From Candidatus Zixiibacteriota bacterium (GTDB lineage Bacteria; Zixibacteria; MSB-5A5; GN15; FEB-12): a stretch of 64,000 bases of DNA. Each line of letters begins with the position of its first letter. Positions within the stretch are counted from its first letter, which is position 1. Position numbers and translations under genes: made by a program. The notes under the pieces were generated by a model that was not told the DNA's origin, made no database searches, and was given only the letters and a program-made list of their open reading frames with translations. This document shows, in pieces, positions 1-64,000 of this stretch. The DNA is taken from contig JANQPI010000042.1 of the NCBI GenBank assembly GCA_028289585.1, positions 87,337 through 151,336 of the forward strand, given 5' to 3'.

Positions 1-2135
1 CCCGGTCGAAAGTCGATCTCTCGTGGACGACCACCGGCCATGTAGAGTGAATCGGAGATTCGCCGGCTATTGAGAACCTGACTGAGTGCGTCATTGATCG
101 TTCGATCCGTCTCGACATCTCCCGGCTCGGGCTGCGCGATACGGCGGGTGAGTGAAGTCGCCGCCTCGGAGCTTGAGACGATCCGCCTCAGGTGCGGTGC
201 GACTTCCGAAGTTTCGTCGATCTTCGATTCAGCCAACTGAGCTGATCCGAGGATAGCAAACAGGTGATTGCTGAGCTCATTGAAGAGACTACCGTCCTGA
301 ACGACAGATTCCGGACTCGAACCGGCGACACCTATCGCTTGGCGCGTCGTCACTGCCAGCAGAACTCCAGAGACCGCCAGCGCCGCCATCTGTTCGTTTT
401 CTGTCGCGGTCGAATCCGGTTCAAGGTGCGCAATAACCAAGAGCGTGCCTGAGCTAAGCGGTTCGAGCGGGAGCCAACTAACTCGCTGAACATTACCGGT
501 CGGGGGAAGAACTCCCGTTCCGCTCAGCACGCCAACCAAGGCCTGGCGCGGTCCCTCATCGGTGATTGATGCAAGCTTCCGTTGGGCGAGAGCATTAGCC
601 GCTCCAACGAGTTCAGCAACCGGGACCGAACCCTCGACCACGGTCGATTCGCGCAGACAGGAAAGTGTCGCCATCCCCTCTTCCCCGGGAAGCGAGACCA
701 GACAGACGACCGCCTCAGACGTCAACAACCGCTGAATCTCATCGCGCATCCGTTCCGCTTGTTGGTCCGCAGTAAGGTGATCAGGCACGGGCTGCGCCCA
801 GAGATCAAGAAGCGAGCTGAGCCGTTGGCGACGGGCCAATGATAGCCGTCGGGCATCCCGAGCAATGAGAGCAATACTGATCAGCCCACCCAGATATTCG
901 CAAAGACGAAGATCAAAATCAGTCAAATCCAGGGTCGTGTCTTCCCGGCGAATCACCAGCGCCGACGGCGGCAGAGCATCGGGAAGTTGAACCGGGACAA
1001 CCAACGTTGAAGCGAGATGAAAGCGATTCCCGGAACTGTCTGTTCCCTCTTGATTGATAACCATCGGACGCCCCTTACCGAGAACGTCCGGCAAAGCCGC
1101 TGCGAACTGCGGCGAAATACTCTGGTCCGGCAGAGCGTTCACCAGCCAGTCGATTCCTGCTGATGTCGCCTTCAGAATTGCGACCATCGAGCCCGGGAAA
1201 CGTTCCGCGGCAATCTGCTGCACCTCGGTCAACGGATCCGGCGCGAGCATCGCGTCGTGCGATGAGGCGAGAACAGATTCAAGGATGCCGCGTTGATTGT
1301 CAGCCATCTCTTGTGAGGAGCGTGCAACTTCGACCTCCCGCTGACGCCGCGTTAGGTCGATGCGGTCGGCGAGCCAGACACAGACCGAAGTAACCGCGGA
1401 AAGTGTCGCCGTATCGAATGACCCGCGGGATCGCCCGGTGATGATCAACAGTCCGACGGCATCGGTATCGCTGACGAGAGGTGCAATCAGAGCGGCATGG
1501 TTTCCGGAAAGGCGAAGTGACGCCAGCGTTGCGGCATCGTCGATTACTGCTGGAGCGCCAAGACCAAGAGCGTCGCGAATCGGGCCGATCTGCGTTCCCG
1601 TCTCCTCCAATGTCGACAGTGCTTCTCGGTCGAGTCGATGCTCCGCCGCGAGAACAAGGCGGGCCCGGCGACGGTGAATGAGAAAGATTGCCCCACCTGT
1701 TCCATCGAGTCGCGATACGAGTGCCGTCAAGGCACGTTGGAGGATAACCGGGAGAGCTCGCTGTCCGGTGGCGGCGACACGAACTTCGGCCGCGAGTCCC
1801 TGGCGTGCCTCGCGCCCGACAAACTCGTCCTCCCGAGACGCCCAGAGCTGTGCAAACTGTACGATCGCAACAGCGAGAAGGATAACTCCGATCAAGGCCA
1901 CCACGCCATGCGTGATGGACAGGATGGGATACGCCGGTTCAATAAAGAGATCTCGATAGGTTGGCGTGACGACGAACGCCTGCCACCCAACCGCGGCGAT
2001 TGTCAGCACCGACCCCAGACCGAACAGCCAGGCAACCGAGCGGCTGCTGACGATCTGAGACAATCGTTGCCAGACGGCAATCAGCACGACCGTCAGAACC
2101 GATGCCGCTACGACAACAACCCACGGTGAATCCAT
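1..2135 (-). CDS. Membrane-anchored GAF-domain sensor, histidine-kinase-like (3' end runs off window)
   Basis: Absent from the ORF track, consistent with no stop codon in the window. ATG (2135-2133) overlaps the miaB stop (TGATG). Manual translation of both ends: MDSPWVVVVAASVLTVVLIAVW, about 3 TM helices, a GAF-like segment (GGAIFLIHRRRARLVLAAEH...LIAPLVSDTDAVGLLII), and near 290-240 a HisKA-like helix SLFNELSNHLFAILGSAQLA in the same frame. Confidence 0.75.
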   Translation of the reverse strand, partial: MDSPWVVVVAASVLTVVLIAVWQRLSQIVSSRSVAWLFGLGSVLTIAAVGWQAFVVTPTYRDLFIEPAYPILSITHGVVALIGVILLAVAIVQFAQLWASREDEFVGREARQGLAAEVRVAATGQRALPVILQRALTALVSRLDGTGGAIFLIHRRRARLVLAAEHRLDREALSTLEETGTQIGPIRDALGLGAPAVIDDAATLASLRLSGNHAALIAPLVSDTDAVGLLIITGRSRGSFDTATLSAVTSVCVWLADRIDLTRRQREVEVARSSQEMADNQRGILESVLASSHDAMLAPDPLTEVQQIAAERFPGSMVAILKATSAGIDWLVNALPDQSISPQFAAALPDVLGKGRPMVINQEGTDSSGNRFHLASTLVVPVQLPDALPPSALVIRREDTTLDLTDFDLRLCEYLGGLISIALIARDARRLSLARRQRLSSLLDLWAQPVPDHLTADQQAERMRDEIQRLLTSEAVVCLVSLPGEEGMATLSCLRESTVVEGSVPVAELVGAANALAQRKLASITDEGPRQALVGVLSGTGVLPPTGNVQRVSWLPLEPLSSGTLLVIAHLEPDSTATENEQMAALAVSGVLLAVTTRQAIGVAGSSPESVVQDGSLFNELSNHLFAILGSAQLAESKIDETSEVAPHLRRIVSSSEAATSLTRRIAQPEPGDVETDRTINDALSQVLNSRRISDSLYMAGGRPREIDFRP

Positions 2136-3481
2136 CAGACGACCAGTTCTCCGTGGAGCGTAAATGCGTCCGCCGAGCTTACTTGTACGGGAACGATCGT
2201 CCCAATCGTCGGAGAACCGTTAGCAATAAGCACCGTCTTGTTGGTTTCAGTCCGCACCCGAATGATATCTTGCGAACGCTTCGACGTTCCCTCAACAAGG
2301 CATCGATGAACACGACCGATCTCGGCCTGATTACATTCATACGATATCTGCTGCTGCACTTGGATCAACTTGGTTAATCGCCGAATCTTCTCAGCCTCGG
2401 GGATGTCATCCTCGAATTCCCGAGCGGAGAGCGTTCCCGGTCGAACCGAATAGCGAAACATGAATGCGGTATCGTAGCGAACCCGACGGACCGCATCGAG
2501 GGTCATTTCGAACTCCGCCTCGGTTTCGGTGGGAAATCCGACAATAATATCGGTCGACAGCGCGACGTTGGGCAGCTGTTCCTTGATGTAGTCAACAACG
2601 CGCAGGTAATGAGCTACGCTGTAGAAACGACCCATCTTGCGCAACACACGATCCGAACCGCACTGGATCGGAAGATGGATGTGCGGCAGGATCTTTGGTT
2701 CATCGCGCATCGCATGAATAAGCTTCTTGGAGCAGTCTTTCGGATGCGACGTCATGTAGCGAATACGAGCGATTCCCGTTTCGCGAGCGACACGTAAGAG
2801 CAGATCAGCGAAATCGGTGTCGCCCGAATGATAGCTATTGACGTTCTGCCCAAGCAGATTGACTTCCACAACCCCCTCGGCAACCATGTCGCGAACGGCC
2901 GCAACAATGTAATCGGGCGAGTGGCTACGCTCCTTGCCGCGAACGAACGGTACAATGCAATACGTACAGTAGTTGTTACACCCGCGAGCAATGGTGACAA
3001 AGCCGGAGAACGGTGTCTCCTTGATTGGCTCGATCGCATCCATATCTTCATGCCCGAAGGCCGTCATGACGCGATCGGTTCCCTCGCGTCCTTCCAGAAC
3101 ATCGGGGAGCTCAAACTGTCGGTCGGTACCGAGCACGAAGTCGACGTGCGGGACTTGCCGAATCAGCTCATCACCCAGCCGCTGAGCCATGCAACCGACC
3201 ACCGCGACCTGGAGATCAGGACGTTCCTTCTTGAACCGATAGATCTCCCCCAGTCGGCCGTAGATACGGTCCTCAGCCTTTTCCCGAACCGAGCAGGTAT
3301 TCAGAATGATGATATCAGCATCCTCCTCCCGCTCCGCCCGCACATAGCCGCGGGTCAGAAGCGACTGCGCAATCGTGGAGGAATCGGCGAGGTTCATCTG
3401 GCACCCGTAGGTGCTGATATGAAACCGCCGACCGGTCTCAGGCTGGTAGGTAGTGCTCGTCATTCGCGGTAACTTTGCCAT
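2135..3481 (-). CDS. miaB: tRNA-2-methylthio-N6-dimethylallyladenosine synthase MiaB
   Basis: TYGCQMN, NTCSVREKAE, radical-SAM CNNYCTYC, STDIIVGFP, C-terminal TRAM-like region. Confidence 0.95.
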   Translation of the reverse strand: MAKLPRMTSTTYQPETGRRFHISTYGCQMNLADSSTIAQSLLTRGYVRAEREEDADIIILNTCSVREKAEDRIYGRLGEIYRFKKERPDLQVAVVGCMAQRLGDELIRQVPHVDFVLGTDRQFELPDVLEGREGTDRVMTAFGHEDMDAIEPIKETPFSGFVTIARGCNNYCTYCIVPFVRGKERSHSPDYIVAAVRDMVAEGVVEVNLLGQNVNSYHSGDTDFADLLLRVARETGIARIRYMTSHPKDCSKKLIHAMRDEPKILPHIHLPIQCGSDRVLRKMGRFYSVAHYLRVVDYIKEQLPNVALSTDIIVGFPTETEAEFEMTLDAVRRVRYDTAFMFRYSVRPGTLSAREFEDDIPEAEKIRRLTKLIQVQQQISYECNQAEIGRVHRCLVEGTSKRSQDIIRVRTETNKTVLIANGSPTIGTIVPVQVSSADAFTLHGELVV

Positions 3482-3608
3482 GGTTGGTGAGGCGTATCTG
3501 TACTATCTCATCAAGAAACCGTCGTGGATCGACCGAGCAAGCACAAAAGAGAGCCGCCAATCAATCCGATTGGCGGCCCGGGCTACGTCCTTGACTGTGA
3601 GATCGAAG

Positions 3609-5987
3609 CTACGGCAGCTCTGCTCCCTGGATGTCATCGTTGCACGGTGGCGGTCCATTCAGGAACAGATAGGAAATCAGTACCGTCAGATCCGGCAGCT
3701 CGACGAGATTATTGCAATCGGTGTCGCCGATGAGCAGCGACGGCTGCGGAGCGGCATTGACAAACGGTGAGATGAACAGGAAGCTGATTAACCGCGATAG
3801 ATCGGCGAGGTTGATCGTGCTGTCATAATTGACATCGCCGCGGAATCGCCAGACACGCAGGACGACCGGCACCTCCACCGGACTGTTGCTCGCTCCGGAT
3901 GATGACACAAGCAGCGTATCGAAATACTCGCCAAAGGGGAATCCAGCCCCATTGATATCGGCTCGATGAATCTCGCCGGCTTCTCCCGTCTGATTAACGG
4001 GGAACCACCAATCGACATCCTCGACAATCTCCCAACTCAGACACCCTCCATTCGGATTCTGAACGGTGAAGGCATTTTGTGTGTACGGCCCGCCGCCCTC
4101 CTTGTAAGGGATACCGACCTGACTCGTAGAGAGTTCGATCTCGGGAGCAATCGCCGGGGCAGCGACCGTAAACTCGACGATCACCTCAACCGGGCCACTC
4201 GGGTCTTTCGGCGAATCGAACGTGATCGTGTCGTAGTACACTCCGATCGGTAGTGTCGTTTGGAGTGGTGTGACCAGGAATGTTCGCGGAGCCGTTGCCG
4301 CGGTCGGCGACACGACAAAGTTGCTACTCGAGAATTGAGGAATGAGATCGACAGGATTGTCGCCACCAATGTTCGAGATAGAGAACGAACTCGGGAGATA
4401 CACCGAGTCACCCGACTGGCACTCGAACGTCCGCAGGCGAACCGTGTCCCGAGACGTGATAAGATTCGCCGGAGTCGCGACAAAGCGCAGGACAACCTCA
4501 ACGTCGAGTGGTGAGTTGATCGCTTCAGGGGACGTGATGGTGATCGTATCGCGAACCTCGGTCCCACCGAAGGCGGTCGGAACGTCGAAATCGAGGCGAA
4601 CGCTATCGGGCGCAACACCCGAACCATTGTCAACGTTCACAATCCGAGCGGCGCTCTCTGTAACGGAGTAGGTGAGCGACCCAATGCCGCCATTACGGAC
4701 CTCAAATGACCGCGAAAAGTTCGGCAGCTCAGCAAGGGCGACAACGAAGAACAGCGTCGACGAATCGAGTTCAATCGTCGGCAAGTTGCTGCCCAGATTC
4801 ACAGTTACCGGAATCTTGACCGGATCGTTCGTCGCTCCGGATGCGGTGACTGTAATCGTATCGGTGAACGTACCAAGTCCCAATGAGCTAATGTCAACCA
4901 CGACAGAGACGTCACCGGAGTCGACACCGGCCATCGGCATCAACGTTAACCACGGCTCCATATTGCTGACCGACCAGTTGAGCGTCCCGCCCCCCGCGTT
5001 CGTAATCGTCAATGTCCGTGGCGCCGGATTCGGATCACCAACCAACGCGTTGAACGTAAACGAGGGATCACTCACACCGATTTCCGGCAGCGGTTCAGCC
5101 AACGTGAATTCGACGTAAATATACTGCGGGTTGTTAGCCGCCGACGGAGCGTCCACCTCAATCGAATCGATGTAGAGACCAGGTGTCAATCCGGCCTGCG
5201 ATACCGACACCGAGACGTTACGCGGCGTCGTTCCAAACGACGGTACTTTGGATAGCCAGGGAGCGTTTTCGATAAGCGTGAACGGGAGTTGCTGTGCGGA
5301 CGATGTGATGTCAACCGACTGAGGCAACGGATTCCCTTCGCCGGCCACAGCAGCGAAGAAAAGACTGTCCGGAGCAACCTGGATGTTTGCCGGAGGCACA
5401 AACGCTGTGTCCCGGATGACAAGCGTGCCGGAGAACGCCGGGACGTACGGAATGTTATTCGGCGGTGGCGCAGCGATGATAAACTGCAACTCGGCCGCTG
5501 AGTTGAACGCATTGGTATCGATGACAACCGAGTCCGACAGTCCCCAGGACGTCGCAGTAAAATAGTAGGTCGCCATCAGCTGACGACCCGGATCGGGTTG
5601 GAGATTTGCTGCAAGTGCGACACCGGCAAACTGAAACAGTTGATTGGCGTTGGAGGAGTCGATGTTGTTCGCGAAGAAGACAAACCGCTGCAAATCAAAG
5701 GCAGCTAATGCGGCGGGCGAGAACACCGCCGAATCGAGTACGAAGTTGGGGTTGTCCCACGAGAAGCCACCGCCGGTCAAACCGATCGTGTTGGCATCAT
5801 TGAAGTACGATAACTCCAGAATGAGATCGGTCTGCGCCGTCGCAACATCGGGAATCGCCACCGCCTCGATAATGACGGTATCCGCAGCCCCCAAATCAGC
5901 GGGATCCTGCATGAATTGCGCCGGCACCGTTCCGCCCAGGCCGACGAGAAGAAGTGTGAGAAGAAGGCAAGTTCGCACGCGTGACAT
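3609..5987 (-). CDS. Secreted multidomain protein: signal peptide, cohesin-like domain, tandem BACON-like Ig repeats, C-terminal dockerin-like domain
   Basis: Start MSRVRTCLLL after SD GGGAGG; repeats of type TITNAGGGTLNWSVSN..PWL, DTITVTASGATNDP; C-terminal GDVNYDSTINLADLSRLISFLF / GDTDCNNLVELPDLTVLISYLF. Confidence 0.8.
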   Translation of the reverse strand: MSRVRTCLLLTLLLVGLGGTVPAQFMQDPADLGAADTVIIEAVAIPDVATAQTDLILELSYFNDANTIGLTGGGFSWDNPNFVLDSAVFSPAALAAFDLQRFVFFANNIDSSNANQLFQFAGVALAANLQPDPGRQLMATYYFTATSWGLSDSVVIDTNAFNSAAELQFIIAAPPPNNIPYVPAFSGTLVIRDTAFVPPANIQVAPDSLFFAAVAGEGNPLPQSVDITSSAQQLPFTLIENAPWLSKVPSFGTTPRNVSVSVSQAGLTPGLYIDSIEVDAPSAANNPQYIYVEFTLAEPLPEIGVSDPSFTFNALVGDPNPAPRTLTITNAGGGTLNWSVSNMEPWLTLMPMAGVDSGDVSVVVDISSLGLGTFTDTITVTASGATNDPVKIPVTVNLGSNLPTIELDSSTLFFVVALAELPNFSRSFEVRNGGIGSLTYSVTESAARIVNVDNGSGVAPDSVRLDFDVPTAFGGTEVRDTITITSPEAINSPLDVEVVLRFVATPANLITSRDTVRLRTFECQSGDSVYLPSSFSISNIGGDNPVDLIPQFSSSNFVVSPTAATAPRTFLVTPLQTTLPIGVYYDTITFDSPKDPSGPVEVIVEFTVAAPAIAPEIELSTSQVGIPYKEGGGPYTQNAFTVQNPNGGCLSWEIVEDVDWWFPVNQTGEAGEIHRADINGAGFPFGEYFDTLLVSSSGASNSPVEVPVVLRVWRFRGDVNYDSTINLADLSRLISFLFISPFVNAAPQPSLLIGDTDCNNLVELPDLTVLISYLFLNGPPPCNDDIQGAELP

Positions 5988-6152
5988 CGGAAGGCCTCCC
6001 TGTGCTGTGTCCAATTCGTTACGTTTACCTAACAGTCCCTGGCGACGAGAAGCGACAACTGAACCCGGACGCATGAACGGTATTATCGAGAGCATTGAAA
6101 CGAGAATATGCGTGACCGAGGGACGGCCGTCGCCGACTTGTCCCTATACACA

Positions 6153-6182
6153 AATATAGAGCGGAGGGTAGCTAACTGTCAA
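6153..6182 (-). promoter_or_regulatory. Putative sigma70 promoter for the BACON/dockerin gene
   Basis: TTGACA-18 nt-TATATT, about 160 nt upstream of ATG 5987. Confidence 0.6.
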
Positions 6183-6224
6183 GGGGTGGTCTACCCCCGC
6201 ACAGTTACCTGTTCGTGTGGATAA

Positions 6225-8720
6225 CTAGCGTCGTGACGAACGGCGACGGCGAGGAGATTTAGCCGCAGGTGAAGGGCGCCCTGTTTTACGGCCCCGTCGA
6301 TTGCGGGTGCGCGCTTTGTCGATCTCCTCGTGAAACAGTTTCTCGAGTGTGAAGCTGGACGGCTGGAAATCAAGCAAACAGATCGCAAACAATTCGTCGA
6401 CCCGTTCAACCAGGTGAAACGTTGTCTCACCAATGACTTCCGCGGGTAACTCCTTCAGATCCTTCTCATTCCCTTTCGGCAACACGATCTCGGTAATCCC
6501 CGCGCGGAACGCCGCCGCGACCTTCTCCTTGATCCCCGCCACCGGAAGAATGCGGCCACGCAACGTCATTTCACCGGTCATCGCGATGTCATTACGAATC
6601 GGCCGTTCGGCCAACACCGATGCGATAACCATGCAGACCGCTACACCGGCCGATGGACCGTCTTTGGGAATCGCCCCCGACGGAAAATGAATGTGGAGAT
6701 CAAACTCCCGAAAATCGTTCGGATCGATGCCCAGCACATCGGCTTTGGAGCGAACGTACGAGTGTGCAGCCTGGATCGATTCGCGCATCACATCGCCAAG
6801 CGATCCGGTCGTAATAATCTGCGCATCGCCGCGCATCTTCAGCCCTTCGATGAACATCAGTTCGCCCCCGGCCCCGGTCCAGGCCAGACCCGCGGCGGTT
6901 CCGATCTCGGGTGCTGTTTCCGCTACTTCAGGCATGTAGAGTGGGGTGCCAAGATAGCCGTCGAGATTCCGCTCAGTCAGTGTCCAGACCCGCTTCCGTC
7001 CCTCTGCCTTTTCGAGCGCAATCTTGCGGCAGATCTTCTCAATCTGCTGCGAGAATGCCAGCAAACCCGCCTCGCGCGTGTAGCCGGTGATAATCAGTGA
7101 CAGCGTACGATCGGAAAGTCGGACCTCTTTCCGCCTCAAACCATGGCGCTCGCAAATCTGCGGCAGGATGTACTTCTTCGCGATTTGGATCTTCTCACGC
7201 TCGATGAAGCTCGGCATTTCCAGGATGTCAAAGCGGGGAATGAACGGCTCCGGAAGATCCTCATAAGATTGCACCGAACAGATGAACAGAGCCTGACTAA
7301 AGTCAAAGGGGACACCAAGATACTCGTCGATGAAGCGATGATTCCGGCGGGCGTCGATGATGCTCAGCAACGCCATGTTCACGGCGGCATCGTTGTCGAG
7401 ATTGAAGACGTCGATATCCTCGACGAGAATGACGGGGTCGACAGTTCGACACTGGCGGAGCCGTCGCAGGAACCGACCGGACTGAGCTCCTAAGAAGGTC
7501 CGGGATACCCCCCGCAATGCCGTGGGATCATTGACACCGCCCACGGAGATACGAACAAACTCACGACCCATGGCACGAGCGACCGCTCGCGCCAACGAAG
7601 CCTTGCCCGTTCCGGGTGCTCCGACCAGACAGAGTGTCGGTCCGCGATCGGTCCCCCCCAGAAGTTGTCGCACCGAAAGTCGCTGAAGCACCTGTTCACG
7701 AACCGTCCTTGGGCCAAAGTAGTCCTGGACAAGGATGCCCTCAGCAACCCCAATATCGAGCCGCTGATTGGAGGTCTTTCCCCACGGCAAGTTGAGCAGG
7801 AGGTCGAGGTAGCTCTTGATAACGCCGAATTCGGATGAACCCGGCGAGAGTTCTTTCAAACGGTCGATCTCGATCCGGGCGCGGTTCACCACCTCCGGCG
7901 GCAGCTCCGTCCGCTCGGTCAGGATCTTAGTCCAGCGGGCAGCCTCTTTCTCCTCCCGAAAGTCCTCTCCCAACTGACGTTTGATCTCGACCAGTTGTTG
8001 GCGAAGCACGTGCCGCCGTTGGTCTTCCTCAATCTGCTTGCGAGCGTTCTCGTTGATCGAGAGAACAGTCGCGATCCGTGACCGCTCCTGCTCAAGACAC
8101 GATATCAGCTGCTCGTAGCGACTTTCCAGCGGGAGCGTTTCGAGAAGTTCCTGCTTGGCGCTCAGTGAGAAGTGGAACGATGCCGCCACCCGATCGGCTA
8201 ACAGGTCGGGATCCTCGCGGTTGTGCTCCAATACCCGGGACAACTCCGGCGAGTAGATCGGATCGAGCTGCGTGATCTCCGCAATCAGACGGAACGTCGT
8301 CGCGATTGCGTCCTGAAGACCGATCGATACCGAAGCTGCCGGCTCGAGTCGAGCCACGGCGGCCTGCAGCACCGGCTCGCCGGTTGCCACCGATTGGATG
8401 GCGACCCGCTCCCGCCCCTCGATGGTCGCCGACACCGAGCGCCCGGGTCCCTCCTGGAGATCGCGAACGATTGCGAGCGTACCAACCTGGTGGAGCGGCT
8501 GGCCGGTCGGGATCTCAATGTCGGCATGGGAATAGGCGCAGATGAACGAGGAATTGGACCGCAGGGCGGAGCGAAGCAGGCGCAGGTTCTCAGGACGGCC
8601 GATCTGCAACGTCAAGGTTGTTCGGGGGAAGAGTACCGCCGTCATGAGCGGCAATAGTGGGTAGACGGTATCCCGGTCGGCCGAGATGATAGGCAATGGA
8701 TGACGGCTACGTATAATCAT
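6225..8720 (-). CDS. lon: LonA-family protease with intact protease domain but degenerate AAA+ motifs
   Basis: LON N-domain (PLLPL...VLFP), GAPGTGKAS, VILVEDID, GLAWT, HIHFPSGAIPKDGPSAG (catalytic Ser), PVAGIKEK (Lys). Confidence 0.9.
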   Translation of the reverse strand: MIIRSRHPLPIISADRDTVYPLLPLMTAVLFPRTTLTLQIGRPENLRLLRSALRSNSSFICAYSHADIEIPTGQPLHQVGTLAIVRDLQEGPGRSVSATIEGRERVAIQSVATGEPVLQAAVARLEPAASVSIGLQDAIATTFRLIAEITQLDPIYSPELSRVLEHNREDPDLLADRVAASFHFSLSAKQELLETLPLESRYEQLISCLEQERSRIATVLSINENARKQIEEDQRRHVLRQQLVEIKRQLGEDFREEKEAARWTKILTERTELPPEVVNRARIEIDRLKELSPGSSEFGVIKSYLDLLLNLPWGKTSNQRLDIGVAEGILVQDYFGPRTVREQVLQRLSVRQLLGGTDRGPTLCLVGAPGTGKASLARAVARAMGREFVRISVGGVNDPTALRGVSRTFLGAQSGRFLRRLRQCRTVDPVILVEDIDVFNLDNDAAVNMALLSIIDARRNHRFIDEYLGVPFDFSQALFICSVQSYEDLPEPFIPRFDILEMPSFIEREKIQIAKKYILPQICERHGLRRKEVRLSDRTLSLIITGYTREAGLLAFSQQIEKICRKIALEKAEGRKRVWTLTERNLDGYLGTPLYMPEVAETAPEIGTAAGLAWTGAGGELMFIEGLKMRGDAQIITTGSLGDVMRESIQAAHSYVRSKADVLGIDPNDFREFDLHIHFPSGAIPKDGPSAGVAVCMVIASVLAERPIRNDIAMTGEMTLRGRILPVAGIKEKVAAAFRAGITEIVLPKGNEKDLKELPAEVIGETTFHLVERVDELFAICLLDFQPSSFTLEKLFHEEIDKARTRNRRGRKTGRPSPAAKSPRRRRSSRR

Positions 8721-8815
8721 AAACAGGAAGCGGTTCGGAGGTTATACCGATCCGCTCCCTGTAGGTATCGGCCGGAAAGCCGTTTTGATCCATGGTCTCC
8801 GCGAGGGAAAGACGA

Positions 8816-11488
8816 TCAATGCACGGCTGAACTCTCTTCGCTGAAGAGCGAGCGAATTTCCCAGTCCGGATGAGCGGCCAGAAGTTGACGATTGAGCCGA
8901 ATCTGATTCGGGTCGACGGCCAGCCGGTAATAGCCAAGGCGATTGTTTTCAACCAAGCCACCGGCGTCAACACCCGAAGGGGCAAGCTCTGATTTCATCC
9001 GATACAGGTAGCGGGCTTGATTGAAGCCGGTCTCCAGGTCGTCCTTGTAAACCCAGCCACTGTCTCCGTGGACTCGTCCGTGGGCGAGTTTGGTCAGATA
9101 TTTGAACGACTTGCCGGTCAACCGTACCGGTTGACCGTTCACCTTGATCAGAAATCGATCCCCCTCAAAACTTCCATCGATATCCAGCGACAGGTGATCA
9201 TCACCGGCGGAGACGATTGCCGTTGCACTTGGATACGCCATAGAATCCTCCTCTACATCACGTTGAATAAGCTTATCGATGTCCTGACATATCTGCTTGT
9301 TGCCGAGAATGGATTCGCGCCGGCTGAGAGACGCCTGACGCCAATCGTCGAGTGACCGAATTCCGGCGTGCCAGAGCGCCCCACAATCGCGTCGACCCAA
9401 GCGGTCCCCGGCCCGACGAACGAGATCCCGATACACCCGCGGCACGCCCATCTGACAAGCGAACGCTTCGTTTTCGAGATCGGACGCAACCTCATCGCTC
9501 AGACGCGCCGCTCGCATCAGCCCTGCCATGCCGCGCAGGCGATGAGCCACATCACGACCGAGCTGCTGAAACGCTCCCAACGACGCCCCGAAGTTCGCTT
9601 CCAAATCGGCAATTGATGTCAGTTGCTGCCACTCGCGGAAGGCGAGAATTGCTTTGATTCGCGCGGCCTCATGGAACGCAAGAGGCACGGTGGCGTGGGT
9701 GGTCGGAAGATGACCGGCAATCTCTGATAGCTTGGCATCGTCCGCGAATTCCTGATAGAGCCGCCGCACCCAGAGATTGGTGCGCCGTTCCAACGATGAC
9801 AACCAACCGGATGGTGCCCGCCAGCTTGGTGTATCGAGTGCCTCGGCCCACCAGGCCTCGGGCGCGGTCGGCCATCCCTGCCGCCAGCGATCAAGCAGAC
9901 GAATCGCCTCATCGACCGCAAAAATTGAATCGACGGTCGCCGCCCCGACATCGGTCGGCTCCCAGCAGACCGTTTCACCGAACGGACGCACCCGAATCAT
10001 GCCGGCGGCAACAAGCTGCCGGGCAGCAGCAGCAATAACCGAGTCGGTCGACTCTCGATCGGGGTCCAAAGCGTGCTGCCACAGACGAGAGGCATCTTCG
10101 GGCGTTCGGCAGCAACCGGTCACGATGAAGGCCAGCAGGCGATCCACCACCGGGCGAGAGGCCCATACCGACGTAATCTCCGGTTGCTGAGTGGGTGAAA
10201 AATACATCTCCCACACCCCCTCAGCATCGAGGCGATTCGCAGCCATCACGATCGCCCGGCCCGGTTGATCGGATAGTCCGAAGCGACCAGCTCGACCAAT
10301 CATGTTATCGAGATCAAGCGCCGGTACCGGAACGGGAACGGGTTCACCATTCCCGGTTCCGGCGTGATACCGTAGCGCTTCAAGGAAGACCGACGTGGCC
10401 GGAAGATTGACACCAAGCGCGAGCGTTGATGTTGCACAGATCAATCGAATGTCACCTCGCCGAAATCCGTGTTCAACGGCTCGACGTTGCGTCACGGAGA
10501 GATCTGCCGTGTGAAACGCAACCCCCGCAGAAAGCACCTGGCGCAATTGTGCCAGTAACCGCGAGGGCTCCTCCCCCGAGAGCGCGTGGAGTGTCGTTTC
10601 CGAAAGGCGGGACGGCAGACGACTGGCCAACGTTTGGGCAAGACGAACCGCCTCGGCCCGTGATTTGACAAAGACGAGCGTCGGCGGTGGCGCAGCAACC
10701 ATCGCATCGACAACCGCCTCGCGGATATCCTCCCACGTATCTCCATCCCCAAACGGTTCTTCGACTTCGGTACCGGTATTGAATGAGCGCAGCCGCAACT
10801 CGCCGGGTGATGCAACACCGTGCCAGAGATCAACCGGCCGCTGGTCGACAGCAACAACTCCGGCATCCAACCAGGTAGCCAGCTGCCGACAGGATCGATC
10901 GGACACGCGGCCAGCGAGAGCAAGAAGGCGCGGCCCCTCGTGACGCGCCCGGAGTGAGATAAGCAGCTGCTCGAGTTCACTCCCGCGCGCGCTGTCGGCC
11001 AGCATCTGCAGTTCATCGATCACCACCAGACCGAGTGACTCGAAGAGGGTGGGGAATCGACGCCACAACCGAATCCCCTTCTCGATAACCGCGACCACGA
11101 TCTCGAAATCTCCCCGTCCGATCTGCCGAACGGCGGAGGTGGCGTGATCGGCGGTCAGTCCCCGACAGCGGACATTCAGGGGCGCAAAGACGGTCTGCCA
11201 GCGCTCGACCAGCTCCTCGACCAAGGATTTGGTGGGAACGACAACGAGCGCCTTGCGGCGATCAAGGAGCGTTCTGGCGATCGCCAGTTCGGCGCAGAAT
11301 GACTTCCCCGACGACGTCGGACCGGAGATCAGGAGATTACCCAGAGATGCCTGTTGACCGGGAAAGCCGATCAATCCATTCTGGATCGCCGCGACCTGAA
11401 GCGGTAGCAACTCCCCCCGCTGCCGCCCCTGCCAGCCCTCAATCAGTACTCGAGGGAGGCCGTATGCAGTTACCTCGGCGAGTTGCAT
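8816..11488 (-). CDS. Ski2/Hel308-like SF2 helicase fused to a C-terminal winged-helix DNA-binding-like domain
   Basis: Q-motif LLPLQ, GPTSSGKS, DELQ, LVFVKSR, ATSTLALGVNLP, MIGRAGR; C-terminal VNGQPVRLTGKSFKYLTKLA...YLYRMKSEL...VENNRLGYYRL resembles an OmpR-type wHTH. Confidence 0.8.
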   Translation of the reverse strand: MQLAEVTAYGLPRVLIEGWQGRQRGELLPLQVAAIQNGLIGFPGQQASLGNLLISGPTSSGKSFCAELAIARTLLDRRKALVVVPTKSLVEELVERWQTVFAPLNVRCRGLTADHATSAVRQIGRGDFEIVVAVIEKGIRLWRRFPTLFESLGLVVIDELQMLADSARGSELEQLLISLRARHEGPRLLALAGRVSDRSCRQLATWLDAGVVAVDQRPVDLWHGVASPGELRLRSFNTGTEVEEPFGDGDTWEDIREAVVDAMVAAPPPTLVFVKSRAEAVRLAQTLASRLPSRLSETTLHALSGEEPSRLLAQLRQVLSAGVAFHTADLSVTQRRAVEHGFRRGDIRLICATSTLALGVNLPATSVFLEALRYHAGTGNGEPVPVPVPALDLDNMIGRAGRFGLSDQPGRAIVMAANRLDAEGVWEMYFSPTQQPEITSVWASRPVVDRLLAFIVTGCCRTPEDASRLWQHALDPDRESTDSVIAAAARQLVAAGMIRVRPFGETVCWEPTDVGAATVDSIFAVDEAIRLLDRWRQGWPTAPEAWWAEALDTPSWRAPSGWLSSLERRTNLWVRRLYQEFADDAKLSEIAGHLPTTHATVPLAFHEAARIKAILAFREWQQLTSIADLEANFGASLGAFQQLGRDVAHRLRGMAGLMRAARLSDEVASDLENEAFACQMGVPRVYRDLVRRAGDRLGRRDCGALWHAGIRSLDDWRQASLSRRESILGNKQICQDIDKLIQRDVEEDSMAYPSATAIVSAGDDHLSLDIDGSFEGDRFLIKVNGQPVRLTGKSFKYLTKLAHGRVHGDSGWVYKDDLETGFNQARYLYRMKSELAPSGVDAGGLVENNRLGYYRLAVDPNQIRLNRQLLAAHPDWEIRSLFSEESSAVH

Positions 11489-11491
11489 ACG

Positions 11492-11674
11492 CTATCCACA
11501 GCAACCATAGCCACAGCCCGGACAGACACTGCAACCGGACTGACGAATCATTCCGGCGCCACAATCAGGACAGGTTTCGGCATTGACAAAGGTCACCGGT
11601 GAGTGCTTGGCCACCCCCCAATCGAGGTCGTCACGAGTCTCAACGGCAGGTTTGATGGCGATCTGGTCTTCCAT
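11492..11674 (-). CDS. Small zinc-ribbon protein (60 aa)
   Basis: MEDQ... after SD GGGAGAG; CPDCG-x7-CSVCPGCGYGCCG; ends 3 nt before the helicase ATG. Confidence 0.7.
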   Translation of the reverse strand: MEDQIAIKPAVETRDDLDWGVAKHSPVTFVNAETCPDCGAGMIRQSGCSVCPGCGYGCCG

Positions 11675-11721
11675 GTTGGCTCTCCCAGTCTGCGATAGGC
11701 TGACTATCAGTGGTGCCCGGA

Positions 11722-11750
11722 TGTATACTGCACATTTGAGCATCTGTCAA
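11722..11750 (-). promoter_or_regulatory. Sigma70 promoter of the Zn-ribbon/helicase cassette
   Basis: TTGACA-17 nt-TATACA. Confidence 0.7.
11729..11742. promoter_or_regulatory. Putative LexA operator (TGCTC-AAAT-GTGCA) in the promoter spacer
   Basis: Imperfect palindrome between -35 and -10; matches the TGCNC-N4-GTGCA box known for Fibrobacter succinogenes LexA. Confidence 0.6.
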
Positions 11751-11815
11751 GCCGAAGGAGGCTTTTTTTATCGATTCTGAAGAGTGCTCGGCTGTAGTCG
11801 GTGGGAATTGAGCGT

Positions 11816-11845
11816 TGACGAAACCCGGCGTTCGGCCCTATCTTA
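11816..11845 (+). promoter_or_regulatory. Possible sigma70 promoter for the choice-of-anchor B gene
   Basis: TTGACG-18 nt-TATCTT, divergent from the helicase cassette promoter. Confidence 0.4.
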
Positions 11846-12007
11846 TTGTCTGTGGTTGGCTTACCTCACCTCACGCTGCCACCCACCAGTAAGATTCAGT
11901 TTACCCGAAACTGCCTGACTCCATGGACGTTTATAGATGTATGCCGGTGGGCGTAGCGCCCCCCGCCTCACTGTGTGACAGTCCGCCGAACATTTGAAGG
12001 AGCCGAA

Positions 12008-13858
12008 ATGACTCGGAAGTCGATCTCTTGCCATCTGATTGTCGCCGCGACGATTTTAGGACTCGCCATGGTCGCCGGGCCCGTAGGCGCCATTCCGCCA
12101 CCGCATCTCGTTGATTCGGCTCAGGCAGCGATGGAGGCGGCCGCGAACGGGCGAACGACTCCCACGACGCAGTCTGCCGCACAGGCGAGTGAGGCCGGAG
12201 ATTATCAGTTCTGTCTGCTCGATGAGGTGCAATTCACCAACTTTGGCGGAAGCGACATCTGGGGCTGGCAGCATCCGGATGGCCGAGAATACGCCTTCAT
12301 GGGGGTTTTTGAAGGGATCGCGGTCTACAACGTCACCGATCAGGTCCTTGTCGAGACGGTCATCGGTCCGCAGAACAACTGTGGCGGATCGTTCTGGCGC
12401 GATTTTAAGAACTACCAGAATTACCTCTACGCAGTCACCGAATGCACGGGTACCAATCAGGGGATTATCATTCTCGATCTGTCGACCCTGCCGAACTCGG
12501 TGACGTTTGTTGATCGCTTCGCCACCAGCTTCAATAACAACACCCACCACAATGTCTCAATCGATACCGTTCAGGGGTACCTGTACGCGGTCAACCCGCC
12601 CGACAACGGCGTCCGGGTGTGGAGCCTGGCGGATCCGGAAAACCCGCAGTTGATCGGTGACATCTTTACTGGTGATTGTCATGACATGTTCGCTCACAAC
12701 GACACTTTGTACGTTGCTGAGGGGAACAATAGTAGCTGGTCGATCTGGGATGTTTCCGACAAGCTGAATCCGGTTGAAATCGTCAATGTTATTATTCCCA
12801 ATTCAGGCTACGTTCACAACGTATGGCCAACTGCCGATCGCCGCTATGCGGGCACGACGGAGGAGACCGTTGGCAAGACGGTTAAAATCTGGGACATTCA
12901 GGACCTTCAAAACATCCAGCTGGTGGGCGAATATCCGGCGGTGAACAGCCTCGCCCACAACATTCATTTTGAAAATGGTCGCGGTTACATCTCATCGTAC
13001 AGCGCCGGCGTCGTGATTCTTGATATCTCCGACCCCAACAATCCCGTCGAGTCCGACCGCTTCGATACGTTTACCGCAAATGACAATCCGGCGTTCGATG
13101 GGTGCTGGGGGATCTACCCACACACAGCAACAGGCAAGATTTACGCATCGAATGACGACGGACGGCTCTTCATTTTCCAGGAAGTGCTGATCGCCGACGG
13201 TGATACGCTCAGAGCCGGATTCGAAACGGTCGAACCAGCCTCGCTCGTCTCGATCGACATCAACCTGACCAATGCCAATTCCGTAAACGAGATCGTTCTC
13301 CCCATCGACTGGAACGGGCCGTTCAATCTGCTGTTTGATTCGGTTTCCGTAGCTGGAACGCGGGCCGATGGATTCACACTGGCGCTTATCGCCGATGGTC
13401 GCGCGAGTGGCCGCGTTGTGTACGATCTCCTCGGAAACGGCCTCGAAATTCCGCCGGGTGATGGACCGATTGCGCGGGCCCACTTCCGCTTCCCCGGTGG
13501 AACACCGGCCGGTGACACGAATGTCGTACGCGTCGACGCAGCTCTCCTGCAGACGGCGAAGATTGCGAACGACTGTTTCTCGGTGAATCTCCCGAGCGTG
13601 GCGGGGGCGTTCGTTCTCCCCCCCGATCCTGCAACCTGCTGTGTTGGAACGACCGGGAATGTCGATTTCGATGGCGGCGATACGGTTGGGCTCCCCGACC
13701 TCTCGGCACTGATCGACCATCTCTTCATCTCGTTCGCACCGCTGTCATGTCCCGACGAGGGTGATATTAATGCCGATGGCGACGTTGGTCTTCCCGATCT
13801 CTCGGCGCTGATCGACAACCTCTTCATCACCTTCACGCCGTTGCCCAACTGTCCGTAG
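12008..13858 (+). CDS. Secreted choice-of-anchor B / LVIVD-repeat protein with cohesin-like and C-terminal dockerin-like domains
   Basis: SD GAAGGAG, signal peptide; SDIWGW..DGREYA, WRDFKNY, HN repeats, GCWGIYP; C-terminal CCVGTTGNVD...LPDLSALIDHLF / GDINADGDVGLPDLSALIDNLF...CP. Confidence 0.85.
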   Translation: MTRKSISCHLIVAATILGLAMVAGPVGAIPPPHLVDSAQAAMEAAANGRTTPTTQSAAQASEAGDYQFCLLDEVQFTNFGGSDIWGWQHPDGREYAFMGVFEGIAVYNVTDQVLVETVIGPQNNCGGSFWRDFKNYQNYLYAVTECTGTNQGIIILDLSTLPNSVTFVDRFATSFNNNTHHNVSIDTVQGYLYAVNPPDNGVRVWSLADPENPQLIGDIFTGDCHDMFAHNDTLYVAEGNNSSWSIWDVSDKLNPVEIVNVIIPNSGYVHNVWPTADRRYAGTTEETVGKTVKIWDIQDLQNIQLVGEYPAVNSLAHNIHFENGRGYISSYSAGVVILDISDPNNPVESDRFDTFTANDNPAFDGCWGIYPHTATGKIYASNDDGRLFIFQEVLIADGDTLRAGFETVEPASLVSIDINLTNANSVNEIVLPIDWNGPFNLLFDSVSVAGTRADGFTLALIADGRASGRVVYDLLGNGLEIPPGDGPIARAHFRFPGGTPAGDTNVVRVDAALLQTAKIANDCFSVNLPSVAGAFVLPPDPATCCVGTTGNVDFDGGDTVGLPDLSALIDHLFISFAPLSCPDEGDINADGDVGLPDLSALIDNLFITFTPLPNCP

Positions 13859-13892
13859 ACGGGCTGTACGCACCGCTTTCAGATAACGATTC

Positions 13893-13933
13893 AACACCGC
13901 TCGGTAAGCGTAAGCACCGAGCGGTGTTTCTTT
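13893..13933 (+). terminator. Intrinsic terminator
   Basis: 13-bp stem AACACCGCTCGGT/ACCGAGCGGTGTT followed by TCTTT. Confidence 0.75.
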
Positions 13934-14063
13934 GGTCCGTCGGTAGTCCACCACGATTTGTGTTGATACACTCGGCATCTGCCGCGCTCCCGACCCGTGG
14001 TCGAACCATCGGCGAGAGAGATGGACGTCATTGGGCAACCGTCGACACGCCAGACGTGGACCA

Positions 14064-14099
14064 TAAGAAAACGCCCCGGGGGATAACCCGCGGGGCGTT
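14064..14099 (-). terminator. Intrinsic terminator after tonB
   Basis: Stem AACGCCCCG...CGGGGCGTT followed by TTCTTA on the minus strand. Confidence 0.7.
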
Positions 14100-14128
14100 G
14101 GTACTGGCAGGTGCTTTGTCGCTGACGC

Positions 14129-14866
14129 CTAGTTCAACGTGAACTCATAGGTCCAAACAACCCAGACAAAGACCGGATTACCGTTCTGAATGCCGGGTTT
14201 GAACTTGCACTTGTAGGCAGCCTCTTCAGCGGCCAGGTCAAGACTTTCGACACCCGACGAGCGAGCGATCTTCACGTCCTGGACTTCGCCCTTCGGATTC
14301 ACCAGGCCCTGCACCGCAACCGTCCCGGTTAACCCGGCTTGGCGCGCCAACTGCGGGTAGTCAGGTTGTGCTCGTTCGAGCATCTCCGGCTGAATCTCCA
14401 GCGGCACAAAGTCCTCGGGAGCCGGGATGAAATCTTCCTGGATGTCGATGACGAGATCATCGCCCGGTCCCGCGCCTTGGTCGAACGTCGGCACAGAGAT
14501 ATCGGCCAGCTCCTGCTGAGTCGCAATGACGACATCCTCATCCATCAACTCGTCGTCGGCAACCGGGGTCGGAATACCGACTTTCGGCACCTGGACCTGC
14601 TGCTGGACCTGAACTTTGGGCGGCCGACGCTCAATCTGCGGCGGCGGCGGGATGTCGCGGATCGTCTGAATAACGACCGGCGCGGCGATAATCTCGGCCT
14701 CATCGGCGGCCGTCAGAATTTTATAGAGCACTGCCGAGCCGATAATCGTGAGGACGAGTCCGAGGGCGATCAGCGTCGCGAACGTGAAGTTCCGCTGGTA
14801 CTTCGCCTTTAGCTCGAACGCCCCGTACGGGGAGTAGAGCGGATTGTATTTATCTTTGTTGGCCAT
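14129..14866 (-). CDS. tonB: Energy transducer TonB
   Basis: N-terminal TM anchor, Pro-rich linker, YPQLARQAGLTGTVAVQGLV...FKPGIQNGNPV. Confidence 0.9.
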   Translation of the reverse strand: MANKDKYNPLYSPYGAFELKAKYQRNFTFATLIALGLVLTIIGSAVLYKILTAADEAEIIAAPVVIQTIRDIPPPPQIERRPPKVQVQQQVQVPKVGIPTPVADDELMDEDVVIATQQELADISVPTFDQGAGPGDDLVIDIQEDFIPAPEDFVPLEIQPEMLERAQPDYPQLARQAGLTGTVAVQGLVNPKGEVQDVKIARSSGVESLDLAAEEAAYKCKFKPGIQNGNPVFVWVVWTYEFTLN

Positions 14867-14913
14867 ACTGTTACCCCACCTTTTTGGCGGTTATCTATCC
14901 GTTATACACCGGA

Positions 14914-15564
14914 CTACAGTTTTCCTTCCGTCTGCGCCTGGTCGACGGCAGCCACCATAACCCGATCGTCGCGGTCCTCCCAGTTGCCAACCGCATATCG
15001 ATATGAAAAGCGCTCATTGCGCTCGAGGTCGAGAACATCCTTGTCCAGATCATTCGCGATCCGAGCGTTCCAGGATCGTTCAATAAGATCGATTTCGTCG
15101 AGAAGATTAATCAAATCTCCGTATGTGCCATCGGGATGAATCAGAATCAACGTCGACAGACGAGGATTCTCGCGGTTCTGGCCGATCAGCAGCGACTGCA
15201 GCGTATCGGCCCAGAACTGATAGGTGACCGTGTCCGGAGTGGCCGGTGCGGTCGGCAGCAGGTTCGGCAAGTTGCCACCCTCGGCGATCCCGAGATGCCA
15301 CCAGTAACGGCTTTCGCTGTCGACTCGGAGCGTGAGTAGGTTCGACTCACGAACCTCAAGTTCACCTTCCTGCTGCTCTTTCGGCGGCAGGTTGATCTCC
15401 ATCGCCTGCGGCATGGAGAAGACGGTCGTAACCATGTAGAAAATGAGAAGGAGAAACGCGATATCGACCATGGGGGTCATGTCGAGAATGATCGAGATTC
15501 GTCGTTTTGGCCGGCGCTTACCCTTTTGGGGTTTTTGTGCGCGTTCAGCTACTTCACCGCCCAT
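14914..15564 (-). CDS. exbD: Biopolymer transporter ExbD/TolR
   Basis: LDMTPMVDIAFLLLIFYMVTT. Confidence 0.9.
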   Translation of the reverse strand: MGGEVAERAQKPQKGKRRPKRRISIILDMTPMVDIAFLLLIFYMVTTVFSMPQAMEINLPPKEQQEGELEVRESNLLTLRVDSESRYWWHLGIAEGGNLPNLLPTAPATPDTVTYQFWADTLQSLLIGQNRENPRLSTLILIHPDGTYGDLINLLDEIDLIERSWNARIANDLDKDVLDLERNERFSYRYAVGNWEDRDDRVMVAAVDQAQTEGKL

Positions 15565-15668
15565 ACCGGCTATCCTTTATCTGGCGACTGTCATGTCAGT
15601 CTCTCCTACAGGGGCGACGACGTGACAGTATCTTTCGTTCAATGTGAACTGACGATCCCCATTTGGGA

Positions 15669-16139
15669 TCACTCAAGCTCGTTACTCGTGATGACCAGGA
15701 TCTGGTTGATATTGATATCCTGCATCTGACTCATCACGTCCTGCATCCGACCGAATGACGCTCCGGCATCGGCCTTGACAACAACCAGTGCCTTGGGGTT
15801 GACGGCACGTCCACGGCCAATTTCGACTGCGATTGAGTTATCCTGCACAGTCCGGACGCGACGCGCCTTGACTTCCTGCTGGACACCCTCAACGATCATC
15901 GGGACACGTTCGATCCAGTCGACATAGATCGAATCAAGCGCAGACACGGTAACGTTGATAATGTCTTTTTTAGGCAGCTCAATCTGGGAATGCGACGTCG
16001 GCAACTCGACGGCCTTCGCCTCCGGTGGTTTGAACTGAGTCGTCGCCATGTAGAAGATCAAGAGGAGGAACGCGATGTCTACCATCGGCGTCATATCCAG
16101 CTTGATCGAAACGCGGCGTTTCTTCTTGATCTTAGACAT
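15669..16139 (-). CDS. exbD: Biopolymer transporter ExbD/TolR
   Basis: LDMTPMVDIAFLLLIFYMATT, VVKAD motif. Confidence 0.9.
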   Translation of the reverse strand: MSKIKKKRRVSIKLDMTPMVDIAFLLLIFYMATTQFKPPEAKAVELPTSHSQIELPKKDIINVTVSALDSIYVDWIERVPMIVEGVQQEVKARRVRTVQDNSIAVEIGRGRAVNPKALVVVKADAGASFGRMQDVMSQMQDININQILVITSNELE

Positions 16140-16158
16140 AGTCGCTTACGCTTTGAGT

Positions 16159-16920
16159 TTAGCGTCCTTCTTTCGCCCGCAACAACTGCATGACTTCGAA
16201 CGATGCTTCGTCGGTCGTGTAGTTAAACGAGTCTACTTTGTTCACAAAGAAGTTGTAAAAGAAAATACCACCAATACCGGAGGCCAATCCACCAGCGGTG
16301 TTGATCAACGCTTCGGAGATTCCAACGGCGAGCTGCTGAGCATCGATGACTCCGCCCTCAACGTTACCGGTGGCAGCAAAGGCGCGAATCATACCGATCG
16401 TCGTTCCCAGAAGACCGACCATCGTAGCGATCGACGCAATCGTCGACATGGCAATCAGGTTACGTTCCAACAGCGGCCCTTCGAGCGCGTTCGCTTCCTC
16501 GATGGCGGCCTGCGTCATTTCGAGGCGCTTTTCGCCGTCAACCGACTCATCACCACGCAACGCCCGATACTGCTCAATGCCGGCACGCAGAACGTTGGCG
16601 GTGGTACCGCGCTGCTTGTCGCAGGCGGCCAGGGCACCGTCGTAGTCGTCGTTCTGAATCAGGGTGACAAGCTTCTTGAAGAAGACCTGCACCGACGATT
16701 TACCCTTGGCGACGCCGTAGAGGGAAAAGTAGCGCTCGATGGCGAAGACGATCAACATGATGAGGATCGCAATGAGCACGATAACGAGCGGGCCACCGTG
16801 GTAGATCGACTGCAAGATCGTACCCGGTTCGGCCTGCGCAAAGATACCATAGAACAGGCCAGCGCCGATCCCAAAAGCGACCAACGTGTTGAGAGTGATA
16901 AAGAGTGTTTGCTTAACCAC
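16159..16920 (-). CDS. exbB: MotA/TolQ/ExbB proton channel
   Basis: ATMVGLLGTTIGMIRAF, GISEALINTAGGL. Confidence 0.92.
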   Translation of the reverse strand: MVKQTLFITLNTLVAFGIGAGLFYGIFAQAEPGTILQSIYHGGPLVIVLIAILIMLIVFAIERYFSLYGVAKGKSSVQVFFKKLVTLIQNDDYDGALAACDKQRGTTANVLRAGIEQYRALRGDESVDGEKRLEMTQAAIEEANALEGPLLERNLIAMSTIASIATMVGLLGTTIGMIRAFAATGNVEGGVIDAQQLAVGISEALINTAGGLASGIGGIFFYNFFVNKVDSFNYTTDEASFEVMQLLRAKEGR

Positions 16921-16954
16921 GAGTCTGATTCCTCCAAACTATCTGCAGATTTCC

Positions 16955-18070
16955 CTAAATCTCAACTCCCTTGACCGCCAGCAGAATGAATCCGGCCATC
17001 GACACCAGAAGACCGATGGAGAGCGTGCCAAGATAGACAGCGACTCCATAGGCATCGCCGAGGCTGTTGTAGACGCTGGCGGCGTCAATTGCATACGTTC
17101 CCCCAAGGAACGACAGAGCGAATGTCAGGCTAACCACGATTGGCGCCACCCATCCGATTTTCAGCATCTTCTTGAGTTTCAAGGCAACGCTGTCGGCGTC
17201 CCCTTTCAGACCCCAGATTCCGTAGAGGCAATAGAACGGGCCAACGATGCAGAGCACCGTGTAAAGGACCAGTAAAACCGTCGTGAGAAGTATGCCGATT
17301 CCCGATCCAAAGAGCACCGATCCGGCGGGACCAAGCAAGCCGAATCCGCTGATACCGTTCCAGGTCGTGCGGTCGCGAATGACCTCCGTCCGCTGGATTG
17401 CGGCCGTAATCAACTGTTCCTGCGGATCCTCAGTCGGAATCGCTGCCGGCTCTGCGGGGGTGGCCGCCGCCGTGTCGGCAAGCGGGTCGATCTCCCCGGC
17501 CGGCATCAGAAGCGCAACGACGGGTTCACTCGCTGTTTCCACGAGCGCTGTCGCCGCCACCGTATCACCCACCGCAAGCAGATTGCGGACAGAGTCGATA
17601 GCCCCGACCGGAAGCAGCCCGGCGACTTGCGCCTGAACCTCTACCGAGGCGGCATCAAACTGCCCCAGCATAGTCGCGACATCAAATGGCGCCGCCGTTT
17701 CTGTCGGCGGCGGTGTTGGCGGCTCGTTCTCGACGATCGTTTCGTTGTAGACCGAATACCACGGCAGGAAGAGCGATGCGAGCACGAGGAGAGCCGCAAA
17801 TGTCATTACGACACGCTCGGAGAAGGAGACGCGCGGTTGCAGCAGCGTCGCATCCTCGCGGATAATATCCTGCTTGGACCGCTTCTCAGCGACCGTGGCG
17901 CGGAGTTTATCCTCCTCGCCGGGCCGGAACAATTCTCGGGGGTTACCGGGAAAGACATCGAAGCCGATATATGTCAGTCGCTGACGTTCGCTGACGCGAT
18001 TTTCGGCTTGCCCTGCGGAATCGTCACCCGACGATGATCCGCTCTCTTTTTCCATCTCGGTTTCAGCCAT
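16955..18070 (-). CDS. Uncharacterised polytopic membrane protein in the TPR-ExbBD-TonB operon
   Basis: 371 aa; one TM (LFLPWY), Pro/Ala/Thr-rich spacer, then about 4 TMs; short spacing to neighbours. Confidence 0.75.
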   Translation of the reverse strand: MAETEMEKESGSSSGDDSAGQAENRVSERQRLTYIGFDVFPGNPRELFRPGEEDKLRATVAEKRSKQDIIREDATLLQPRVSFSERVVMTFAALLVLASLFLPWYSVYNETIVENEPPTPPPTETAAPFDVATMLGQFDAASVEVQAQVAGLLPVGAIDSVRNLLAVGDTVAATALVETASEPVVALLMPAGEIDPLADTAAATPAEPAAIPTEDPQEQLITAAIQRTEVIRDRTTWNGISGFGLLGPAGSVLFGSGIGILLTTVLLVLYTVLCIVGPFYCLYGIWGLKGDADSVALKLKKMLKIGWVAPIVVSLTFALSFLGGTYAIDAASVYNSLGDAYGVAVYLGTLSIGLLVSMAGFILLAVKGVEI

Positions 18071-18102
18071 CGGTCTCCTGACGGCCGCTCCCGCATTCGA
18101 GT

Positions 18103-20061
18103 CTAATTGAACTCGAACTGGGTTTCGTCGCGGCCTTTCTGCGCATCTGCATTCCCCGGATCACATTTCAGCGTCCGACCATACCACTCGAACGCATTCT
18201 TGAAATCCGAATTCACCTGTGCCTTGTCCGTTGTATTACCGGCGGCGCGCAGGTGATGAGCCTGTGCGATACTCAGCAACAACGCGGCATCCTCACAGGA
18301 CGACCCGGCCGCCACGTGACGATCGTACGCCTGCTTGAGATACCGTAGGGCGCGACTATAATCAGTACCACACTGCCCGGTCAAGTAGGCAATGCCTAGA
18401 GTCTTGTAGGGTTCCGGATTCTCCGGCTGTAACTGCGCCCAGCTTTCAAACCAGCTGACCGCGTCGGAGCAGCGATCCTGCTGCATGTAAATCGAGGCAA
18501 CAAACCGAACGGCATCTTCGTCCTCGGGCGAGCAGGCAAGAAACTTCTCAAGATACTCGGCCGACGCTGTCAGATAATCTCGATTCGGATCAAATGCTCC
18601 CTCATCAGCAGCCACCTCAACAGGGGCCTCGAAGCCAAAATCGTCATCCAGGAAGTCGTCAACTCCTTCGTCGCCACCACCCGTTGCAACCTTGTAGGCC
18701 GCAAAACCAGCGTTGCGGTAGATTCGGCACTCGGCCGAGTCAACACCCAGCGCAATCCGCTTGTCATAGTACGCTACCGCCTCGGCCGGCTTGTTCTGGC
18801 GCTGATACGCGAACGCGACGTTGTTGAGGAGTCGCTTCTGTTCCGGACGTGATTCGAGAGACTGCGTGTAAAAGCGAATGGCCGAGGTGAGGTCCTGCGG
18901 CTTCTTGTAGAATGCGGCATCGCCCCGCAACTGCGCGTACTCGGCCTGGCTAAAGGTCGGTGAATACTCAGTCGTCTGATTCCGCACCCACGACTCGTGT
19001 TGGGTAAAGGACGCCTGGGCACCGGCATAATCACCGAGATAGACTTTGGCCCGCCCGATATTGTAGTAGATATCACGCGGCTCGAACGGAATCGCGAGGA
19101 CCTTCTCAAGATTCTCAAGCGCCTGCTCGAATCCGTTCAGATTGATGTAGGCAAGACCGGTTTCGAAGAACGGGCGGACATTGGCCGAATCCACGGTTAC
19201 CGACGCCAGCTCAAAATATCGTTCGTAGGAACCAACAACGTTCTTGAACAGCTCCGTCCGCTCGGAAATCGAACGCGACGAGCGTGCGGCTTTCATGTAA
19301 ATCTCACCCGCCCGCCGCCAGGCCGGAGCAAACGTCGAGTCCTGCTGCAGCACAATCGCCAGCTTATCCAGAGCGCACTGGTAATCGCGGAGATCAAGAC
19401 AGGCCTCAGCCCAGTGGAAGTACGCCTCGGTCGACCCCTCACCCCCAATCGCCAACGCCTCTTCGTAGTACTGAATAGCCAACGGCGGAACACCCATCTT
19501 GAAATTGGCGTCGCCGAGGTTGATCAGGTACTCGGTATTGGTATCGTCAGCGAGATTCGCTTTGCGGAAGAAGGTATCAGCGTCGCTGTACTCGCCACGC
19601 GCCAAGGCAACCAAGCCCATGCCGTTATTGAAGCGCGCCTGATCAAGTTCCTTCTTGGCTCGCTTCAATCCCTCGGCGAGAACTTCATCAGCCTCGTCGA
19701 CTCGATCCAAACGCAGTAGCGCTCGACCGAGATAGTAGGCGGCATCGAGATTCTTCTTGTTCTTGTCCCGCGCGACCGAAAGTTGCTCGACAGCCTGAAG
19801 CCACGACTGACGCTGATAGTAGATATAGCCGAGGAGGGCATTGTTACCGTCCTCTCGCTCATCTTCAATCATCGCCGCCTGGAGCAATTCAATGGCGGTG
19901 GCGGTATCGCCAGCCCGAATCGCGTCCTCAATCGGCCGATCAACGTCAAGGTCGAACGAACTGACGTTTGGTGACAAAACCACGAGCGCCACGAGGACGC
20001 CCCACAGGAGCCCGCGATGGGCATGCAGTTGACGGTATAGCAAGGTGTTACGAATGTTCAT
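18103..20061 (-). CDS. Exported tetratricopeptide-repeat protein
   Basis: Signal-like N-terminus; many TPR motifs (AAYYLGRALL, YLINLGDA, IYYNIGRA). Start could be TTG 20112. Confidence 0.85.
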   Translation of the reverse strand: MNIRNTLLYRQLHAHRGLLWGVLVALVVLSPNVSSFDLDVDRPIEDAIRAGDTATAIELLQAAMIEDEREDGNNALLGYIYYQRQSWLQAVEQLSVARDKNKKNLDAAYYLGRALLRLDRVDEADEVLAEGLKRAKKELDQARFNNGMGLVALARGEYSDADTFFRKANLADDTNTEYLINLGDANFKMGVPPLAIQYYEEALAIGGEGSTEAYFHWAEACLDLRDYQCALDKLAIVLQQDSTFAPAWRRAGEIYMKAARSSRSISERTELFKNVVGSYERYFELASVTVDSANVRPFFETGLAYINLNGFEQALENLEKVLAIPFEPRDIYYNIGRAKVYLGDYAGAQASFTQHESWVRNQTTEYSPTFSQAEYAQLRGDAAFYKKPQDLTSAIRFYTQSLESRPEQKRLLNNVAFAYQRQNKPAEAVAYYDKRIALGVDSAECRIYRNAGFAAYKVATGGGDEGVDDFLDDDFGFEAPVEVAADEGAFDPNRDYLTASAEYLEKFLACSPEDEDAVRFVASIYMQQDRCSDAVSWFESWAQLQPENPEPYKTLGIAYLTGQCGTDYSRALRYLKQAYDRHVAAGSSCEDAALLLSIAQAHHLRAAGNTTDKAQVNSDFKNAFEWYGRTLKCDPGNADAQKGRDETQFEFN

Positions 20062-20590
20062 TGGCCCAAATTGCGGCAGTATATTCCGCTCTGGTCGGTT
20101 GTCAAGTGCCAATGTCGGCAGCGGATTGTACCGGTCTATTCACGTCGCGGCGACCCGACTGCAGCCGTCGCAGCAAACGACCAATCCCTCGTACCAACAC
20201 GCCAAGGATTGTCAGTGCCACAATCGGCAAGAGCGGTCGCCACGCTGTTACCAGGAGCCAGACAATCGTCGCACTGTTAAGCCAATGCGCAACTGTTTGG
20301 ATTTGGTTAGCGAGACGCCATAACCGTGCGGCTCTAGTCGTTGTACACGCTACCGATCGAGTTCTTTCCGATTGCCGGTCAGACGTCATGAACCAATCCT
20401 CATCCCGTTCTTATCAACCATAGGGGGACAAGATCGATGCCAACGCTCACCAAGCGCGCGCCAAGGCCGTGAACTTGTTATCGTTCAGGCAGATAGCTTC
20501 GATTCCTGCAAACTGCCGGAGCATCCGGCCGAGTCGATTCGCAGATTCTGCGATACGAGACGGGGCGATTCGGCGATGCGTACGAATTGA

Positions 20591-21694
20591 CTAGGGTTCG
20601 GGGTCGAGCCACCGGGGGCGAAACGTGGCCATACGAGGGGGGTGAAACTCAAGATCAATGACCCCGTCGAACGAAACAGCGGAGCCGTCGAAGCGACGCG
20701 CTGGCCAGAACGACAGATCATCAACTAACCGACCGAGCACACCACCGGAAGGGTCCTGACCCAACATGCGGGCACGACCCAACGTATCCACGCGCACGGC
20801 CACCCGCTCACGACCTTGCCACGAACCTCGCTGATCGAGTGACAGGGAGAGGGACGGTGACCGTGGTAACGGTGGCCACAGAAGTAACGACGTATCGGGC
20901 AGCACTTGCAGCCGCCATGCCTCCAGCGGTGCGCTCACTCCGTTATCCCCAGTCGCAGTCCACGCTGGCACCGGTTTGTCCCCTGCCTGCGGGTGGATCA
21001 CGACGATCCAGGCAGTGTCGGCAACTGCTGTGCCTTGCCACCGTCCCGTAGCAAAGTCGGCATACAGCGAGGCGCTCACCAAGTGGGCTGGTGACACCAT
21101 CGCGACCGACCACAGTAGATCATTGGCGATCAAACCGCCCGTTGAATCGACGATGACACGCATCACCGCATGAGGCGGGACGCTTTCAACAGAGGTCGTA
21201 TCGGTTGCCATGAAGTACGAAGGAAAACGCTCGATTGCTGGCAGCCGATAGCCATGATGAGCTGCGTAGGAACGCCAGTAGCGACTATCCACACTGGCAA
21301 CCGGATACGCGACTCGCAGCGCGGATTGACCCGAGAGAGCGATCAGACGTATCGCCACCTCTTGAATCGTAGGTCGTCCGAAGAGGGTCCCCGCACGAAA
21401 GGCAGAGTCGGTCCAGGCGGCACGGATGCTCGCGAGTCGGCTCGGAGCAGCGATCGAATGTTCGCTCTTGAGATCCCTGAGATCCCCACCCGGGCCAATC
21501 ACAGCCGTCAGCCGAATCTCATCAGCCGTAAAATCGATCGGAAGGGTGGGGGTGACGCGAAGTATGTTCTGACGAACTTCAGGGAGCTGGAGTGGACTGC
21601 TCGCATTGGCCATTCCGGCGAGTGCTACGACGACTAGCAGAGCGGGCGCCCAACAATTGCCCCGTCCGAAATGCCGCCGTATGGTACTTTGCAT
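20591..21694 (-). CDS. Exported protein with three degenerate TonB C-terminal-like repeats
   Basis: Signal peptide (WAPALLVVVALAGMANA); three repeats of V/I-x-V-D-x-x-G ... F-x-x-G/A...G-x-x-V. Start placed at ATG 21694 to avoid overlapping the flippase. Confidence 0.6.
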   Translation of the reverse strand: MQSTIRRHFGRGNCWAPALLVVVALAGMANASSPLQLPEVRQNILRVTPTLPIDFTADEIRLTAVIGPGGDLRDLKSEHSIAAPSRLASIRAAWTDSAFRAGTLFGRPTIQEVAIRLIALSGQSALRVAYPVASVDSRYWRSYAAHHGYRLPAIERFPSYFMATDTTSVESVPPHAVMRVIVDSTGGLIANDLLWSVAMVSPAHLVSASLYADFATGRWQGTAVADTAWIVVIHPQAGDKPVPAWTATGDNGVSAPLEAWRLQVLPDTSLLLWPPLPRSPSLSLSLDQRGSWQGRERVAVRVDTLGRARMLGQDPSGGVLGRLVDDLSFWPARRFDGSAVSFDGVIDLEFHPPRMATFRPRWLDPEP

Positions 21695-23230
21695 ATGTCG
21701 GAAGCAACGGAGCAGCGCCCGCTGCGGCAACAAGTTTCCCGTAACCTCGGTGTCGGCTGGTTGGCCTACGCCGGCCGCATCCTTATCCTGCTGCTCTTCA
21801 TACCGTACATTACCTCTCTTCTGGGCACGGATGGCTATGGCGTATGGGCCCTTGTGTTCCAAACCGCAGCCTACCTCGCTCTTCTTGATTTCGGCCTCCA
21901 GTCAGCAGTCGCTCGGTTCGTGGCCCGATTCACGTCATCCGATGGTCCCTCGCGGGTCTCGCGGGTGCTGGGAACGGCCACCAGTTTGTACCTTCTGATT
22001 GCAGCTGCGACCATCCTAGTTACCGCGGTCTTGGCTTTCGGACTCTTCGACCTGTTTCGCATCGAGGATGCCAACTGGAGGAACGACGGTCGGTGGGCGC
22101 TCCTGCTGATTGGCTGCCGCCAGGCGATTGTCTTTCTCCAGACACCGGTTACCGCCGCCCTCGCCGGCTGGCAACGTCACGATCTGCTTCAGGGGTGGTC
22201 ACTTGTCGAAGAGGTCACACGAGTCATTGCCATGGTGCTGCTGCTCTCGATGGGCGCCGGGCTGACCGCCCTCGCCATCGCCGTGGTTGGCGCGCACGTT
22301 GGTTATCAGGCCGTAGTTTTCATCTACTGGCGACGACGGCGCGGTCAGGTATCGCGCCATCTCACGTTCCGGGATCGCAGTGAAGCGCATGAGCTCTGGC
22401 GATTCGGGCGGGTTTCCTTTGCCGTTACCGGTCTCTATCTACTGCTCCTGAATCTGGACGGCGTCTGGCTCGGATTGACAATTTCTGCCACCGCTACCGG
22501 CCTCTATATTCCGGCCGCTCAACTGTGGTTGCATTTGCGAAACGCTGTCAATGTTGCGGCTGGACCGATCATGACCGCTGCGGCAAGATTGCAGAGCGAC
22601 CAGAACGGTTCGGGGATCGCTCAGCTCTATACGCGGGGCCTTCGCTACGGCTCATTCTTTGCGTTCTCTGTTGCATCCGGCACCCTCCTCTACGCTGAGC
22701 CGTTCGTACGCTTGTGGCTACCGGAAACGTTTTCTGCAACCGCCTCCGTTATGCGGATCCTGGCCCTCGGTCACGCCTTCTTCATCCCGCAGATCGTTGG
22801 CAATGCGATACTGGTCGGAACCAATCGCCACGCCGTGCTGGCGCGCTTACTCGTGGTGGAGTTAACGCTGAAAATCGTATTGGCCGTGGTCCTGATTCCG
22901 ACGTACGGATTAATTGGGATGGCATACGCTGCGGCAATCCCGCAAATGGCAATCTACGGTCTGGCCTATCCCCTTGCAATCAGTCGCGTGCTGAATCTTG
23001 ATTTGATTGCGACCGTCTGGTCGGGGCTCATTCCGGGCGGGGTGGCCCTGGCGACCATGGCACTCGCGGGAGGCGTCATGCGCATGGTCGTACCGCCGAC
23101 ATCGTGGCTGAGCTTCACAGGCAATATCAGCGTCTGCCTGCTGGCAGCATTGGCAACCGGCTGGTTTCTTGTCGATGCTCGGGATCGTGAGATCATCCTC
23201 AGTGCGCTTCGACGGCGACCACAGGCATGA
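21695..23230 (+). CDS. Polysaccharide flippase (Wzx/MATE superfamily)
   Basis: 12-14 TMs; LGTDGYGVW, LLDFGLQSAVARFVA, LIPTYGLIGMAYA. Confidence 0.85.
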   Translation: MSEATEQRPLRQQVSRNLGVGWLAYAGRILILLLFIPYITSLLGTDGYGVWALVFQTAAYLALLDFGLQSAVARFVARFTSSDGPSRVSRVLGTATSLYLLIAAATILVTAVLAFGLFDLFRIEDANWRNDGRWALLLIGCRQAIVFLQTPVTAALAGWQRHDLLQGWSLVEEVTRVIAMVLLLSMGAGLTALAIAVVGAHVGYQAVVFIYWRRRRGQVSRHLTFRDRSEAHELWRFGRVSFAVTGLYLLLLNLDGVWLGLTISATATGLYIPAAQLWLHLRNAVNVAAGPIMTAAARLQSDQNGSGIAQLYTRGLRYGSFFAFSVASGTLLYAEPFVRLWLPETFSATASVMRILALGHAFFIPQIVGNAILVGTNRHAVLARLLVVELTLKIVLAVVLIPTYGLIGMAYAAAIPQMAIYGLAYPLAISRVLNLDLIATVWSGLIPGGVALATMALAGGVMRMVVPPTSWLSFTGNISVCLLAALATGWFLVDARDREIILSALRRRPQA

Positions 23231-23287
23231 AGAAACCGCCGATCCCACAATCGGGACCGGCGGCTGGTACTCCAGGCTTCAACAAGG

Positions 23288-25597
23288 CTAGGCGTAGGAA
23301 AGCACTTCCTGAATCGCGTCGGTGATCTTCTCGGCTGTCGGCAAGCACGCGGCATCGCCGTCCATGCCGTAGGCGACGCGCGAGTTGATTGCATGAACGA
23401 TCTTGACGGGCGCCTCAAGGTGGAAGAGCGATTCGCCCTCGGTAATCAGCGAGGCGATTGACGGACCGATACCGCCCCAGAAACGATCTTCGGTAACGAT
23501 CACGACTTTGCCACACTCTTTGACCGCGGTGTGGATCGCCTCCTCGTCCATCGGCCGGATTGAGCGAAGGTCAACGATACGAACGTTAATGCCCTGCGCT
23601 GCCAGTGCCTCGGCGGACTTGTGCGCCATCCAGACCGTCGGTCCGAATGTAATGACCGCAATATCGGTAGCGTCGGCATTGTAAACCTCCGCCTTGCCGA
23701 ACGGGATCAGTTCCTCAAACGGCGGAATCTCCCGCTCAATGGTGATGCCCTCCCAATCGCGACGATTGTAAAGCGCCACCGACTCACAGAAGAGAACCGG
23801 ATCATCCGAAGCCCAAGCGGTCCTCAGCATACCGGCGGCGTCGTAGGCATTGGATGGAACCACGATCTGCAGACCGGGGATCTGCGAGAAGGTTCCGAGG
23901 TTCGCCTCGGAGTGCCAGAATGCCCCGGCGCCCTGCTTATAGCCACCATAGGTGCAGCGAATGACCATCGGCATCCGAACAACGCCTCCTGAACGCTGGA
24001 ACGTCGTACAGATGCGGTCTTTCAGCAGCTGATAAGCCGGCGAGATGTAATCGAGGAACTGGATCTCCGGCATTGGTCGACGGCCCTGGTAGACATGACC
24101 GGAAGCAATCGCCAGAATACCAACCTCATCAAGCGGTGTATTGAAGCAGCGGTGATTCCCAAACTCCATCTGGAGGTGTTTGGACACGAGGAAAACACCA
24201 CCCTTACCCTTCAGCTTCGCCTGCTTCTCCTTCTCCTCGACCATGTGGCCTGAGAAGTCCGCAACATCCTCACCGAACAACAGACAGTCGGTCGACAGCT
24301 GGAAGAGGTCGAACAGCGTGTAGTTGATCGCATGACGCATCGTCATCGGACCGGTTTTCTCCGGAACCTCCGGCGAGGTGAAGTACTTCTTCTCGTGGTA
24401 CTCGCGATAGTTCTTGGCACGATCAAAGCCGTCGCGCTTCGCGATATCGAGATACTTCTCCCACGTCATCTTCGTAACATCCCAGCTGTAGGCATTGACG
24501 ATCGAGAGAATCCAGTCTTTCGTCTTGGGCTTAAAGCCCTCGACGGCGACTGCGGAAAGCTCGGAGATTTCCGTGTCGAGTTCCGACCACATCGTCTCGA
24601 TATCTTTCGGCGTCAGAATCCCATCTTCAATGAGCGTGTTCGCCGTCTTGTAGATGCAATCGTTATAGACGTGCCAGTCGAGTTCGTCCGGATCCATGTA
24701 GAACGACTGATCATCGGAGCCCGAGTGCGATCCTTCCCGAGTCGTCTTGATGTTCATCAGAACCGGCCCGTTGCCCTCTTTCGTGTAGGCGTACGCCTCT
24801 TTGTAGGCAGCGAGCGTATCTTTCACGTCGGTACCGTCGACATGCATGATCTTCAGGCCGTGCTTGGTCAATCCGGCGAGTTGTACCGTGGGGTCACCAT
24901 CGGGATACTGCTCATGGACATTGACCGAAATTGCCCAGCCACAATTGTAGATCGCAAAGATCGCCCGGCACTTCTTGAATACCGTGTAGAAAACGGCTCG
25001 CGCAAACTCGACCTCCGACGTCGATCCTTCTCCGATAGCGAGTAGTGAAACGCCATCTTCGGGAAAAGCACCGCCGGGGAACTGTGACAGCTCCGAGACC
25101 GTATCGGGGTGCTGCATGGCGATCGCGACACCGGCGGCCTCCATGGCGTGCGCGCCTGTTGGCGAGGCCTGCGGAATGATCGCCAGTTCGGGAATACCGG
25201 GGTGCGCGGGGATCTGCATCCCTTTGTTGATCGCGCGCGGATCACCGATCGCCTCAAGCATCTTGTCCCAGAGCGTCACACCGCGAGCGAGATCGAATGT
25301 CTTGTTGCGGTAGTAGCCAGAGAACGGATCAAACGGATCCGAGAACTCGGCCAGCGCGACATCGGCAAGCTCCTTACCGCCGCAACCGATAAAGAAGCGG
25401 TTATAGCCTTTGCGGAGCAGCAGCTTCTCTTCGCGTTCAACGCGGCGAGCCGAAAGCATCGTGCGCATCATGCGCTTTAAGTCATTCGGTGTCTTACCGG
25501 AATACTCTTTCAGCGGCGCATTCGGATCGAGTTTCTTCTCGTCGGGAAGCGGACCATCGTAATTTGTCAGTGAGTCAATCAGGGCCAGCGTTTCCAA
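23288..25597 (-). CDS. 2-oxoacid dehydrogenase E1, alpha-beta fusion (probably branched-chain type)
   Basis: TTG start after AGGAGG; GEGSTSE, SHSGSDD, FGEDV, FNTPLDE, EIQFLDY, VDLRSIRPMD. Confidence 0.88.
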   Translation of the reverse strand: METLALIDSLTNYDGPLPDEKKLDPNAPLKEYSGKTPNDLKRMMRTMLSARRVEREEKLLLRKGYNRFFIGCGGKELADVALAEFSDPFDPFSGYYRNKTFDLARGVTLWDKMLEAIGDPRAINKGMQIPAHPGIPELAIIPQASPTGAHAMEAAGVAIAMQHPDTVSELSQFPGGAFPEDGVSLLAIGEGSTSEVEFARAVFYTVFKKCRAIFAIYNCGWAISVNVHEQYPDGDPTVQLAGLTKHGLKIMHVDGTDVKDTLAAYKEAYAYTKEGNGPVLMNIKTTREGSHSGSDDQSFYMDPDELDWHVYNDCIYKTANTLIEDGILTPKDIETMWSELDTEISELSAVAVEGFKPKTKDWILSIVNAYSWDVTKMTWEKYLDIAKRDGFDRAKNYREYHEKKYFTSPEVPEKTGPMTMRHAINYTLFDLFQLSTDCLLFGEDVADFSGHMVEEKEKQAKLKGKGGVFLVSKHLQMEFGNHRCFNTPLDEVGILAIASGHVYQGRRPMPEIQFLDYISPAYQLLKDRICTTFQRSGGVVRMPMVIRCTYGGYKQGAGAFWHSEANLGTFSQIPGLQIVVPSNAYDAAGMLRTAWASDDPVLFCESVALYNRRDWEGITIEREIPPFEELIPFGKAEVYNADATDIAVITFGPTVWMAHKSAEALAAQGINVRIVDLRSIRPMDEEAIHTAVKECGKVVIVTEDRFWGGIGPSIASLITEGESLFHLEAPVKIVHAINSRVAYGMDGDAACLPTAEKITDAIQEVLSYA

Positions 25598-25882
25598 AGT
25601 ACGGCCTCCTGTGGGGCAGTCTGCTATCGGGATCGCAGGTAATCATTCGCTTATCGTTGTTTTTCGGTATGCGGACAGACCGCACCGTCCGGAGAGTATA
25701 CCGATTTCTACCATCGAGACAATGCTTATCACACCGGTCGATGCAAAATCCGGACGCTACCCAGGGAAACGGCCGAAAAGCCGACTCGGTTCTCCGACAA
25801 TCGGTAAAATCGCTTGAACCGACCGGCTCCCACACCCTAGGTTGCTGGTAGAACGTCACTTTGACGCAAGGGGATCTGACTT

Positions 25883-27895
25883 ATGCCACCGCGTGCTACC
25901 CGCCGTTCTCCACTCACCGCCAACGACCTCCTCCGCTTGCGGGTTGCGACCGGTGTCGCCCTGTCGCCGGACGAAGACCGGATCGCTTACGTGATCGAAC
26001 GGATGGACCAAGAGGAGAAACGCAAGTACTATAGCAACATTGAGGTCTACGACATCGATCTTGGCCGGTCGATCACGTATACCCACGGTGATCATAGCGA
26101 TGCCACGCCAACGTGGTCACATGATTCGGGTCTGCTCGCCTTTGTCTCTAACCGGAATAAGAAGACCGGTATCTACATCATACCCGCCGATGGCGGGAGC
26201 GAACGGCGGTTGATCGAACTCGATGCGTCGATCGCGTCGCTACAGTTCACTCCGGACGACCGGGAACTCGTTTTTGCGATGCGCTACAATGATAGCCATG
26301 CGGAAGCGGACGAGAAGAAGAAGAAAGATGCTCCGCTCTATCGGCATATCGATCGCCTGTTCTATCGCCTAGACGGCTCGGGCTTCAACCCAAAAGACCG
26401 CTTCGACATCTACGCCGTCGATATCGACTCCGGTCAACTGCGACAAGTAACTCGCAGCAGCCGGGACAACCACTCGCCGCACGTTTCGCCCGACGGCAAA
26501 CTGGTCGTCTATGTCAGTAACCGGGCTCAGAACGAGGACGTCAATCAGTCTCACGATGATCTCTTTGTCACCCCGCTTGCGGGCGGCAAGGAACGCAAAC
26601 TCGCGACGCCGCTGGGACCAAAAACATCACCGCGTTTCTCTCCCAACGGTAAGTCGGTAGCATGGATCGGGCACGACAATACCGACGACGGCTGGGGAAT
26701 CACCAACCACCACGTCTGGACCGTTGGTCTCAACGGGCGGCCCAAAGCGACTGATCTAATGCCAGGATTTGACCGCTGGGCTGTCGACCTGACGATCGGT
26801 GATCTCTCCGACGTTCATGATTCGGCGACCCTCTTCTGGTCCGATGACGGCAAACGCATCTACTTCCTGGCCTCCGATACCGGAAACACCAACGCGTACT
26901 ATGTGCCGTCAAAGGGTGGCAAGCCAACCCGCGTCTTCCGTGGCGACGTCCACATCCAGGCGATGGCGATGAACGGCGCGACCAAGCGAATTGCCTATGC
27001 CCTTTCGGACCTTAACACACCGTCAAAGGTCGCCTATGCCCCGGCCAAATACGAAGGCGAGAAGTCGGCCCAGGCGATTGGCGACTTCAATCCGTGGGTT
27101 AAATCTGAGAAAGTACTCGGCAAGACTAAGGAGGTGATGTTCGAGTCGTTCGACGGCACCCAGGTACAGGGGTTCGTGATCACGCCACCGGGCTTCAAGA
27201 AGACGCGAAAGTATCCGGCGGTTCTCATGATCCACGGCGGCCCGCGCGTACAATACGGCTATTCGTTCTTCCACGAGTTTCAGTATCTGGCAGCGATGGG
27301 CTATGTCGTCTTTTACACCAATCCGCGGGGTGGCCAGGGCCGCGGCGAGACCTGGGCCGCCGCAATCCACGGTGGCTGGGGGGAACTCGACTACAAAGAC
27401 TGCATGGCCGCTGCCGACTGGATGGAGAAACAACCGTACATCAACAGCAAAAAGATCGGTGTCGCCGGCGGGTCGTATGGCGGGTTCATGACCAACTGGA
27501 TTGTCGGACACACGCACCGATTTGCCGCCGCGATTACGATGCGATGTGTGTACGACCTCGATACGTTTGTCGGCACGTCGGATATCGGCTGGGAGTTACG
27601 GCGAGAATTCGATGGTCTCCCCTGGACCAATCCGGAGAACTACGCCAAGTGCTCACCCAAAACGTATGTGGGCAACATCAAGACACCGCTGATGATTTTC
27701 CATTCGGAGAACGACCTTCGCTGTGCGATTGAGCAGAGTGAACAGCTGTTCGTACGCTTGAAGCTCGACGGCAAGAAAGTCGAGATGGTCCGCTTTCCGG
27801 AAGAGTCACACGGTCTCTCGCGTCATGGCCGTCCTGATCGACGGATCGCACGACTGGAGTGGATTGACCGCTGGTTCGCAAAGTTTCTGAAGTAA
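25883..27895 (+). CDS. S9 family (prolyl oligopeptidase / acylaminoacyl) peptidase
   Basis: Beta-propeller SPDG repeats, IHGGP, GGSYGG, HSENDLRC, EESHGL. Confidence 0.92.
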   Translation: MPPRATRRSPLTANDLLRLRVATGVALSPDEDRIAYVIERMDQEEKRKYYSNIEVYDIDLGRSITYTHGDHSDATPTWSHDSGLLAFVSNRNKKTGIYIIPADGGSERRLIELDASIASLQFTPDDRELVFAMRYNDSHAEADEKKKKDAPLYRHIDRLFYRLDGSGFNPKDRFDIYAVDIDSGQLRQVTRSSRDNHSPHVSPDGKLVVYVSNRAQNEDVNQSHDDLFVTPLAGGKERKLATPLGPKTSPRFSPNGKSVAWIGHDNTDDGWGITNHHVWTVGLNGRPKATDLMPGFDRWAVDLTIGDLSDVHDSATLFWSDDGKRIYFLASDTGNTNAYYVPSKGGKPTRVFRGDVHIQAMAMNGATKRIAYALSDLNTPSKVAYAPAKYEGEKSAQAIGDFNPWVKSEKVLGKTKEVMFESFDGTQVQGFVITPPGFKKTRKYPAVLMIHGGPRVQYGYSFFHEFQYLAAMGYVVFYTNPRGGQGRGETWAAAIHGGWGELDYKDCMAAADWMEKQPYINSKKIGVAGGSYGGFMTNWIVGHTHRFAAAITMRCVYDLDTFVGTSDIGWELRREFDGLPWTNPENYAKCSPKTYVGNIKTPLMIFHSENDLRCAIEQSEQLFVRLKLDGKKVEMVRFPEESHGLSRHGRPDRRIARLEWIDRWFAKFLK

Positions 27896-27912
27896 GCGAT
27901 TCTGACGAACCA

Positions 27913-29766
27913 ATGGGCGCCGCATTGTGGCAGCGTAAGGAGCTGATCATCGCGATTCTGGCTACCGCCGGGATCGCGATTCACTTGGTGCTGCGCTATG
28001 CGGTCGCTCTGCCCGATAACACCACCAACTGGCCGCTCTACGCGGTCCTGCTTCTGGGTGGCATCCCACTGATTGTCGAGTTGCTCGGTCACGTCGTGCG
28101 GCTACAGTTTGGCGCTGATCTCCTCGCCGGCATCGCAATCGTAACCGCCGTCCTCCTCGGTGAGTACCTGGCCGGAGCACTGGTTGTCCTGATGCTGTCC
28201 GGCGGCGAAACGATCGAGGCGTTGGCTGTCCGACGAGCGTCGTCGACTCTCGCCACTCTCGCCGCTCGCATGCCGTCGATCGCTCACCGGAAAGTGAACG
28301 GAGAGATTCGCGATATCAACGTCGCCGATGTCGCAGTTGGCGACTCGCTCGTTGTCTATCCGCACGAAGTCTGTCCGGTCGACGGTGAGGTGACTGAGGG
28401 TCATGGGGTCATGGATGAATCGTACCTTACCGGCGAACCGTACATGATGAACAAGACCCCCGGATCGGAGGTACTCTCCGGTTCGGTCAATGGGCAGTCA
28501 GCGTTGACAATTGTGGCAACGCGTCTGGCGGCCGACTCGCGCTACGCCCAGATCATGAAAGTGATGGAGGAAGCGGAGGCGAACCGCCCGCCAATTCGCC
28601 GTCTGGCCGATCAACTCGGCGCCTGGTTCACGCCGATCGCGCTGATTCTCGCCGGTGCGGCGTGGGCTGTTTCGGGAGATTCACTCCGGTTCCTAGCGGT
28701 CCTGGTAATCGCCACCCCCTGTCCGCTTCTGATTGGTATTCCAGTGACCATTATTGGCGCGATATCGATCGCGGCGAAGCGGGGAATTATTGTTCGTGAC
28801 CCCGCCGCGCTCGAACAGATCGACCGCGTTAAAACACTTATTCTCGATAAGACCGGAACTGTCACCTTCGGACGCCCGACCCTGACCGGCGAAACGTACC
28901 TCAATGGCTTCACTGCCGAATCCGTTTTCCCGCTCGTTGCAGCGCTGGAGCAATACAGCAAGCATCCGCTCGGAACAGTGATTCTGCGCACCGCCCGGGA
29001 GCGTTCGCTCGCCGTGCCTGAAGCTTCCGAAGTCCATGAGCATCCACACGAAGGGCTCTTTGGTAAGGTCAACGGTCGTCAGGTAGTCATCGGAGGGCGA
29101 CGCGGACTTGAACAAGAACATGCTGCCGCCATCAACGCGCTCGCGTCCCACCGCGAGGGGCTCGAGTGCCTGGTGGTGATCGATGGCGACCTGGCAGCGC
29201 ACTTTCGTTTTCGTGATACGCCACGGTCCGAAACCGAACCATTTCTCGCCCACCTCGAACCCAAGCACGCCGTTAATCGAATCCTGCTGGTCTCCGGCGA
29301 TCGTCGTTCAGAAGTCGAATACGTGGCTCAGCAGATACCGTTCTCAGAAATAGTCGCCGAGGCGACTCCAGAGCGAAAGGTCGACATCGTTACGCGCGAG
29401 GCAGGGCAGCAGCCGACGATGTTTGTGGGTGACGGCATCAACGACGCCCCGGCGTTGGCCGCCGCAACCGTTGGTGTCGCCTTCGGGCAGCATTCGGATA
29501 TCACCTCTCGAGCCGCGCCGATCGTCCTCACGGATCCCTCGTTGGCCAAGATCGATGAACTGATACACATTGGTCGCCGGATGCGGCGAATCGCGCTTCA
29601 GTCGGCAGGCGGCGGGATGATTCTATCCATTATTGGGATGGTGATAGCAGCCGCGGGATACCTTCCCCCCGTGGCCGGCGCAGTAACGCAGGAGATCATC
29701 GATCTCCTGGTCGTGTTTAATGCCGCACGCATGGCGGTCCCACCCGGGACCATTAGTGACTTCTAA
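27913..29766 (+). CDS. Heavy-metal P1B-type ATPase (TPCP motif, P1B-5-like)
   Basis: TGE, ATPCPL, DKTGT, SKHP, GDGINDAP, QE in last TM. Confidence 0.92.
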   Translation: MGAALWQRKELIIAILATAGIAIHLVLRYAVALPDNTTNWPLYAVLLLGGIPLIVELLGHVVRLQFGADLLAGIAIVTAVLLGEYLAGALVVLMLSGGETIEALAVRRASSTLATLAARMPSIAHRKVNGEIRDINVADVAVGDSLVVYPHEVCPVDGEVTEGHGVMDESYLTGEPYMMNKTPGSEVLSGSVNGQSALTIVATRLAADSRYAQIMKVMEEAEANRPPIRRLADQLGAWFTPIALILAGAAWAVSGDSLRFLAVLVIATPCPLLIGIPVTIIGAISIAAKRGIIVRDPAALEQIDRVKTLILDKTGTVTFGRPTLTGETYLNGFTAESVFPLVAALEQYSKHPLGTVILRTARERSLAVPEASEVHEHPHEGLFGKVNGRQVVIGGRRGLEQEHAAAINALASHREGLECLVVIDGDLAAHFRFRDTPRSETEPFLAHLEPKHAVNRILLVSGDRRSEVEYVAQQIPFSEIVAEATPERKVDIVTREAGQQPTMFVGDGINDAPALAAATVGVAFGQHSDITSRAAPIVLTDPSLAKIDELIHIGRRMRRIALQSAGGGMILSIIGMVIAAAGYLPPVAGAVTQEIIDLLVVFNAARMAVPPGTISDF

Positions 29767-30188
29767 ACGACTGAGATTTCGCCGGGCTTACGGGCTGCGG
29801 GCCAGTGTGCTTTGAGGTAGGTGACCGCTTCGGGAAACGTTCGAAAGGTGTGAGAACTGTCAGTCACGCGACCGGTGCGGAACATCTCATTGAGCTGCCG
29901 AAACGTGCTCGGATTGTTCAGGACATACAGCGACATCTCACAACCACTATCGACTCCCCAGCGCATATGCTTGCCGAGGACGCCGACGACATCCTGGTAT
30001 GACGTTCGCCAGTTGGTGAGGTCAACCAGCTTGGCCCATGGGGCCCCGGTCAATGGAGCAACCTCGGAGCGAAACGCCTCGCGGTATTCATCGGCAATCT
30101 CCCGTTTCCAGAGGCCGAAGATTTTGCAATAGACAATGCGTCGCTTCTGATCGACGTCGATCGTAAAAGACAGCGAAAAGCTGCTCAT
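29763..30188 (-). CDS. Hypothetical protein (STAS/SpoIIAA-like small domain)
   Basis: 141 aa with SD GAGG; KLVDLTNW...LYVLNN...TFRTFPEAVTYL resembles SpoIIAA-like folds. Confidence 0.6.
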   Translation of the reverse strand: MSSFSLSFTIDVDQKRRIVYCKIFGLWKREIADEYREAFRSEVAPLTGAPWAKLVDLTNWRTSYQDVVGVLGKHMRWGVDSGCEMSLYVLNNPSTFRQLNEMFRTGRVTDSSHTFRTFPEAVTYLKAHWPAARKPGEISVV

Positions 30189-30459
30189 GAGTTGTAGTAC
30201 CTCGTCGTAGTGTTCGGTCCCGGAGATGCGGACCAGCCCCCATTACGTACCTATAACGTGCGAGACGAAAGAAAGTGCGGTGAGTTCGTCGATAACGGCG
30301 GAGAATCGCAACTCGGGTGACGCTATCGTCGCTCCCAGTCACGAACACGCTTGTCGACTCGCCAGATATACCAAAAGAGGCCGAGCCAGACAAGCACTGC
30401 CACTATCATTGCAACGTAGTTATCAGCCATCTAGGTTCCTATCTTATTCATCGCTGTCG

Positions 30460-31164
30460 CTAGTCTTCCCAGACAAACCGGAATAGCATCAACGACGCCG
30501 TAATCATAACCACCGAGTACGAAAGGACAACTTGAAGTTCGCCCAGAATGTCGCTTGTTCCCTCGCCAACCAGCAGTTTGGTCGTTCCGCTGACGAGCGA
30601 CAGAAGTGGTACGATGATTAGCGGTAGTGTCAGTACGCCAAGCAACGCTCCCCGGCTCGCCGCTCGGGCGATGATCGCAGCGACGAGAGTCGTACCCGCG
30701 GAGAGGGCAACCGTTCCCCCGCCTGCCAGCAGCAGCAGTCCGAGGAGATCGCCGATGTCCGACGGGAAAAGTGTCAGGACCAGGGTAAAAACGGTCAGGG
30801 TGATCAGCCCGAGCAGCAGCAGATTAAACACCAGCTTGCCGAGATAGATCGCTGTGGCGTCGGCGGTCAACCTCAGCAGCAGGGCGGTGCCGGTCTCCTC
30901 CTCGCGAACGAACGCGTGAGCCAATCCGGAAAGTCCCGCAAAAAGCACCAGGATCCAGACGAGCGCCCCGAGCAGTGGCGGGCCAATGGCCGTATTCCGA
31001 AAGGCATACGAAACAACCGCAACCGTTGTGAACGCGAACAACAACTGGGTCGACAACGCTGTCCGGGAGCGCAGTTCCTGCCGGACATCTTTCGCCAACA
31101 TAGCGAAGGCGCGGCTAGCTAAGCTGGATGCGGGACTTGGCGAGACCAAGATCTTCCTCATCAT
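30460..31164 (-). CDS. ccmB: Heme exporter membrane protein CcmB (start uncertain)
   Basis: KDVRQELR, FVREEETGT, IYLGK, LTLPLIIVP; next to ccmA. Confidence 0.85.
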   Translation of the reverse strand: MMRKILVSPSPASSLASRAFAMLAKDVRQELRSRTALSTQLLFAFTTVAVVSYAFRNTAIGPPLLGALVWILVLFAGLSGLAHAFVREEETGTALLLRLTADATAIYLGKLVFNLLLLGLITLTVFTLVLTLFPSDIGDLLGLLLLAGGGTVALSAGTTLVAAIIARAASRGALLGVLTLPLIIVPLLSLVSGTTKLLVGEGTSDILGELQVVLSYSVVMITASLMLFRFVWED

Positions 31165-31735
31165 TCGACGCGATCACAATAGCAGCACGGTCACGTTGTT
31201 CCTCGATTAGAGCTGTCACGGCCGCTCGCCCCTGTTGATCTAGTGTCGCCGTCGGCTCATCGAGAAGCATTACCGGCGGCATACGTAACGTCAGCAGTAC
31301 AAACTGCAACCGCTGCTTCATGCCAGTGGAAAATGAACCAACTGGATCGACGCCTCGGCCCTTGAGGCCAAAGCGATCCAAAGCGTTATCGAGCTCTTTC
31401 CCTTCGACATGGCAACCAACCGCCGACGTGAAGAAAACCAAGTTTTCCTCAGCACTCAGTTCGTCGTACCAGGCGATATACGGACCGACCAAACCGATGC
31501 GGATTTTCCAGCTCGACCGGCCGACATCAGCATCGCCACTGCGTAGCGTGACGCTACCGGCGCTCGGACGGAACAGGCCGGCCAGGCATTTAAGCAATGT
31601 CGTCTTGCCCGAACCATTCGACCCGGCGAGCCCCAGTGATGATCCGGTCGACACCTCAAGAGAGACGTTCTGCAGGACAAGACGGTCGGGATAGCGATAG
31701 GTCAGCTTGGTCGTCGATAGTTGGTGACGAGTCAT
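31115..31735 (-). CDS. ccmA: Heme ABC exporter ATP-binding protein CcmA
   Basis: GSNGSGKTT, FSTGMKQR, LLDEPT. Confidence 0.85.
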   Translation of the reverse strand: MTRHQLSTTKLTYRYPDRLVLQNVSLEVSTGSSLGLAGSNGSGKTTLLKCLAGLFRPSAGSVTLRSGDADVGRSSWKIRIGLVGPYIAWYDELSAEENLVFFTSAVGCHVEGKELDNALDRFGLKGRGVDPVGSFSTGMKQRLQFVLLTLRMPPVMLLDEPTATLDQQGRAAVTALIEEQRDRAAIVIASNDEEDLGLAKSRIQLS

Positions 31736-31812
31736 GGCTTAGAGAATGGCGGCAATTGCGGGTGCGAAAGATAAAACGCGGCAACAAAAGTCACCGCGTT
31801 TCGAAGGCATAC

Positions 31813-32529
31813 TCAGCGCTGGCCAAGCGCACCAGGAGGTCGGAACATGCGCGTTATCGGAAGCGACAACCGCGTCTTCAACCCATCGTTCAATTCAATC
31901 GTAAACGACTGTTCGAAGGACGTTTCGATGGCATCATCGAGGATCGTTACGATCCCCTCAACCCGCTCTCCGGCCTTGATCTTGCGGGGAAGCTCGACCT
32001 CGAATGACCGCCCAGCATCGTAGATCAGAGAGATTTCGTAATCAGTCTCGGAAAGATTATCGAGGAAGAACTTCGCTTTGGTGCGAGGTCGAGTCGTAAA
32101 CTGGGAGACATCGAGTTTCAACGGGCGAAAACGAATCGGTGCCCACTTGGTGGTATCGTTGACAACCTGCGCATTGATACCCATGGCGACCCGCTCGTCG
32201 GCCAGGTTCGTGTAGAAGTATGGCTTCTTGGTCACCGCGCCACGGAACCGGCCAGAGGCAAAAATGATGTCGAGGCGAACTGAATCGCCAGGAGCGATCG
32301 TCGAATCGGGCAAACTCGACTTGGTACAGCCACAACCGGGAACAAAACGCGTGATCCGCACTTCCTCAGAAGCGGTCGACTTCACCCAGAACGTGTGAGT
32401 GAGCGTCGACGCCTGCGGGACGAAACCAAAGTTGAAGCTTGGCTCGGTAACCACGACCGGGGCTTCGGCCTGAGATGAGCTAACCAGGACCAAGGTAAGT
32501 AGACTACAAGCGAGGGTTCGTTTCATCAT
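31813..32529 (-). CDS. Exported DUF1573-family (Ig-like) protein
   Basis: Signal peptide, FNFGFV, PGCGCT, IAPGDS. Confidence 0.8.
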   Translation of the reverse strand: MMKRTLACSLLTLVLVSSSQAEAPVVVTEPSFNFGFVPQASTLTHTFWVKSTASEEVRITRFVPGCGCTKSSLPDSTIAPGDSVRLDIIFASGRFRGAVTKKPYFYTNLADERVAMGINAQVVNDTTKWAPIRFRPLKLDVSQFTTRPRTKAKFFLDNLSETDYEISLIYDAGRSFEVELPRKIKAGERVEGIVTILDDAIETSFEQSFTIELNDGLKTRLSLPITRMFRPPGALGQR

Positions 32530-32625
32530 CTCCACTCTCCGCGAATTGCTCGCCGGACGCATATCGCCAGATCGCTCTCGGGGCTATTTGCCAGTTGTAG
32601 TGTCGAGATCGGCAGAGGTTCCGTC

Positions 32626-33429
32626 TCACTTCAGCGACGTAAAAATCCGCTCCCAGCGCACTTTGTCAACAAAGTGGACGAGGCTATGGGCAAACGACCG
32701 CGGAACCGACAGCGGATCCTCCAGAGAGACCTCCGGCGCTGGCAGCGCATTGTCGTCCCACGACCAGTGGATCATGAACGCCTTGCCAAGAATCAGATGG
32801 CGCGGAACAGCGCCCCAGATCCGGGAATCAGAGGAACGATCACGGTTATCACCAAGGACGAAGTACTTTGCCTCCGGTACGACGAACGGACCGTAGTTGT
32901 CGCGACGACCGCTATCATCAAGATCAAACGTATAGATATGCTGAGTCCCGTCGGCGAGCGTATCGATATTCTTGGCGAATGCGCTGTCGATCCGTAACTC
33001 GCCGTTGACATAGAGGCGCTTGTCAATGACCTGCACCGTATCCCCCGGAACGGCGACGATTCTCTTGATGATCTTGGTATCGCCGAGTCCAGCATTCGGA
33101 TTCTGAAAAATAACGATGTCGCCAACGACCGGCTCGCGAAGCGCGGGTAGTCGCAGGTTCGTCAGGGGAATTCGAGAGCCGTAGATGTACTTGTTCGCGA
33201 GTAGATAGTCGCCTACCAGCAGCGTGTCGGCCATCGATTCCGAAGGAATCCGATAGGCCTCGACGACCGAAACCTTGAGCACCAGCGCGACAACGATGGC
33301 AAGAATAACCTGCTTGCTACTGTCCCAAAAAGCCCGTCCGGGCGATCGGCGAAGCGACTGCGGCTCCGGAGGTGGTGTCAGTCGTGGTAGGCGATTTGTT
33401 GCCGGAGCATCGGAACGGTTACCGGACAT
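32626..33429 (-). CDS. lepB: Signal peptidase I
   Basis: IPSESM, IIKRIVAVPGD, GDNRDRSSDSR. Confidence 0.95.
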   Translation of the reverse strand: MSGNRSDAPATNRLPRLTPPPEPQSLRRSPGRAFWDSSKQVILAIVVALVLKVSVVEAYRIPSESMADTLLVGDYLLANKYIYGSRIPLTNLRLPALREPVVGDIVIFQNPNAGLGDTKIIKRIVAVPGDTVQVIDKRLYVNGELRIDSAFAKNIDTLADGTQHIYTFDLDDSGRRDNYGPFVVPEAKYFVLGDNRDRSSDSRIWGAVPRHLILGKAFMIHWSWDDNALPAPEVSLEDPLSVPRSFAHSLVHFVDKVRWERIFTSLK

Positions 33430-33433
33430 GCGG

Positions 33434-34504
33434 TCAGATGCCTCGGAAAAAGCGAAGAATGTCGTTATACGTCACATACACGATGAGTCCGAGCAAGAGC
33501 ACCATACCGACCTGTTGAGCCCACAAACGGGCTTTCATCGACAGCGGGGATCCCTTGATCGCCTCGATCGCCAGAAAGATAAGATGGCCACCGTCGAGGA
33601 CCGGAATCGGCAGAATATTCAGGATTGCGAGATTCACCGACAGCAGCGCCATGAAGAAGAAGAGCGACTGCGCTCCTTTCCGGGCCTCGCGTCCGGATTG
33701 CTGGGCAATGAACAGCGGTCCGCCAATCATGCTCGATGACATCTGGCCGGTAACGAGCTTACCAAGAAATCGGACTGTTTCAGTAACAATCAGGTGCGTG
33801 GCCCCGACCCCCCGGGCGACGGCCTCACCAAAACCGTACCGTTCGTACCCGACCGGCTGCTGATTGACACCGAGAATACCAACGGTATCAACATCCCCTT
33901 CCGGGGTGAGGGCAGGTTGTGCTTTGGTGGTAATCGTGACGGTCTGACTGTCCGTGCCGCGGAGAAAGGTAACCGCAATCGGTTCCTCGACGCGCGCGTT
34001 GACGTACATGCGCAGCGAATCAAAGTTTGTGACAGGGAGACCATCGAGAGCAACAATCTGATCACCCTCCAACAAGCCGGCGTCCAACGCCGGTCCGTCG
34101 TCACTCACCGCTCCGACAACAATCCGCTCTGAATCGAAGATCGGCGTTCCGGCGAAGAGAAAGATCCCGATCAGAATGACAATGGCCAGGATGTAGTTCA
34201 TGAACGGACCGGCAAAGATGACTGCGGCGCGCGCGGGAACCGACTTGGACATGAATTCATCAGGCGCACCGGAAGCTTCTTCATCCGGGTTCTCTCCGGC
34301 CATCTTGACATAACCGCCGAGGGGAATAATGCCAATCGCGTACTCGGTGCCTCGCCACTTACGGGCAAAGATGTTCGGCGGAAAACCGACCGAAAACCGA
34401 TCGACTCGAATCCCTACCCACTTGGCGACCAGGAAGTGTCCCAACTCGTGAATAAACACGAGAATACCGAGGACGAAGATAAATGAGAGCAGCGTTGTTA
34501 CCAT
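33434..34504 (-). CDS. rseP: RIP metalloprotease RseP
   Basis: HELGH, PDZ domain, NILPIPVLDGG. Confidence 0.95.
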   Translation of the reverse strand: MVTTLLSFIFVLGILVFIHELGHFLVAKWVGIRVDRFSVGFPPNIFARKWRGTEYAIGIIPLGGYVKMAGENPDEEASGAPDEFMSKSVPARAAVIFAGPFMNYILAIVILIGIFLFAGTPIFDSERIVVGAVSDDGPALDAGLLEGDQIVALDGLPVTNFDSLRMYVNARVEEPIAVTFLRGTDSQTVTITTKAQPALTPEGDVDTVGILGVNQQPVGYERYGFGEAVARGVGATHLIVTETVRFLGKLVTGQMSSSMIGGPLFIAQQSGREARKGAQSLFFFMALLSVNLAILNILPIPVLDGGHLIFLAIEAIKGSPLSMKARLWAQQVGMVLLLGLIVYVTYNDILRFFRGI

Positions 34505-35673
34505 TTGACCTTTTCCATCCCCCTACGCGCAGTCTCGCGAGCGGTTGCATCGGCGGTCAGAATATCATCCAATGACGGATGGTCAACAAGTGTCGAGGCT
34601 TCGAGGGTCCGCTCAATAATGCGCGGAATCTCAATGAAACCGATCGACCGTTCGAGGAAGGCTGCGACCGCCGTCTCATTAGCAGCGTTGTATATGGCCG
34701 GAGCGGTACCGCCACGACGCGCGACCTCAACAGCCAGACCCAGAGCCGGGAACCGTTCCCAATCCGGAGGTTCAAACGTCAAACTGCGCAACTCGTTCCA
34801 ATCGATTCGACCATCGTCTCCGGGGACGCGATCTGGCCAAAAGAGGGCGTACCGAATCGGCAGGACCATTGTTGGTCGCGAGAGCTGCGCCACAATCGAT
34901 GAATCAACGAATTCGATCATTGAATGGATAATCGATTGCGGATGAACGACAATCTCAATCGCGTCGATCGGTACCTGGAAGAGGTTAACGGCCTCAATGA
35001 CTTCCAAACCCTTGTTCACGAGGGTCGCTGAATCGACAGTGATCTTCGGACCCATTTGCCAGGTAGGATGGGCAAGCGCCTCCTCAACAGTGATATCGGC
35101 AAACGCATCGGTTGGTAGCTGACGAAACGGACCGCCTGACGCGGTGAGCAGGATCCGGCGGATCGATTCCCGGCGTTCGCCGTTCAACACCTGCCAGAGG
35201 GCGGAGTGTTCCGAATCGATTGGAAGGATGGGTGGTTTACCGACGGCAATGGCTTCCTGAAAAAGCGGTCCACCGGCCACCAGGGATTCCTTATTCGCCA
35301 GTGCGAGCGGGATTCCAGCAGCGACCGTCGCCAGTGAAGCGCGCAGACCGGCCGCACCAACAACCGCGTTCACGACAATGTCAGCATCAGCTGCGGCAGC
35401 AAGTTCGGTTAGTCCGGACTGTCCGGATAGGATCTCGATCGAGGAGTCGTCCACCTGCGACTGAAATCGCTCGGCGGCGCCGGGGTCGACCAAGCAGACT
35501 CGCTTGGGAGAAAACTCGCGACAGATTTCGAGGAGCACTGAGACCGAAGAATACGCCGCTATGCCAGTTAAGCGAAACGCTTCGGGATGGGCCCGCAGAA
35601 CCGCCAACGTCGACCGCCCGATCGAGCCGGTCGCGCCCAGGAGAATCAGATTTCGTGTTGAGCGTGTGACCAA
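34498..35673 (-). CDS. dxr: 1-deoxy-D-xylulose-5-phosphate reductoisomerase
   Basis: LGATGSIG, LANKES, PIDSEH, HPTWQMGPKITVDSAT. Confidence 0.96.
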   Translation of the reverse strand: MVTRSTRNLILLGATGSIGRSTLAVLRAHPEAFRLTGIAAYSSVSVLLEICREFSPKRVCLVDPGAAERFQSQVDDSSIEILSGQSGLTELAAAADADIVVNAVVGAAGLRASLATVAAGIPLALANKESLVAGGPLFQEAIAVGKPPILPIDSEHSALWQVLNGERRESIRRILLTASGGPFRQLPTDAFADITVEEALAHPTWQMGPKITVDSATLVNKGLEVIEAVNLFQVPIDAIEIVVHPQSIIHSMIEFVDSSIVAQLSRPTMVLPIRYALFWPDRVPGDDGRIDWNELRSLTFEPPDWERFPALGLAVEVARRGGTAPAIYNAANETAVAAFLERSIGFIEIPRIIERTLEASTLVDHPSLDDILTADATARETARRGMEKVKW

Positions 35674-35687
35674 TACAGCGGGCCTCG

Positions 35688-35726
35688 AAAAAAGAACGGG
35701 CGGAGCCGAAGACTGACTCCGCCCGT
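35688..35726 (-). terminator. Intrinsic terminator after the cyclophilin gene
   Basis: ACGGGCGGAG/CTCCGCCCGT stem followed by TCTTTTTT. Confidence 0.75.
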
Positions 35727-35745
35727 CAGAACCTCTGTGAGTAGC

Positions 35746-36429
35746 TTACGAATCGAGCCGGTTGCCGTCGGCGTCTGAGACGTATGCCTCAATCAGCCTC
35801 ACATCCTCGGCCGGCCGGGAGATCTCCTGTCCCCCGGGCTGGGCGACCGTCGGTACGGTGGCGATCTGCTGCAGAACCTCATAGCCCTTGAGCAACTGAC
35901 CGAAGACAGTGTATTGACCGTCGAGCACGGCGGTACGCTCACGACTCAGACAGATGAAGAACTGGCAGGACGCAGAATTGGGATCCGGACCCCGCGCCAT
36001 CGAGAGCGTCCCCTCCTGATGCGGCAAATCTGAGAACTCGGCATCAAGAAGGTACCCGGCATTCCCCATCCCGGAACCCGTCGGGTCGCCCCCCTGAATC
36101 ACAAACTCAGGCAGCACACGATGAAAGATCGTATTGTCGTAGAAGCCCTTCTCGGTCAGGGAAAGGAAGGAATCAGCGTGAGCCGGCGCGACATCGCGCC
36201 AGAGCTCGAGCGTCATCAGACCGAAATTGGTACGAAGGGTAACGATGGCGTTCCCCTCATCGCGGACAGGTGTCGTACGGGCATTAGGGTCGTGGGTCAT
36301 GGGTGAATCATCCGCCACAGCTTCCGGGGTGGTCGTCTCCTCGGCCTCGGTCTGCGGCTCCTCCGAAGAACAGCCGAGGCCTACCAGGAAGCCAAGGGCG
36401 CATAAGTAAGTTATTGTCGTTCTTCGCAT
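35746..36429 (-). CDS. Cyclophilin-type peptidyl-prolyl isomerase lipoprotein
   Basis: Lipobox GLGC; FHRVLPEFVIQGGDP, SMAR, QFFI, YTVFG. Confidence 0.92.
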   Translation of the reverse strand: MRRTTITYLCALGFLVGLGCSSEEPQTEAEETTTPEAVADDSPMTHDPNARTTPVRDEGNAIVTLRTNFGLMTLELWRDVAPAHADSFLSLTEKGFYDNTIFHRVLPEFVIQGGDPTGSGMGNAGYLLDAEFSDLPHQEGTLSMARGPDPNSASCQFFICLSRERTAVLDGQYTVFGQLLKGYEVLQQIATVPTVAQPGGQEISRPAEDVRLIEAYVSDADGNRLDS

Positions 36430-36461
36430 AAGGCTCCTTCATCCGATGTTTCGCGAGCGCG

Positions 36462-36490
36462 AATATGCGCCTCCCGCGAATACCGGTCAA
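36462..36490 (-). promoter_or_regulatory. Putative sigma70 promoter of the cyclophilin gene
   Basis: TTGACC-17 nt-CATATT. Confidence 0.55.
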
Positions 36491-36536
36491 GCTTTTAGGG
36501 GACGAGGACGGGCGCTCGCGAGCCTCGATTTTATAC

Positions 36537-36564
36537 TTGGCGGATCAGTTCTTTTGTGTATAAC
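36537..36564 (+). promoter_or_regulatory. Putative promoter of the small structured transcript
   Basis: TTGGCG-16 nt-TATAAC. Confidence 0.5.
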
Positions 36565-36598
36565 TCCCGTACACTCGGAAAGGAGGTGGTCAACATAT

Positions 36599-36634
36599 AT
36601 GAGTTTTGACTGTAGTGAGGTGACTGCTAGCTAG
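36599..36634 (+). CDS. Putative 11-aa peptide MSFDCSEVTAS
   Basis: ATG preceded by GGAAAGGAGGTGGTC; TAG stop lies in a hairpin stem. Confidence 0.4.
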   Translation: MSFDCSEVTAS

Positions 36635-36691
36635 TTGCCGACCCCATCGATTTCCGTTGGGAGCGCTAGCTAAAACCCAACAGAATCACCG

Positions 36692-36725
36692 AACGAGCCC
36701 TCCTTTCCGGACGGCTCGTTTTTTT
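36692..36725 (+). terminator. Intrinsic terminator with anti-SD in its upper stem and loop
   Basis: AACGAGCC-CTCCTTTCCGGAC-GGCTCGTT-TTTTT. Confidence 0.8.
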
Positions 36726-37608
36726 ATGGCTGGTGCGGCTTGGCAATGCCCCCCGGTGCGGTCAATTCGAAGACATCGATCTGCCGTACAGTTGAATCTC
36801 CCAGCGTATCGGTGAAGACGACCAGGCCGACGGCATCCCACTGAAACTCAAACGCCGGCACCGCTGGATCGGTCAAATCGAGGAAGGCACGGTCCGGGGG
36901 ACCATAGACGGCCTCAACGTCGCGATACGGAGAGACATCCACTTGCAATGAATCCAGCGTCGGATGCACGTAGGCATTGGGGGTGTCGTACGCGGTGGCA
37001 AGGACCCCACGTACCGGTTCGGTGTCTTCGATCTGGCTGTTCGAATTGACATCCCAGACCATCACGACGAGACCTTCAGCTTGGTCGTAGAGAGCCAAGT
37101 TGTATGCACGTCCGCTCAACGGTACCGTCCCTGCCGGATTGCCCTTCCACGTCTTGACATCGGCGTACCGATCCGAAAACAGAATCAGGTCACCCTGACC
37201 GTTGTTGCCGGGGATGAGCACCGGCGCCCGGAGAACAAACGTCAGCGTATCGTCCTCGTGCGTTGCCTCAACAACCGCCTGACCGAGTGAGCCGGTGAAG
37301 GCATAGGAGAACGTCGCAACTCCGGAGACGTTGGTAACCGTATCGCTGCTGAATAGCCCGTCTCCCGAAAGCACCCGAAACGTGACACGAGCACCGGGCA
37401 CCGGATTATTGGACGCATCTCGCACGGTTACCTGTGGCGACGGTGTCAGTGTCGATTGGCCGATGCGCCCCACGATTCGTGTGGCATTGGCGGACAACGA
37501 TCCAGAGGCGGGTGGCGGATCAACCGGGTTGTCCTCAGGACAACCCGCAACTAAAAGTCCAGCGATGACTATCGAGGCAATCGATACGTATCTCAATACA
37601 ACCCCCAA
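36724..37608 (-). CDS. Lipoprotein with Big_1/Ig-like domain
   Basis: Lipobox LVAGC; VTVRDASNNPVPGARVTF; start may be a few codons downstream. Confidence 0.75.
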   Translation of the reverse strand: MGVVLRYVSIASIVIAGLLVAGCPEDNPVDPPPASGSLSANATRIVGRIGQSTLTPSPQVTVRDASNNPVPGARVTFRVLSGDGLFSSDTVTNVSGVATFSYAFTGSLGQAVVEATHEDDTLTFVLRAPVLIPGNNGQGDLILFSDRYADVKTWKGNPAGTVPLSGRAYNLALYDQAEGLVVMVWDVNSNSQIEDTEPVRGVLATAYDTPNAYVHPTLDSLQVDVSPYRDVEAVYGPPDRAFLDLTDPAVPAFEFQWDAVGLVVFTDTLGDSTVRQIDVFELTAPGGIAKPHQP

Positions 37609-38321
37609 TAACGAACCGCAGCGCCGATGTGCAGATATTGCGGTCGATCGTTTGTCGCGACAGCATTCCAGGAAACCTGTGGTGAGACCGACCAGGCGCC
37701 GCGTGGCGAACGGCCAAACACGAACTCAACACCCGCGTTCAGGTTGATCCCCGTGCTGACATAGTATTCGGACTCAAATCCGTCGAGCGTCTGAGCGAGC
37801 AAACCCACCTGTCCCCCGGCACCGAACCAGGGCGCGATCGGCGATTGAGTGGGCGACAACAGGTACCAGGCGAGGTTCAACTCCAGGTCCCAGACGTTAA
37901 AAGTCGGCACTTCGGGAACCCAGGAATAGAAGACGGTATCGCCGACCACCGGACCCGGAACGGCATAGTCTTCGAAGGAGACCGTTGAGCCATCATCAAA
38001 GCGAAACCGTCCTGCATCCGGAGTTGTAGCTCGCGTGAAGCGAATGCCGATTGAGGCCGCGAAGTTGTTACCGGTCAGGCGACCCGCAGCGAGTCCAATC
38101 GAGAAGCCATTATCCCAGACCTCATCTGCATCGAGAGCCCGGGGAAAGTTAGCGGCATCGAGAAAGTCGATAACCCCAATACGGGTGTAGTCACCAACCG
38201 GTGATGTGGCTGATCCCGATAGTTCGAAGAACGTGTACGAACGTTCCTTTCGTGTCAGGGCCGAAGCGTCGGCGACCATGGCGGCAAGCAGAACGATACA
38301 GAGAACGCGAAAGCCGGACAC
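37593..38321 (-). CDS. Outer-membrane beta-barrel protein
   Basis: Signal peptide, amphipathic strands (PWFGAGG, NAGVEF), aromatic C-terminus. Confidence 0.7.
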   Translation of the reverse strand: MSGFRVLCIVLLAAMVADASALTRKERSYTFFELSGSATSPVGDYTRIGVIDFLDAANFPRALDADEVWDNGFSIGLAAGRLTGNNFAASIGIRFTRATTPDAGRFRFDDGSTVSFEDYAVPGPVVGDTVFYSWVPEVPTFNVWDLELNLAWYLLSPTQSPIAPWFGAGGQVGLLAQTLDGFESEYYVSTGINLNAGVEFVFGRSPRGAWSVSPQVSWNAVATNDRPQYLHIGAAVRYWGLY

Positions 38322-38576
38322 AATTACTCTCCTCTCCCCTGTCGCACTGGGGGGTTCGATTAACAGTCGTGTCGATTCGCCGATCCGTCAATCGTCGAAT
38401 CACGCGCTCCCCCTTATACACGTCTACCGGCCAGCAAACGTCGTCTCATTAGATATTTGTTAATCGTACTTTGTGAAAAGATTTTCGAGCTAACACTGTT
38501 GTACCCTTGATTAAGCGCCGAATCACCCATTAGATGAGGTGGATCGGGGATATGCTAGAAAAGGGAGGCAAGCGCC

Positions 38577-39491
38577 ATGCCTAATCCTGCAATTGTCATT
38601 GTCGGTGCCGGGGCGATGGGTCAGGGACTCGCCGAGGCAATCGCGACGCAGGGATCTGAACTGTATTTGCTCGACCAGTCGACCGACAAAGCAGAGCTGG
38701 GCAAGCAGCGAATCGCAGAGTCGATTGACCGGGAGATTCGTCGCTGGGGACTGACAAAATCAGACAAGAAGGCAATCCTCGCCCGTATTCATCCGACCGC
38801 CGAATACGAGGTGCTCAAAGAGGCCGATACGGTCTTTGAGTCGATTCCTGAAAATCTTGATGCGAAACGGCGCATGCTCGCCGAAGTGGAACCGTACTGC
38901 CGGCCCGACGCTCTCATTGTCAGTACGACCGGAACACTGTCGATCACGCGGATTGCCCGCTATACGCTCCGACCGGAACGACTGGTCGGCATGCACTTCC
39001 TCAATCCGGTCTCCCAAATTCCCCTGGCCGAGGTCGTTCGCGGACGCGAAACCTCCGATTCCGCGTTCAAACGAGCGGTGGCGTTCGCCCGGTCACTCGA
39101 CAAGCAATGGATTGAAGTCAATGAATACCCGGGGTATGTAACAACCCGGATCATTGTGCCGATGATCAACGAGGCAATGCATGTCCTGATGGAGGGGGTG
39201 GCATCGGCCGAGGACATCGATAAGGCGATGAAACTCGGATTCGGCTTTCATGTCGGCCCCCTGGCACTCGCTGACATGATGGGGCTCGACGTTGTGAATC
39301 ATTGGATGAACAACCTGCTCGCCGAGCTGGCCGATCATAAGTACAACCCTGCCCCCATTCTCCGTCGCAAAGTCCTGGCCGGTGAGCTAGGCGTAAAAAC
39401 CGGACGCGGCTTTTTTGATTACGACGAACGGGGGAACCGCCAGCTGGTTACGATCCAAGATACGGATCTGGAACGTGAGGTGGTGGCGTGA
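38577..39491 (+). CDS. hbd: 3-hydroxybutyryl-CoA (3-hydroxyacyl-CoA) dehydrogenase
   Basis: GAGAMG, ESIPENLDAK, GMHFLNP, GPLALAD, LGVKTGRGFF. Confidence 0.9.
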   Translation: MPNPAIVIVGAGAMGQGLAEAIATQGSELYLLDQSTDKAELGKQRIAESIDREIRRWGLTKSDKKAILARIHPTAEYEVLKEADTVFESIPENLDAKRRMLAEVEPYCRPDALIVSTTGTLSITRIARYTLRPERLVGMHFLNPVSQIPLAEVVRGRETSDSAFKRAVAFARSLDKQWIEVNEYPGYVTTRIIVPMINEAMHVLMEGVASAEDIDKAMKLGFGFHVGPLALADMMGLDVVNHWMNNLLAELADHKYNPAPILRRKVLAGELGVKTGRGFFDYDERGNRQLVTIQDTDLEREVVA

Positions 39492-40711
39492 GAATTCTTG
39501 TTCTCAACTGTGGTTCGTCGTCCGTTAAGTACCAGTTCATCAATACGGATACCGGAAGTGCCCTTGCCAAAGGCACCGTGCAGCGTATCGCCATGGCGGG
39601 CGCGTCGATTACCCACAAGCCGACCGGTAAGGATACGGTCGTGATCGAATCAGAGCTCCTTGATCATACCGCTGCTATCGACCTGGTTGTCAAGACACTC
39701 TCTCATTCTGATCACGGAGTGATTTCATCGATGGATGAAATCGATGCGGTTGGACATCGCATCGCACATGGAGGCGAAACGTTCACCGATTCAGCACTCG
39801 TCACACCATCGATGATGACCGTCCTGCACGATTGTATCGAACTCGCGCCCCTCCACATGCCAGCCATGATTCGCGGCATCAAGGCATGTCAGCGCGTCCT
39901 CAGTGATCAGCCTCACGTATCGGTCTTTGACACGTCGTTTCACCACACGCTACCGGCGCAGGCGTACGTCTATCCGCTCCCGTATATCTTCTATGATGAG
40001 TATCGGATCCGCCGTTATGGCTTTCACGGCACGTCACACAAGTATGTCGCCCAGCGTGCCGCTCTGCTGACCGGGAAGCCGTTCGATCAATCTCGGATCA
40101 TTACCTGTCATCTCGGGAATGGTGCGTCGATCACGGCGATCAAAGACGGACAATCGATTGACACGTCGATGGGTTTCACACCGCTCGAGGGACTCATGAT
40201 GGGTACCCGTTCTGGCGACGTTGATCCGGCGATTATCCTCTACATCATGGACAAGGAGGAGCTCTCCCGGCGAGAGGGTAACTCTCTGATGAACAAACAT
40301 TCCGGTTTGGCCGGGGTCTCAGGGATCTCGGCTGACATGCGGGATGTCGTTGAGGCAATGGAATCCGGTAACGAGCGCGCCAAGCTCGCCTTCGACATCT
40401 ACTGTTACCGTCTGACCAAGTACATCGGCAGTTATGCCGCCGCCCTAGGTGGTCTTGATATTCTCGTCTTTACCGCCGGCGTAGGTGAGAACTCACCTCA
40501 AGCCCGGACACGGGTCTGCTCGACCCTGGGCTTTCTTGGTGTGGAACTCGACGAATCGCTGAATCAGAAAACGCGAGCGGTCGAGGCCGAGATTTCATCG
40601 GCGGCCGCGACCGTACCGACCTGCGTCATTCCTACCAATGAGGAGTTGGTGATCGCTCAGGAAACCGAGCGAGTGGTCAACAGCGAGCAGCCGCAGACGG
40701 CCGTTCGATAG
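39488..40711 (+). CDS. ackA: Acetate kinase
   Basis: LNCGSSS, GHRIAHGG, YGFHGTSH, CHLGNGAS, FTAGVGEN, PTNEE. Confidence 0.95.
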   Translation: MRILVLNCGSSSVKYQFINTDTGSALAKGTVQRIAMAGASITHKPTGKDTVVIESELLDHTAAIDLVVKTLSHSDHGVISSMDEIDAVGHRIAHGGETFTDSALVTPSMMTVLHDCIELAPLHMPAMIRGIKACQRVLSDQPHVSVFDTSFHHTLPAQAYVYPLPYIFYDEYRIRRYGFHGTSHKYVAQRAALLTGKPFDQSRIITCHLGNGASITAIKDGQSIDTSMGFTPLEGLMMGTRSGDVDPAIILYIMDKEELSRREGNSLMNKHSGLAGVSGISADMRDVVEAMESGNERAKLAFDIYCYRLTKYIGSYAAALGGLDILVFTAGVGENSPQARTRVCSTLGFLGVELDESLNQKTRAVEAEISSAAATVPTCVIPTNEELVIAQETERVVNSEQPQTAVR

Positions 40712-40763
40712 TCATCCCGCTTGCAGAACCGATTGGACCCGGCAGGGTCCGATTGCCTGTTCG

Positions 40764-41171
40764 TTAGCTCGTCTTTGTTTCCCGACGTCGTGTTACAGCG
40801 ACGAGGATGAGCGCAATGACGAAAAAGATCAGCAGCGCCCAAGCGAGCCCCCCCAACGTCCCAATGACGGCACTGTAGATTTCATACCCCCAGCGCTCGG
40901 TGGTCAGGGTGATCACCGCCTCGGCTTTCTCGGGATCGGGTGACGTAACGAGTGGCTCAAGGTACCGTTCGAGCTTCCAGACCTGAACTCCCGACGAAAC
41001 CCCAACCACAAAGAGCGCGAACGTAATAAACTTGCGGTAGGCCGTCGCGAGTTCATCTCCCAGGATCTTATTGAAGATCATTTGGACCGGTTTCTGGAAG
41101 GCGGTGATGACGAGCGCAGCAACGATGATGGCAGTTACCAGCGTGGCGATCAAGAGCAGGAGAAATGACAT
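40764..41171 (-). CDS. Small hypothetical membrane protein
   Basis: 3 hydrophobic segments, SD AAGGAGG. Confidence 0.7.
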   Translation of the reverse strand: MSFLLLLIATLVTAIIVAALVITAFQKPVQMIFNKILGDELATAYRKFITFALFVVGVSSGVQVWKLERYLEPLVTSPDPEKAEAVITLTTERWGYEIYSAVIGTLGGLAWALLIFFVIALILVAVTRRRETKTS

Positions 41172-41228
41172 CGAACTTCCCTCCTTGGTATTGCCGGAAT
41201 CTGACTCGTTCTGTTTGGTCAGGCAACT

Positions 41229-41267
41229 AAAGAAACGCGCCGCCTACCGAAACCGGTAAACGGCGCG
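41229..41267 (-). terminator. Intrinsic terminator after mdh
   Basis: CGCGCCGTTTACCG/CGGTAGGCGGCGCG stem followed by TTTCTTT. Confidence 0.75.
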
Positions 41268-41288
41268 AACAGTTCTTTCGCAAGATCC

Positions 41289-42215
41289 TTAGTATCCGAG
41301 AATCTTGAGATTCTCTTTATAGGTCGCAGCTGACTTCTGAAGCTTGGCCATCTCCGAATCTTCGAGTTTGAGTTCGACAATCTTCTCAACACCTCCGGCG
41401 CCCAGTATGACCGGAACACCAATGTACAGATCATCGATACCGTATTGGCCGGTCAGATGCGCCGATGCCGGTAGCAGCTTCTTCTGGTCGGCGAATACCG
41501 CCTGAGCCATATCAACCGAAGCCGCAGCCGGGGCGTAATAGGCGGAGCCGGTCTTGAGCAGCCGGACAATCTCGCCTCCACCGTCGGTCGCCCGCGCAAC
41601 CATGGCGTCGATCTTGTCCTGGGAGATCAGTTCGCGAATCGGAATACCTCCCACCGAAGCATACCGCGGTAGCGGAACCATGGTGTCGCCGTGACCGCCC
41701 ATGACCAGCGCCTGGGTATCGGACATCGCCACGCCGAGTTCCATGGCAATGAAAGCGCGGAAACGAATCGAATCGAGGACCCCGGCTTGACCCATGACGC
41801 GATGTGACGGGAATCCCGTCACCTTTTGCATGTGATACGTCATCAAGTCGAGTGGATTAGAGACAACTATGACGTATGCATCCGGGCAATGGCTCTTGAT
41901 TTCCTTGCCGATACCGCCAACGATTTCCGCGTTCTTGTTGAGGAGATCCTCGCGGGTCATGCCGGGCTTGCGGGCTAATCCGGCGGTAACGATCACCAGA
42001 TCGGACCCGGCGATGTCTTTGTACTCAGTGGTACCAGTAAGCATGGCGTTGTAACCGCGTACGGGGCCAGCTTGCGTCAAATCCAGTGCCTTGCCCTGCG
42101 GAATGCCATCCTGAATATCGAGGATGATGATGTCGGCGATGTTAGCCTCGGCGAGATACATAGCACATGACGCACCAACGTTTCCCGCTCCGATTACTGC
42201 AATTTTGCGATTCAT
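41289..42215 (-). CDS. mdh: Malate dehydrogenase (LDH-like)
   Basis: GAGNVG, TAGLARKPGMTREDL, GGHGD, LLKTGSAYYAPA. Confidence 0.95.
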   Translation of the reverse strand: MNRKIAVIGAGNVGASCAMYLAEANIADIIILDIQDGIPQGKALDLTQAGPVRGYNAMLTGTTEYKDIAGSDLVIVTAGLARKPGMTREDLLNKNAEIVGGIGKEIKSHCPDAYVIVVSNPLDLMTYHMQKVTGFPSHRVMGQAGVLDSIRFRAFIAMELGVAMSDTQALVMGGHGDTMVPLPRYASVGGIPIRELISQDKIDAMVARATDGGGEIVRLLKTGSAYYAPAAASVDMAQAVFADQKKLLPASAHLTGQYGIDDLYIGVPVILGAGGVEKIVELKLEDSEMAKLQKSAATYKENLKILGY

Positions 42216-42241
42216 CTTTACGTTACCCCTGTCGGCAACGG

Positions 42242-42643
42242 TCAGTCACCGAAGAAGAATGCAATCTCGCGAGCCGCATTCTCATCGGAATCAGATCCGT
42301 GTACCGAGTTCTTTTCAATGTTCCGGCCGATCTCCCATCGGATCGTGCCACAAGCTGCGTTCTCTGGATTCGTTGCCCCAATGAGCGTGCGGAAGTCCTC
42401 GACGGCGTTCTCTTTTTCCAACGCCATTGGCACGACGGGTCCGGAAGTCATGAACGCCACAAGGTCATTGATAAACGGCTTGTCCGCGTGAACCGCGTAG
42501 AATTCACGGGCCTGCTCATCGGTTAAATGCACGATTCTCATCTCGACGATCTTGAACCGGGCTCGTTCGATGCGATTGGTGATATGACCAATGAGATGAC
42601 GCTCAGTGGCATCGGGCTTTATGATAGCAAGAGTTCGACTCAT
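42242..42643 (-). CDS. ndk: Nucleoside-diphosphate kinase
   Basis: IIKPD, NSVHGSD. Confidence 0.96.
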   Translation of the reverse strand: MSRTLAIIKPDATERHLIGHITNRIERARFKIVEMRIVHLTDEQAREFYAVHADKPFINDLVAFMTSGPVVPMALEKENAVEDFRTLIGATNPENAACGTIRWEIGRNIEKNSVHGSDSDENAAREIAFFFGD

Positions 42644-42667
42644 TTTTCGTTTCTGTTCCCTATTCCG

Positions 42668-43681
42668 TCAGCGCCGTTTCGACGCCGCTTTTTTCGCCGG
42701 TTTGGATTTCTTGGCAGCTTTCTTCGCTACAGCTTTCGTTGTCTTCGCCGAGGTCTTCTTCGTGGCGGTTGCCGCCTGGCGAGCCGCCTTCTTGGCTGCC
42801 TTCTCTTTCAACTTCTTGATTTGCGTCGTCAACAGCTCCGGTAACTCGGTCGGTGATCCTGCGACCGGAACTCCGGCAGCGTTTAATGCCCTGATCTTCT
42901 CCTCAGCCGTTCCTGAACCACCGGAGATAATCGCCCCCGCATGCCCCATTCGCTTCCCGGGAGGTGCGGTCTGTCCGGCGATGAACGAGACCACGGGTTT
43001 GGAAACACGCTTCTTAATAAATGCGGCGGCTTTCTCCTCATCGGTGCCGCCGATTTCACCAATCATGACGATTGACTTTGTCTGACTATCCGCCTCAAAC
43101 GCCTCGAGGCAGTCGATGAAACCCGTTCCATTGACGGGATCACCACCGATGCCGACACACGAGGACTGCCCCATGTTGGCTTGCGTAAGCGCCCAGATTG
43201 CCTCGTACGTCAGCGTTCCCGACCGAGAAACGACGCCCACATTGCCTTTCTTGACAATTGAACCCGGCATGATTCCGACCTTCGATGTTCCGGGGCTGAT
43301 CAACCCGGGGCAGTTACCACCGATGAGTCGGGCGCCATGTGCGGAGACATACTGGACGACACGTGTCATGTCGTTGGCCGGGATACCCTCAGTAATGCAG
43401 ACAACGAGCTTGATCCCAGCGTCGACCGCCTCATAGATCGCGTCAACCGCGAACTTGGGTGGCACGAATACTGCCGACGTATTCGCCTTCGTTTTGGTCA
43501 CCGCATCGGCCATCGTGTTAAAGACCGGGATACCGTGGACCTTGGTTCCACCCTTCCCGGGCGTAACTCCGGCAACGACCTTCGTGCCATACTCTTTCAT
43601 CAGTTGAGCGTGTAAAGAACCGTCCCGTCCTGTAATTCCCTGAACCACCAGAGCCGTCTTCTTGTCGACAAAGATCGCCAT
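42668..43681 (-). CDS. sucD: Succinate-CoA ligase alpha subunit with Lys/Ala-rich tail
   Basis: [27 protein letters not shown]. Confidence 0.95.
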
Positions 43682-43683
43682 AA

Positions 43684-44841
43684 CTAGACCCCCTCCGCGG
43701 GTTCCGACGGCACGCCGGCGAGTGCGATCGCCTGTTTCACGCCATCATCGAGTGTGTCGGCGGTGTGGAGATCGACGCCCGACAAAATCTTCTTTGCCTT
43801 TGCCTCATTCGTGCCGGTCAATCGGACAACCACTGGCACCGGCGGCTTGAGCGTCCGCAAAGCGGTTACCAGGCCATTCGCGACATCGTCACAACGCGTA
43901 ATGCCGCCAAAGATGTTGATAAGAATCGCACGAACTTTGGGGTCGTCGAGGATGATCTCCATTGCGGCGACCACTTTGTCCGGATTTGAGGAGCCACCAA
44001 TGTCGAGGAAGTTTGCCGGATCGGCGCCGTAACGTTTCACGAGATCCATGGTTGCCATCGCCAGACCGGCCCCATTGACCATACAGCCAATCGTACCGTC
44101 GAGCTTAACAAACGATAGATCCGCTTCCTTTGCTTTGACTTCCGATGGTTCTTCGGCATCGATATCGCGCATCGCGACAATTTCAGCCTGTCGGTAGAGC
44201 GCGTTGTCATCCACGTTGAGTTTCGCATCGAGCGCAACAACGTCACCCAGAGGTGTAGTGACCAGCGGATTGATCTCGATGAGACTGGCGTCGTATTTCC
44301 AGTAGAGATCGTACAGTTTGAGAATGATATCCGTTGCCTGTCGGACCTGGGTGATATCCCGATAAAGCTGGTAAGCAAGATTACGTGCTTGGAACTCGAG
44401 CAACCCGACAGTCGGGTCGACAGCGAGCTTAGTGATCTTCTGTGGTGTCTTGGCGGCAACCTCTTCGATGTCGACTCCCCCCGACGATGAGACCATAATG
44501 ACCGGTCGCTTCGTTTCGCGATCGAGTACAATCCCGACATACGATTCGGTTACGATCTCCTCGGCAACGGTAACCAGGACTTTCTTAACCACATGCCCCT
44601 TGATGTCCATTCCCAGAATCGCCTGGGAGAGTATCTGGGCCTGCTCCGGAGTTTCAGCATATTTAACACCACCCGCTTTACCACGTCCGCCGGTGTGAAC
44701 CTGCGCCTTAATCATGACCGGGCGTTCGTACTTCTGCGCCAGCGCTTTGGCACCGGGGACGTCGGTCGCAATAGCACCTTCGGGAACGGGTATGCCGGCC
44801 TGCTTAAACAGCTCTTTCGCCTGATACTCGTGTACGTTCAT
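43684..44841 (-). CDS. sucC: Succinate-CoA ligase beta subunit
   Basis: [34 protein letters not shown]. Confidence 0.96.
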
Positions 44842-44864
44842 TGGGGATTCCTTGTCCTAATTCC

Positions 44865-46247
44865 TTACGACGCATCGTTCTCGGCGAGGAACTCGCGAGC
44901 GTGCGCGATGAGCCGAGAGTGCGTATTATCCTCGGGGTGGTCAAGCGCCTTTTCGAGCAAATGCTCCAGAATCCGGCCGATCAACGGACCCTGAGGGAGT
45001 CCGAACACCTGCATCAGGTCACCGCCCGAGAGAGCAAGGTCATGCGTTGAGAACGGGGCTTTGCGTTTAATCTCACTACGAATCCGTGATTCCAGTTCAT
45101 CGACTTCATCAAATGTCCCCCCCTTTCCCTGACCGACAATGTCGGCACGACGGAGGTCTAACAGGTCGAAGATAAGTTCCGGGCCAACCCTCCGGATCAA
45201 ACGCCGCAGGCCGCGATCGGTCATTGGGTCAGCGAACATATGCCGTTCGACAAGTGTCGCAACGTCGGCGATTACAGATGCACCGACGGGGAACCGGTCC
45301 AGAACTTGTCGCGCCGTTCGAGCACCGATCACATCATGACCGTAAAACGTTGCGCGCTTGCCACCGTCGATAACTCGTCGCGTACTCGGCTTCTCAATGT
45401 CGTGCATGAGCGCCGCCAGCCGAACACGCAGTCGGTGTGGTGCGGCATCGACCACCCGCAGCGTATGTTCGAAGACATCATATTCGTGATACGGGCCTGG
45501 CTGATCGACACCGACACAGGCGGCTAACTCCGGCAGCACATGCTCTAGCAGACCGGTATCGTTCATGAGATGGAAACCGATCGACGGTTGCTCGGCCCGC
45601 TCCAGAAGCTTGGTCAGTTCCTCCCAGATTCGCTCGGCGCTGACCGAAGCGATTTTCGCGGCATGACGACGCATCGCAGCCGCAGTCGCCGCTTCGAGAT
45701 CGAATCCAAGCCGGGCGGCAAACTGAACGCCCCGCAGCATGCGCAGTGGGTCATCAACGAAGCTGGTGTCGCAGGTCATCCGCAGCACGCGATCGTTTAG
45801 GTCGATCTGACCGTCGAGTGGATCAACGAGTTGACCGGTTCGCAATGAGCGAGCGATGGCATTGATGGTGAAGTCTCGCCGATGAAGATCATCCTCGACC
45901 GGCAGTGAGTGATCAAAGTCGACCTCAAAATCCCGGTGACCGATCCCGGTTGACAGCTCTCGACGCGGCAGGCTGACATCAAACAGCGCGGTCTCGGTTG
46001 CTGAGAGGAAGTAGCGGAATTTGATGACACCAAACGATCGACCGACAAGGTCAACTCGTCCGTGGCGACTTAGTCGTTGGGCCAGCCGGTCGTAGGGGAT
46101 TCCTGTAACAAGGATATCAGTGTCTTTGGTCGAGCGCGACTGACCCAGGAGGTCATCACGAACAGTCCCACCGACCTCATACACCTCGCCATCAGCCAAC
46201 AGATCATCGATGACGGCAGTCGGAAGCGCACTGGCTGCCACCATCAC
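44865..46247 (-). CDS. cca: tRNA nucleotidyltransferase (CCA-adding family) with HD domain
   Basis: VGGTVRD, DTD, RRDFTINA, DDPLRMLR, EHT...HDIEK. Confidence 0.85.
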   Translation of the reverse strand: MMVAASALPTAVIDDLLADGEVYEVGGTVRDDLLGQSRSTKDTDILVTGIPYDRLAQRLSRHGRVDLVGRSFGVIKFRYFLSATETALFDVSLPRRELSTGIGHRDFEVDFDHSLPVEDDLHRRDFTINAIARSLRTGQLVDPLDGQIDLNDRVLRMTCDTSFVDDPLRMLRGVQFAARLGFDLEAATAAAMRRHAAKIASVSAERIWEELTKLLERAEQPSIGFHLMNDTGLLEHVLPELAACVGVDQPGPYHEYDVFEHTLRVVDAAPHRLRVRLAALMHDIEKPSTRRVIDGGKRATFYGHDVIGARTARQVLDRFPVGASVIADVATLVERHMFADPMTDRGLRRLIRRVGPELIFDLLDLRRADIVGQGKGGTFDEVDELESRIRSEIKRKAPFSTHDLALSGGDLMQVFGLPQGPLIGRILEHLLEKALDHPEDNTHSRLIAHAREFLAENDAS

Positions 46248-46249
46248 CG

Positions 46250-47200
46250 TTAATCGGGGACGATACGGGTCCCCCCCGCTCCTTTGATCGCGTCGCGGGC
46301 CATCGTGAATGAGGTGACAACGACCATCTCGCCACCCTGCTCGATGAATGAAATCGCGGCCCGCACTTTGGGGCCCATCGACCCTTTGGGGAAGTGTCCG
46401 GCGTCGAGATACGCCTTCATTTCGTTCACGGTCACGGTACCGAGTTGCTGTTCATTTGGCTCACCAAAGTTAAGGCAAACACTCTCTACGGACGTGAGGA
46501 TACAGAGTACCGTTGCGCCGATCTCCTGACCGATAACCGCCGACGCGTGATCCTTATCGATAACCGCATCGAGTCCTTCCAGCTTGCCATCCTCTGTCTC
46601 GAAGACCGGAACCCCGCCGCCGCCCGCCGCGATGACAATCGTGTCTCGCTCGACCAGCGTACGAATCGTATCAGCAGCGATAGCCCGCACCGGAATGGGG
46701 GATGGTACGACCCGACGCCAACCGCGTTTGCCATCCTCCTTCATCTGCCAGCCACGGGTTTCAGAGTACAGTTTTGCGTCGTCAGCAGAGTACCACTGGC
46801 CGACGAATTTTGACGGATCAGCAATTGCCGGATCGTTGCGATCGACCAGCATCTGAGTGATGACCGTGGCGACGGATCGATCGAGTCGCTCTTCCCGAAG
46901 CCGATTCATGAGCGACTGCTCGATCATGTAACCCATCCCTCCCTCGGTGTCGGCGACCAGTACGCCAAGAGGAAGAACTGGGGCTTTCCCACGCGTCTCC
47001 TCAACCCGCAGTAGCGCGTTGCCGACTTGGGGACCGTTGCCGTGGGAGACGACCAGCTGGAAACCATCGCGAGCCAGGTCAATGATGCCGTCCAACGACC
47101 GTCGCGTATTCGCGAACTGGTTGGCAATCGTATCTTCCTGACCGGGCAGGGAGATCGCATTCCCGCCGAGGGCGACAACTGCCCGTTTCGCCGCTGCCAT
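46250..47200 (-). CDS. arcC: Carbamate kinase
   Basis: ALGGNA, HGNGPQVG, GWRRVVPSP, VIDKD, GSMGPK. Confidence 0.95.
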   Translation of the reverse strand: MAAAKRAVVALGGNAISLPGQEDTIANQFANTRRSLDGIIDLARDGFQLVVSHGNGPQVGNALLRVEETRGKAPVLPLGVLVADTEGGMGYMIEQSLMNRLREERLDRSVATVITQMLVDRNDPAIADPSKFVGQWYSADDAKLYSETRGWQMKEDGKRGWRRVVPSPIPVRAIAADTIRTLVERDTIVIAAGGGGVPVFETEDGKLEGLDAVIDKDHASAVIGQEIGATVLCILTSVESVCLNFGEPNEQQLGTVTVNEMKAYLDAGHFPKGSMGPKVRAAISFIEQGGEMVVVTSFTMARDAIKGAGGTRIVPD

Positions 47201-47219
47201 TGAGTTCAGCGAAGCCGGC

Positions 47220-48554
47220 CTAGGCGCCGGACCCCACGCGGTTCAACCATTCACCGATGACATCGTCGAGTTTGGGTCGGCCAATCTCTTCAAGGTCATA
47301 GCGAACACGGACCCACGGCTTCTTGATGTCAATCATGCGGCTCAGGTCGATCGGGGTGGCAACGATCACCATGTCACAATCAGTCTTATTGATCGTTTCC
47401 TCAAGGTCTTTGACCTGCTGATCACCGTAGCCCATGGCCGGCAACAGAGTGCCGATGTCTGGATACGTCTCGAACGTTTTGGTGATGCTACCGACAGTAA
47501 ATGGGCGCGGGTCAACCAGTTCGGACGCACCGAACTTTTGGGCAGCAACAACACCGGCACCGTAGGCCATCTCACCGTGAGTCAGCGTCGGACCGTCTTC
47601 GACTACCAGAACACGCTTCCCGCGGACGTCGTCGCCGTTCTCGACAGCCAGGGGCGACGCACCATCGATGATGATGGCATCCGGGTTGTACGCGCGAATG
47701 TTTTCACGAACGGTCTGGACCGCATCCGGGTCGGCGGAATCGATTTTATTGATCACCACCGCATCAGCGAGGAGGAGATTTGTTTGACCCGGATAGTAAC
47801 TCAGCTCATGGCCGGGTCGATGCGGATCGACAACGGTGATCGTAAGGTCGGCGCGGTAGAACGACATGTCGTTATTGCCACCGTCCCAGAGGATAACGTC
47901 GGCTTCCTGCTCGGCCTGACGGATGATTGTCTCGTAGTCTATCCCGCAGTAGACAACGATACCGCTATCGATGTGCGGCTCGAATTCTTCGCGTTCTTCG
48001 ATCGTCGTCTTGTGGAGATCGAGGTCCTCATAGGAGGCAAAGCGCATGCATTCCTGCTTGCTCAGATCGCCGTACGGCATCGGGTGCCGAATCGCGACAA
48101 CCTTTTTCCCCTGTTCCTGCAGAAGCTGAGCGACACGACGCGTTGTCTGCGATTTACCGCAGCCCGTGCGGACCGCAACAATCGACACGACCGGCTTCGA
48201 CGACTCGATCATCGTCGGCGCCGCCCCCTCGACCGTGAAACGTGCCCCGGCAGCCATGACGTAGGCAGCCTTCTCCATCAAGGTCTGATACGAAATGTCG
48301 GAGTAGGAGAAGACGACCTCGTCGATGTCATGATCCTGAATCAACTCGATCAGATCGGCTTCGGGTCGAATCGGGATACCGTCAGGGTAGTTCTCGCCGG
48401 CAAGGCTGGCCGGGTACTTGCGGTCGTCGATATCCGGAATCTGCGCCGCGGTAAAAGCAACGACATTGACATCCGGGTCATGCCGGTACAAGACGTTGAA
48501 GTTGTGAAAGTCTCGCCCCGCGGCACCCATGACGATGATATTACGTTTGGCCAT
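47220..48554 (-). CDS. cPGS-like P-loop NTPase, probable arginine synthetase (ArcE-type)
   Basis: MGAAGRDFHNFN, AVRTGCGKSQ, RHPMPYG, EEREEFEPH, WDGGNND, EDGPTLTHG; directly upstream of arcC. Confidence 0.8.
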   Translation of the reverse strand: MAKRNIIVMGAAGRDFHNFNVLYRHDPDVNVVAFTAAQIPDIDDRKYPASLAGENYPDGIPIRPEADLIELIQDHDIDEVVFSYSDISYQTLMEKAAYVMAAGARFTVEGAAPTMIESSKPVVSIVAVRTGCGKSQTTRRVAQLLQEQGKKVVAIRHPMPYGDLSKQECMRFASYEDLDLHKTTIEEREEFEPHIDSGIVVYCGIDYETIIRQAEQEADVILWDGGNNDMSFYRADLTITVVDPHRPGHELSYYPGQTNLLLADAVVINKIDSADPDAVQTVRENIRAYNPDAIIIDGASPLAVENGDDVRGKRVLVVEDGPTLTHGEMAYGAGVVAAQKFGASELVDPRPFTVGSITKTFETYPDIGTLLPAMGYGDQQVKDLEETINKTDCDMVIVATPIDLSRMIDIKKPWVRVRYDLEEIGRPKLDDVIGEWLNRVGSGA

Positions 48555-48572
48555 ACCCCACACTCCGAAAGC

Positions 48573-50066
48573 TTACTGGTTGTCGATCTGGGCGCGCTGC
48601 ATCGTGCCCGAGAAATCGACATACACCGATTTCCACTCTGAATATACATCAAGCGCGGCCGCCGAGGCCTCGCGATGTCCGTTTCCTGTATCTTTCACAC
48701 CACCAAACGGCAGATGCGTCTCTGCCCCGATCGTCGGCGCGTTGACATAGAAGATGCCAGTCTGCACATCTCGCATCGCCGCGTACGCTTTGTTGAGATC
48801 ACGTGTGTAGATCGATGCCGAGAGTCCGTACGGTGTGTCGTTAGCCAGAAAGATCGCTTCGTCGAACTCCTTGAAGGTTGCAACCGACAGAACCGGCCCG
48901 AAGATTTCCTCTTTCCAGACGGTGTGATCCCGGTTGATGCCGGAAAGGATCGTCGGCCGCAGGAAGAAGCCCTTGTCGTACGCACCGCCGGTCAGGCGCT
49001 CACCACCACAGACGACTGTCGCCCCCTCGTTCCGTGCGATGTCGACATAGCGCATGACCGTATCGAGCTGTCCCTGATTCACCGATGGGCCCATCTGGAT
49101 GGATTCATCGAGTCCGTTCCCGACCCGAATGGCATTCGCCCGCTTGGCGAGCTCGGCAACGACCTTATCGTGAATCGATTCGTGAATGAGGAGTCGCGAC
49201 GTTGCCGTGCAGCGTTGTCCGGTTGTCCCGAAAGCACCCCAGAGGACCCCCTCGAGAGCAAGTTCAAGGTCGGCGTCGTCCATAATGATCTGGACGTTTT
49301 TACCACCCATCTCCAGGCACGAGTGCTTGAATTTCGGTGCACACTTCTTGGAGACCTCGCGACCGACCTCGGTCGACCCCGTAAAGGAAACGATCTTGAC
49401 CCGGTCATCGTCGATGAGCGGATCACCCAACGCTCCTCCGGACCCGGTGACCATATTGATCACGCCCTTGGGTACCCCGGCTTCTATGAGTGTGTTAAAG
49501 AAGTTCACCACGGAAAGCGGCGTATCGGTCGCCGGCTTGATTACCACGGTGTTCCCGCAGATCAGAGCGGGCATCATTTTCCACGACGGAATCGCCATCG
49601 GGAAATTCCACGGGGTGATCATCGAGCAGACACCGACCGGCTGACGAATCGTCATGTTGAATTTGTTGGCCAATTCCGATGGCGTGGTCTGACCAAACAG
49701 ACGTCGGCCTTCGCCTGCCATGTAATAGGTCATATCGATCGCTTCCTGCGTATCGCCTCGGGTCTCCGCGATGATCTTCCCCATCTCTCGGGTCATGTCG
49801 CGCGAGTATTCTTCTTTCCGTGCCAGCAGCATCTCGGCCGCGCGATAGAGGATCTCCCCGCGTTTGGGAGCCGGGACAAGACGCCAGGATTGAAACGCCT
49901 CGGCGGCGGCATCGATAGCATCCTTAACATCGGCCGCATTCGATTTCTGAAAGATGCCGACGACCTCATCGGTGTTGGCCGGATTGCGGTTTTCGAACGT
50001 TTCTCCGGAGCTGGAAACGACCCATTCCCCGTCGATGAAGTTTTTGTACGTTGTTGCGGCAGCCAT
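48573..50066 (-). CDS. NAD(P)-dependent aldehyde dehydrogenase
   Basis: [33 protein letters not shown]; start MAAATTYKN after SD GAAGGG. Confidence 0.92.
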
Positions 50067-50116
50067 GCTTATCCCTTCGCGCGCAGCGCCCGAGACGGAC
50101 CTCACGCGGCACTTGA

Positions 50117-50134
50117 TTGTGACCTTTTTCACAC
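50117..50134. promoter_or_regulatory. TGTGA-N6-TCACA palindrome (Rex- or CRP-type operator)
   Basis: TTGTGACCTTTTTCACAC between the predicted promoter and the ALDH start. Confidence 0.6.
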
Positions 50135-50153
50135 CCCGTCGGCAGAAGCCTTG

Positions 50154-50183
50154 AATATATCGAGGCGATCGAGACAAAGTCAA
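50154..50183 (-). promoter_or_regulatory. Putative sigma70 promoter of the ALDH-to-mdh operon
   Basis: TTGACT-18 nt-TATATT, same architecture as 6153-6182. Confidence 0.6.
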
Positions 50184-50296
50184 CCGGCATCGCGGCTCAG
50201 CCGGGGAACCTCGGCGCTCGCTCCGCATTACTTTTGGATAGAAAACTATCCTCAAACGTGTATATTTCGGGTCTTCTGGAGAGTTACGATTCTACC

Positions 50297-50914
50297 ATGT
50301 TGTCGGCTGTTCTCACATCGCTTCTGCTCCTTCCGATCGCACCGCTGAATCCGATCGAACAGGATACCCTTGCGACCGACAATCTGCAGTTTGCCATTGG
50401 CCTGTCGACGCCGAACGGGATTCTTGATGCCGGTCCCTCGGCCGCCCTCTTCTACGAGTACCGCCCACTCCACCCGTGGATTGTGCGAGCCGGCGTGGAG
50501 TATCGCTATGGTGAAGTGAGCGGCGCTCTGAATCCCAACGGTGAACTCAACTCATACACCTTTTCGTTGGAAGGCTTCTACTACCGCGGCTCCGGAAACT
50601 GGATCGGCTATATTGGTGGTGGCGGTCTCCTCGCTCTCAATTCCTATAATCTGGGCTCGGTCGATGCTGACTCGCTGTTCGCAATTGAGGGTGTCACCGA
50701 CGTTGAGATGTCGCAGTCGTTCGGCTACCGCATCCTGCTCGGCCTTCGCTACAAAACCGACTACGCTATCGAGATCCGGGTGTCGGAAGTACGCCCGGAC
50801 TTCATCTTTGAGACAGCGACGGGGCCAAATAGTACCCGCTTTGAGACTCGACAAACTAAGACGAGTACGATTTCACTTTCGTTCGGGTACATTCTGCCCC
50901 TGAACACGCTCTAG
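50297..50914 (+). CDS. Outer-membrane beta-barrel protein
   Basis: Signal-like N-terminus, YIGGGG, amphipathic strands, C-terminal LSFGY. Confidence 0.7.
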   Translation: MLSAVLTSLLLLPIAPLNPIEQDTLATDNLQFAIGLSTPNGILDAGPSAALFYEYRPLHPWIVRAGVEYRYGEVSGALNPNGELNSYTFSLEGFYYRGSGNWIGYIGGGGLLALNSYNLGSVDADSLFAIEGVTDVEMSQSFGYRILLGLRYKTDYAIEIRVSEVRPDFIFETATGPNSTRFETRQTKTSTISLSFGYILPLNTL

Positions 50915-52041
50915 CGCTGCTCTCCCGAGCGATACGTGGACAGAAATTCAGTAGCAAATCGGGTGAACTCGTGCGCCGTAATCGCGCCACGAATCTGCCG
51001 CATCAGATCCTGATAGAACCAGACATTGTGATAGGTCGCGAGCACGATTCCCGTGATCTCGTTCTGCTTGTAGAGGTGTCGAAGATAGGCGCGGCTGTGG
51101 AGCTGACAGACCCGGCAATCGCAGTCGGGGTCGAGTGGGCGGTCATCATCAGCGTATTCTGCATTGCGGTAGACGAGAGGTCCAGTCGACGTAAACACTA
51201 AACCGGTTCGCGCGGACCGAGTCGGTAGCACACAGTCGAACATGTCGATACCGTAGCCGACCGCCATCACAAGGTTATCCGGATAGCCGACCCCCATGAG
51301 ATAGCGCGGGCGGTCTTCAGGCAGGAGAGGCGTCGTCACGGCCAGCATCTCCTCCATGACTTCCACCGGCTCACCGACCGATAGTCCACCAATGGCAAAA
51401 CCTGGCAGATCGTAATCAGTAACTTCGGCTGCCGAGCGTTCCCGCAGGTCGGCCAGTATCGATCCCTGAACAATGCCAAAAAGTGCCGGCCCAGTGTCCG
51501 CGTCCGTAAGCTGGCGAGCATGTTCGGCAACGCATCGCGACAGCCAGTGGCTGGTGCGATTGACAGCGATCTCAGCATTCACTCGTTCGCAGGGGTACGG
51601 AGAGCATTCGTCGAATGCCATAATGATAGATGGTGACAATGCGTGTTGAATCTCGATCACTCGTTCCGGAGTGAAACGGTGGGTTGAGCCATCAAGATGC
51701 GACTGAAACGTCACACCGTCGTCGTCAATCTGCGCGATGTCACGAAGTGAGAAGACCTGATACCCTCCCGAGTCGGTGAGCATCGGTCGCTTCCACCCGG
51801 TGTACGCCGGCAGCCCACCGTGTCGCGAGATCAGCTCGTGCCCGGGTCGCAGGTAAAGATGATACGTGTTGCCGAGGATGCAATCACTACCCGTGACGAT
51901 CAGATCATCGACCGAAAGACCCTTAACCGACCCGTGGGTACCGACCGGCATAAACGCTGGAGTCGCGACTCGTCCGTGCCGGGTTGTCATCTCCCCCGCT
52001 CGGGCAGCGCCGTCGATCGCGTGAATGTCCAGGCGCAGCAT
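50911..52041 (-). CDS. tgt: Queuine tRNA-ribosyltransferase
   Basis: TPAFMPVGT, GNTYHL, TDSGGYQVFSL, GGLSVGE, CDCRVC. Confidence 0.96.
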   Translation of the reverse strand: MLRLDIHAIDGAARAGEMTTRHGRVATPAFMPVGTHGSVKGLSVDDLIVTGSDCILGNTYHLYLRPGHELISRHGGLPAYTGWKRPMLTDSGGYQVFSLRDIAQIDDDGVTFQSHLDGSTHRFTPERVIEIQHALSPSIIMAFDECSPYPCERVNAEIAVNRTSHWLSRCVAEHARQLTDADTGPALFGIVQGSILADLRERSAAEVTDYDLPGFAIGGLSVGEPVEVMEEMLAVTTPLLPEDRPRYLMGVGYPDNLVMAVGYGIDMFDCVLPTRSARTGLVFTSTGPLVYRNAEYADDDRPLDPDCDCRVCQLHSRAYLRHLYKQNEITGIVLATYHNVWFYQDLMRQIRGAITAHEFTRFATEFLSTYRSGEQR

Positions 52042-52044
52042 GGA

Positions 52045-53409
52045 TTAGTCGAGAGCGATCTCGATGGCCTCGGCCAACGACCCAACCGCGTGCACACTGA
52101 TCCCCGGAGGCACCGAACCAGTTGAATTGGAGATAATCGCTCGGGAGAAACCGAGCCGACCCGCTTCGGCCAGGCGAAGGTCGAGTTGGGTCACCGGACG
52201 AAGTTCCCCGGCGAGAGTTACCTCGCCAATCAGGACAGTACGAGCGTCGATTGGCCGATTGGTAAGTGACGACACGATGGCCACCATCGTTGGGAGATCA
52301 AACGCTGGCTCGGTAACCCGCAGACCACCAGCGATCGAAACAAAGACATCGTGCGTTCCCATCGGGTATCCACCGCGCTTCTCAAGAATGGCCAGGATTA
52401 AGGCAAGCTTCCGATTATCGAGCCCGCCGGCCACTCGTTGCGGGTTACCATAGTTCGCTGGTGTAACGAGGGCCTGAACTTCGACCAACAACGGTCGGCT
52501 CCCCTCGCAGAGACAACAGACAGCTGCCCCGGTGCGTGACGACTCCGTCTCGGACAGAAAGAGGGCCGACGGGTTATCCACCGCGAGCAGTCCCTGGCCG
52601 GTCATCTCAAAGAGACCGATTTCACTGATCGACCCGAAGCGATTCTTGCTGGCCCGCAGGATGCGGTAACGAAGTGATTGATCTCCCTCAAACGTCAGCA
52701 CCGTGTCAACCAGGTGTTCAAGCACCTTAGGACCGGCGACCATACCATCTTTCGTCACATGGCCAACCAGCACGAGAGCAGCCCCACTCATCTTGGCAAG
52801 GGCCGCCAGTTGATGGGCCGCTTCGCGCACCTGCCCCACCGTTCCCGGGGGAGAATCGAACTGAGCGGCGGCGACGGTCTGGATCGAGTCGACAAGGATG
52901 AGATTGTAGCTCTTACGGGCAAACGCACCGGTGATTTCGTTCAGATCAGTTGTGCCAAGAACATCGATTGCCCGATCACCGACCGCGAGTCGTTCGGCTC
53001 GCAGGCGCAACTGCGCGGGCGATTCCTCCCCGGAGACATACAGCACGGCAAGGGCTTTCTCCGCAAAGGCAGCGGCAGCTTGGAGCAACAGAGTTGACTT
53101 ACCGATCCCCGGATCGCCTGCCAGGAGGACCGTCATACCGGGTACCAACTGCCCCCCGAGGACCCGATCGAATTCATCGATACCGGATTGATATCCAGCG
53201 GTTGATGCCGTCGCGACATCGCCGAGACGTTGAACCTCAGCTGCCGAGGCACCTGCTGTTGCGCTGGCCGAGCGGGTCGGCAAGCGTTCTTCGACGAGAG
53301 AGTTCCATTCACCGCACCCCTTGCACTGTCCCTGCCACTTCGAATGGGCGGTTCCACAGGCGGTGCAGACAAAGGCTGTCTTGGTGCGAGATTTTGACTT
53401 CAGGCTCAT
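52045..53409 (-). CDS. radA: DNA repair protein RadA
   Basis: C4 zinc finger, GDPGIGKS, KNRFG. Confidence 0.96.
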   Translation of the reverse strand: MSLKSKSRTKTAFVCTACGTAHSKWQGQCKGCGEWNSLVEERLPTRSASATAGASAAEVQRLGDVATASTAGYQSGIDEFDRVLGGQLVPGMTVLLAGDPGIGKSTLLLQAAAAFAEKALAVLYVSGEESPAQLRLRAERLAVGDRAIDVLGTTDLNEITGAFARKSYNLILVDSIQTVAAAQFDSPPGTVGQVREAAHQLAALAKMSGAALVLVGHVTKDGMVAGPKVLEHLVDTVLTFEGDQSLRYRILRASKNRFGSISEIGLFEMTGQGLLAVDNPSALFLSETESSRTGAAVCCLCEGSRPLLVEVQALVTPANYGNPQRVAGGLDNRKLALILAILEKRGGYPMGTHDVFVSIAGGLRVTEPAFDLPTMVAIVSSLTNRPIDARTVLIGEVTLAGELRPVTQLDLRLAEAGRLGFSRAIISNSTGSVPPGISVHAVGSLAEAIEIALD

Positions 53410-53436
53410 GACCTCTCACCCGGGCGGCAAATCACC

Positions 53437-54909
53437 CTAGAAGGGAGAATCGGGAGGTGTTTCACCTCCGTTCGTTGGAGGAGCCGACGATGTCGACTGG
53501 CCGACCCAGTCGGCTCCCGGGGGAAGTTCATGGCGCACCGGGTCGAGGTTTTCGAACCGGGTGTAGTCGCGGACGAACGCCAGGTGTGCCGTATCGGTTG
53601 GGCCGTTTCGCTGTTTGGCAACGATGACTTCCGCCTTCCCCTGTGCCTCACGATATTTGGGATCGTCTTTGTCCAGGTGCGAAAGGTAGTACTCCTCGCG
53701 GTACACGAACATCACAACATCGGCATCCTGTTCGATCGCACCCGACTCACGAAGGTCCGACAGCTGCGGGCGCTTCGATGCGCCACGCTGTTCAACCAGT
53801 CGCGATAGCTGAGAAATCGCAATGACCGGAACGTCGAGGTCCTTGGCCAGCGCCTTCATTGAGCGCGAGATCATCGCAATCTCCTGCTGACGGTTCTCGG
53901 CACGTCCGGTTGCATGCATCAACTGGATATAGTCGACAATGAACAGGCCGATGTCGTAGCGCGATTTCAGGCGGCGAGCCTTCGCGCGCATCTCAAGTGG
54001 GGACAAGGCCGACGAGTCATCGACAAAGATCGGAGCCTGGGCCAGGATACCGCCCTTAACCGCCAGCTGGTTCCGTTCGGCCTGCGTCAGTTTATTCGAC
54101 CGCACGCGCTTCTGATTGACACGCGCCCGCCCGCACAACATGCGCATCACCAGTTGCTCTTTCGACATCTCCAGCGAAAAGATGCCCACGCCTTTTTTGA
54201 GATCGACCGCCACGTGTTCGGCGAAGTTCATGGCCAGGGCTGTCTTCCCCATCGAGGGACGTCCCGCGACAATAATCAGATCGCCATTATGCATCCCATC
54301 TGTTATCTGATCGAGCTGTGTATACCCTGTCGGGATCGCCTGCTCCTCGACGATGCTGTCGGGGTCGGCGGCAATTCGGTCGAAGATACCTCGAAACGGT
54401 TCCTCAATCGAAACGAATCCAACCTTCTGACGACGCTGTGATATCTGGAAGATCGATGCTTCCGCTTGATCAAGCAACTCGTCGGCGGGACGGTCGAGGC
54501 GATAACAGCTTTCTTGTATCTCGCTGCTGGTCGCAATCAACTGCCGCAACACCGATCGCTCCAGCACGATCGCCGCATGCCGATCGACATTAGCGGTAGA
54601 GATGATCGATTCGACGAGCGTCACGAGATACGAGCGGCCACCGATCGATTCCAGACGGCCCATTTTGCGCAGTTCGTCGGCGACCGTCGTAATGTCGCAT
54701 GGTTCGGAGGCATGATACAGCGACAGAACAGCTTCGAAGATATGCTTGTGCTTGGGGGCGTAGAAGTGATCGGGAGAATCGAGGACCTCAAGGACCTCGT
54801 TGACCGCGTCTGCCTTCTTGAGAATTGAGCCGAGGACCTGAACCTCGGTCTCCATCGACTGCGGCGGCTGAAGATGCTGAGTTGATCCGTTGTCGGAGCG
54901 GGATGTCAT
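53437..54909 (-). CDS. dnaB: Replicative DNA helicase
   Basis: GRPSMGKT, SLEM, DYIQL, SQLSR, SDLRESGAIEQDAD, KQRNGP. Confidence 0.96.
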   Translation of the reverse strand: MTSRSDNGSTQHLQPPQSMETEVQVLGSILKKADAVNEVLEVLDSPDHFYAPKHKHIFEAVLSLYHASEPCDITTVADELRKMGRLESIGGRSYLVTLVESIISTANVDRHAAIVLERSVLRQLIATSSEIQESCYRLDRPADELLDQAEASIFQISQRRQKVGFVSIEEPFRGIFDRIAADPDSIVEEQAIPTGYTQLDQITDGMHNGDLIIVAGRPSMGKTALAMNFAEHVAVDLKKGVGIFSLEMSKEQLVMRMLCGRARVNQKRVRSNKLTQAERNQLAVKGGILAQAPIFVDDSSALSPLEMRAKARRLKSRYDIGLFIVDYIQLMHATGRAENRQQEIAMISRSMKALAKDLDVPVIAISQLSRLVEQRGASKRPQLSDLRESGAIEQDADVVMFVYREEYYLSHLDKDDPKYREAQGKAEVIVAKQRNGPTDTAHLAFVRDYTRFENLDPVRHELPPGADWVGQSTSSAPPTNGGETPPDSPF

Positions 54910-54917
54910 GGCGGAAG

Positions 54918-55661
54918 CTAACGCGAAACGCCGAGTCGCGCCATGACGAGTTGCATGTCTTTCCAGGTTTCTTTCTTGTATTCTGGAAAGCGAAGCAGAG
55001 CGGCTGGGTGGTAGGTTACGAGCAGCGGGATGCCCTCGTACTCATGCCAGCGACCCCGAAGCTTTCCCAGCGGCGTCTTCGTCTGGAGTAATGCCTGCCC
55101 CGCGATCCGGCCGAGACCCACCAACAACTCAGGTTTGATCAGACGAATCTGCTCACGCAGGTACGGGAAGCACTCGTTCATCTCCTCCGGTAACGGGTCA
55201 CGATTTCCCGGAGGACGGCACTTGAGAATGTTGGCGATATAAACCTGAGTGCGATCAAGCTGCATTGCCGCCAAGATCTTATCCAAGAGTTGGCCGGCGC
55301 GGCCAACGAACGGTTCGCCGAGTCGATCTTCGTCCGCTCCCGGGGCCTCGCCGATGAACATCGCCCGCGCTGTGGGTTTACCCACACCATAGACGAACTT
55401 CGTTCGTGTCTTGCCGAGCGGACACTTAAGGCAGTTGCAGATCGCCTCGTTGTGCTCGGTAAGGGAGGCAAAGTCTGCTTCGACCGGAATCGCCATTCCG
55501 ACCTGACTCGCGGGGACGAGCGAAGGGGACTCAACCGCTGTGGTCGGCTTGTCATCGGACAAGAGTTGCTGATCGAGAACGATCGTTCGGTCACCGGCGG
55601 CAACGCGCTGATCAAGCGCGCGTCGTAAACGCGCGAGTGGCGTCAGTTCCTGATCGCTCAC
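54918..55661 (-). CDS. Uracil-DNA glycosylase family 4
   Basis: Cxx[27 protein letters not shown]; GTG start overlaps the coaBC stop (GTGA). Confidence 0.92.
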
Positions 55662-56905
55662 GGACGCGACGGTTCGTTGATTGCTGCGGTGCTGAGTAGC
55701 GTGGCCACCCGCTTGATAAGACGCTTCGCAACCTCGCGCTTGGAGAGCATTGGCCAAGCTTCTTCTTGGTCGCTCCGGTCAATGAGCGTCACTTTATTGG
55801 TAGCGAAGTCGAAACCAGCCCCCTCATCAACCAGTGAATTGAGGACGATCATGTCGAGATCTTTGCTGGCTCGCTTGGCGCGTGCGTTAGCAACTCCCTC
55901 ATCGGTTTCCAGCGCGAAGCCGACAATCACCTGAGCACGCGTTCGGGTCTCGGCGACTGACCGCAGGATATCCGGCGCGGCACTTAACGGCAGTGTCTCG
56001 GGACGCTCGCTCTTCTTCATCTTTGTATCGACGGCATGGGCGGGCGTGAAGTCCGCGGGAGCCGCAGCCATGAGGAGAACGTCTGCATCCGAAAGCTGTC
56101 GCATGACGGCATCTCGCATCTCGGATGTCGTTTCGACATTCTCCATCGCTACCCCCGGGGGAGACGCCAGGGCGGTCGGACCACTAATCAAGGTCACGCG
56201 AGCTCCGGCGTCGCGAGCAGCCTCTGCTAATGCGTAGCCCATTTTGCCTGAGCTACGGTTCGAAATGAAACGCACCGGATCAACCGGCTCCCGCGTGGGT
56301 CCAGCGGTCACAATGAGATGCCGACCCGCCAACAGGTCGGACTGGGCGTGGGTCTGCTGCAAGATATCGGCGAGCCGATCGAACATCGCCTCGGGCTCGG
56401 CCATGCGACCAATACCATACGAATCGCACGCCATCTCCCCTGCGTCGGGATCAATCAGGAGCCAGCCGAGCTCATCAACGAGATAGCGGAGATTGCGCTG
56501 AGTAACGGGGTGTCGCCACATTTCGGGATTCATCGCCGGAGCAAGAACGATCGGCTTGCTCGTTGCACAGATGACCGTCGTCACGAAGTCATCACACAAA
56601 CCAGCTGCAGCCTTCGCCATCAGATTCGCGGTGGTCGGTGCGATCACGATCAGATCCGGCCACTCGGCGGTGTCAATATGTCGGGTGCCCACATACTCAC
56701 CCGGCTTGGGCCACATGTCGGTGATGACCGGCTGCTGCGCGACTGATTCTAATGTCAGCGGGGCGACAAAGCGGGTCGCCGACTCCGTCATCATGACGCG
56801 AACATCGGCCCCGGCTTTCTTAAGCAGACGAACGAGGTGAGGTGTCTTGTAACAAGCAATGCCGCCGGTCAGACCGACGAGAATGTTGCGGCCCGCGAGC
56901 GTCAT
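55658..56905 (-). CDS. coaBC: Phosphopantothenoylcysteine decarboxylase/ligase CoaBC
   Basis: TGGIACYK, APAMN, TAGPTRE, NRSSGKMG, GFALET. Confidence 0.95.
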   Translation of the reverse strand: MTLAGRNILVGLTGGIACYKTPHLVRLLKKAGADVRVMMTESATRFVAPLTLESVAQQPVITDMWPKPGEYVGTRHIDTAEWPDLIVIAPTTANLMAKAAAGLCDDFVTTVICATSKPIVLAPAMNPEMWRHPVTQRNLRYLVDELGWLLIDPDAGEMACDSYGIGRMAEPEAMFDRLADILQQTHAQSDLLAGRHLIVTAGPTREPVDPVRFISNRSSGKMGYALAEAARDAGARVTLISGPTALASPPGVAMENVETTSEMRDAVMRQLSDADVLLMAAAPADFTPAHAVDTKMKKSERPETLPLSAAPDILRSVAETRTRAQVIVGFALETDEGVANARAKRASKDLDMIVLNSLVDEGAGFDFATNKVTLIDRSDQEEAWPMLSKREVAKRLIKRVATLLSTAAINEPSRP

Positions 56906-56917
56906 TGTGACGGGCAG

Positions 56918-57391
56918 CTAATTGATCCGCGAGGGCGGATCGAGGCGCAGGGGAATGTCGTTTTCGGATGGCTCGGGAACGAGTTCACCGGACATGATGC
57001 CGGTAACCAGCCACTTCACCTGATCAACCGTAACCGGTTGCTGACCATAGACAAACGCCTGGTCAACTATCGCTTCCAGCTGTTGGATATCGATGATCCC
57101 GAGATTGGCGAGCTTGAGCAGGAACGAGCGAGCGTCGACGTCTAACAGCGCCCGTTCTTCCTCGGTGAAGACACGTTGAACGACCTGCATCCGAGGTGCC
57201 TGCGTATAGAGCGTACCCCGGTGGTGACGCAGTCGATCGGCCAGCCAGTGGTGAGCAATGGCGATGTCGTCGGGGCTGAAACCGAACTCTTCAAGATCGG
57301 GCATAACCTCGGTGAGTGAATCGAGCGAAAGTTTGTCGTCGCGCAGAGAGTCCATGAGATAGAAGACGATTTCAAGAATACGGTGGTCCAC
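56918..57391 (-). CDS. DUF494/Smg-family protein
   Basis: GTG after SD AAGGAG; RILEIVFYL, GFSPDDI..A..WL, RVFTEEE, FLLKL. Confidence 0.75.
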   Translation of the reverse strand: MDHRILEIVFYLMDSLRDDKLSLDSLTEVMPDLEEFGFSPDDIAIAHHWLADRLRHHRGTLYTQAPRMQVVQRVFTEEERALLDVDARSFLLKLANLGIIDIQQLEAIVDQAFVYGQQPVTVDQVKWLVTGIMSGELVPEPSENDIPLRLDPPSRIN

Positions 57392-57525
57392 GGGGTCTCC
57401 TTGGGGTCTCATTGCCCTCGAAGATATCGGCGAATACGATTCGTTGCAATAAAGAACCCGGAGAGGCCAAGATTTGGTTTCAACGAGTGCCAACAATCGC
57501 CGCCGAAGACATTCAAGGCATTATC

Positions 57526-57538
57526 TATCAATGACTTA
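57526..57538. promoter_or_regulatory. IHF-consensus site
   Basis: TATCAATGACTTA fits WATCAA-N4-TTR, in an AT-rich intergenic segment. Confidence 0.4.
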
Positions 57539-57541
57539 CGA

Positions 57542-59119
57542 CTAGTGACGGAAGTGTCGGATCCCTACCATGATCATGGCAACATTGGCGTCATCGGCGA
57601 CCTGAATAATCTCGGTATCTTGCTTGGCTCCACCCGGCTGGATAATCGCCACAACCCCGGCATCAAGTCCCGCCTGGAGACCGTCCGGCATTGGGAAGAA
57701 CGCATCGGATGCCATTACGCCACCGCGGGCTCGCTCGCCGGCGCGCTTGACTGCGAGCTGTGCGGCATCGACACGAGACGTTTGCCCCATTCCGATTCCC
57801 ACAGTTGCCCCGTTCCGTGCAATGACAATCGCATTTGACTTGGTGTGCTTGACGATCTTCCACGCGAACAACAGATCGCGCCACTCGATCTCCGACGGCT
57901 GACGTTTACTTGCTAGCTTCGCCTCATTGCGACTGGCAACATGCTGATCATCGGTTTGAACCAGGAAACCACCCCGCACCTGGGTGAAACGCAGACGGTG
58001 TGCTTGGTGATAATCCGAAATTCCGGGAAGCGCGAGAAGACGGCGATTCTTCTTCTTGCGCAGAAGCTTGAGCGCCTCGTCGTCGAAACTGGGAGCGAGG
58101 ATACATTCCACAAACGGCGTTTCGTGTAGTCGTTCCGCGGCGTCTCTGTCGACAGTCCGATTGAGGCCAATGATCGATCCATAGGCCGAGAGCGGATCGG
58201 AGTCGTACGCCTTCTGGTACGCCTCAGCTATCGTCGTTCCGACGGCAGCACCACACGGATTGGTGTGCTTGACGACTACGGCGAACGGTTCGTCGAAATC
58301 GAGGACCATTTCGAGCACGGCCGCCAGATCGTTGTAATTGTTATACGAAAGCTCCTTGCCCGAGAGGACTTCCGCCTCGACGAGCGAGGGACCGGGGTCG
58401 GACGCGTACCGATACAGCGAAGCCATCTGGTGGGGGTTCTCGCCATACCGCAGAAGTCGCTCGCGCCCTAACGCCAGCATCATCGACGCCGGCATGTAGT
58501 CGGCAGCGTCTTCTTTGCCGTCGGTAGCGGCAAACCAACCGGCGATCGCCTGGTCGTAAGCAGCAGTTCGGGTAAACGCGCGAGCGGCAAGTTCACGACG
58601 AAGGGACAAACTTGTTTCACCATCGTGAGCACGTAGCTCTTCGATCAGTGCCGGATAGTCATGGGGGTCGACCACACAGGTAACGTCGTGAAAGTTCTTT
58701 GCGGCGGAACGGATTGTTGCCGGACCACCGATATCTATCTGCTCCAGCGCTTCGGGCTCAGTGATTCCGGGCTGGGCGATCGTCTGTTCGAACTGATACA
58801 GATTGACAACAACCAGATCGATCGGTTTCCCGTCGAGCGCTTTCAACTGCTCGACATCGGTCGGATTGTCGCGCCGAAAGAGAATCCCCCCATGAACTTT
58901 GGGGTGGAGCGTTTTCACCCGTCCACCCATAACCTCGGGAGAACCAGTGAACGACGAAACACCAATGGCGTGGACGCCGGCATCGCGCAGCGCCTTGAGC
59001 GTACCTCCAGTTGAAATGATTTCAACTTTGAGTTCGTCGAGTACACGACCGAGTTCGACGAGGCCGGTCTTATCGGCAACCGAGAGTAACGCCCGCTTGA
59101 TGGGCACCAATTGACTCAC
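57542..59119 (-). CDS. purH: Bifunctional AICAR formyltransferase / IMP cyclohydrolase
   Basis: STGGT, RVKTLHP, IDIGGP, RYGENPHQ, KHTNPCG, SDAFFP. Confidence 0.96.
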   Translation of the reverse strand: MSQLVPIKRALLSVADKTGLVELGRVLDELKVEIISTGGTLKALRDAGVHAIGVSSFTGSPEVMGGRVKTLHPKVHGGILFRRDNPTDVEQLKALDGKPIDLVVVNLYQFEQTIAQPGITEPEALEQIDIGGPATIRSAAKNFHDVTCVVDPHDYPALIEELRAHDGETSLSLRRELAARAFTRTAAYDQAIAGWFAATDGKEDAADYMPASMMLALGRERLLRYGENPHQMASLYRYASDPGPSLVEAEVLSGKELSYNNYNDLAAVLEMVLDFDEPFAVVVKHTNPCGAAVGTTIAEAYQKAYDSDPLSAYGSIIGLNRTVDRDAAERLHETPFVECILAPSFDDEALKLLRKKKNRRLLALPGISDYHQAHRLRFTQVRGGFLVQTDDQHVASRNEAKLASKRQPSEIEWRDLLFAWKIVKHTKSNAIVIARNGATVGIGMGQTSRVDAAQLAVKRAGERARGGVMASDAFFPMPDGLQAGLDAGVVAIIQPGGAKQDTEIIQVADDANVAMIMVGIRHFRH

Positions 59120-60021
59120 GAGGTGATCCTTCCTGTCAGCCGACGTTCGGCTTCGGCATAACGAGCAACCGTCGCGGAGATAACATCCTCAGGCAACGCC
59201 GGACCGGGCGGGCGGCGATCCCAATCGAGGCCAGCCAGATAATCACGAATCGGCTGCTTATCAAACGACACCTGTGCCTGGCCCGGTGAATACTCTTCCA
59301 CCGGCCAGAAGCGGGAGGAATCGGGCGACAACACTTCGTCGATAAGAATCAAGCAACCGTCAAGATATCCAAACTCGAGTTTGGTGTCGGCGATAATGAT
59401 TCCCCGTTCGCGGGCGTGGGCAGCGGCCCGGGCGTAGATTTCAAGCGTTACCTTGCGGCACAGATTGGCTGTCGCCTCGCCCACCTCATCGATCATCCGC
59501 GCAAAGGAGATGTTCTCATCGTGACCATCGTCGTTCTTGGATGATGGCGTGAACAACGGCTCGGCGAGTTGTCCAGCCTCGACGAGGTTATCGGGGAAAT
59601 CAAATCCATGGATCGACGACGTCCCCGCCTTTCGCGCACTCTCGAGTTCTTTCCAGAACGAACCGGAAAGGTATCCCCGAACAATGCATTCAATATCGAC
59701 GCGTTCGGCCTTGCTCACCAGCATCGATCGGTCCGTCAGTTGGTCAGCATAGTCAGAGAGCGGGTCCGGGTAGAGGGACACGTCGGCGGTAATCAAATGA
59801 TTGGGGACAATCTCCTCAAGGAAGTCGAACCAAAACAACGACATGCGATTCAAAATCCGTCCCCGTCCGGGAATGCCGTTGGCCATGACGACATCGAATG
59901 CTGAGATCCGATCGGTCGCCACGAAGAGCAACGAGTCCCCCAAGTCGTAGACGTCGCGAACTTTACCCCGTCGAAAGAGAGGGACACCCGTGAGATCAGT
60001 AGCCAGGAGCGCTTCGCTCAT
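59116..60021 (-). CDS. purC: SAICAR synthase
   Basis: RGKVRD, TDRISAFD, ADTKLEFG, PDSSRFW. Confidence 0.95.
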   Translation of the reverse strand: MSEALLATDLTGVPLFRRGKVRDVYDLGDSLLFVATDRISAFDVVMANGIPGRGRILNRMSLFWFDFLEEIVPNHLITADVSLYPDPLSDYADQLTDRSMLVSKAERVDIECIVRGYLSGSFWKELESARKAGTSSIHGFDFPDNLVEAGQLAEPLFTPSSKNDDGHDENISFARMIDEVGEATANLCRKVTLEIYARAAAHARERGIIIADTKLEFGYLDGCLILIDEVLSPDSSRFWPVEEYSPGQAQVSFDKQPIRDYLAGLDWDRRPPGPALPEDVISATVARYAEAERRLTGRITS

Positions 60022-60617
60022 GTCCTCACCGTCCGACTACTGCTAATCCAATCGGCGATCACCGCGGGATAGAGTCGATGCTCGACGTCGTGAATGCGTT
60101 CGGCCAAGCTCTCCGGCGTATCACCGGAGACAATTGGTACTCGCTCCTGCGCAATGATCCGTCCTGAGTCGTACTTGCGATCAACAAGATGCACGGTCAC
60201 ACCGGATTCTGTATCACCGCTAGCCAGCACCGCGCGATGGACGCGGTGGCCGTACATTCCCTTTCCACCATACCGAGGCAGCAGCGCCGGGTGGAGGTTG
60301 ACGATTCGTTCGGGAAAGTTGTCGACCACCTCGCCAGGCACCAGTTTGAGAAAGCCGGCCAGGGCAATATGGCTGATATGCGCCTGGCGGAGAGCTGTGA
60401 GCAGCTGCGATGCCGCTCCGGGTGCCGTCTGATTATAGATAAACGTACCAATGTTCCGTGACGTGGCATACGCCAGACCGGGAGCATCGGGTCGACTCGC
60501 GACGACGAGTTCGATTGTCGCCGGCAGGTCGCCCTGTTCAGCAGCGTTGAGAAGGGCGTTAAGATTCGAACCGCGCCCGGAAATGAAAACCGCGAGGCGA
60601 GCAGCAGGTCCGTTCAA
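60018..60617 (-). CDS. purN: Phosphoribosylglycinamide formyltransferase
   Basis: SGRGSN, LAGF, NLHPALLP, GVTVH. Confidence 0.95.
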   Translation of the reverse strand: MNGPAARLAVFISGRGSNLNALLNAAEQGDLPATIELVVASRPDAPGLAYATSRNIGTFIYNQTAPGAASQLLTALRQAHISHIALAGFLKLVPGEVVDNFPERIVNLHPALLPRYGGKGMYGHRVHRAVLASGDTESGVTVHLVDRKYDSGRIIAQERVPIVSGDTPESLAERIHDVEHRLYPAVIADWISSSRTVRT

Positions 60618-62065
60618 GTATCAAGTGCCTTCTTAAGCAGGTCGTTGACAATCTGAGGATTGGCCTGTCCGCGGGTCTGTTTCATCACCTGCCCGACGAA
60701 GAATCCAAACAGTGCGACCTTGCCCCCGCGATACGCCTCAACCTGTTTGCCGTTGGCGGCGATGATCTCGGCAATAACCGGTTCAAGCTGCGACGGGTCG
60801 GAGATCTGGACCAGGCCTTTCTCCTTGATGATCGAGGCGGCTGACTTACCGGACTCCAACATCTCGGCGAATACCGTCTTGGCAATCTTCCCGGAAATCT
60901 CACTCGACTTAACGCGGTTCAAAAGATCGGCGATCTCTCCCGGCGGCACGGGACAATCAACGATCTCCTCACCTCGTTTCTTGAGGGCACCGAGCAGTTC
61001 GGTTTGAATCCAGTTCGATGCCCCGACGGAGTCCTCGCAGGTCGTCATCACAGTCTCATAGTAGTCAGCCAAAGCCCGAGAATCGGTCAGCACAGTCGCA
61101 TCGTAAACGCGGATACCATACTTCGCCACAAAGCGTGCGGCTTTCTCGGCGGGTAGTTCGGGGAGAGCTGAACGTGTCTCCGCCAACCACTCATCGGAGA
61201 TAATCAACGGAAAGAGATCGGGCTCAGGGAAATACCGGTAGTCGTGCGATTCCTCTTTCCCCCGCATTGCGATCGCTTCCTGTTTCTGCTCATTCCACAG
61301 CAGGGTCGATTGGATGACTGCACCACCGGATTTAATCACCTTCACCTGCCGTTCGATCTCGAAGAGCAACGCCCGTTCGACGCCTTTGAACGAGTTCAGG
61401 TTCTTCAGTTCGGTACGGGTGCCGAATTGCGACTCCCCAATCGGGCGGACCGACACGTTCGCATCGCAGCGAAGCTGCCCTTTCTCCATATCTCCGGTAC
61501 AGATCTCAAGGTACTGAACGATCTGCTTGAGCCGGTTGAGATAGGCGTACGCATCCTGAGGAGACACGATATCCGGTTCACTGACGATTTCGATAAGCGG
61601 GGTACCCGATCGGTTGAGATCAACGCGGGTGAAGTTCTCCCCGCCTTCGGGATGCAGCGATTTACCGGCATCCTCTTCCAGGTGGATGCGAATGAGCCCG
61701 ACTGATCGTGGCGTTCCGTCGTCGAGCTGATAATCAATCGAGCCACCCGTTCCGATTGGTCGGTCGAATTGGGAAATCTGATAGCCTTTGGGCAGATCAG
61801 GATAGAAATAGTTCTTACGAGCGAAGATCGACGTCTGGTGAACTGTTCCACCAACCGCAAGAATCATGCGCATCGCGTAGTCGACCGCAGCTCGATTGCA
61901 AACCGGCAGTGCCCCGGGCAGAGCAAGGGTCACGGCTTCGGTCTGGCTGTTCGGTTCCTCCCCGTAGGAATACGGGCAGGCGGTGAAGAGCTTGGTCTTA
62001 GTTTCGAGCTGACAATGGACTTCCAGCCCGATTACGGCTTCGAAGCCGTCGTGGGTATATCTCAT
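60614..62065 (-). CDS. gatB: Asp/Glu-tRNA amidotransferase subunit B
   Basis: IGLEVH, RKNYFYPDLPK, EEDAGK, RCDANVS, DYRYFPEPD. Confidence 0.96.
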   Translation of the reverse strand: MRYTHDGFEAVIGLEVHCQLETKTKLFTACPYSYGEEPNSQTEAVTLALPGALPVCNRAAVDYAMRMILAVGGTVHQTSIFARKNYFYPDLPKGYQISQFDRPIGTGGSIDYQLDDGTPRSVGLIRIHLEEDAGKSLHPEGGENFTRVDLNRSGTPLIEIVSEPDIVSPQDAYAYLNRLKQIVQYLEICTGDMEKGQLRCDANVSVRPIGESQFGTRTELKNLNSFKGVERALLFEIERQVKVIKSGGAVIQSTLLWNEQKQEAIAMRGKEESHDYRYFPEPDLFPLIISDEWLAETRSALPELPAEKAARFVAKYGIRVYDATVLTDSRALADYYETVMTTCEDSVGASNWIQTELLGALKKRGEEIVDCPVPPGEIADLLNRVKSSEISGKIAKTVFAEMLESGKSAASIIKEKGLVQISDPSQLEPVIAEIIAANGKQVEAYRGGKVALFGFFVGQVMKQTRGQANPQIVNDLLKKALDT

Positions 62066-62084
62066 AAGCGTTGATCAACGGCTA

Positions 62085-62684
62085 CTAGCGTTGAAGCAGG
62101 ACAGGGAGCGACGGAAGCGCAAGGATGTCAAGCCATATCCATGACGCCAGGCCGGTCCGCCAGACAACCAGGGTGAACAGGGTGATCTGCGCGACCAAGA
62201 GATAACCTCGCCAAACCGGTGCCGAGCGCAGAGAATCGACATCGAACCCTGCCCGTTCGAGAAAGGTCAACGGAGTCGACGCTATCCATGTCGTCGCAGT
62301 TGCAAACCAGAAGAGCGGATTGGCCAACTGAAGACTCTCGCGCCAAAGACGACGCCGGTAGGCGAGAATCGCGCGATCGAGCACTTGCAAAGGTGCGCGC
62401 TCATCAAGACCGTACCGCTGCATCACCTCATCGCGAAAGATCGCACGAATCAAGTTAACGCGAACCGTGCGGCCGCCCCGCGACGGCGCATCCTTGGTGA
62501 TGAGACCACCGAGACGGGCGCGTCGCAGGGAATCGACAACAAGAACGGTTGAAGGTTCGAGGCGAGCGCGGACAATCTGGGCGGCGGGATTCGATTCGCG
62601 ATCAGTAAATGTCAGATACTCGGCGTAGGTGTGCCGAAAGCATTCCAGCGCTTCAAGTCGACTTCTGATCTCGAAAAAGTTCAT
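62085..62684 (-). CDS. Hypothetical membrane protein
   Basis: 199 aa, start overlaps the upstream stop; hydrophobic Trp-rich C-terminal segments. Confidence 0.65.
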   Translation of the reverse strand: MNFFEIRSRLEALECFRHTYAEYLTFTDRESNPAAQIVRARLEPSTVLVVDSLRRARLGGLITKDAPSRGGRTVRVNLIRAIFRDEVMQRYGLDERAPLQVLDRAILAYRRRLWRESLQLANPLFWFATATTWIASTPLTFLERAGFDVDSLRSAPVWRGYLLVAQITLFTLVVWRTGLASWIWLDILALPSLPVLLQR

Positions 62685-63472
62685 GGATGATCACTAAACC
62701 AGGTTCTCAGATCCTCGGAAAACCGCTCCGGACTTTCCATCGGTAACATATGTCCGACAGCGTCATAGATTGCCAGCTCACTGTTTGCGATACCCTGATG
62801 AAGAAGTTCGGCAAGTTGCGCGAACGCTTTATCGTCGCGACCGGCGAGGATTCGGACGGGAGCGGTTATCGATGGCAGCCGGGGCAGATCCGGCTCAATC
62901 ACGTAAGTTGGACGGTGCGGGTCAGCCATCGGCTGATAGCTATGCTGCTCCATCATTGCGGTAATGGCACTTTCGATATCGGACTGATCTTCGCGGTAGA
63001 ACCGCGTCGACCAATCGATCCAGAGACGCGCCGCAGCCTCGCGCCCCTCGTCACGGGCGATCCGAAAGAGCCGGTCAACCTTCGCTGTCGTTCGATAGCC
63101 TGCCGCCCCCGTGGAGATCAGGATCGCTGAGATCACCCGGTCAGGATGGTCAAGCAGTGCCCCCAAGACCGTCGACCCGCCCATCGAGAGACCGACAAGA
63201 TGGGCTCGATCGATACTTATGGTGTCGAGGAAGGCGACCAGATCCGCAACGCGGTCGGTGCGGCTGTAGCTAGATTCTGTCACTTCAGACTGACCGTGAC
63301 CGCGGGCATCGAGAAGGATCGACTGATAGTATGACGGATCGAGCAGCGGCCAGGTGCCACCAAACGTCCACATCCGAGAATCAAGTGTATAGCCGTGAAG
63401 AAAGATAACCGGCGCGCCGGAGCCGGATGCCTCATACCACAACCGGCACCGGGCCGTAACGGCATGCGGCAT
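62681..63472 (-). CDS. Alpha/beta-fold hydrolase
   Basis: LHG, DARGHG, GLSMGG, GH catalytic His. Confidence 0.88.
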   Translation of the reverse strand: MPHAVTARCRLWYEASGSGAPVIFLHGYTLDSRMWTFGGTWPLLDPSYYQSILLDARGHGQSEVTESSYSRTDRVADLVAFLDTISIDRAHLVGLSMGGSTVLGALLDHPDRVISAILISTGAAGYRTTAKVDRLFRIARDEGREAAARLWIDWSTRFYREDQSDIESAITAMMEQHSYQPMADPHRPTYVIEPDLPRLPSITAPVRILAGRDDKAFAQLAELLHQGIANSELAIYDAVGHMLPMESPERFSEDLRTWFSDHP

Positions 63473-64000
63473 CAGGCGAGGGAGGCGGCAGCCTGAAACA
63501 GGGTCCGATCGTCTTTGAGCGCCGCGATCAATTGGACACCAACCGGGCGACCATCGGGGACGGAGCCATACGGAATCGAGATCGCCGGGTTGCCGGCGAG
63601 AGACGACGGCGCCGTATACATATCCGACAGGTACATTGCCAATGGATCGTCAATACGTTCGCCGAGTTTGAATGCGGGAGTCGGCGATGTCGGCGTGATC
63701 AGCAAATCGACCTCGTCAAACAGACGAGCAAACTCCTCACGTAGAAGCTGACGAACATCGGACGCTTTCTGGTAGTAGGCGTCGTAATACCCCGACGACA
63801 ATGCGTACGTGCCGAGCATAATGCGTCGCTTGACTTCGTCGCCAAACCCTTTGGCGCGTGTTGCCGCATACATGTCATGGAGCGCGAGATCGGCGCCTTC
63901 CCGCTTGCCGTAACGGACACCGTCGTAGCGTGCCAGATTGGCTGATGCTTCAGCCGAGGCAACGATGTAGTAGATCGGAATCGCCATTCGGCTCATGGGA
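63472..64000 (-). CDS. gatA: Asp/Glu-tRNA amidotransferase subunit A (3' part; 5' end outside window)
   Basis: AEASANLARYDG, EVKRRIMLGTY, MYLSD. Confidence 0.93.
   Translation of the reverse strand, partial: PMSRMAIPIYYIVASAEASANLARYDGVRYGKREGADLALHDMYAATRAKGFGDEVKRRIMLGTYALSSGYYDAYYQKASDVRQLLREEFARLFDEVDLLITPTSPTPAFKLGERIDDPLAMYLSDMYTAPSSLAGNPAISIPYGSVPDGRPVGVQLIAALKDDRTLFQAAASLA

Follow-up and report, generated by a model that had tools for sequence, protein, structure and literature searches.

The window, a stretch of 64,000 nucleotides from a Candidatus Zixiibacteriota genome, probably contains a two-gene operon of SOS type under LexA repression, encoding a small zinc-finger protein (ZnR) and a Hel308-type helicase fused to a C-terminal winged helix. 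The putatively SOS-type Hel308-winged-helix operon is real, but the three-gene cassette proposed in the initial annotation, which also included the downstream Lon gene (Lon3), is not upheld. The whole feature set lies on the minus strand of the window. The promoter TTGACA-17-TATACA with TGCTCAAATGTGCA in its spacer was located there, and the coordinates agree with the gene order first described, a 60-aa Cys-rich Zn-ribbon gene followed 3 nt on by the helicase and after a further 95 nt by the Lon:

11722..11750, minus strand: sigma-70-type promoter, read directly (-35 TTGACA at 11750-11745, 17-nt spacer, -10 TATACA at 11727-11722)
11729..11742, minus strand: putative LexA operator TGCTCAAATGTGCA, filling the promoter spacer (lineage consensus TGCAC-N4-GTGCA)
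11492..11674, minus strand: ZnR, six-Cys zinc-finger gene (ATG at 11674, stop ending at 11492, 60 aa)
8816..11488, minus strand: helicase gene (ATG at 11488, 3 nt past the ZnR stop; 890 aa)
9239..11488, minus strand: helicase residues 1-750, predicted Hel308-type five-domain core (RecA1, RecA2, winged helix, ratchet, helix-hairpin-helix)
8834..9187, minus strand: helicase residues 768-885, predicted OmpR/PhoB-type winged helix, past a disordered linker (residues 750-764)
8721..8815, minus strand: gap of 95 nt between the helicase and Lon3
6225..8720, minus strand: Lon3, LonA-type paralog (831 aa; N-domain, AAA+ domain, S16 protease)

A simple promoter consensus scan did not list the promoter of the helicase operon, because TATACA breaks its rule of a T at position 6; the relatives have TATNNT at the -10 position of the helicase promoter.

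The putative LexA operator in two phyla

The layout TTGACA-NN-[T/G]GCAC-N4-GTGCA-GTAT was found upstream of the helicase in all 20 loci of the family, the proteins of which are only ~40% identical. Of 65 Zixibacteria genomes belonging to 18 families, 53 have the strict promoter-operator pattern ahead of the helicase and five more have GGCAC variants; a recognisable box was absent within 900 nt of the helicase upstream region in 7 of the 65. TGCNC-N4-GTGCA is the LexA operator of Fibrobacter succinogenes, and some of the Zixibacteria boxes read TGAAC-N4-GTTCA, containing GAAC-N4-GTTC, the LexA box of Gram-positives. In the genome of the window, TGCTCAAATGTGCA is the highest match to the position weight matrix (21.6 bits, with TGCTCAAATGTGCA itself included in the matrix; real LexA sites score 13-24 bits), and the promoter of lexA (TIGR00498, 196.6 bits; cut-off 110.95) reads TTGACAcc-TGCCCGTATGTACA-GTAG, while the operator search found no box at recA. 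The same box architecture was recognised at the lexA promoters of 25 of 30 relatives by eye and of 30 of 31 by the composite pattern, the relatives in all box counts being mutually non-independent. One genome (G045) keeps the box, yet lexA was not found in its 97%-complete assembly.

Genome-wide, the composite pattern gave 62 matches in 41 genomes against one for the reversed control; comparison of coordinates by hand placed 35 of them before the helicase locus, 26 before lexA and one elsewhere. Since both the pattern and the matrix were built from the same helicase and lexA sites that were later counted, these numbers speak for specificity and not for independent discovery. TGCNC-N4-GTGCA alone occurs eight times in the 3.15-Mb genome, which is about the chance frequency by our own reckoning (ten fixed bases, two strands), and thus the significance of the operator rests on its conservation and not on the single site.

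In Hydrogenedentota, the helicase homologues have the same domain architecture as in Zixibacteria, and their promoters hold a different palindrome, CTGAA-N6-TTCAG, at the equivalent position. This box belongs to the type CTG-N10-CAG, the LexA operator of E. coli, and the layout TTGACA-N-CTG-N10-CAG-TAT is present in 7 of 7 Hydrogenedentota helicase loci. The lexA promoters of this phylum carry CTGAA-N6-TTCAG exactly in three cases of four and with one mismatch in the remaining one. Among four Hydrogenedentota genomes of 5.2-6.8 Mb, the composite pattern had five matches and the control none; four matches are located at the helicase, and one precedes an imuA/imuB-like pair (a RecA-fold ImuA-like ORF and a Y-family-polymerase-like ORF). 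The ZnR gene is missing at the Hydrogenedentota helicase loci, where the operator is kept.

The LexA operators of other lineages are likewise inverted repeats of 14-16 bp that overlap the promoter and are also found at lexA. A lineage motif in the conserved helicase promoter, together with the same motif at lexA's own promoter, suggests that the helicase belongs to the predicted LexA regulon, which in Zixibacteria, as seen here, is tiny and, unlike the regulons of other lineages, is headed by a Hel308-type helicase and not by recA or uvrA. The idea that a damage-inducible, LexA-type operator in the promoter spacer drives the Zn-ribbon and helicase genes, put forward from the window's sequence, is now strongly supported by comparative genomics, namely by conservation across the phylum, the lexA promoters, genome-wide specificity and the second phylum.

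The Hel308-type helicase and its winged helix

The kinship of the helicase with Hel308, already noticed in the initial annotation, is borne out by three lines of evidence: the NCBIfam archaeal Hel308-type model PRK02362 (E 1e-66, helicase residues 4-747), the closest PDB sequence, Hel308 of A. fulgidus (2p6r, E 8.8e-40), and the full-length AF2 model (pLDDT 86.6), which Foldseek aligned with the Hel308 structures 9b15, 2va8, 2zj8 and 2p6r at target-normalised TM scores of 0.83-0.90 and E ~1e-38 (targets of 680-700 residues). In this model the five-domain Hel308 architecture (RecA1, RecA2, winged helix, ratchet and helix-hairpin-helix) is predicted to be complete. The SF2 motifs I, II and VI are intact (PTSSGKSF, VVIDELQ and GRAGRFG in the window), with G61, K62, D158, E159 and G398-R399-A400-G401-R402 invariant in 43 aligned sequences. 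The curated equivalog cut-offs were missed (225.8 against 887 bits for PRK02362, 161.2 against 1200 for NF040935); judged by these scores, the helicase is a divergent relative of Hel308 and not an equivalog. Of 151 genomes of the phylum, 147 contain the helicase (E <= 1e-20), and its locus is fixed in the genomes examined.

Archaeal Hel308/Hjm (A. fulgidus 2p6r, S. solfataricus 2va8, P. furiosus 2zj8) shares with the window helicase the SF2 Ski2-like motor and the five-domain layout. The latter differs in being bacterial, in its motif II (DELQ), in scoring below the equivalog cut-offs, in the extra C-terminal OmpR/PhoB-type winged helix predicted past the disordered linker, and in its location under a putative LexA box, often with a zinc-finger gene on the 5' side. 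The human HELQ and the Pol theta helicase-like domain belong to the same fold class (Foldseek against Pol theta structures: E ~1e-36, target-normalised TM 0.72-0.78), but the window helicase has neither the polymerase nor the N-terminal HELQ extension, and comes from another domain of life with another regulation. A 2026 review describes the Hel308/HELQ family as conserved from archaea to humans, and bacterial members are not treated in its accessible part (PMC13623763). Another Ski2-like bacterial helicase linked to DNA damage is the mycobacterial Lhr, a 3'-to-5' SF2 enzyme induced by DNA damage, according to the accessible part of PMC5758891. Lhr is of a different family, and its C-terminal domains differ from those described here; the NCBIfam ligase-associated DEXH model matches the window helicase only at E 1.2e-14. 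To our knowledge, no LexA box is known in the spacer of the Lhr promoter.

The C-terminal winged helix of the initial annotation was confirmed, in Zixibacteria by fold only (AF2 and Foldseek). The AF2 model of the 128-aa domain (pLDDT 90.2) has the strand and helix order E-E-E-H-H-H-E-E, and all of its top PDB matches are OmpR/PhoB effector domains (e.g. ArlR, GlnR, EmbR, BaeR and PhoB; E ~1e-2, probability 0.95-1.0, target-normalised TM 0.5-0.65), pointing to an OmpR/PhoB-type fold with an N-terminal beta-sheet, a three-helix bundle including the recognition helix and a C-terminal hairpin wing. Pfam Trans_reg_C (PF00486) matched none of 34 Zixibacteria C-terminal domains at E <= 1, that of the window protein included, and PDB sequence profiles did not recognise the winged helix in Zixibacteria. 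In a Hydrogenedentota homologue (P0020), Trans_reg_C was found at the same position (residues 772-848; 31.7 bits, cut-off 26.2). Zixibacteria share 55-66% identity in this domain as compared with ~40% over the full protein, and by this measure it is the best-conserved part of the helicase.

ZnR, Lon3 and alternative readings of the locus

ZnR of the window has seven cysteines among its last 26 residues, and C35, C38, C48, C51, C54, G55 and C59 are invariant in 43 sequences, with the spacing C-x2-C-x9-C-x2-C-x2-C-x4-C. The last 35 aa of the protein are similar to the Cys-rich tail of the class II ribonucleotide reductase NrdJ, as indicated by a local match to the model positions 724-759 of 759 of NCBIfam NF006417 (E 5.1e-7); the N-terminal region is variable and unconserved. 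The cysteine pattern of the NrdJ CRD (C-x2-C-x9-C-x2-C-x2-C-x5-C), given for S. nassauensis NrdJ as C920/923/933/936/939/945 in the accessible part of PMC5704485, recurs in ZnR with the last spacing off by one residue. ZnR thus shares with the NrdJ CRD and NrdJb a six-cysteine zinc-binding array of nearly equal spacing at the extreme C-terminus, but it is a protein of 60 aa, of which ~35 aa are alike out of a CRD of 150-220 aa, and its gene is located away from nrdJ (on another contig), in a putatively LexA-controlled helicase operon. Within the window's order, 43 of 47 genomes have a ZnR ORF between box and helicase, and 10 of 18 genomes from elsewhere have one too; the gene is frequent, not universal. 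Its lack in family f2, in 8 of the 18 deeper genomes and in Hydrogenedentota argues that ZnR is dispensable for the helicase.

Lon3 contains the Pfam domains LON_substr_bdg, AAA, Lon_lid and Lon_C and exceeds the cut-off of TIGR00763 (657.2 against 608.05 bits; the two other Lons of the same genome score 941 and 917 bits), and therefore resembles LonA proteases in its LON N-domain, AAA+ module, lid and S16 protease with a Ser-Lys dyad. A motif comparison with 36 orthologues and the two canonical paralogs of its own genome agreed with the earlier description of an ATPase-degenerate Lon: Walker A is changed from GKT to GKA and Walker B from DE to ED, the sensor-1 Asn is lost and the sensor-2 Arg is replaced by Leu, whereas the paralogs have GKT, DE, Asn and Arg. 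The motifs are degenerate in 33 of the 36 orthologues, and the three others, from families f8 and f18, keep GK[TS]. PKDGPSAG and the lysine of xEK, which make up the intact Ser-Lys dyad, are retained in all 37 sequences. Judged by its motifs, Lon3 appears to depart from LonA in having no functional ATPase motifs; it also differs from LonC, an ATP-independent protease without the LonA N-domain, in that it keeps this domain.

Lon3 might be co-transcribed with the helicase as the third gene of an SOS cassette and work together with it, for example by removing the helicase or ZnR after repair, but we regard this as unlikely. The gap on the same strand is only 95 nt long, no terminator, sigma-70-like site or LexA box was detected in it (the best matrix score being -3.5 bits), and, of the order's 46 assessable genomes, 44 have Lon3 on the 3' side of the helicase, as do families f5, f8 and f18. 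Outside the order, however, just 5 genomes of 18 show this adjacency, and it is absent from the three Hydrogenedentota loci having ~3 kb of downstream flank, and Lon3-like paralogs occur elsewhere in the genome in other families. Inserts of 1.0-3.2 kb separate the two genes in six genomes of the order and in one outside it, with ORFs on the opposite strand in both inserts examined. In the short helicase-Lon gaps no LexA box scores above 5.3 bits, to be compared with 13-24 bits for real sites. On the sense strand, 9 of 42 gaps have a sigma-70-like site; on the antisense strand, none of the 42 does. A BACON-domain gene 3' of Lon is equally syntenic, and the pairing of helicase and Lon3 may thus reflect no more than the usual conservation of gene order. 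The adjacency limited to certain lineages, the inserts with opposite-strand ORFs and the gaps free of LexA boxes all argue against the three genes as a unit. Helicase homologues lacking the Zn-ribbon gene, the operator and the Lon neighbour had been named in advance as evidence against the cassette; part of the phylum, like Hydrogenedentota, does lack ZnR and Lon, but retains the operator. Lon3 is a neighbour and probably not part of the LexA unit, although in the window's genome, where nothing separates it from the helicase, it may be read through from the latter.

Other alternatives retain the two genes but change their regulator, partner or purpose. It is very improbable that ZnR acts on NrdJ instead of the helicase, a free CRD tail delivering electrons to NrdJ or modulating it and so adjusting the dNTP supply during repair. 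Such a role would suit the shared six-Cys array, the electron transfer between NrdJ subunits and the separate gene for the CRD in the NrdJa+b subclass (both reported in the accessible part of PMC5704485), as well as the NrdJ of the window's genome, which has only 588 aa, ends in ..ECIDC and is without the tail; the ZnR gene is the sole match to this tail in the genome. The distribution is not complementary, however, because a full-length NrdJ including the tail was found in 5 of 5 ZnR-bearing and in 4 of 5 ZnR-less relatives tested, and ZnR has little of the CRD. Slighter still is the chance that the palindrome is bound by a repressor other than LexA, possibly by the helicase's own winged helix in an autoregulatory manner, which would also control lexA. 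The helicase does carry a conserved domain predicted to be of DNA-binding type, but OmpR-type domains usually bind direct repeats, and a 14-bp inverted repeat over the promoter that is common to lexA is the classic signature of LexA autoregulation; the variant boxes of Gram-positive type and the Hydrogenedentota box, which shifts to CTG-N10-CAG together with the lexA box and precedes the imuA/imuB-like pair too, also argue for LexA. An anti-phage defence module of Hachiman or BREX type, with a HamB-like helicase and a BrxL-like Lon, is extremely improbable. PADLOC did give matches, of HamB models to the helicase core (E down to 4e-29) and of a BrxL model to the Lon protease domain (E 5.8e-15), but these reach no further than the generic cores of a helicase and a protease. 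Among PDB sequences, Hel308 is much closer to the window helicase (E 8.8e-40 against 1.1e-12 for HamB), and a gene present in nearly the whole phylum, at a fixed locus in the genomes examined, is unlike a mobile defence island. A search of the genome (99.6% complete) gave no PF08878 (HamA), the control genomes being silent as well. As already stated in the initial annotation, gene content does not fit either system: no HamA (DUF1837) partner stands beside the helicase, which is surrounded by the genes of ZnR, Lon, a protein with LVIVD repeats and one with a BACON domain; no BREX component was recognised among the neighbours examined, TIGR02653 gave 45 against 628 bits, and BrxL models reach the protease domain only.

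Proposed mechanism and wider meaning

According to the preferred reading, a two-gene operon repressed by LexA, a LexA dimer would occupy the 14-bp palindrome between -35 and -10 in undamaged cells and block RNA polymerase, and upon DNA damage LexA would be cleaved and the operon transcribed. By analogy with archaeal Hel308, the helicase would most likely translocate 3'-to-5' along DNA and act as an annealase, both at stalled forks and at intermediates of recombination, with the added OmpR/PhoB-type winged helix, a fold known from the model, tethering or targeting it to duplex DNA. ZnR appears to be derived from the tail of a class II ribonucleotide reductase and probably assists the helicase as an accessory or a redox-sensitive partner, this being the weakest step of the scheme. 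The downstream Lon would be a separately evolving pseudo-ATPase protease, kept adjacent in part of the phylum.

Hel308/HELQ helicases have been studied as repair and recombination enzymes of archaea and eukaryotes; here, one is a near-universal core gene of a bacterial lineage, bears a new DNA-binding domain, as predicted from its fold, and is, by the predicted sites, the best-conserved target of the damage repressor after lexA itself. The two phyla use different putative operators for the same helicase, offering a clean case of a regulon member retained while the operator sequence turned over, and a predicted LexA motif is gained for two uncultured phyla. The locus may also serve as a tractable bacterial setting for the role of Hel308 after DNA damage. 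A broader and unlikely reading is that Zixibacteria and Hydrogenedentota maintain in parallel a minimal SOS response with the Hel308-type helicase as its one conserved effector, a place taken neither by recA or uvrA nor by a translesion cassette. In this scheme the helicase would be brought to particular duplex sites or to damaged forks by its winged helix, ZnR, as a captured fragment of ribonucleotide reductase, would couple the activity of the helicase or the dNTP supply to the redox state of the cell, and the pseudo-ATPase Lon would be a dedicated ATP-independent resetting protease. Such a pathway of bacterial DNA repair would, if true, be founded on an enzyme regarded as archaeal and eukaryotic. 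Two side puzzles are provided by the locus, a copy of the NrdJ zinc-finger tail that stands on its own and a paralog of LonA in which the ATPase motifs are lost and the protease site is kept.

The ZnR-helicase promoter and its operator

The promoter, the palindrome in its spacer and the three open reading frames described in the initial annotation were all recovered in the window, at the same coordinates. The first gene encodes a small zinc-finger protein (ZnR), the second a Hel308-type helicase with a C-terminal winged helix and the third a LonA paralog with degenerate ATPase motifs (Lon3).

Features of the locus
3609-6095, minus strand: flanking gene, a large BACON-domain protein (Pfam BACON_2, E 1.7e-9)
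8720-6225, minus strand: Lon3 ORF, 831 aa, 95-nt gap after the helicase
11488-8816, minus strand: helicase ORF, 890 aa, start 3 nt past the ZnR stop
11674-11492, minus strand: ZnR ORF, 60 aa, seven Cys among the last 26 residues
11727-11722, minus strand: -10 element TATACA
11742-11729, minus strand: palindrome-like TGCTCAAATGTGCA, within the promoter spacer
11750-11745, minus strand: -35 element TTGACA, 17-nt spacer to the -10 element
11749-11764, plus strand: GC-rich hairpin followed by a T run, abutting the -35 element (an A tract and hairpin on the minus strand)
11975-13858, plus strand: flanking gene, an LVIVD-repeat protein (E 1.8e-5)

The promoter was read directly from the sequence; a consensus promoter scan omits it because TATACA has no T at position 6. 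A or T tracts are also found in relatives at the position of the hairpin that abuts the -35 element, and the tract may be UP-element-like or may serve as a terminator for antisense or upstream transcription. The two flanking proteins both end in similar Cys-containing tails, and their genes are syntenic with the helicase-Lon3 pair over much of the order.

The sequence TGCNC-N4-GTGCA is the LexA box of Fibrobacter succinogenes, on which the initial annotation evidently drew. It has 8 exact matches in the genome of the window (a 3.15 Mb assembly, 99.6% complete), which is about the reckoned chance level; the motif by itself therefore means little, and comparative evidence was used instead. The pattern TTGACA-NN-[T/G]GCAC-N4-GTGCA-GTAT was found upstream of the helicase at all 20 loci of the family (that of the window and those of 19 other genera), among which the helicase protein is only about 40% identical; 14 of these boxes are without mismatch, five carry a GGCAC left arm and one reads TGAAC..GTTCA. 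A strict search for TTGAC (one mismatch allowed) followed by N3 and TGNNC-N4-GNNCA, no more than 900 nt upstream of the helicase start, was positive in 53 of 65 genomes from 18 families, with GGCAC variants in five more and no box in seven.

The lexA gene of the same genome, which passes the TIGR00498 model (196.6 bits against a cut-off of 110.95), has a promoter of the same build, TTGACAcc-TGCCCGTATGTACA-GTAG, and this build recurs among relatives, at 25 of 30 lexA promoters when judged by eye and at 30 of 31 by the composite pattern of promoter and box. Several boxes read TGAAC-N4-GTTCA, which contains GAAC-N4-GTTC, the LexA box of Gram-positive bacteria. The conserved operator looks like the LexA box of this lineage, and the SOS-type control that was initially proposed for ZnR and the helicase is well supported by the conservation of the box and by the build shared with the lexA promoter.

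The composite pattern TTGACNNNTGNNCNNNNGNNCAGTA was scanned over 41 whole genomes of the order with the reversed pattern as a control. It gave 62 matches against one for the control, in a comparison where the pattern is derived from the same sites that it counts and the genomes are related to each other. Their coordinates were compared by hand with those of the helicase and lexA: 35 are immediately upstream of the helicase locus and 26 immediately upstream of lexA, and one is elsewhere (G018:C13:30436, in locus L142, G018:C13:28936-31960), before two unassigned ORFs (208 and 137 aa).

A weight-matrix scan of the genome of the window ranked the window site first (21.6 bits), partly by construction since the matrix was built from helicase and lexA sites, and scored the lexA site at 13.4-14.9 bits; no box was found at recA of this genome. 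The second-best site (19.8 bits) is located on another contig (G000:C21:362017-363520, G000 being the same genome) before a 481-aa HD-domain ORF with a weak likeness to dGTP triphosphohydrolase, and a second box of 11.3 bits lies 30 nt from it. This gene was considered as a conserved member of the regulon and rejected, as homologues occur in 5 of 31 genomes and boxes in the genome of the window only, with none upstream of the homologues in four relatives. Most of the remaining sites that score 13 bits or more fall within long ORFs or precede unrelated genes (leuS, a histidine kinase, a glycosyltransferase-like ORF, for example); these sites were treated as chance.

Helicase and lexA operators in Hydrogenedentota

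Helicase homologues were also found in Hydrogenedentota, in a search of one genome per species. One of them (P0020) consists of DEAD, Helicase_C, archaeal helicase domain 4 and Trans_reg_C domains, the same architecture as in the Zixibacteria helicase, with Trans_reg_C recognised at residues 772-848 (31.7 bits against a cut-off of 26.2). All seven Hydrogenedentota helicase loci with upstream sequence carry TTGACA-N-CTG-N10-CAG-TAT, mostly as CTGAA-N6-TTCAG; the box lies in the promoter spacer as in Zixibacteria, but it is a different palindrome. CTG-N10-CAG is the palindrome of the E. coli-type LexA box. In four Hydrogenedentota genomes, CTGAA-N6-TTCAG is located just past the -10 element of lexA (three exact, one with one mismatch), and the composite Hydrogenedentota pattern has five matches in these genomes (5.2-6.8 Mb each) against none for the control. 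Four of the five are at the helicase. The fifth (locus L199, G166:C200:8616-11640) is a CTGAT-N6-TTCAG promoter-operator before an ORF of RecA fold that weakly matches ImuA (E 2.2e-4), and the next ORF is Y-family-polymerase-like (E 8.6e-8). To judge by their sequences, this pair is probably an imuA-imuB mutagenesis cassette, a classic LexA target, and the lexA sites together with this locus lead us to predict that CTGAA-N6-TTCAG is the LexA box of Hydrogenedentota.

The operators of the helicase and of lexA change together between the two phyla, so that the gene appears to stay in the regulon while the operator sequence turns over. This joint turnover with lexA is the strongest argument for regarding the palindrome as a putative LexA site. 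The Hydrogenedentota helicase loci contain neither the zinc-finger gene nor Lon.

A record labelled uncultured Ignavibacteria (locus L182) encodes a helicase that is 30% identical over residues 1-884, under a promoter of the exact Zixibacteria type, TTGACAtc-TGCACAAATGTGCA-GTAC; no such box is present within 220 nt upstream of lexA in that genome. The bin may be mislabelled; otherwise the system extends to another FCB lineage.

The helicase, its winged helix and the proposed mechanism

In a sample of 151 genomes from across the phylum the helicase was detected in 147 (E <= 1e-20), and every genome of a set of 60 relatives gave a match, that of G036 (89% complete) being weak and generic only. 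Its sequence is nearest to archaeal Hel308: it matches PRK02362 over residues 4-747 (E 1e-66) and the Hel308 structure 2p6r in the PDB (E 8.8e-40), and because its scores are far below the Hel308 equivalog cut-offs it is a divergent relative of Hel308. Across 43 sequences, motifs I, II (DELQ) and VI do not vary. When modelled at full length with AF2 (pLDDT 86.6), the protein can be superposed on Hel308 structures along the entire 680-700-residue targets (target-normalised TM 0.83-0.90); the Pol theta helicase domain and then Brr2 follow among the structure matches. The match to HamB of Hachiman is much more distant (E 1.1e-12), and the helicase is a component of neither Hachiman nor BREX; this divergent member of the Hel308 family is expected to work like Hel308, and like an SOS gene. 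In family f2 (L085-L088) the helicase is longer: its open frames span 839-1073 aa, and an internal insertion is implied by tblastn alignments of about 1000 columns for some 880 query residues.

The C-terminal domain (residues 768-885, 118 residues) follows a linker that is of low confidence in the model (residues 750-764) and is the best-conserved part of the protein, being 55-66% identical. By sequence, a PDB hmmsearch and Pfam with 34 members returned nothing significant, the best profile matches being ArlR (E 0.3) and an unrelated protease (0.04), and an hhalign comparison of the Zixibacteria C-terminal profile with P0020 gave no usable match (E 0.026, probability 1.9%). With the model of the domain (pLDDT 90.2) as query, the leading PDB matches are all winged-helix DNA-binding domains of the OmpR/PhoB type, and as modelled the domain is a fold-level member of this class.

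Drawing on the sequence, the predicted folds, the conservation and the distribution of the operator, the model with the best support is a two-gene operon of ZnR and the helicase under LexA repression. LexA binding at the box would repress the operon and DNA damage would induce it; the main product would be a Hel308-type translocase and annealase, to which the winged helix may add duplex-DNA binding, and the induced helicase might act at stalled forks or recombination intermediates. A literature search found no paper that, for bacteria, connects Hel308 to LexA or to the SOS regulon, and no description of LexA in Zixibacteria. A paper on the LexA of Bacteroidetes mentions neither Hel308 nor Zixibacteria, and the one match for Zixibacteria together with LexA was a survey unrelated to the subject.

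ZnR and Lon3

Conservation of ZnR is confined to about the last 35 residues, where none of C35, C38, C48, C51, C54, G55 and C59 varies among 43 sequences; the N-terminal part differs between homologues in both length and sequence, and some deep-branching forms contain a second ribbon. Of the 47 genomes of the order, 43 have the ZnR gene between box and helicase, those without it being the four of family f2; outside the order it is present there in 10 of 18 genomes. At loci that lack ZnR the box is 46-226 nt from the helicase start (115-226 nt in family f2). [quoted passage not shown] (PMC5704485), binds zinc and relays electrons.

The NrdJ encoded in the genome of the window (G000:C23:579425-581164) has 588 aa, ends in ..ECIDC and is without the Cys-rich tail, which is kept in 9 of 10 other Zixibacteria tested; the ZnR gene is the sole NrdJ-tail-like sequence in this genome. 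That ZnR substitutes for the missing tail was considered and rejected, as full-length NrdJ is found in 5 of 5 relatives with ZnR and in 4 of 5 without it. Among the possible roles of ZnR, that of a helicase accessory was ranked first, solely because of the tight operon link.

Lon3 passes the curated LonA model, and the same genome encodes two further Lons that score better and have canonical motifs. In Lon3 and 33 of 36 orthologues, Walker A has GKA instead of GKT, Walker B has ED or EN instead of DE, the sensor-1 Asn is absent and Leu or another residue replaces the sensor-2 Arg. In the other three, which belong to families f8 and f18, GK[TS] is retained and Walker B reads DD. Every sequence compared, Lon3 included, retains the protease Ser and Lys.

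Among the 46 genomes of the order that could be assessed, Lon3 follows the helicase in 44, with a gap of at most 340 nt in 38 and an insert of 1.0-3.2 kb in six; it was not found within 3.5-4.8 kb in the other two, and one further contig ends too early. The two inserts examined carry ORFs on the opposite strand. Outside the order Lon3 adjoins the helicase in 5 of 18 genomes, and Lon3-like paralogs occur elsewhere in others. The short gaps contain no LexA-matrix score above 5.3 bits; sigma-70-like sites are present in 9 of 42 gaps in sense against 0 of 42 in antisense, and the corresponding terminator counts (a hairpin plus T run), 12 of 42 and 10 of 42, are no different from this control. Since the BACON-domain gene after Lon3 and, often, the LVIVD-repeat gene before the promoter are also in synteny, plain gene-order conservation is suggested. 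In the genome of the window no separating feature was detected between the helicase and Lon3, so that read-through may occur. The link between the two genes is weak, and the three-gene cassette including Lon, as originally proposed, is not borne out, with patchy adjacency, opposite-strand ORFs in the two inserts examined and no box in the short gaps.

A short motif, (G)CCGATA(A), is found about 12-16 nt past the -10 element of the ZnR promoter in many relatives (upstream regions of L009-L027) and a second time 15-25 nt upstream of the Lon3 start (gaps of L009-L123); in the gaps of family f1 it comes after a conserved CTCTTGAAA. A general ribosome-binding or 5'-UTR signal was considered and rejected, with no clear enrichment of CCGATA upstream of 1570 long ORFs of the genome of the window. 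Possible readings of the motif are a shared regulatory site and the -10 element of another promoter.

Follow-up and report, generated by a model that had tools for sequence, protein, structure and literature searches.

What kind of gene occupies an unannotated interval on the plus strand of a Candidatus Zixiibacteriota contig, where signals for transcription, ribosome binding and termination are packed around an open reading frame (ORF) of 11 codons, is the question raised by this locus. It lies in the window (the whole 64-kb stretch of DNA that was analysed), and the initial annotation described it as a stand-alone structured small transcript of a new kind, built for ribosomes. The best reading of the evidence assembled here is that the element is a small RNA that engages ribosomes and is translated, and that it belongs to Ms_IGR-5 (RF02471), a family already in the Rfam catalogue.

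Family membership of the element

The Infernal/Rfam scan for which the initial annotation had called matched the locus to RF02471 with 52 bits versus a curated gathering score of 45, at E-values of 9.8e-09 (whole 64-kb window) and 9.2e-11 (601 nt), and the same match was recovered in a whole-genome scan. RF02471 is the only Rfam family matched in the window, and the element is present as a single copy genome-wide. Because the match exceeds the curated cut-off end to end, the element represents no new class, and the novelty claim, against which a known Rfam family had been named in advance as decisive, has to be given up. The signature shared by Ms_IGR-5 members, consisting of AAGGAGGUGGUC, GUGAGGUG.CUG and AAUYC..CAG.CACC, recurs here in the same order; relative to the RF02471 consensus, the element has a shortened terminator stem. 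The host lies outside the Actinobacteria to which the family name alludes; this name records the place of first sighting and is no structural criterion. Putative promoter and terminator sequences conserved among relatives point to an independent transcript. On these sequence grounds, the locus is very probably a stand-alone small-RNA gene of ~155 nt and a member of Ms_IGR-5, and the original description of an unannotated, structured, ribosome-engaging transcript with a mini-ORF and an extended Shine-Dalgarno (SD) sequence is supported. Each item of the initial annotation was recovered in the sequence at the position given for it, and the features of the element are collected in Table 1.

Table 1. 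Positions of the features of the element, counted from the first nucleotide of the window
Feature	Positions	Strand	Basis or remark
Promoter: -35 TTGGCG 36537-36542, 16-nt spacer, -10 TATAAC 36559-36564	36537-36564	+	Sequence reading; preceded by a T-rich stretch
Conserved TACAC, probable RNA 5' end	36570-36574	+	Distance to the -10 hexamer
RF02471 (Ms_IGR-5) match	36571-36727	+	Model positions 1-184 of 184, non-truncated
Extended Shine-Dalgarno GGAAAGGAGGTGGTC	36577-36591	+	Complement of the entire free 16S rRNA 3' tail
Hairpin P1: GTCAA 36589-36593 with TTGAC 36606-36610, start codon in loop	36589-36610	+	Minimum-free-energy fold
Mini-ORF, 11 codons + TAG, MSFDCSEVTAS	36599-36634	+	Start, frame and stop conserved in the family
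Second SD-like motif GAGGTGACTG (GAGGTGA 36617-36623); GGTGACTG 36619-36626 is the P3 5' strand	36617-36626	+	Invariant
Hairpin P2: lower stem TAGCTAG/CTAGCTA holds the stop codon; apical CCCATCG 36643-36649, GTTGGG 36656-36661	36628-36672	+	Covariation
Conserved 3' segment AAACCCAACAGAATCACC: CCCAAC 36676-36681 complements GTTGGG; CAG 36681-36683 and CACC 36687-36690 form the P3 3' strand	36673-36690	+	Alignment
Intrinsic terminator: stem-loop 36691-36721, T-run to 36726	36691-36726	+	Predicted folds

PMC4109619 credits the first report of Ms_IGR-5 to Li et al. (RNA 19:74) in M. smegmatis. A family member of S. lividans is given as validated by RNA-seq in Table 2 of PMC8079986, and PMC8780764 describes that of S. 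avermitilis as a transcription unit of which both ends were mapped. The passages that mention the family by name or accession in the literature searched state no function for Ms_IGR-5. Searches for an Ms_IGR-5 peptide returned unrelated matches only, though the ORF may figure in Ribo-seq supplementary tables. No paper was found under the systematic names of M. tuberculosis sRNAs near Rv0812 and Rv0813c, and a broad search combining extended SD sequences with short ORFs yielded nothing specific.

Transcription signals and genomic setting

The plus-strand promoter originally read as TTGGCG-16-TATAAC is present, and both it and the terminator occupy conserved positions in relatives. A layout comprising a T-run, TTG and a TAT-type hexamer ~5-7 nt ahead of TACAC recurs in 60 distinct upstream regions from the same phylum, TACAC itself is nearly invariant (alignments A1 and A2), and the terminator helix covaries, with compensatory changes among relatives in 11 of its 13 pairs. 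These patterns suggest that the element is driven by its own sigma-70-type promoter and ends at a constitutive, intrinsic terminator. Simple scanners flagged neither signal: the promoter was missed because the scanner demands T at position 6 of the second hexamer, and the terminator because its loop exceeds 8 nt. The sole minus-strand promoter-like site, at 36490 to 36462, lies upstream of the element and faces the cyclophilin gene.

The succession of SD, short ORF, hairpins and terminator has the classical layout of an attenuator, in which case the RNA would serve as a cis-acting leader or ribosome-dependent attenuator of a neighbouring gene. The next gene in the window (36724-37608), however, lies on the minus strand and is convergent, and of the 22 own-order loci compared, 9 have a co-oriented ORF next to the element and 13 a convergent one. 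Flanking genes at these loci belong to unrelated families that differ between genera, with no conserved neighbours; at one mycobacterial locus, the element sits between genes for a class IV aminotransferase and a THAP4-like haem-binding protein (Pfam). Furthermore, the consensus structure shows no conserved helix reaching into the terminator stem, and no antiterminator is apparent because the 3' strand of helix P3 abuts this stem without overlapping it. With downstream genes that vary from relative to relative and are co-oriented in only 9/22 loci, regulation of an adjacent gene by attenuation is highly improbable, and the original statements that no plus-strand gene follows and that the RNA is no attenuator leader are borne out.

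Distribution

Of 41 related genomes, 22 gave a match to the Rfam model; with a model derived from 21 order-level copies, the element was recovered in 55 of the 151 genomes sampled from the phylum (FCB group, Zixibacteria-like), and 31 of 54 sampled genomes of the window's family carry the RNA. A two-motif pattern located the element on at least 120 named contigs, comprising 102 from Actinomycetota, 13 from Acidobacteriota and one each labelled Heliobacteriaceae, Zixibacteria, Gemmatimonadota, Ignavibacteriales and 'bacterium'; L100 and L175, of which one is an own-order genome and the other the Zixibacteria-labelled record, share a contig, as do L126 and L021, one an own-family genome and the other bearing the Ignavibacteriales label. 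Judged by these sequence matches, Ms_IGR-5 is not confined to Actinobacteria. The element was not found in 96 of the 151 phylum genomes, and because it is missing even from own-family genomes that are 97-100% complete, it is dispensable or often lost. As for a mobile origin, a blastn comparison with 72,556 plasmid and 50,697 phage records gave no match. A genome-wide search for targets also yielded none: there are 43 complements of 10-13 nt to the 3' segment of the element, one of them on its own antisense strand, and among the 42 others no enrichment at gene starts was noticed, which is no more than chance.

Extended pairing with 16S rRNA

The 3' end of the genome's own 16S rRNA reads ...GGATCACCTCCTTTCT, and the SD of the element pairs with this tail over 15 consecutive positions. 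The anti-16S motif initially reported is thus present and complementary, but it contains two G:U pairs beside 13 Watson-Crick pairs, not one. Of the 5465 GGAGG sites that the 3.15-Mb genome contains, and with the antisense strand of the 16S gene set aside, this one provides the longest complement of the 16S tail; the segment is unchanged in all 21 order-level relatives. Being the genome's best such complement and lying ~8 nt from the predicted 5' end, this SD would also suit an untranslated small RNA, in which the 5' super-SD parks a 30S subunit (STAB-SD protection from 5' exonuclease) or titrates ribosomes, the single-stranded 3' segment acts and the ORF is incidental. The predicted accessibility of the SD among relatives ranges noisily from 0.08 to 0.78, and single-sequence folds differ in the partner assigned to it, which is the terminator loop in one fold and the apical UUUCC of P2 in another.

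The terminator loop CCTCCTTTCCG (36699-36709) is the exact 11-nt complement of CGGAAAGGAGG (36576-36586), a length reached by 0 of 200 shuffles. The self-antisense terminator of the initial annotation accordingly exists in the window, but it is no feature of the family: among 139 distinct members, one other (L137, 13 nt) has a comparable anti-SD stretch, and no own-order relative has one in its terminator. Fold-back of the terminator loop onto the SD is, by this comparison, peculiar to this genome. Such pairing recalls a type I toxin-like mRNA silenced by 5'-3' fold-back, yet this interpretation is extremely improbable, because the peptide is short and hydrophilic (11 residues, polar and acidic overall, correctly described from the start as not hydrophobic) and the fold-back is missing in relatives.

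Mimicry of 16S helix 34/35 was also considered, since the genome's own 16S reads GTGAGGTGTTGGGTTAAGTCCCGCAAC, which resembles GUGAGGUG...GUUGGGUU...UAAGU...CCCAAC of some relatives. It was rejected as chance: the collinear-match p value is above 0.05 in 27 of 32 elements and 0.997 for the window, and the best chains lie mostly elsewhere in 16S.

Conserved structure and possible alternative pairing

The fold of the 163-nt RNA has a z score of -3.22, and three helices (P1, P2 and P3) are discerned ahead of the terminator. Arms similar to those of P1, GGTC(C)...(G)GAC, are found in relatives and in the Rfam consensus. In P2, the pairing of TAGCTAG (36628-36634) with CTAGCTA (36666-36672) buries the stop codon as originally proposed; this lower stem has 8 pairs, 5 of them altered on both sides, and pairing holds in 97% of cells. 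P3 joins 36619-36626, within the ORF, to 36681-36690 and covaries across phyla: U:A is replaced by C:G in family f7, and the middle pair occurs as A:U, G:C, G:U or C:G. Overall, 93.8% of cells are paired in the consensus structure versus 82.3% in shuffles, with slid controls at 31-47%; both sides have changed in 17 of 31 consensus pairs, and 0 of 500 shuffles attained even one of five structure measures.

Within the order, AAATCCCAACAG is invariant or nearly so, its family-wide form being AAUYC...CAG.CACC. In 19 of 21 order-level copies, GUUGGG finds both an upstream partner (4.5-7.5 pair units, loop of 5-13 nt) and an invariant downstream one (6-8). In L013 and L021, the downstream motif has become AUCCAC and its partner GUGGAU or UGGAU. 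The inner hairpin CCCATCG/CGTTGGG first described can therefore form, but it provides only one of two competing partners of the conserved GUUGGG. A two-state switch of this pairing in the window's order is a tentative possibility, rather doubtful at present. Extension of the idea to the whole family, with the P2 interior and the 3' motif forming a pseudoknot or alternative helix, was rejected, as only the window's own order supports it: the best complement to the 3' motif beats shuffles (p <= 0.05) in 18 of 121 elements, nearly all of the own order, with a median p of 0.4.

Conservation of the mini-ORF

The ORF and the inner GAGGTGA are present as first noted. An in-frame ATG, GTG or TTG located 5-14 nt past GGAGG and opening an ORF of at least 9 codons is found in 171 of 179 distinct elements, with ATT at the start position in 7 of the remainder and no start in 1, while of the other frames one qualifies in just 20 elements and the second in 0; these counts overstate independent support because many elements are close kin, and for the 119 elements found by a pattern requiring the SD and GTGAGGTGNCTG, conservation of those two motifs reflects ascertainment, while start codon, frame and stop lie outside the pattern. 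The frame is held across ORF lengths of 10, 11, 12, 13, 15, 17 and 18 codons, and the stop follows exactly 3 codons past GAG-GUG in 171 of 171.

For the untranslated RNA considered above, it may be argued that the start codons are mostly weak (90 TTG, 66 ATG and 15 GTG among the 171, besides 7 ATT) and that the peptide is not conserved as amino acids. An incidental ORF, however, would not keep its start in one frame in 171 + 7 of 179 elements against 20 and 0 in the others, nor maintain this frame through seven length classes. In addition, PMC4974804 describes ribosome-protected reads on MS_IGR-5 homologues of M. abscessus and M. smegmatis. An RNA that engages ribosomes without being translated is consequently unlikely, and translation of the mini-ORF is likely.

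A second alternative accepts translation and regards the RNA as an mRNA for a functional 11-residue micropeptide, whose synthesis is just tuned by the RNA structure. Conservation of ORF, start and stop across at least five phylum-level groups would agree with this, as would the residues E-V-(A/T), which are invariant or nearly so. These residues, however, correspond to nucleotides fixed without synonymous variation within P3 or the SD-like motif; for GAG-GUG, a single synonymous variant (GTA for GTG) occurs among 179 elements. The variable sites are first codon positions with radical consequences: codon -1 is NGU (Cys, Ser, Arg or Gly), and, in other phyla, NGG at codon -3 gives Arg, Trp or Gly. 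Residues of the N-terminal half vary freely, as do the final two, which change together with the P2 stem, and the peptides are 10 to 18 residues long. Profile search, for which the tools need 20 residues, cannot be applied to so short a peptide. A working micropeptide is therefore a still weaker candidate, and quite improbable. Because the variable positions are not wobble positions, the pattern indicates that selection acts on the RNA and on its being translated, not on the peptide.

Proposed mode of action

Taken as a whole, the evidence is probably best explained, with moderate confidence, by a translated Ms_IGR-5 RNA whose folding depends on the ribosome. A 30S subunit would bind through pairing of the SD with the whole free 16S 3' tail and, once bound, would melt P1, the hairpin displaying the start codon. 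The ribosome would then translate 11 codons and terminate at the UAG buried in the base of P2, unzipping on its way P3, in which GAGGUGACUG is paired with the anti-SD-like 3' strand CAG..CACC, as well as the lower stem of P2. Ribosome occupancy may stabilise the RNA in the manner of a 5' STAB-SD element, and may toggle it between two folds. In the window's order, GUUGGG would have a choice between the variable copy within P2 and, downstream, the invariant AAAUCCCAACAG, and it would thus be translation that leaves this invariant 3' segment accessible or locks it in a helix. A peculiarity of this genome is that the anti-SD of the terminator loop could fold back on the SD of the finished RNA, probably dampening ribosome loading.

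A bolder form of the translated-RNA reading, which is speculative and itself unlikely, would make Ms_IGR-5 an old translation-gated riboregulator of several phyla. Its full-length anti-16S-tail SD would catch a ribosome, frequently at a weak start such as TTG or ATT, whose passage through an inconsequential peptide would flip folds that hide or expose the 3' arm AAUYC..CAG.CACC and thereby report the availability of ribosomes, initiation factors or release factors to a partner. On this view, the sensing would involve both these starts and the UAG stop, which is nearly universal.

The element itself is ordinary in that its family is already in Rfam, and its value lies in what the comparison reveals about Ms_IGR-5. 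This family spans at least five phylum-level groups as a single-copy gene with no fixed neighbours that is often missing, and its element here combines the strongest ribosome-binding site of the genome with an open mini-ORF whose peptide does not appear to matter. A widespread small RNA conserved for being translated poses a tractable question, as there are cultivable carriers such as Streptomyces and M. smegmatis.

Comparison with known systems

The element resembles Ms_IGR-5 in presenting, in order, the super-SD, a start codon in a small hairpin loop, the GUGAGGUG.CUG motif, a stop-holding hairpin, the 3' arm and a terminator, and in being a stand-alone intergenic gene. It departs from typical members in its non-actinobacterial host and its ORF of 11 codons, the family having mostly 12. 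Its P2 is short, whereas that of many Actinobacteria carries long insertions. The GUUGGG/CCCAAC pairing is conserved only in the window's order, and the terminator-loop anti-SD is unique to its genome.

STAB-SD elements are 5' mRNA stabilisers of Gram-positive bacteria, reportedly described by Agaisse and Lereclus in 1996 for the cryIIIA leader. Like these, the window's RNA has near its predicted 5' end an SD with extended 16S complementarity, which could hold a 30S subunit and protect the RNA. A STAB-SD belongs to a long mRNA, in whose leader it lies, and is not known to precede a start codon or to initiate translation. In the present RNA, by contrast, the SD leads into a conserved start codon and reading frame, and the predicted transcript is only ~155 nt long.

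SR1, RNAIII and SgrS are further examples of translated small RNAs. Likewise, rnTrpL/peTrpL of Sinorhizobium meliloti, the subject of PMC6614838, is a small terminated RNA with a short translated ORF that may act as RNA. The element shares with all four a small terminated transcript, a short ORF and possible action as RNA; unlike rnTrpL, which is released from an attenuator upstream of trp genes, it is linked to no operon, and the sequence of its peptide is not conserved as such. The type I toxin mRNAs hok and tisB display 5'-3' fold-back. As in these mRNAs, the SD of the complete RNA can, in this one genome, be masked by pairing with a stretch near the 3' end, but the element encodes no hydrophobic toxin, and fold-back is no trait of its family.

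Family identity and layout of the locus

The small RNA gene in the window is a further member of an already known family, Ms_IGR-5 (RF02471). Comparison of the whole window with Rfam gave this as the sole match (score 52 bits, cut-off 45; model positions 1-184), an outcome that the initial annotation had itself set as refuting novelty, so that its claim of novelty falls, and a permissive scan of 36300-36900 returned the same match and no further family. The element has the structural features by which membership of RF02471 is judged, and only its host falls outside the label 'Actinobacteria'. One copy was found in a scan of the window's whole genome, and none of 14 control genomes gave an RF02471 match. 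Reading of 36000-37300 placed the promoter, the extended Shine-Dalgarno (SD) sequence, the mini-ORF, the internal GAGGTGA, the hairpin arms and the loop complement where they had been annotated. Simple scanners reported neither promoter nor terminator of the element, for formal reasons: the -10 hexamer ends in C and the loop exceeds 8 nt. The surrounding genes are ordinary housekeeping genes.

Features of the Ms_IGR-5 locus and neighbouring genes in the window
Feature	Position	Strand	Remark
Small RNA gene, RF02471 match	36571-36727	+	
Promoter hexamers TTGGCG / TATAAC	36537-42 / 36559-64	+	16 nt apart; read from sequence
Extended SD GGAAAGGAGGTGGTC	36577-91	+	read from sequence
Mini-ORF, 11 codons, MSFDCSEVTAS	ATG 36599 to TAG 36632-34	+	read from sequence
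Internal GAGGTGA	36617-23	+	read from sequence
Arms TAGCTAG / CTAGCTA	36628-34 / 36666-72	+	stop codon enclosed; read from sequence
Terminator-loop CCTCCTTTCCG	36699-709	+	exact complement of 36576-86; read from sequence
Cyclophilin-type isomerase gene, N-terminal extension	35746-36429	minus	divergent from element
Ig-like-domain protein gene	36724-37608	minus	convergent with element
M50 site-2 protease with PDZ domain, DXP reductoisomerase, cyclophilin	33434-36429	minus	protease and reductoisomerase ORFs share a 7-nt overlap
242-residue ORF	37593-38321	minus	adjoins Ig-like-domain gene; no Pfam match at E <= 0.001
3-hydroxyacyl-CoA dehydrogenase, acetate kinase	38577-40711	plus	ORFs overlap by 4 nt

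The upstream regions of 60 distinct copies from the window's phylum share a T-run, TTG, a TAT-type hexamer and then TACAC, all at a fixed distance from the SD, so that transcription probably starts about 8 nt 5' of the SD. At the other end, 11 of the 13 pairs of the terminator helix have changed on both sides. Neighbouring genes are not conserved: the window's cyclophilin-dxr pair reappears at 4 of 52 loci, the first 22 loci have a downstream ORF that is co-oriented at 9 and convergent at 13, and a mycobacterial locus is flanked by different genes again. Conserved promoter and terminator combined with varying neighbours practically exclude a leader or attenuator for a neighbouring gene, a role of very slight probability that the initial annotation had also rejected; in the window itself the downstream gene lies on the opposite strand. 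Two reports (PMC8079986, PMC8780764) describe expression of family members as small transcripts in two Streptomyces species.

Mini-ORF and codon conservation

The 192 loci represent 179 distinct elements. An in-frame ATG, GTG or TTG lies 5-14 nt after GGAGG and opens an ORF of at least 9 codons in 171 of these, a count in which 119 of the 179 come from a pattern that fixes the SD and GTGAGGTGNCTG and leaves start, frame and stop free, and in which many elements are closely related; the other two frames pass the same test in 20 and 0 of 179. Seven elements, all from the window's phylum, have an in-frame ATT at the same position, and one (locus L188) lacks a start and has its stop displaced. The 171 ORFs begin with TTG (90), ATG (66) or GTG (15) and end with TAG (156), TAA (10) or TGA (5), and the stop stands exactly three codons past GAG-GUG in every case, the frame being kept at ORF lengths of 10, 11, 12, 13, 15, 17 and 18 codons. 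Conservation of the ORF frame, a check proposed at the outset, is thereby borne out. The ATT starts (L006, L018, L160, L163, L176, L181 and L182) stand at position 14 counted from the beginning of AAGGAGG and without exception within GGTC(T/C)TATT; outside this family, such a start is known from infC as part of IF3 autoregulation.

The codon table indicates that selection acts on nucleotides. Synonymous change in GAG-GUG is limited to one GTA in place of GTG. GAG-GUG is preceded by NGU (Cys, Ser, Arg or Gly) and, in Actinobacteria, has NGG (Arg, Trp or Gly) three codons ahead of it, and the last two residues of the mini-ORF track covariation in P2, the stop-codon hairpin. Judged from the sequences compared, the start codon and open frame are conserved and the peptide is not, which makes an mRNA for a functional micropeptide unlikely; a type I toxin-like mRNA is extremely improbable. 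A study of M. abscessus (PMC4974804) reports ribosome-protected reads on MS_IGR-5 homologues of two mycobacteria.

Structure and the GUUGGG segment

The 163-nt RNA has a folding energy of -54.1 kcal/mol (z = -3.22). From A1, a MAFFT alignment of relatives' copies made without reference to any structure, RNAalifold gave a four-part consensus: a free SD, helix P3 closing a domain (GGU.RCUG with CAGN...ACC), P2 carrying the stop codon on its 5' strand, and the terminator. Paired cells amount to 93.8%, against 82.3% in shuffled alignments; none of 500 shuffles reached any of five measures, and sliding the partners lowered pairing to 31-47%. The covariation that the initial annotation proposed to look for is present, as 17 of 31 pairs changed on both sides, mostly in P2 (5 of 8 pairs) and the terminator. 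P3 is nearly constant within the order, while in family f7 of the phylum (L189, L191-L193) its CUG/CAG becomes CCG/CGG, and across phyla its middle pair is A:U, G:C, G:U or C:G, with some G-A mismatches. This covariation implies that the second SD-like motif is normally paired with the anti-SD-like 3' strand (..UCACC).

Within the window's order, the GUUGGG segment of P2 has two possible partners: a variable copy a short way upstream, as in the inner hairpin first annotated, and the invariant AAAUCCCAACAG directly past P2. Both partners are present in 19 of 21 copies; two copies have AUCCAC as the downstream motif, with GUGGAU or UGGAU as partner. With a ribosome halted at UAG, the upstream copy would be covered and GUUGGG left to pair downstream, which suggests a translation-gated switch, a tentative and rather doubtful proposal for this order. 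Outside the order, the test for switch pairing was negative, with a median p of 0.4 and p <= 0.05 in 18 of 121 elements.

Probable ribosome engagement and predicted SD sequestration

The 16S gene (L143, G000:C18:1733-6277) lies on the same contig, about 83 kb upstream and outside the window, and its 3' tail reads GGATCACCTCCTTTCT. The element pairs with this tail over 15 consecutive bases (13 Watson-Crick and 2 G:U). When the 5465 GGAGG sites of the 3.15-Mb genome (both strands) are ranked, a single one pairs over a longer stretch (16), the antisense of the 16S gene itself, and the next best after the element are four sites with 14 pairs. The 16S helix 34/35 region (GTGAGGTGTTGGGTTAAGTCCCGCAAC) has GTGAGGTG and GTTGGG in common with the small RNA, a likeness at chance level in a collinearity test against shuffles.

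The best-supported reading of the element is a translated, ribosome-engaging small RNA. Its super-SD near the 5' end would capture a 30S subunit, and the ribosome would read a short frame without coding value and terminate within the structured domain, opening P1 (the start-codon hairpin), P3 and the base of P2. Protection of the RNA and changed pairing options for its conserved 3' arm would be the likely results. That it serves purely to park 30S subunits or as a stabilised base-pairing RNA is improbable.

The finished RNA of the window's genome is predicted to hide its SD, pairing it with the terminator loop in one fold and with the apical UUUCC of P2 in another; in the latter, the SD has on average an unpaired probability of 0.24, and forcing it free raises the minimum free energy from -51.3 to -45.4 kcal/mol. 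The self-antisense terminator described initially is real in the window, where none of 200 shuffled versions of the downstream sequence reached the 11-nt complement, but it is peculiar to this copy: 9 of 139 distinct elements hold a complement of at least 8 nt to the SD region, at differing places, and only that of L137 (13 nt) is comparable. Downstream of their ORFs, L137 (Streptosporangiaceae contig) carries the 13-nt anti-SD stretch CCACCTCCTTTCC and L062 (Phycicoccus contig) the 9-nt CCTCCTTTC. Neither of these two actinobacterial stretches lies at the place of the terminator loop in the window, suggesting that SD sequestration was gained repeatedly and independently.

Distribution and comparison with the known family

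Of 41 genomes belonging to the same family and order as the window, 22 carry an Rfam-model match at E <= 0.001 and 14 one that exceeds the cut-off. Alignment A2 and model R1 were derived from 21 distinct order-level copies, and an evenly drawn sample of 151 genomes from the phylum gave R1 matches in 55: 31 of 54 in the window's own family f1 (its own genome left out), 11 of 15 in f4, 5 of 10 in f3, 4 of 11 in f7, 2 of 2 in f15, 1 of 8 in f16 and none in each of 13 further families. The gene is often absent, since several R1-negative genomes reach a completeness of 97-100%. L190 (G082:C4:86658-86942), a second copy in one genome from the same family as the window, is a truncated duplicate that keeps promoter, SD and mini-ORF and lacks the conserved 3' half past the stop codon. 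Run over one genome per species, a pattern made from the two best-conserved motifs matched at least 120 contigs; by title, the matches listed comprise 102 Actinomycetota, 13 Acidobacteriota and one contig each under the labels Heliobacteriaceae, Zixibacteria, Gemmatimonadota, Ignavibacteriales and 'bacterium'. Searches of plasmids and phages gave no similar DNA. Near-alike elements occur under different phylum labels in L033 (Heliobacteriaceae; MSSYHSEVAAT) and L078 (Blastocatellia; MSIRHSEVAAT), both with CAATCC..CAGCTTACC, which could reflect transfer or a binning error.

For the known family Ms_IGR-5, the present analysis adds its spread over further phyla, its patchy single-copy distribution without fixed neighbours, the ATT starts of its mini-ORF and the codon evidence against a functional peptide. 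It further adds the rank of the SD within its genome, the standing of the terminator-loop anti-SD as no family trait, and the lineage-specific GUUGGG arrangement.
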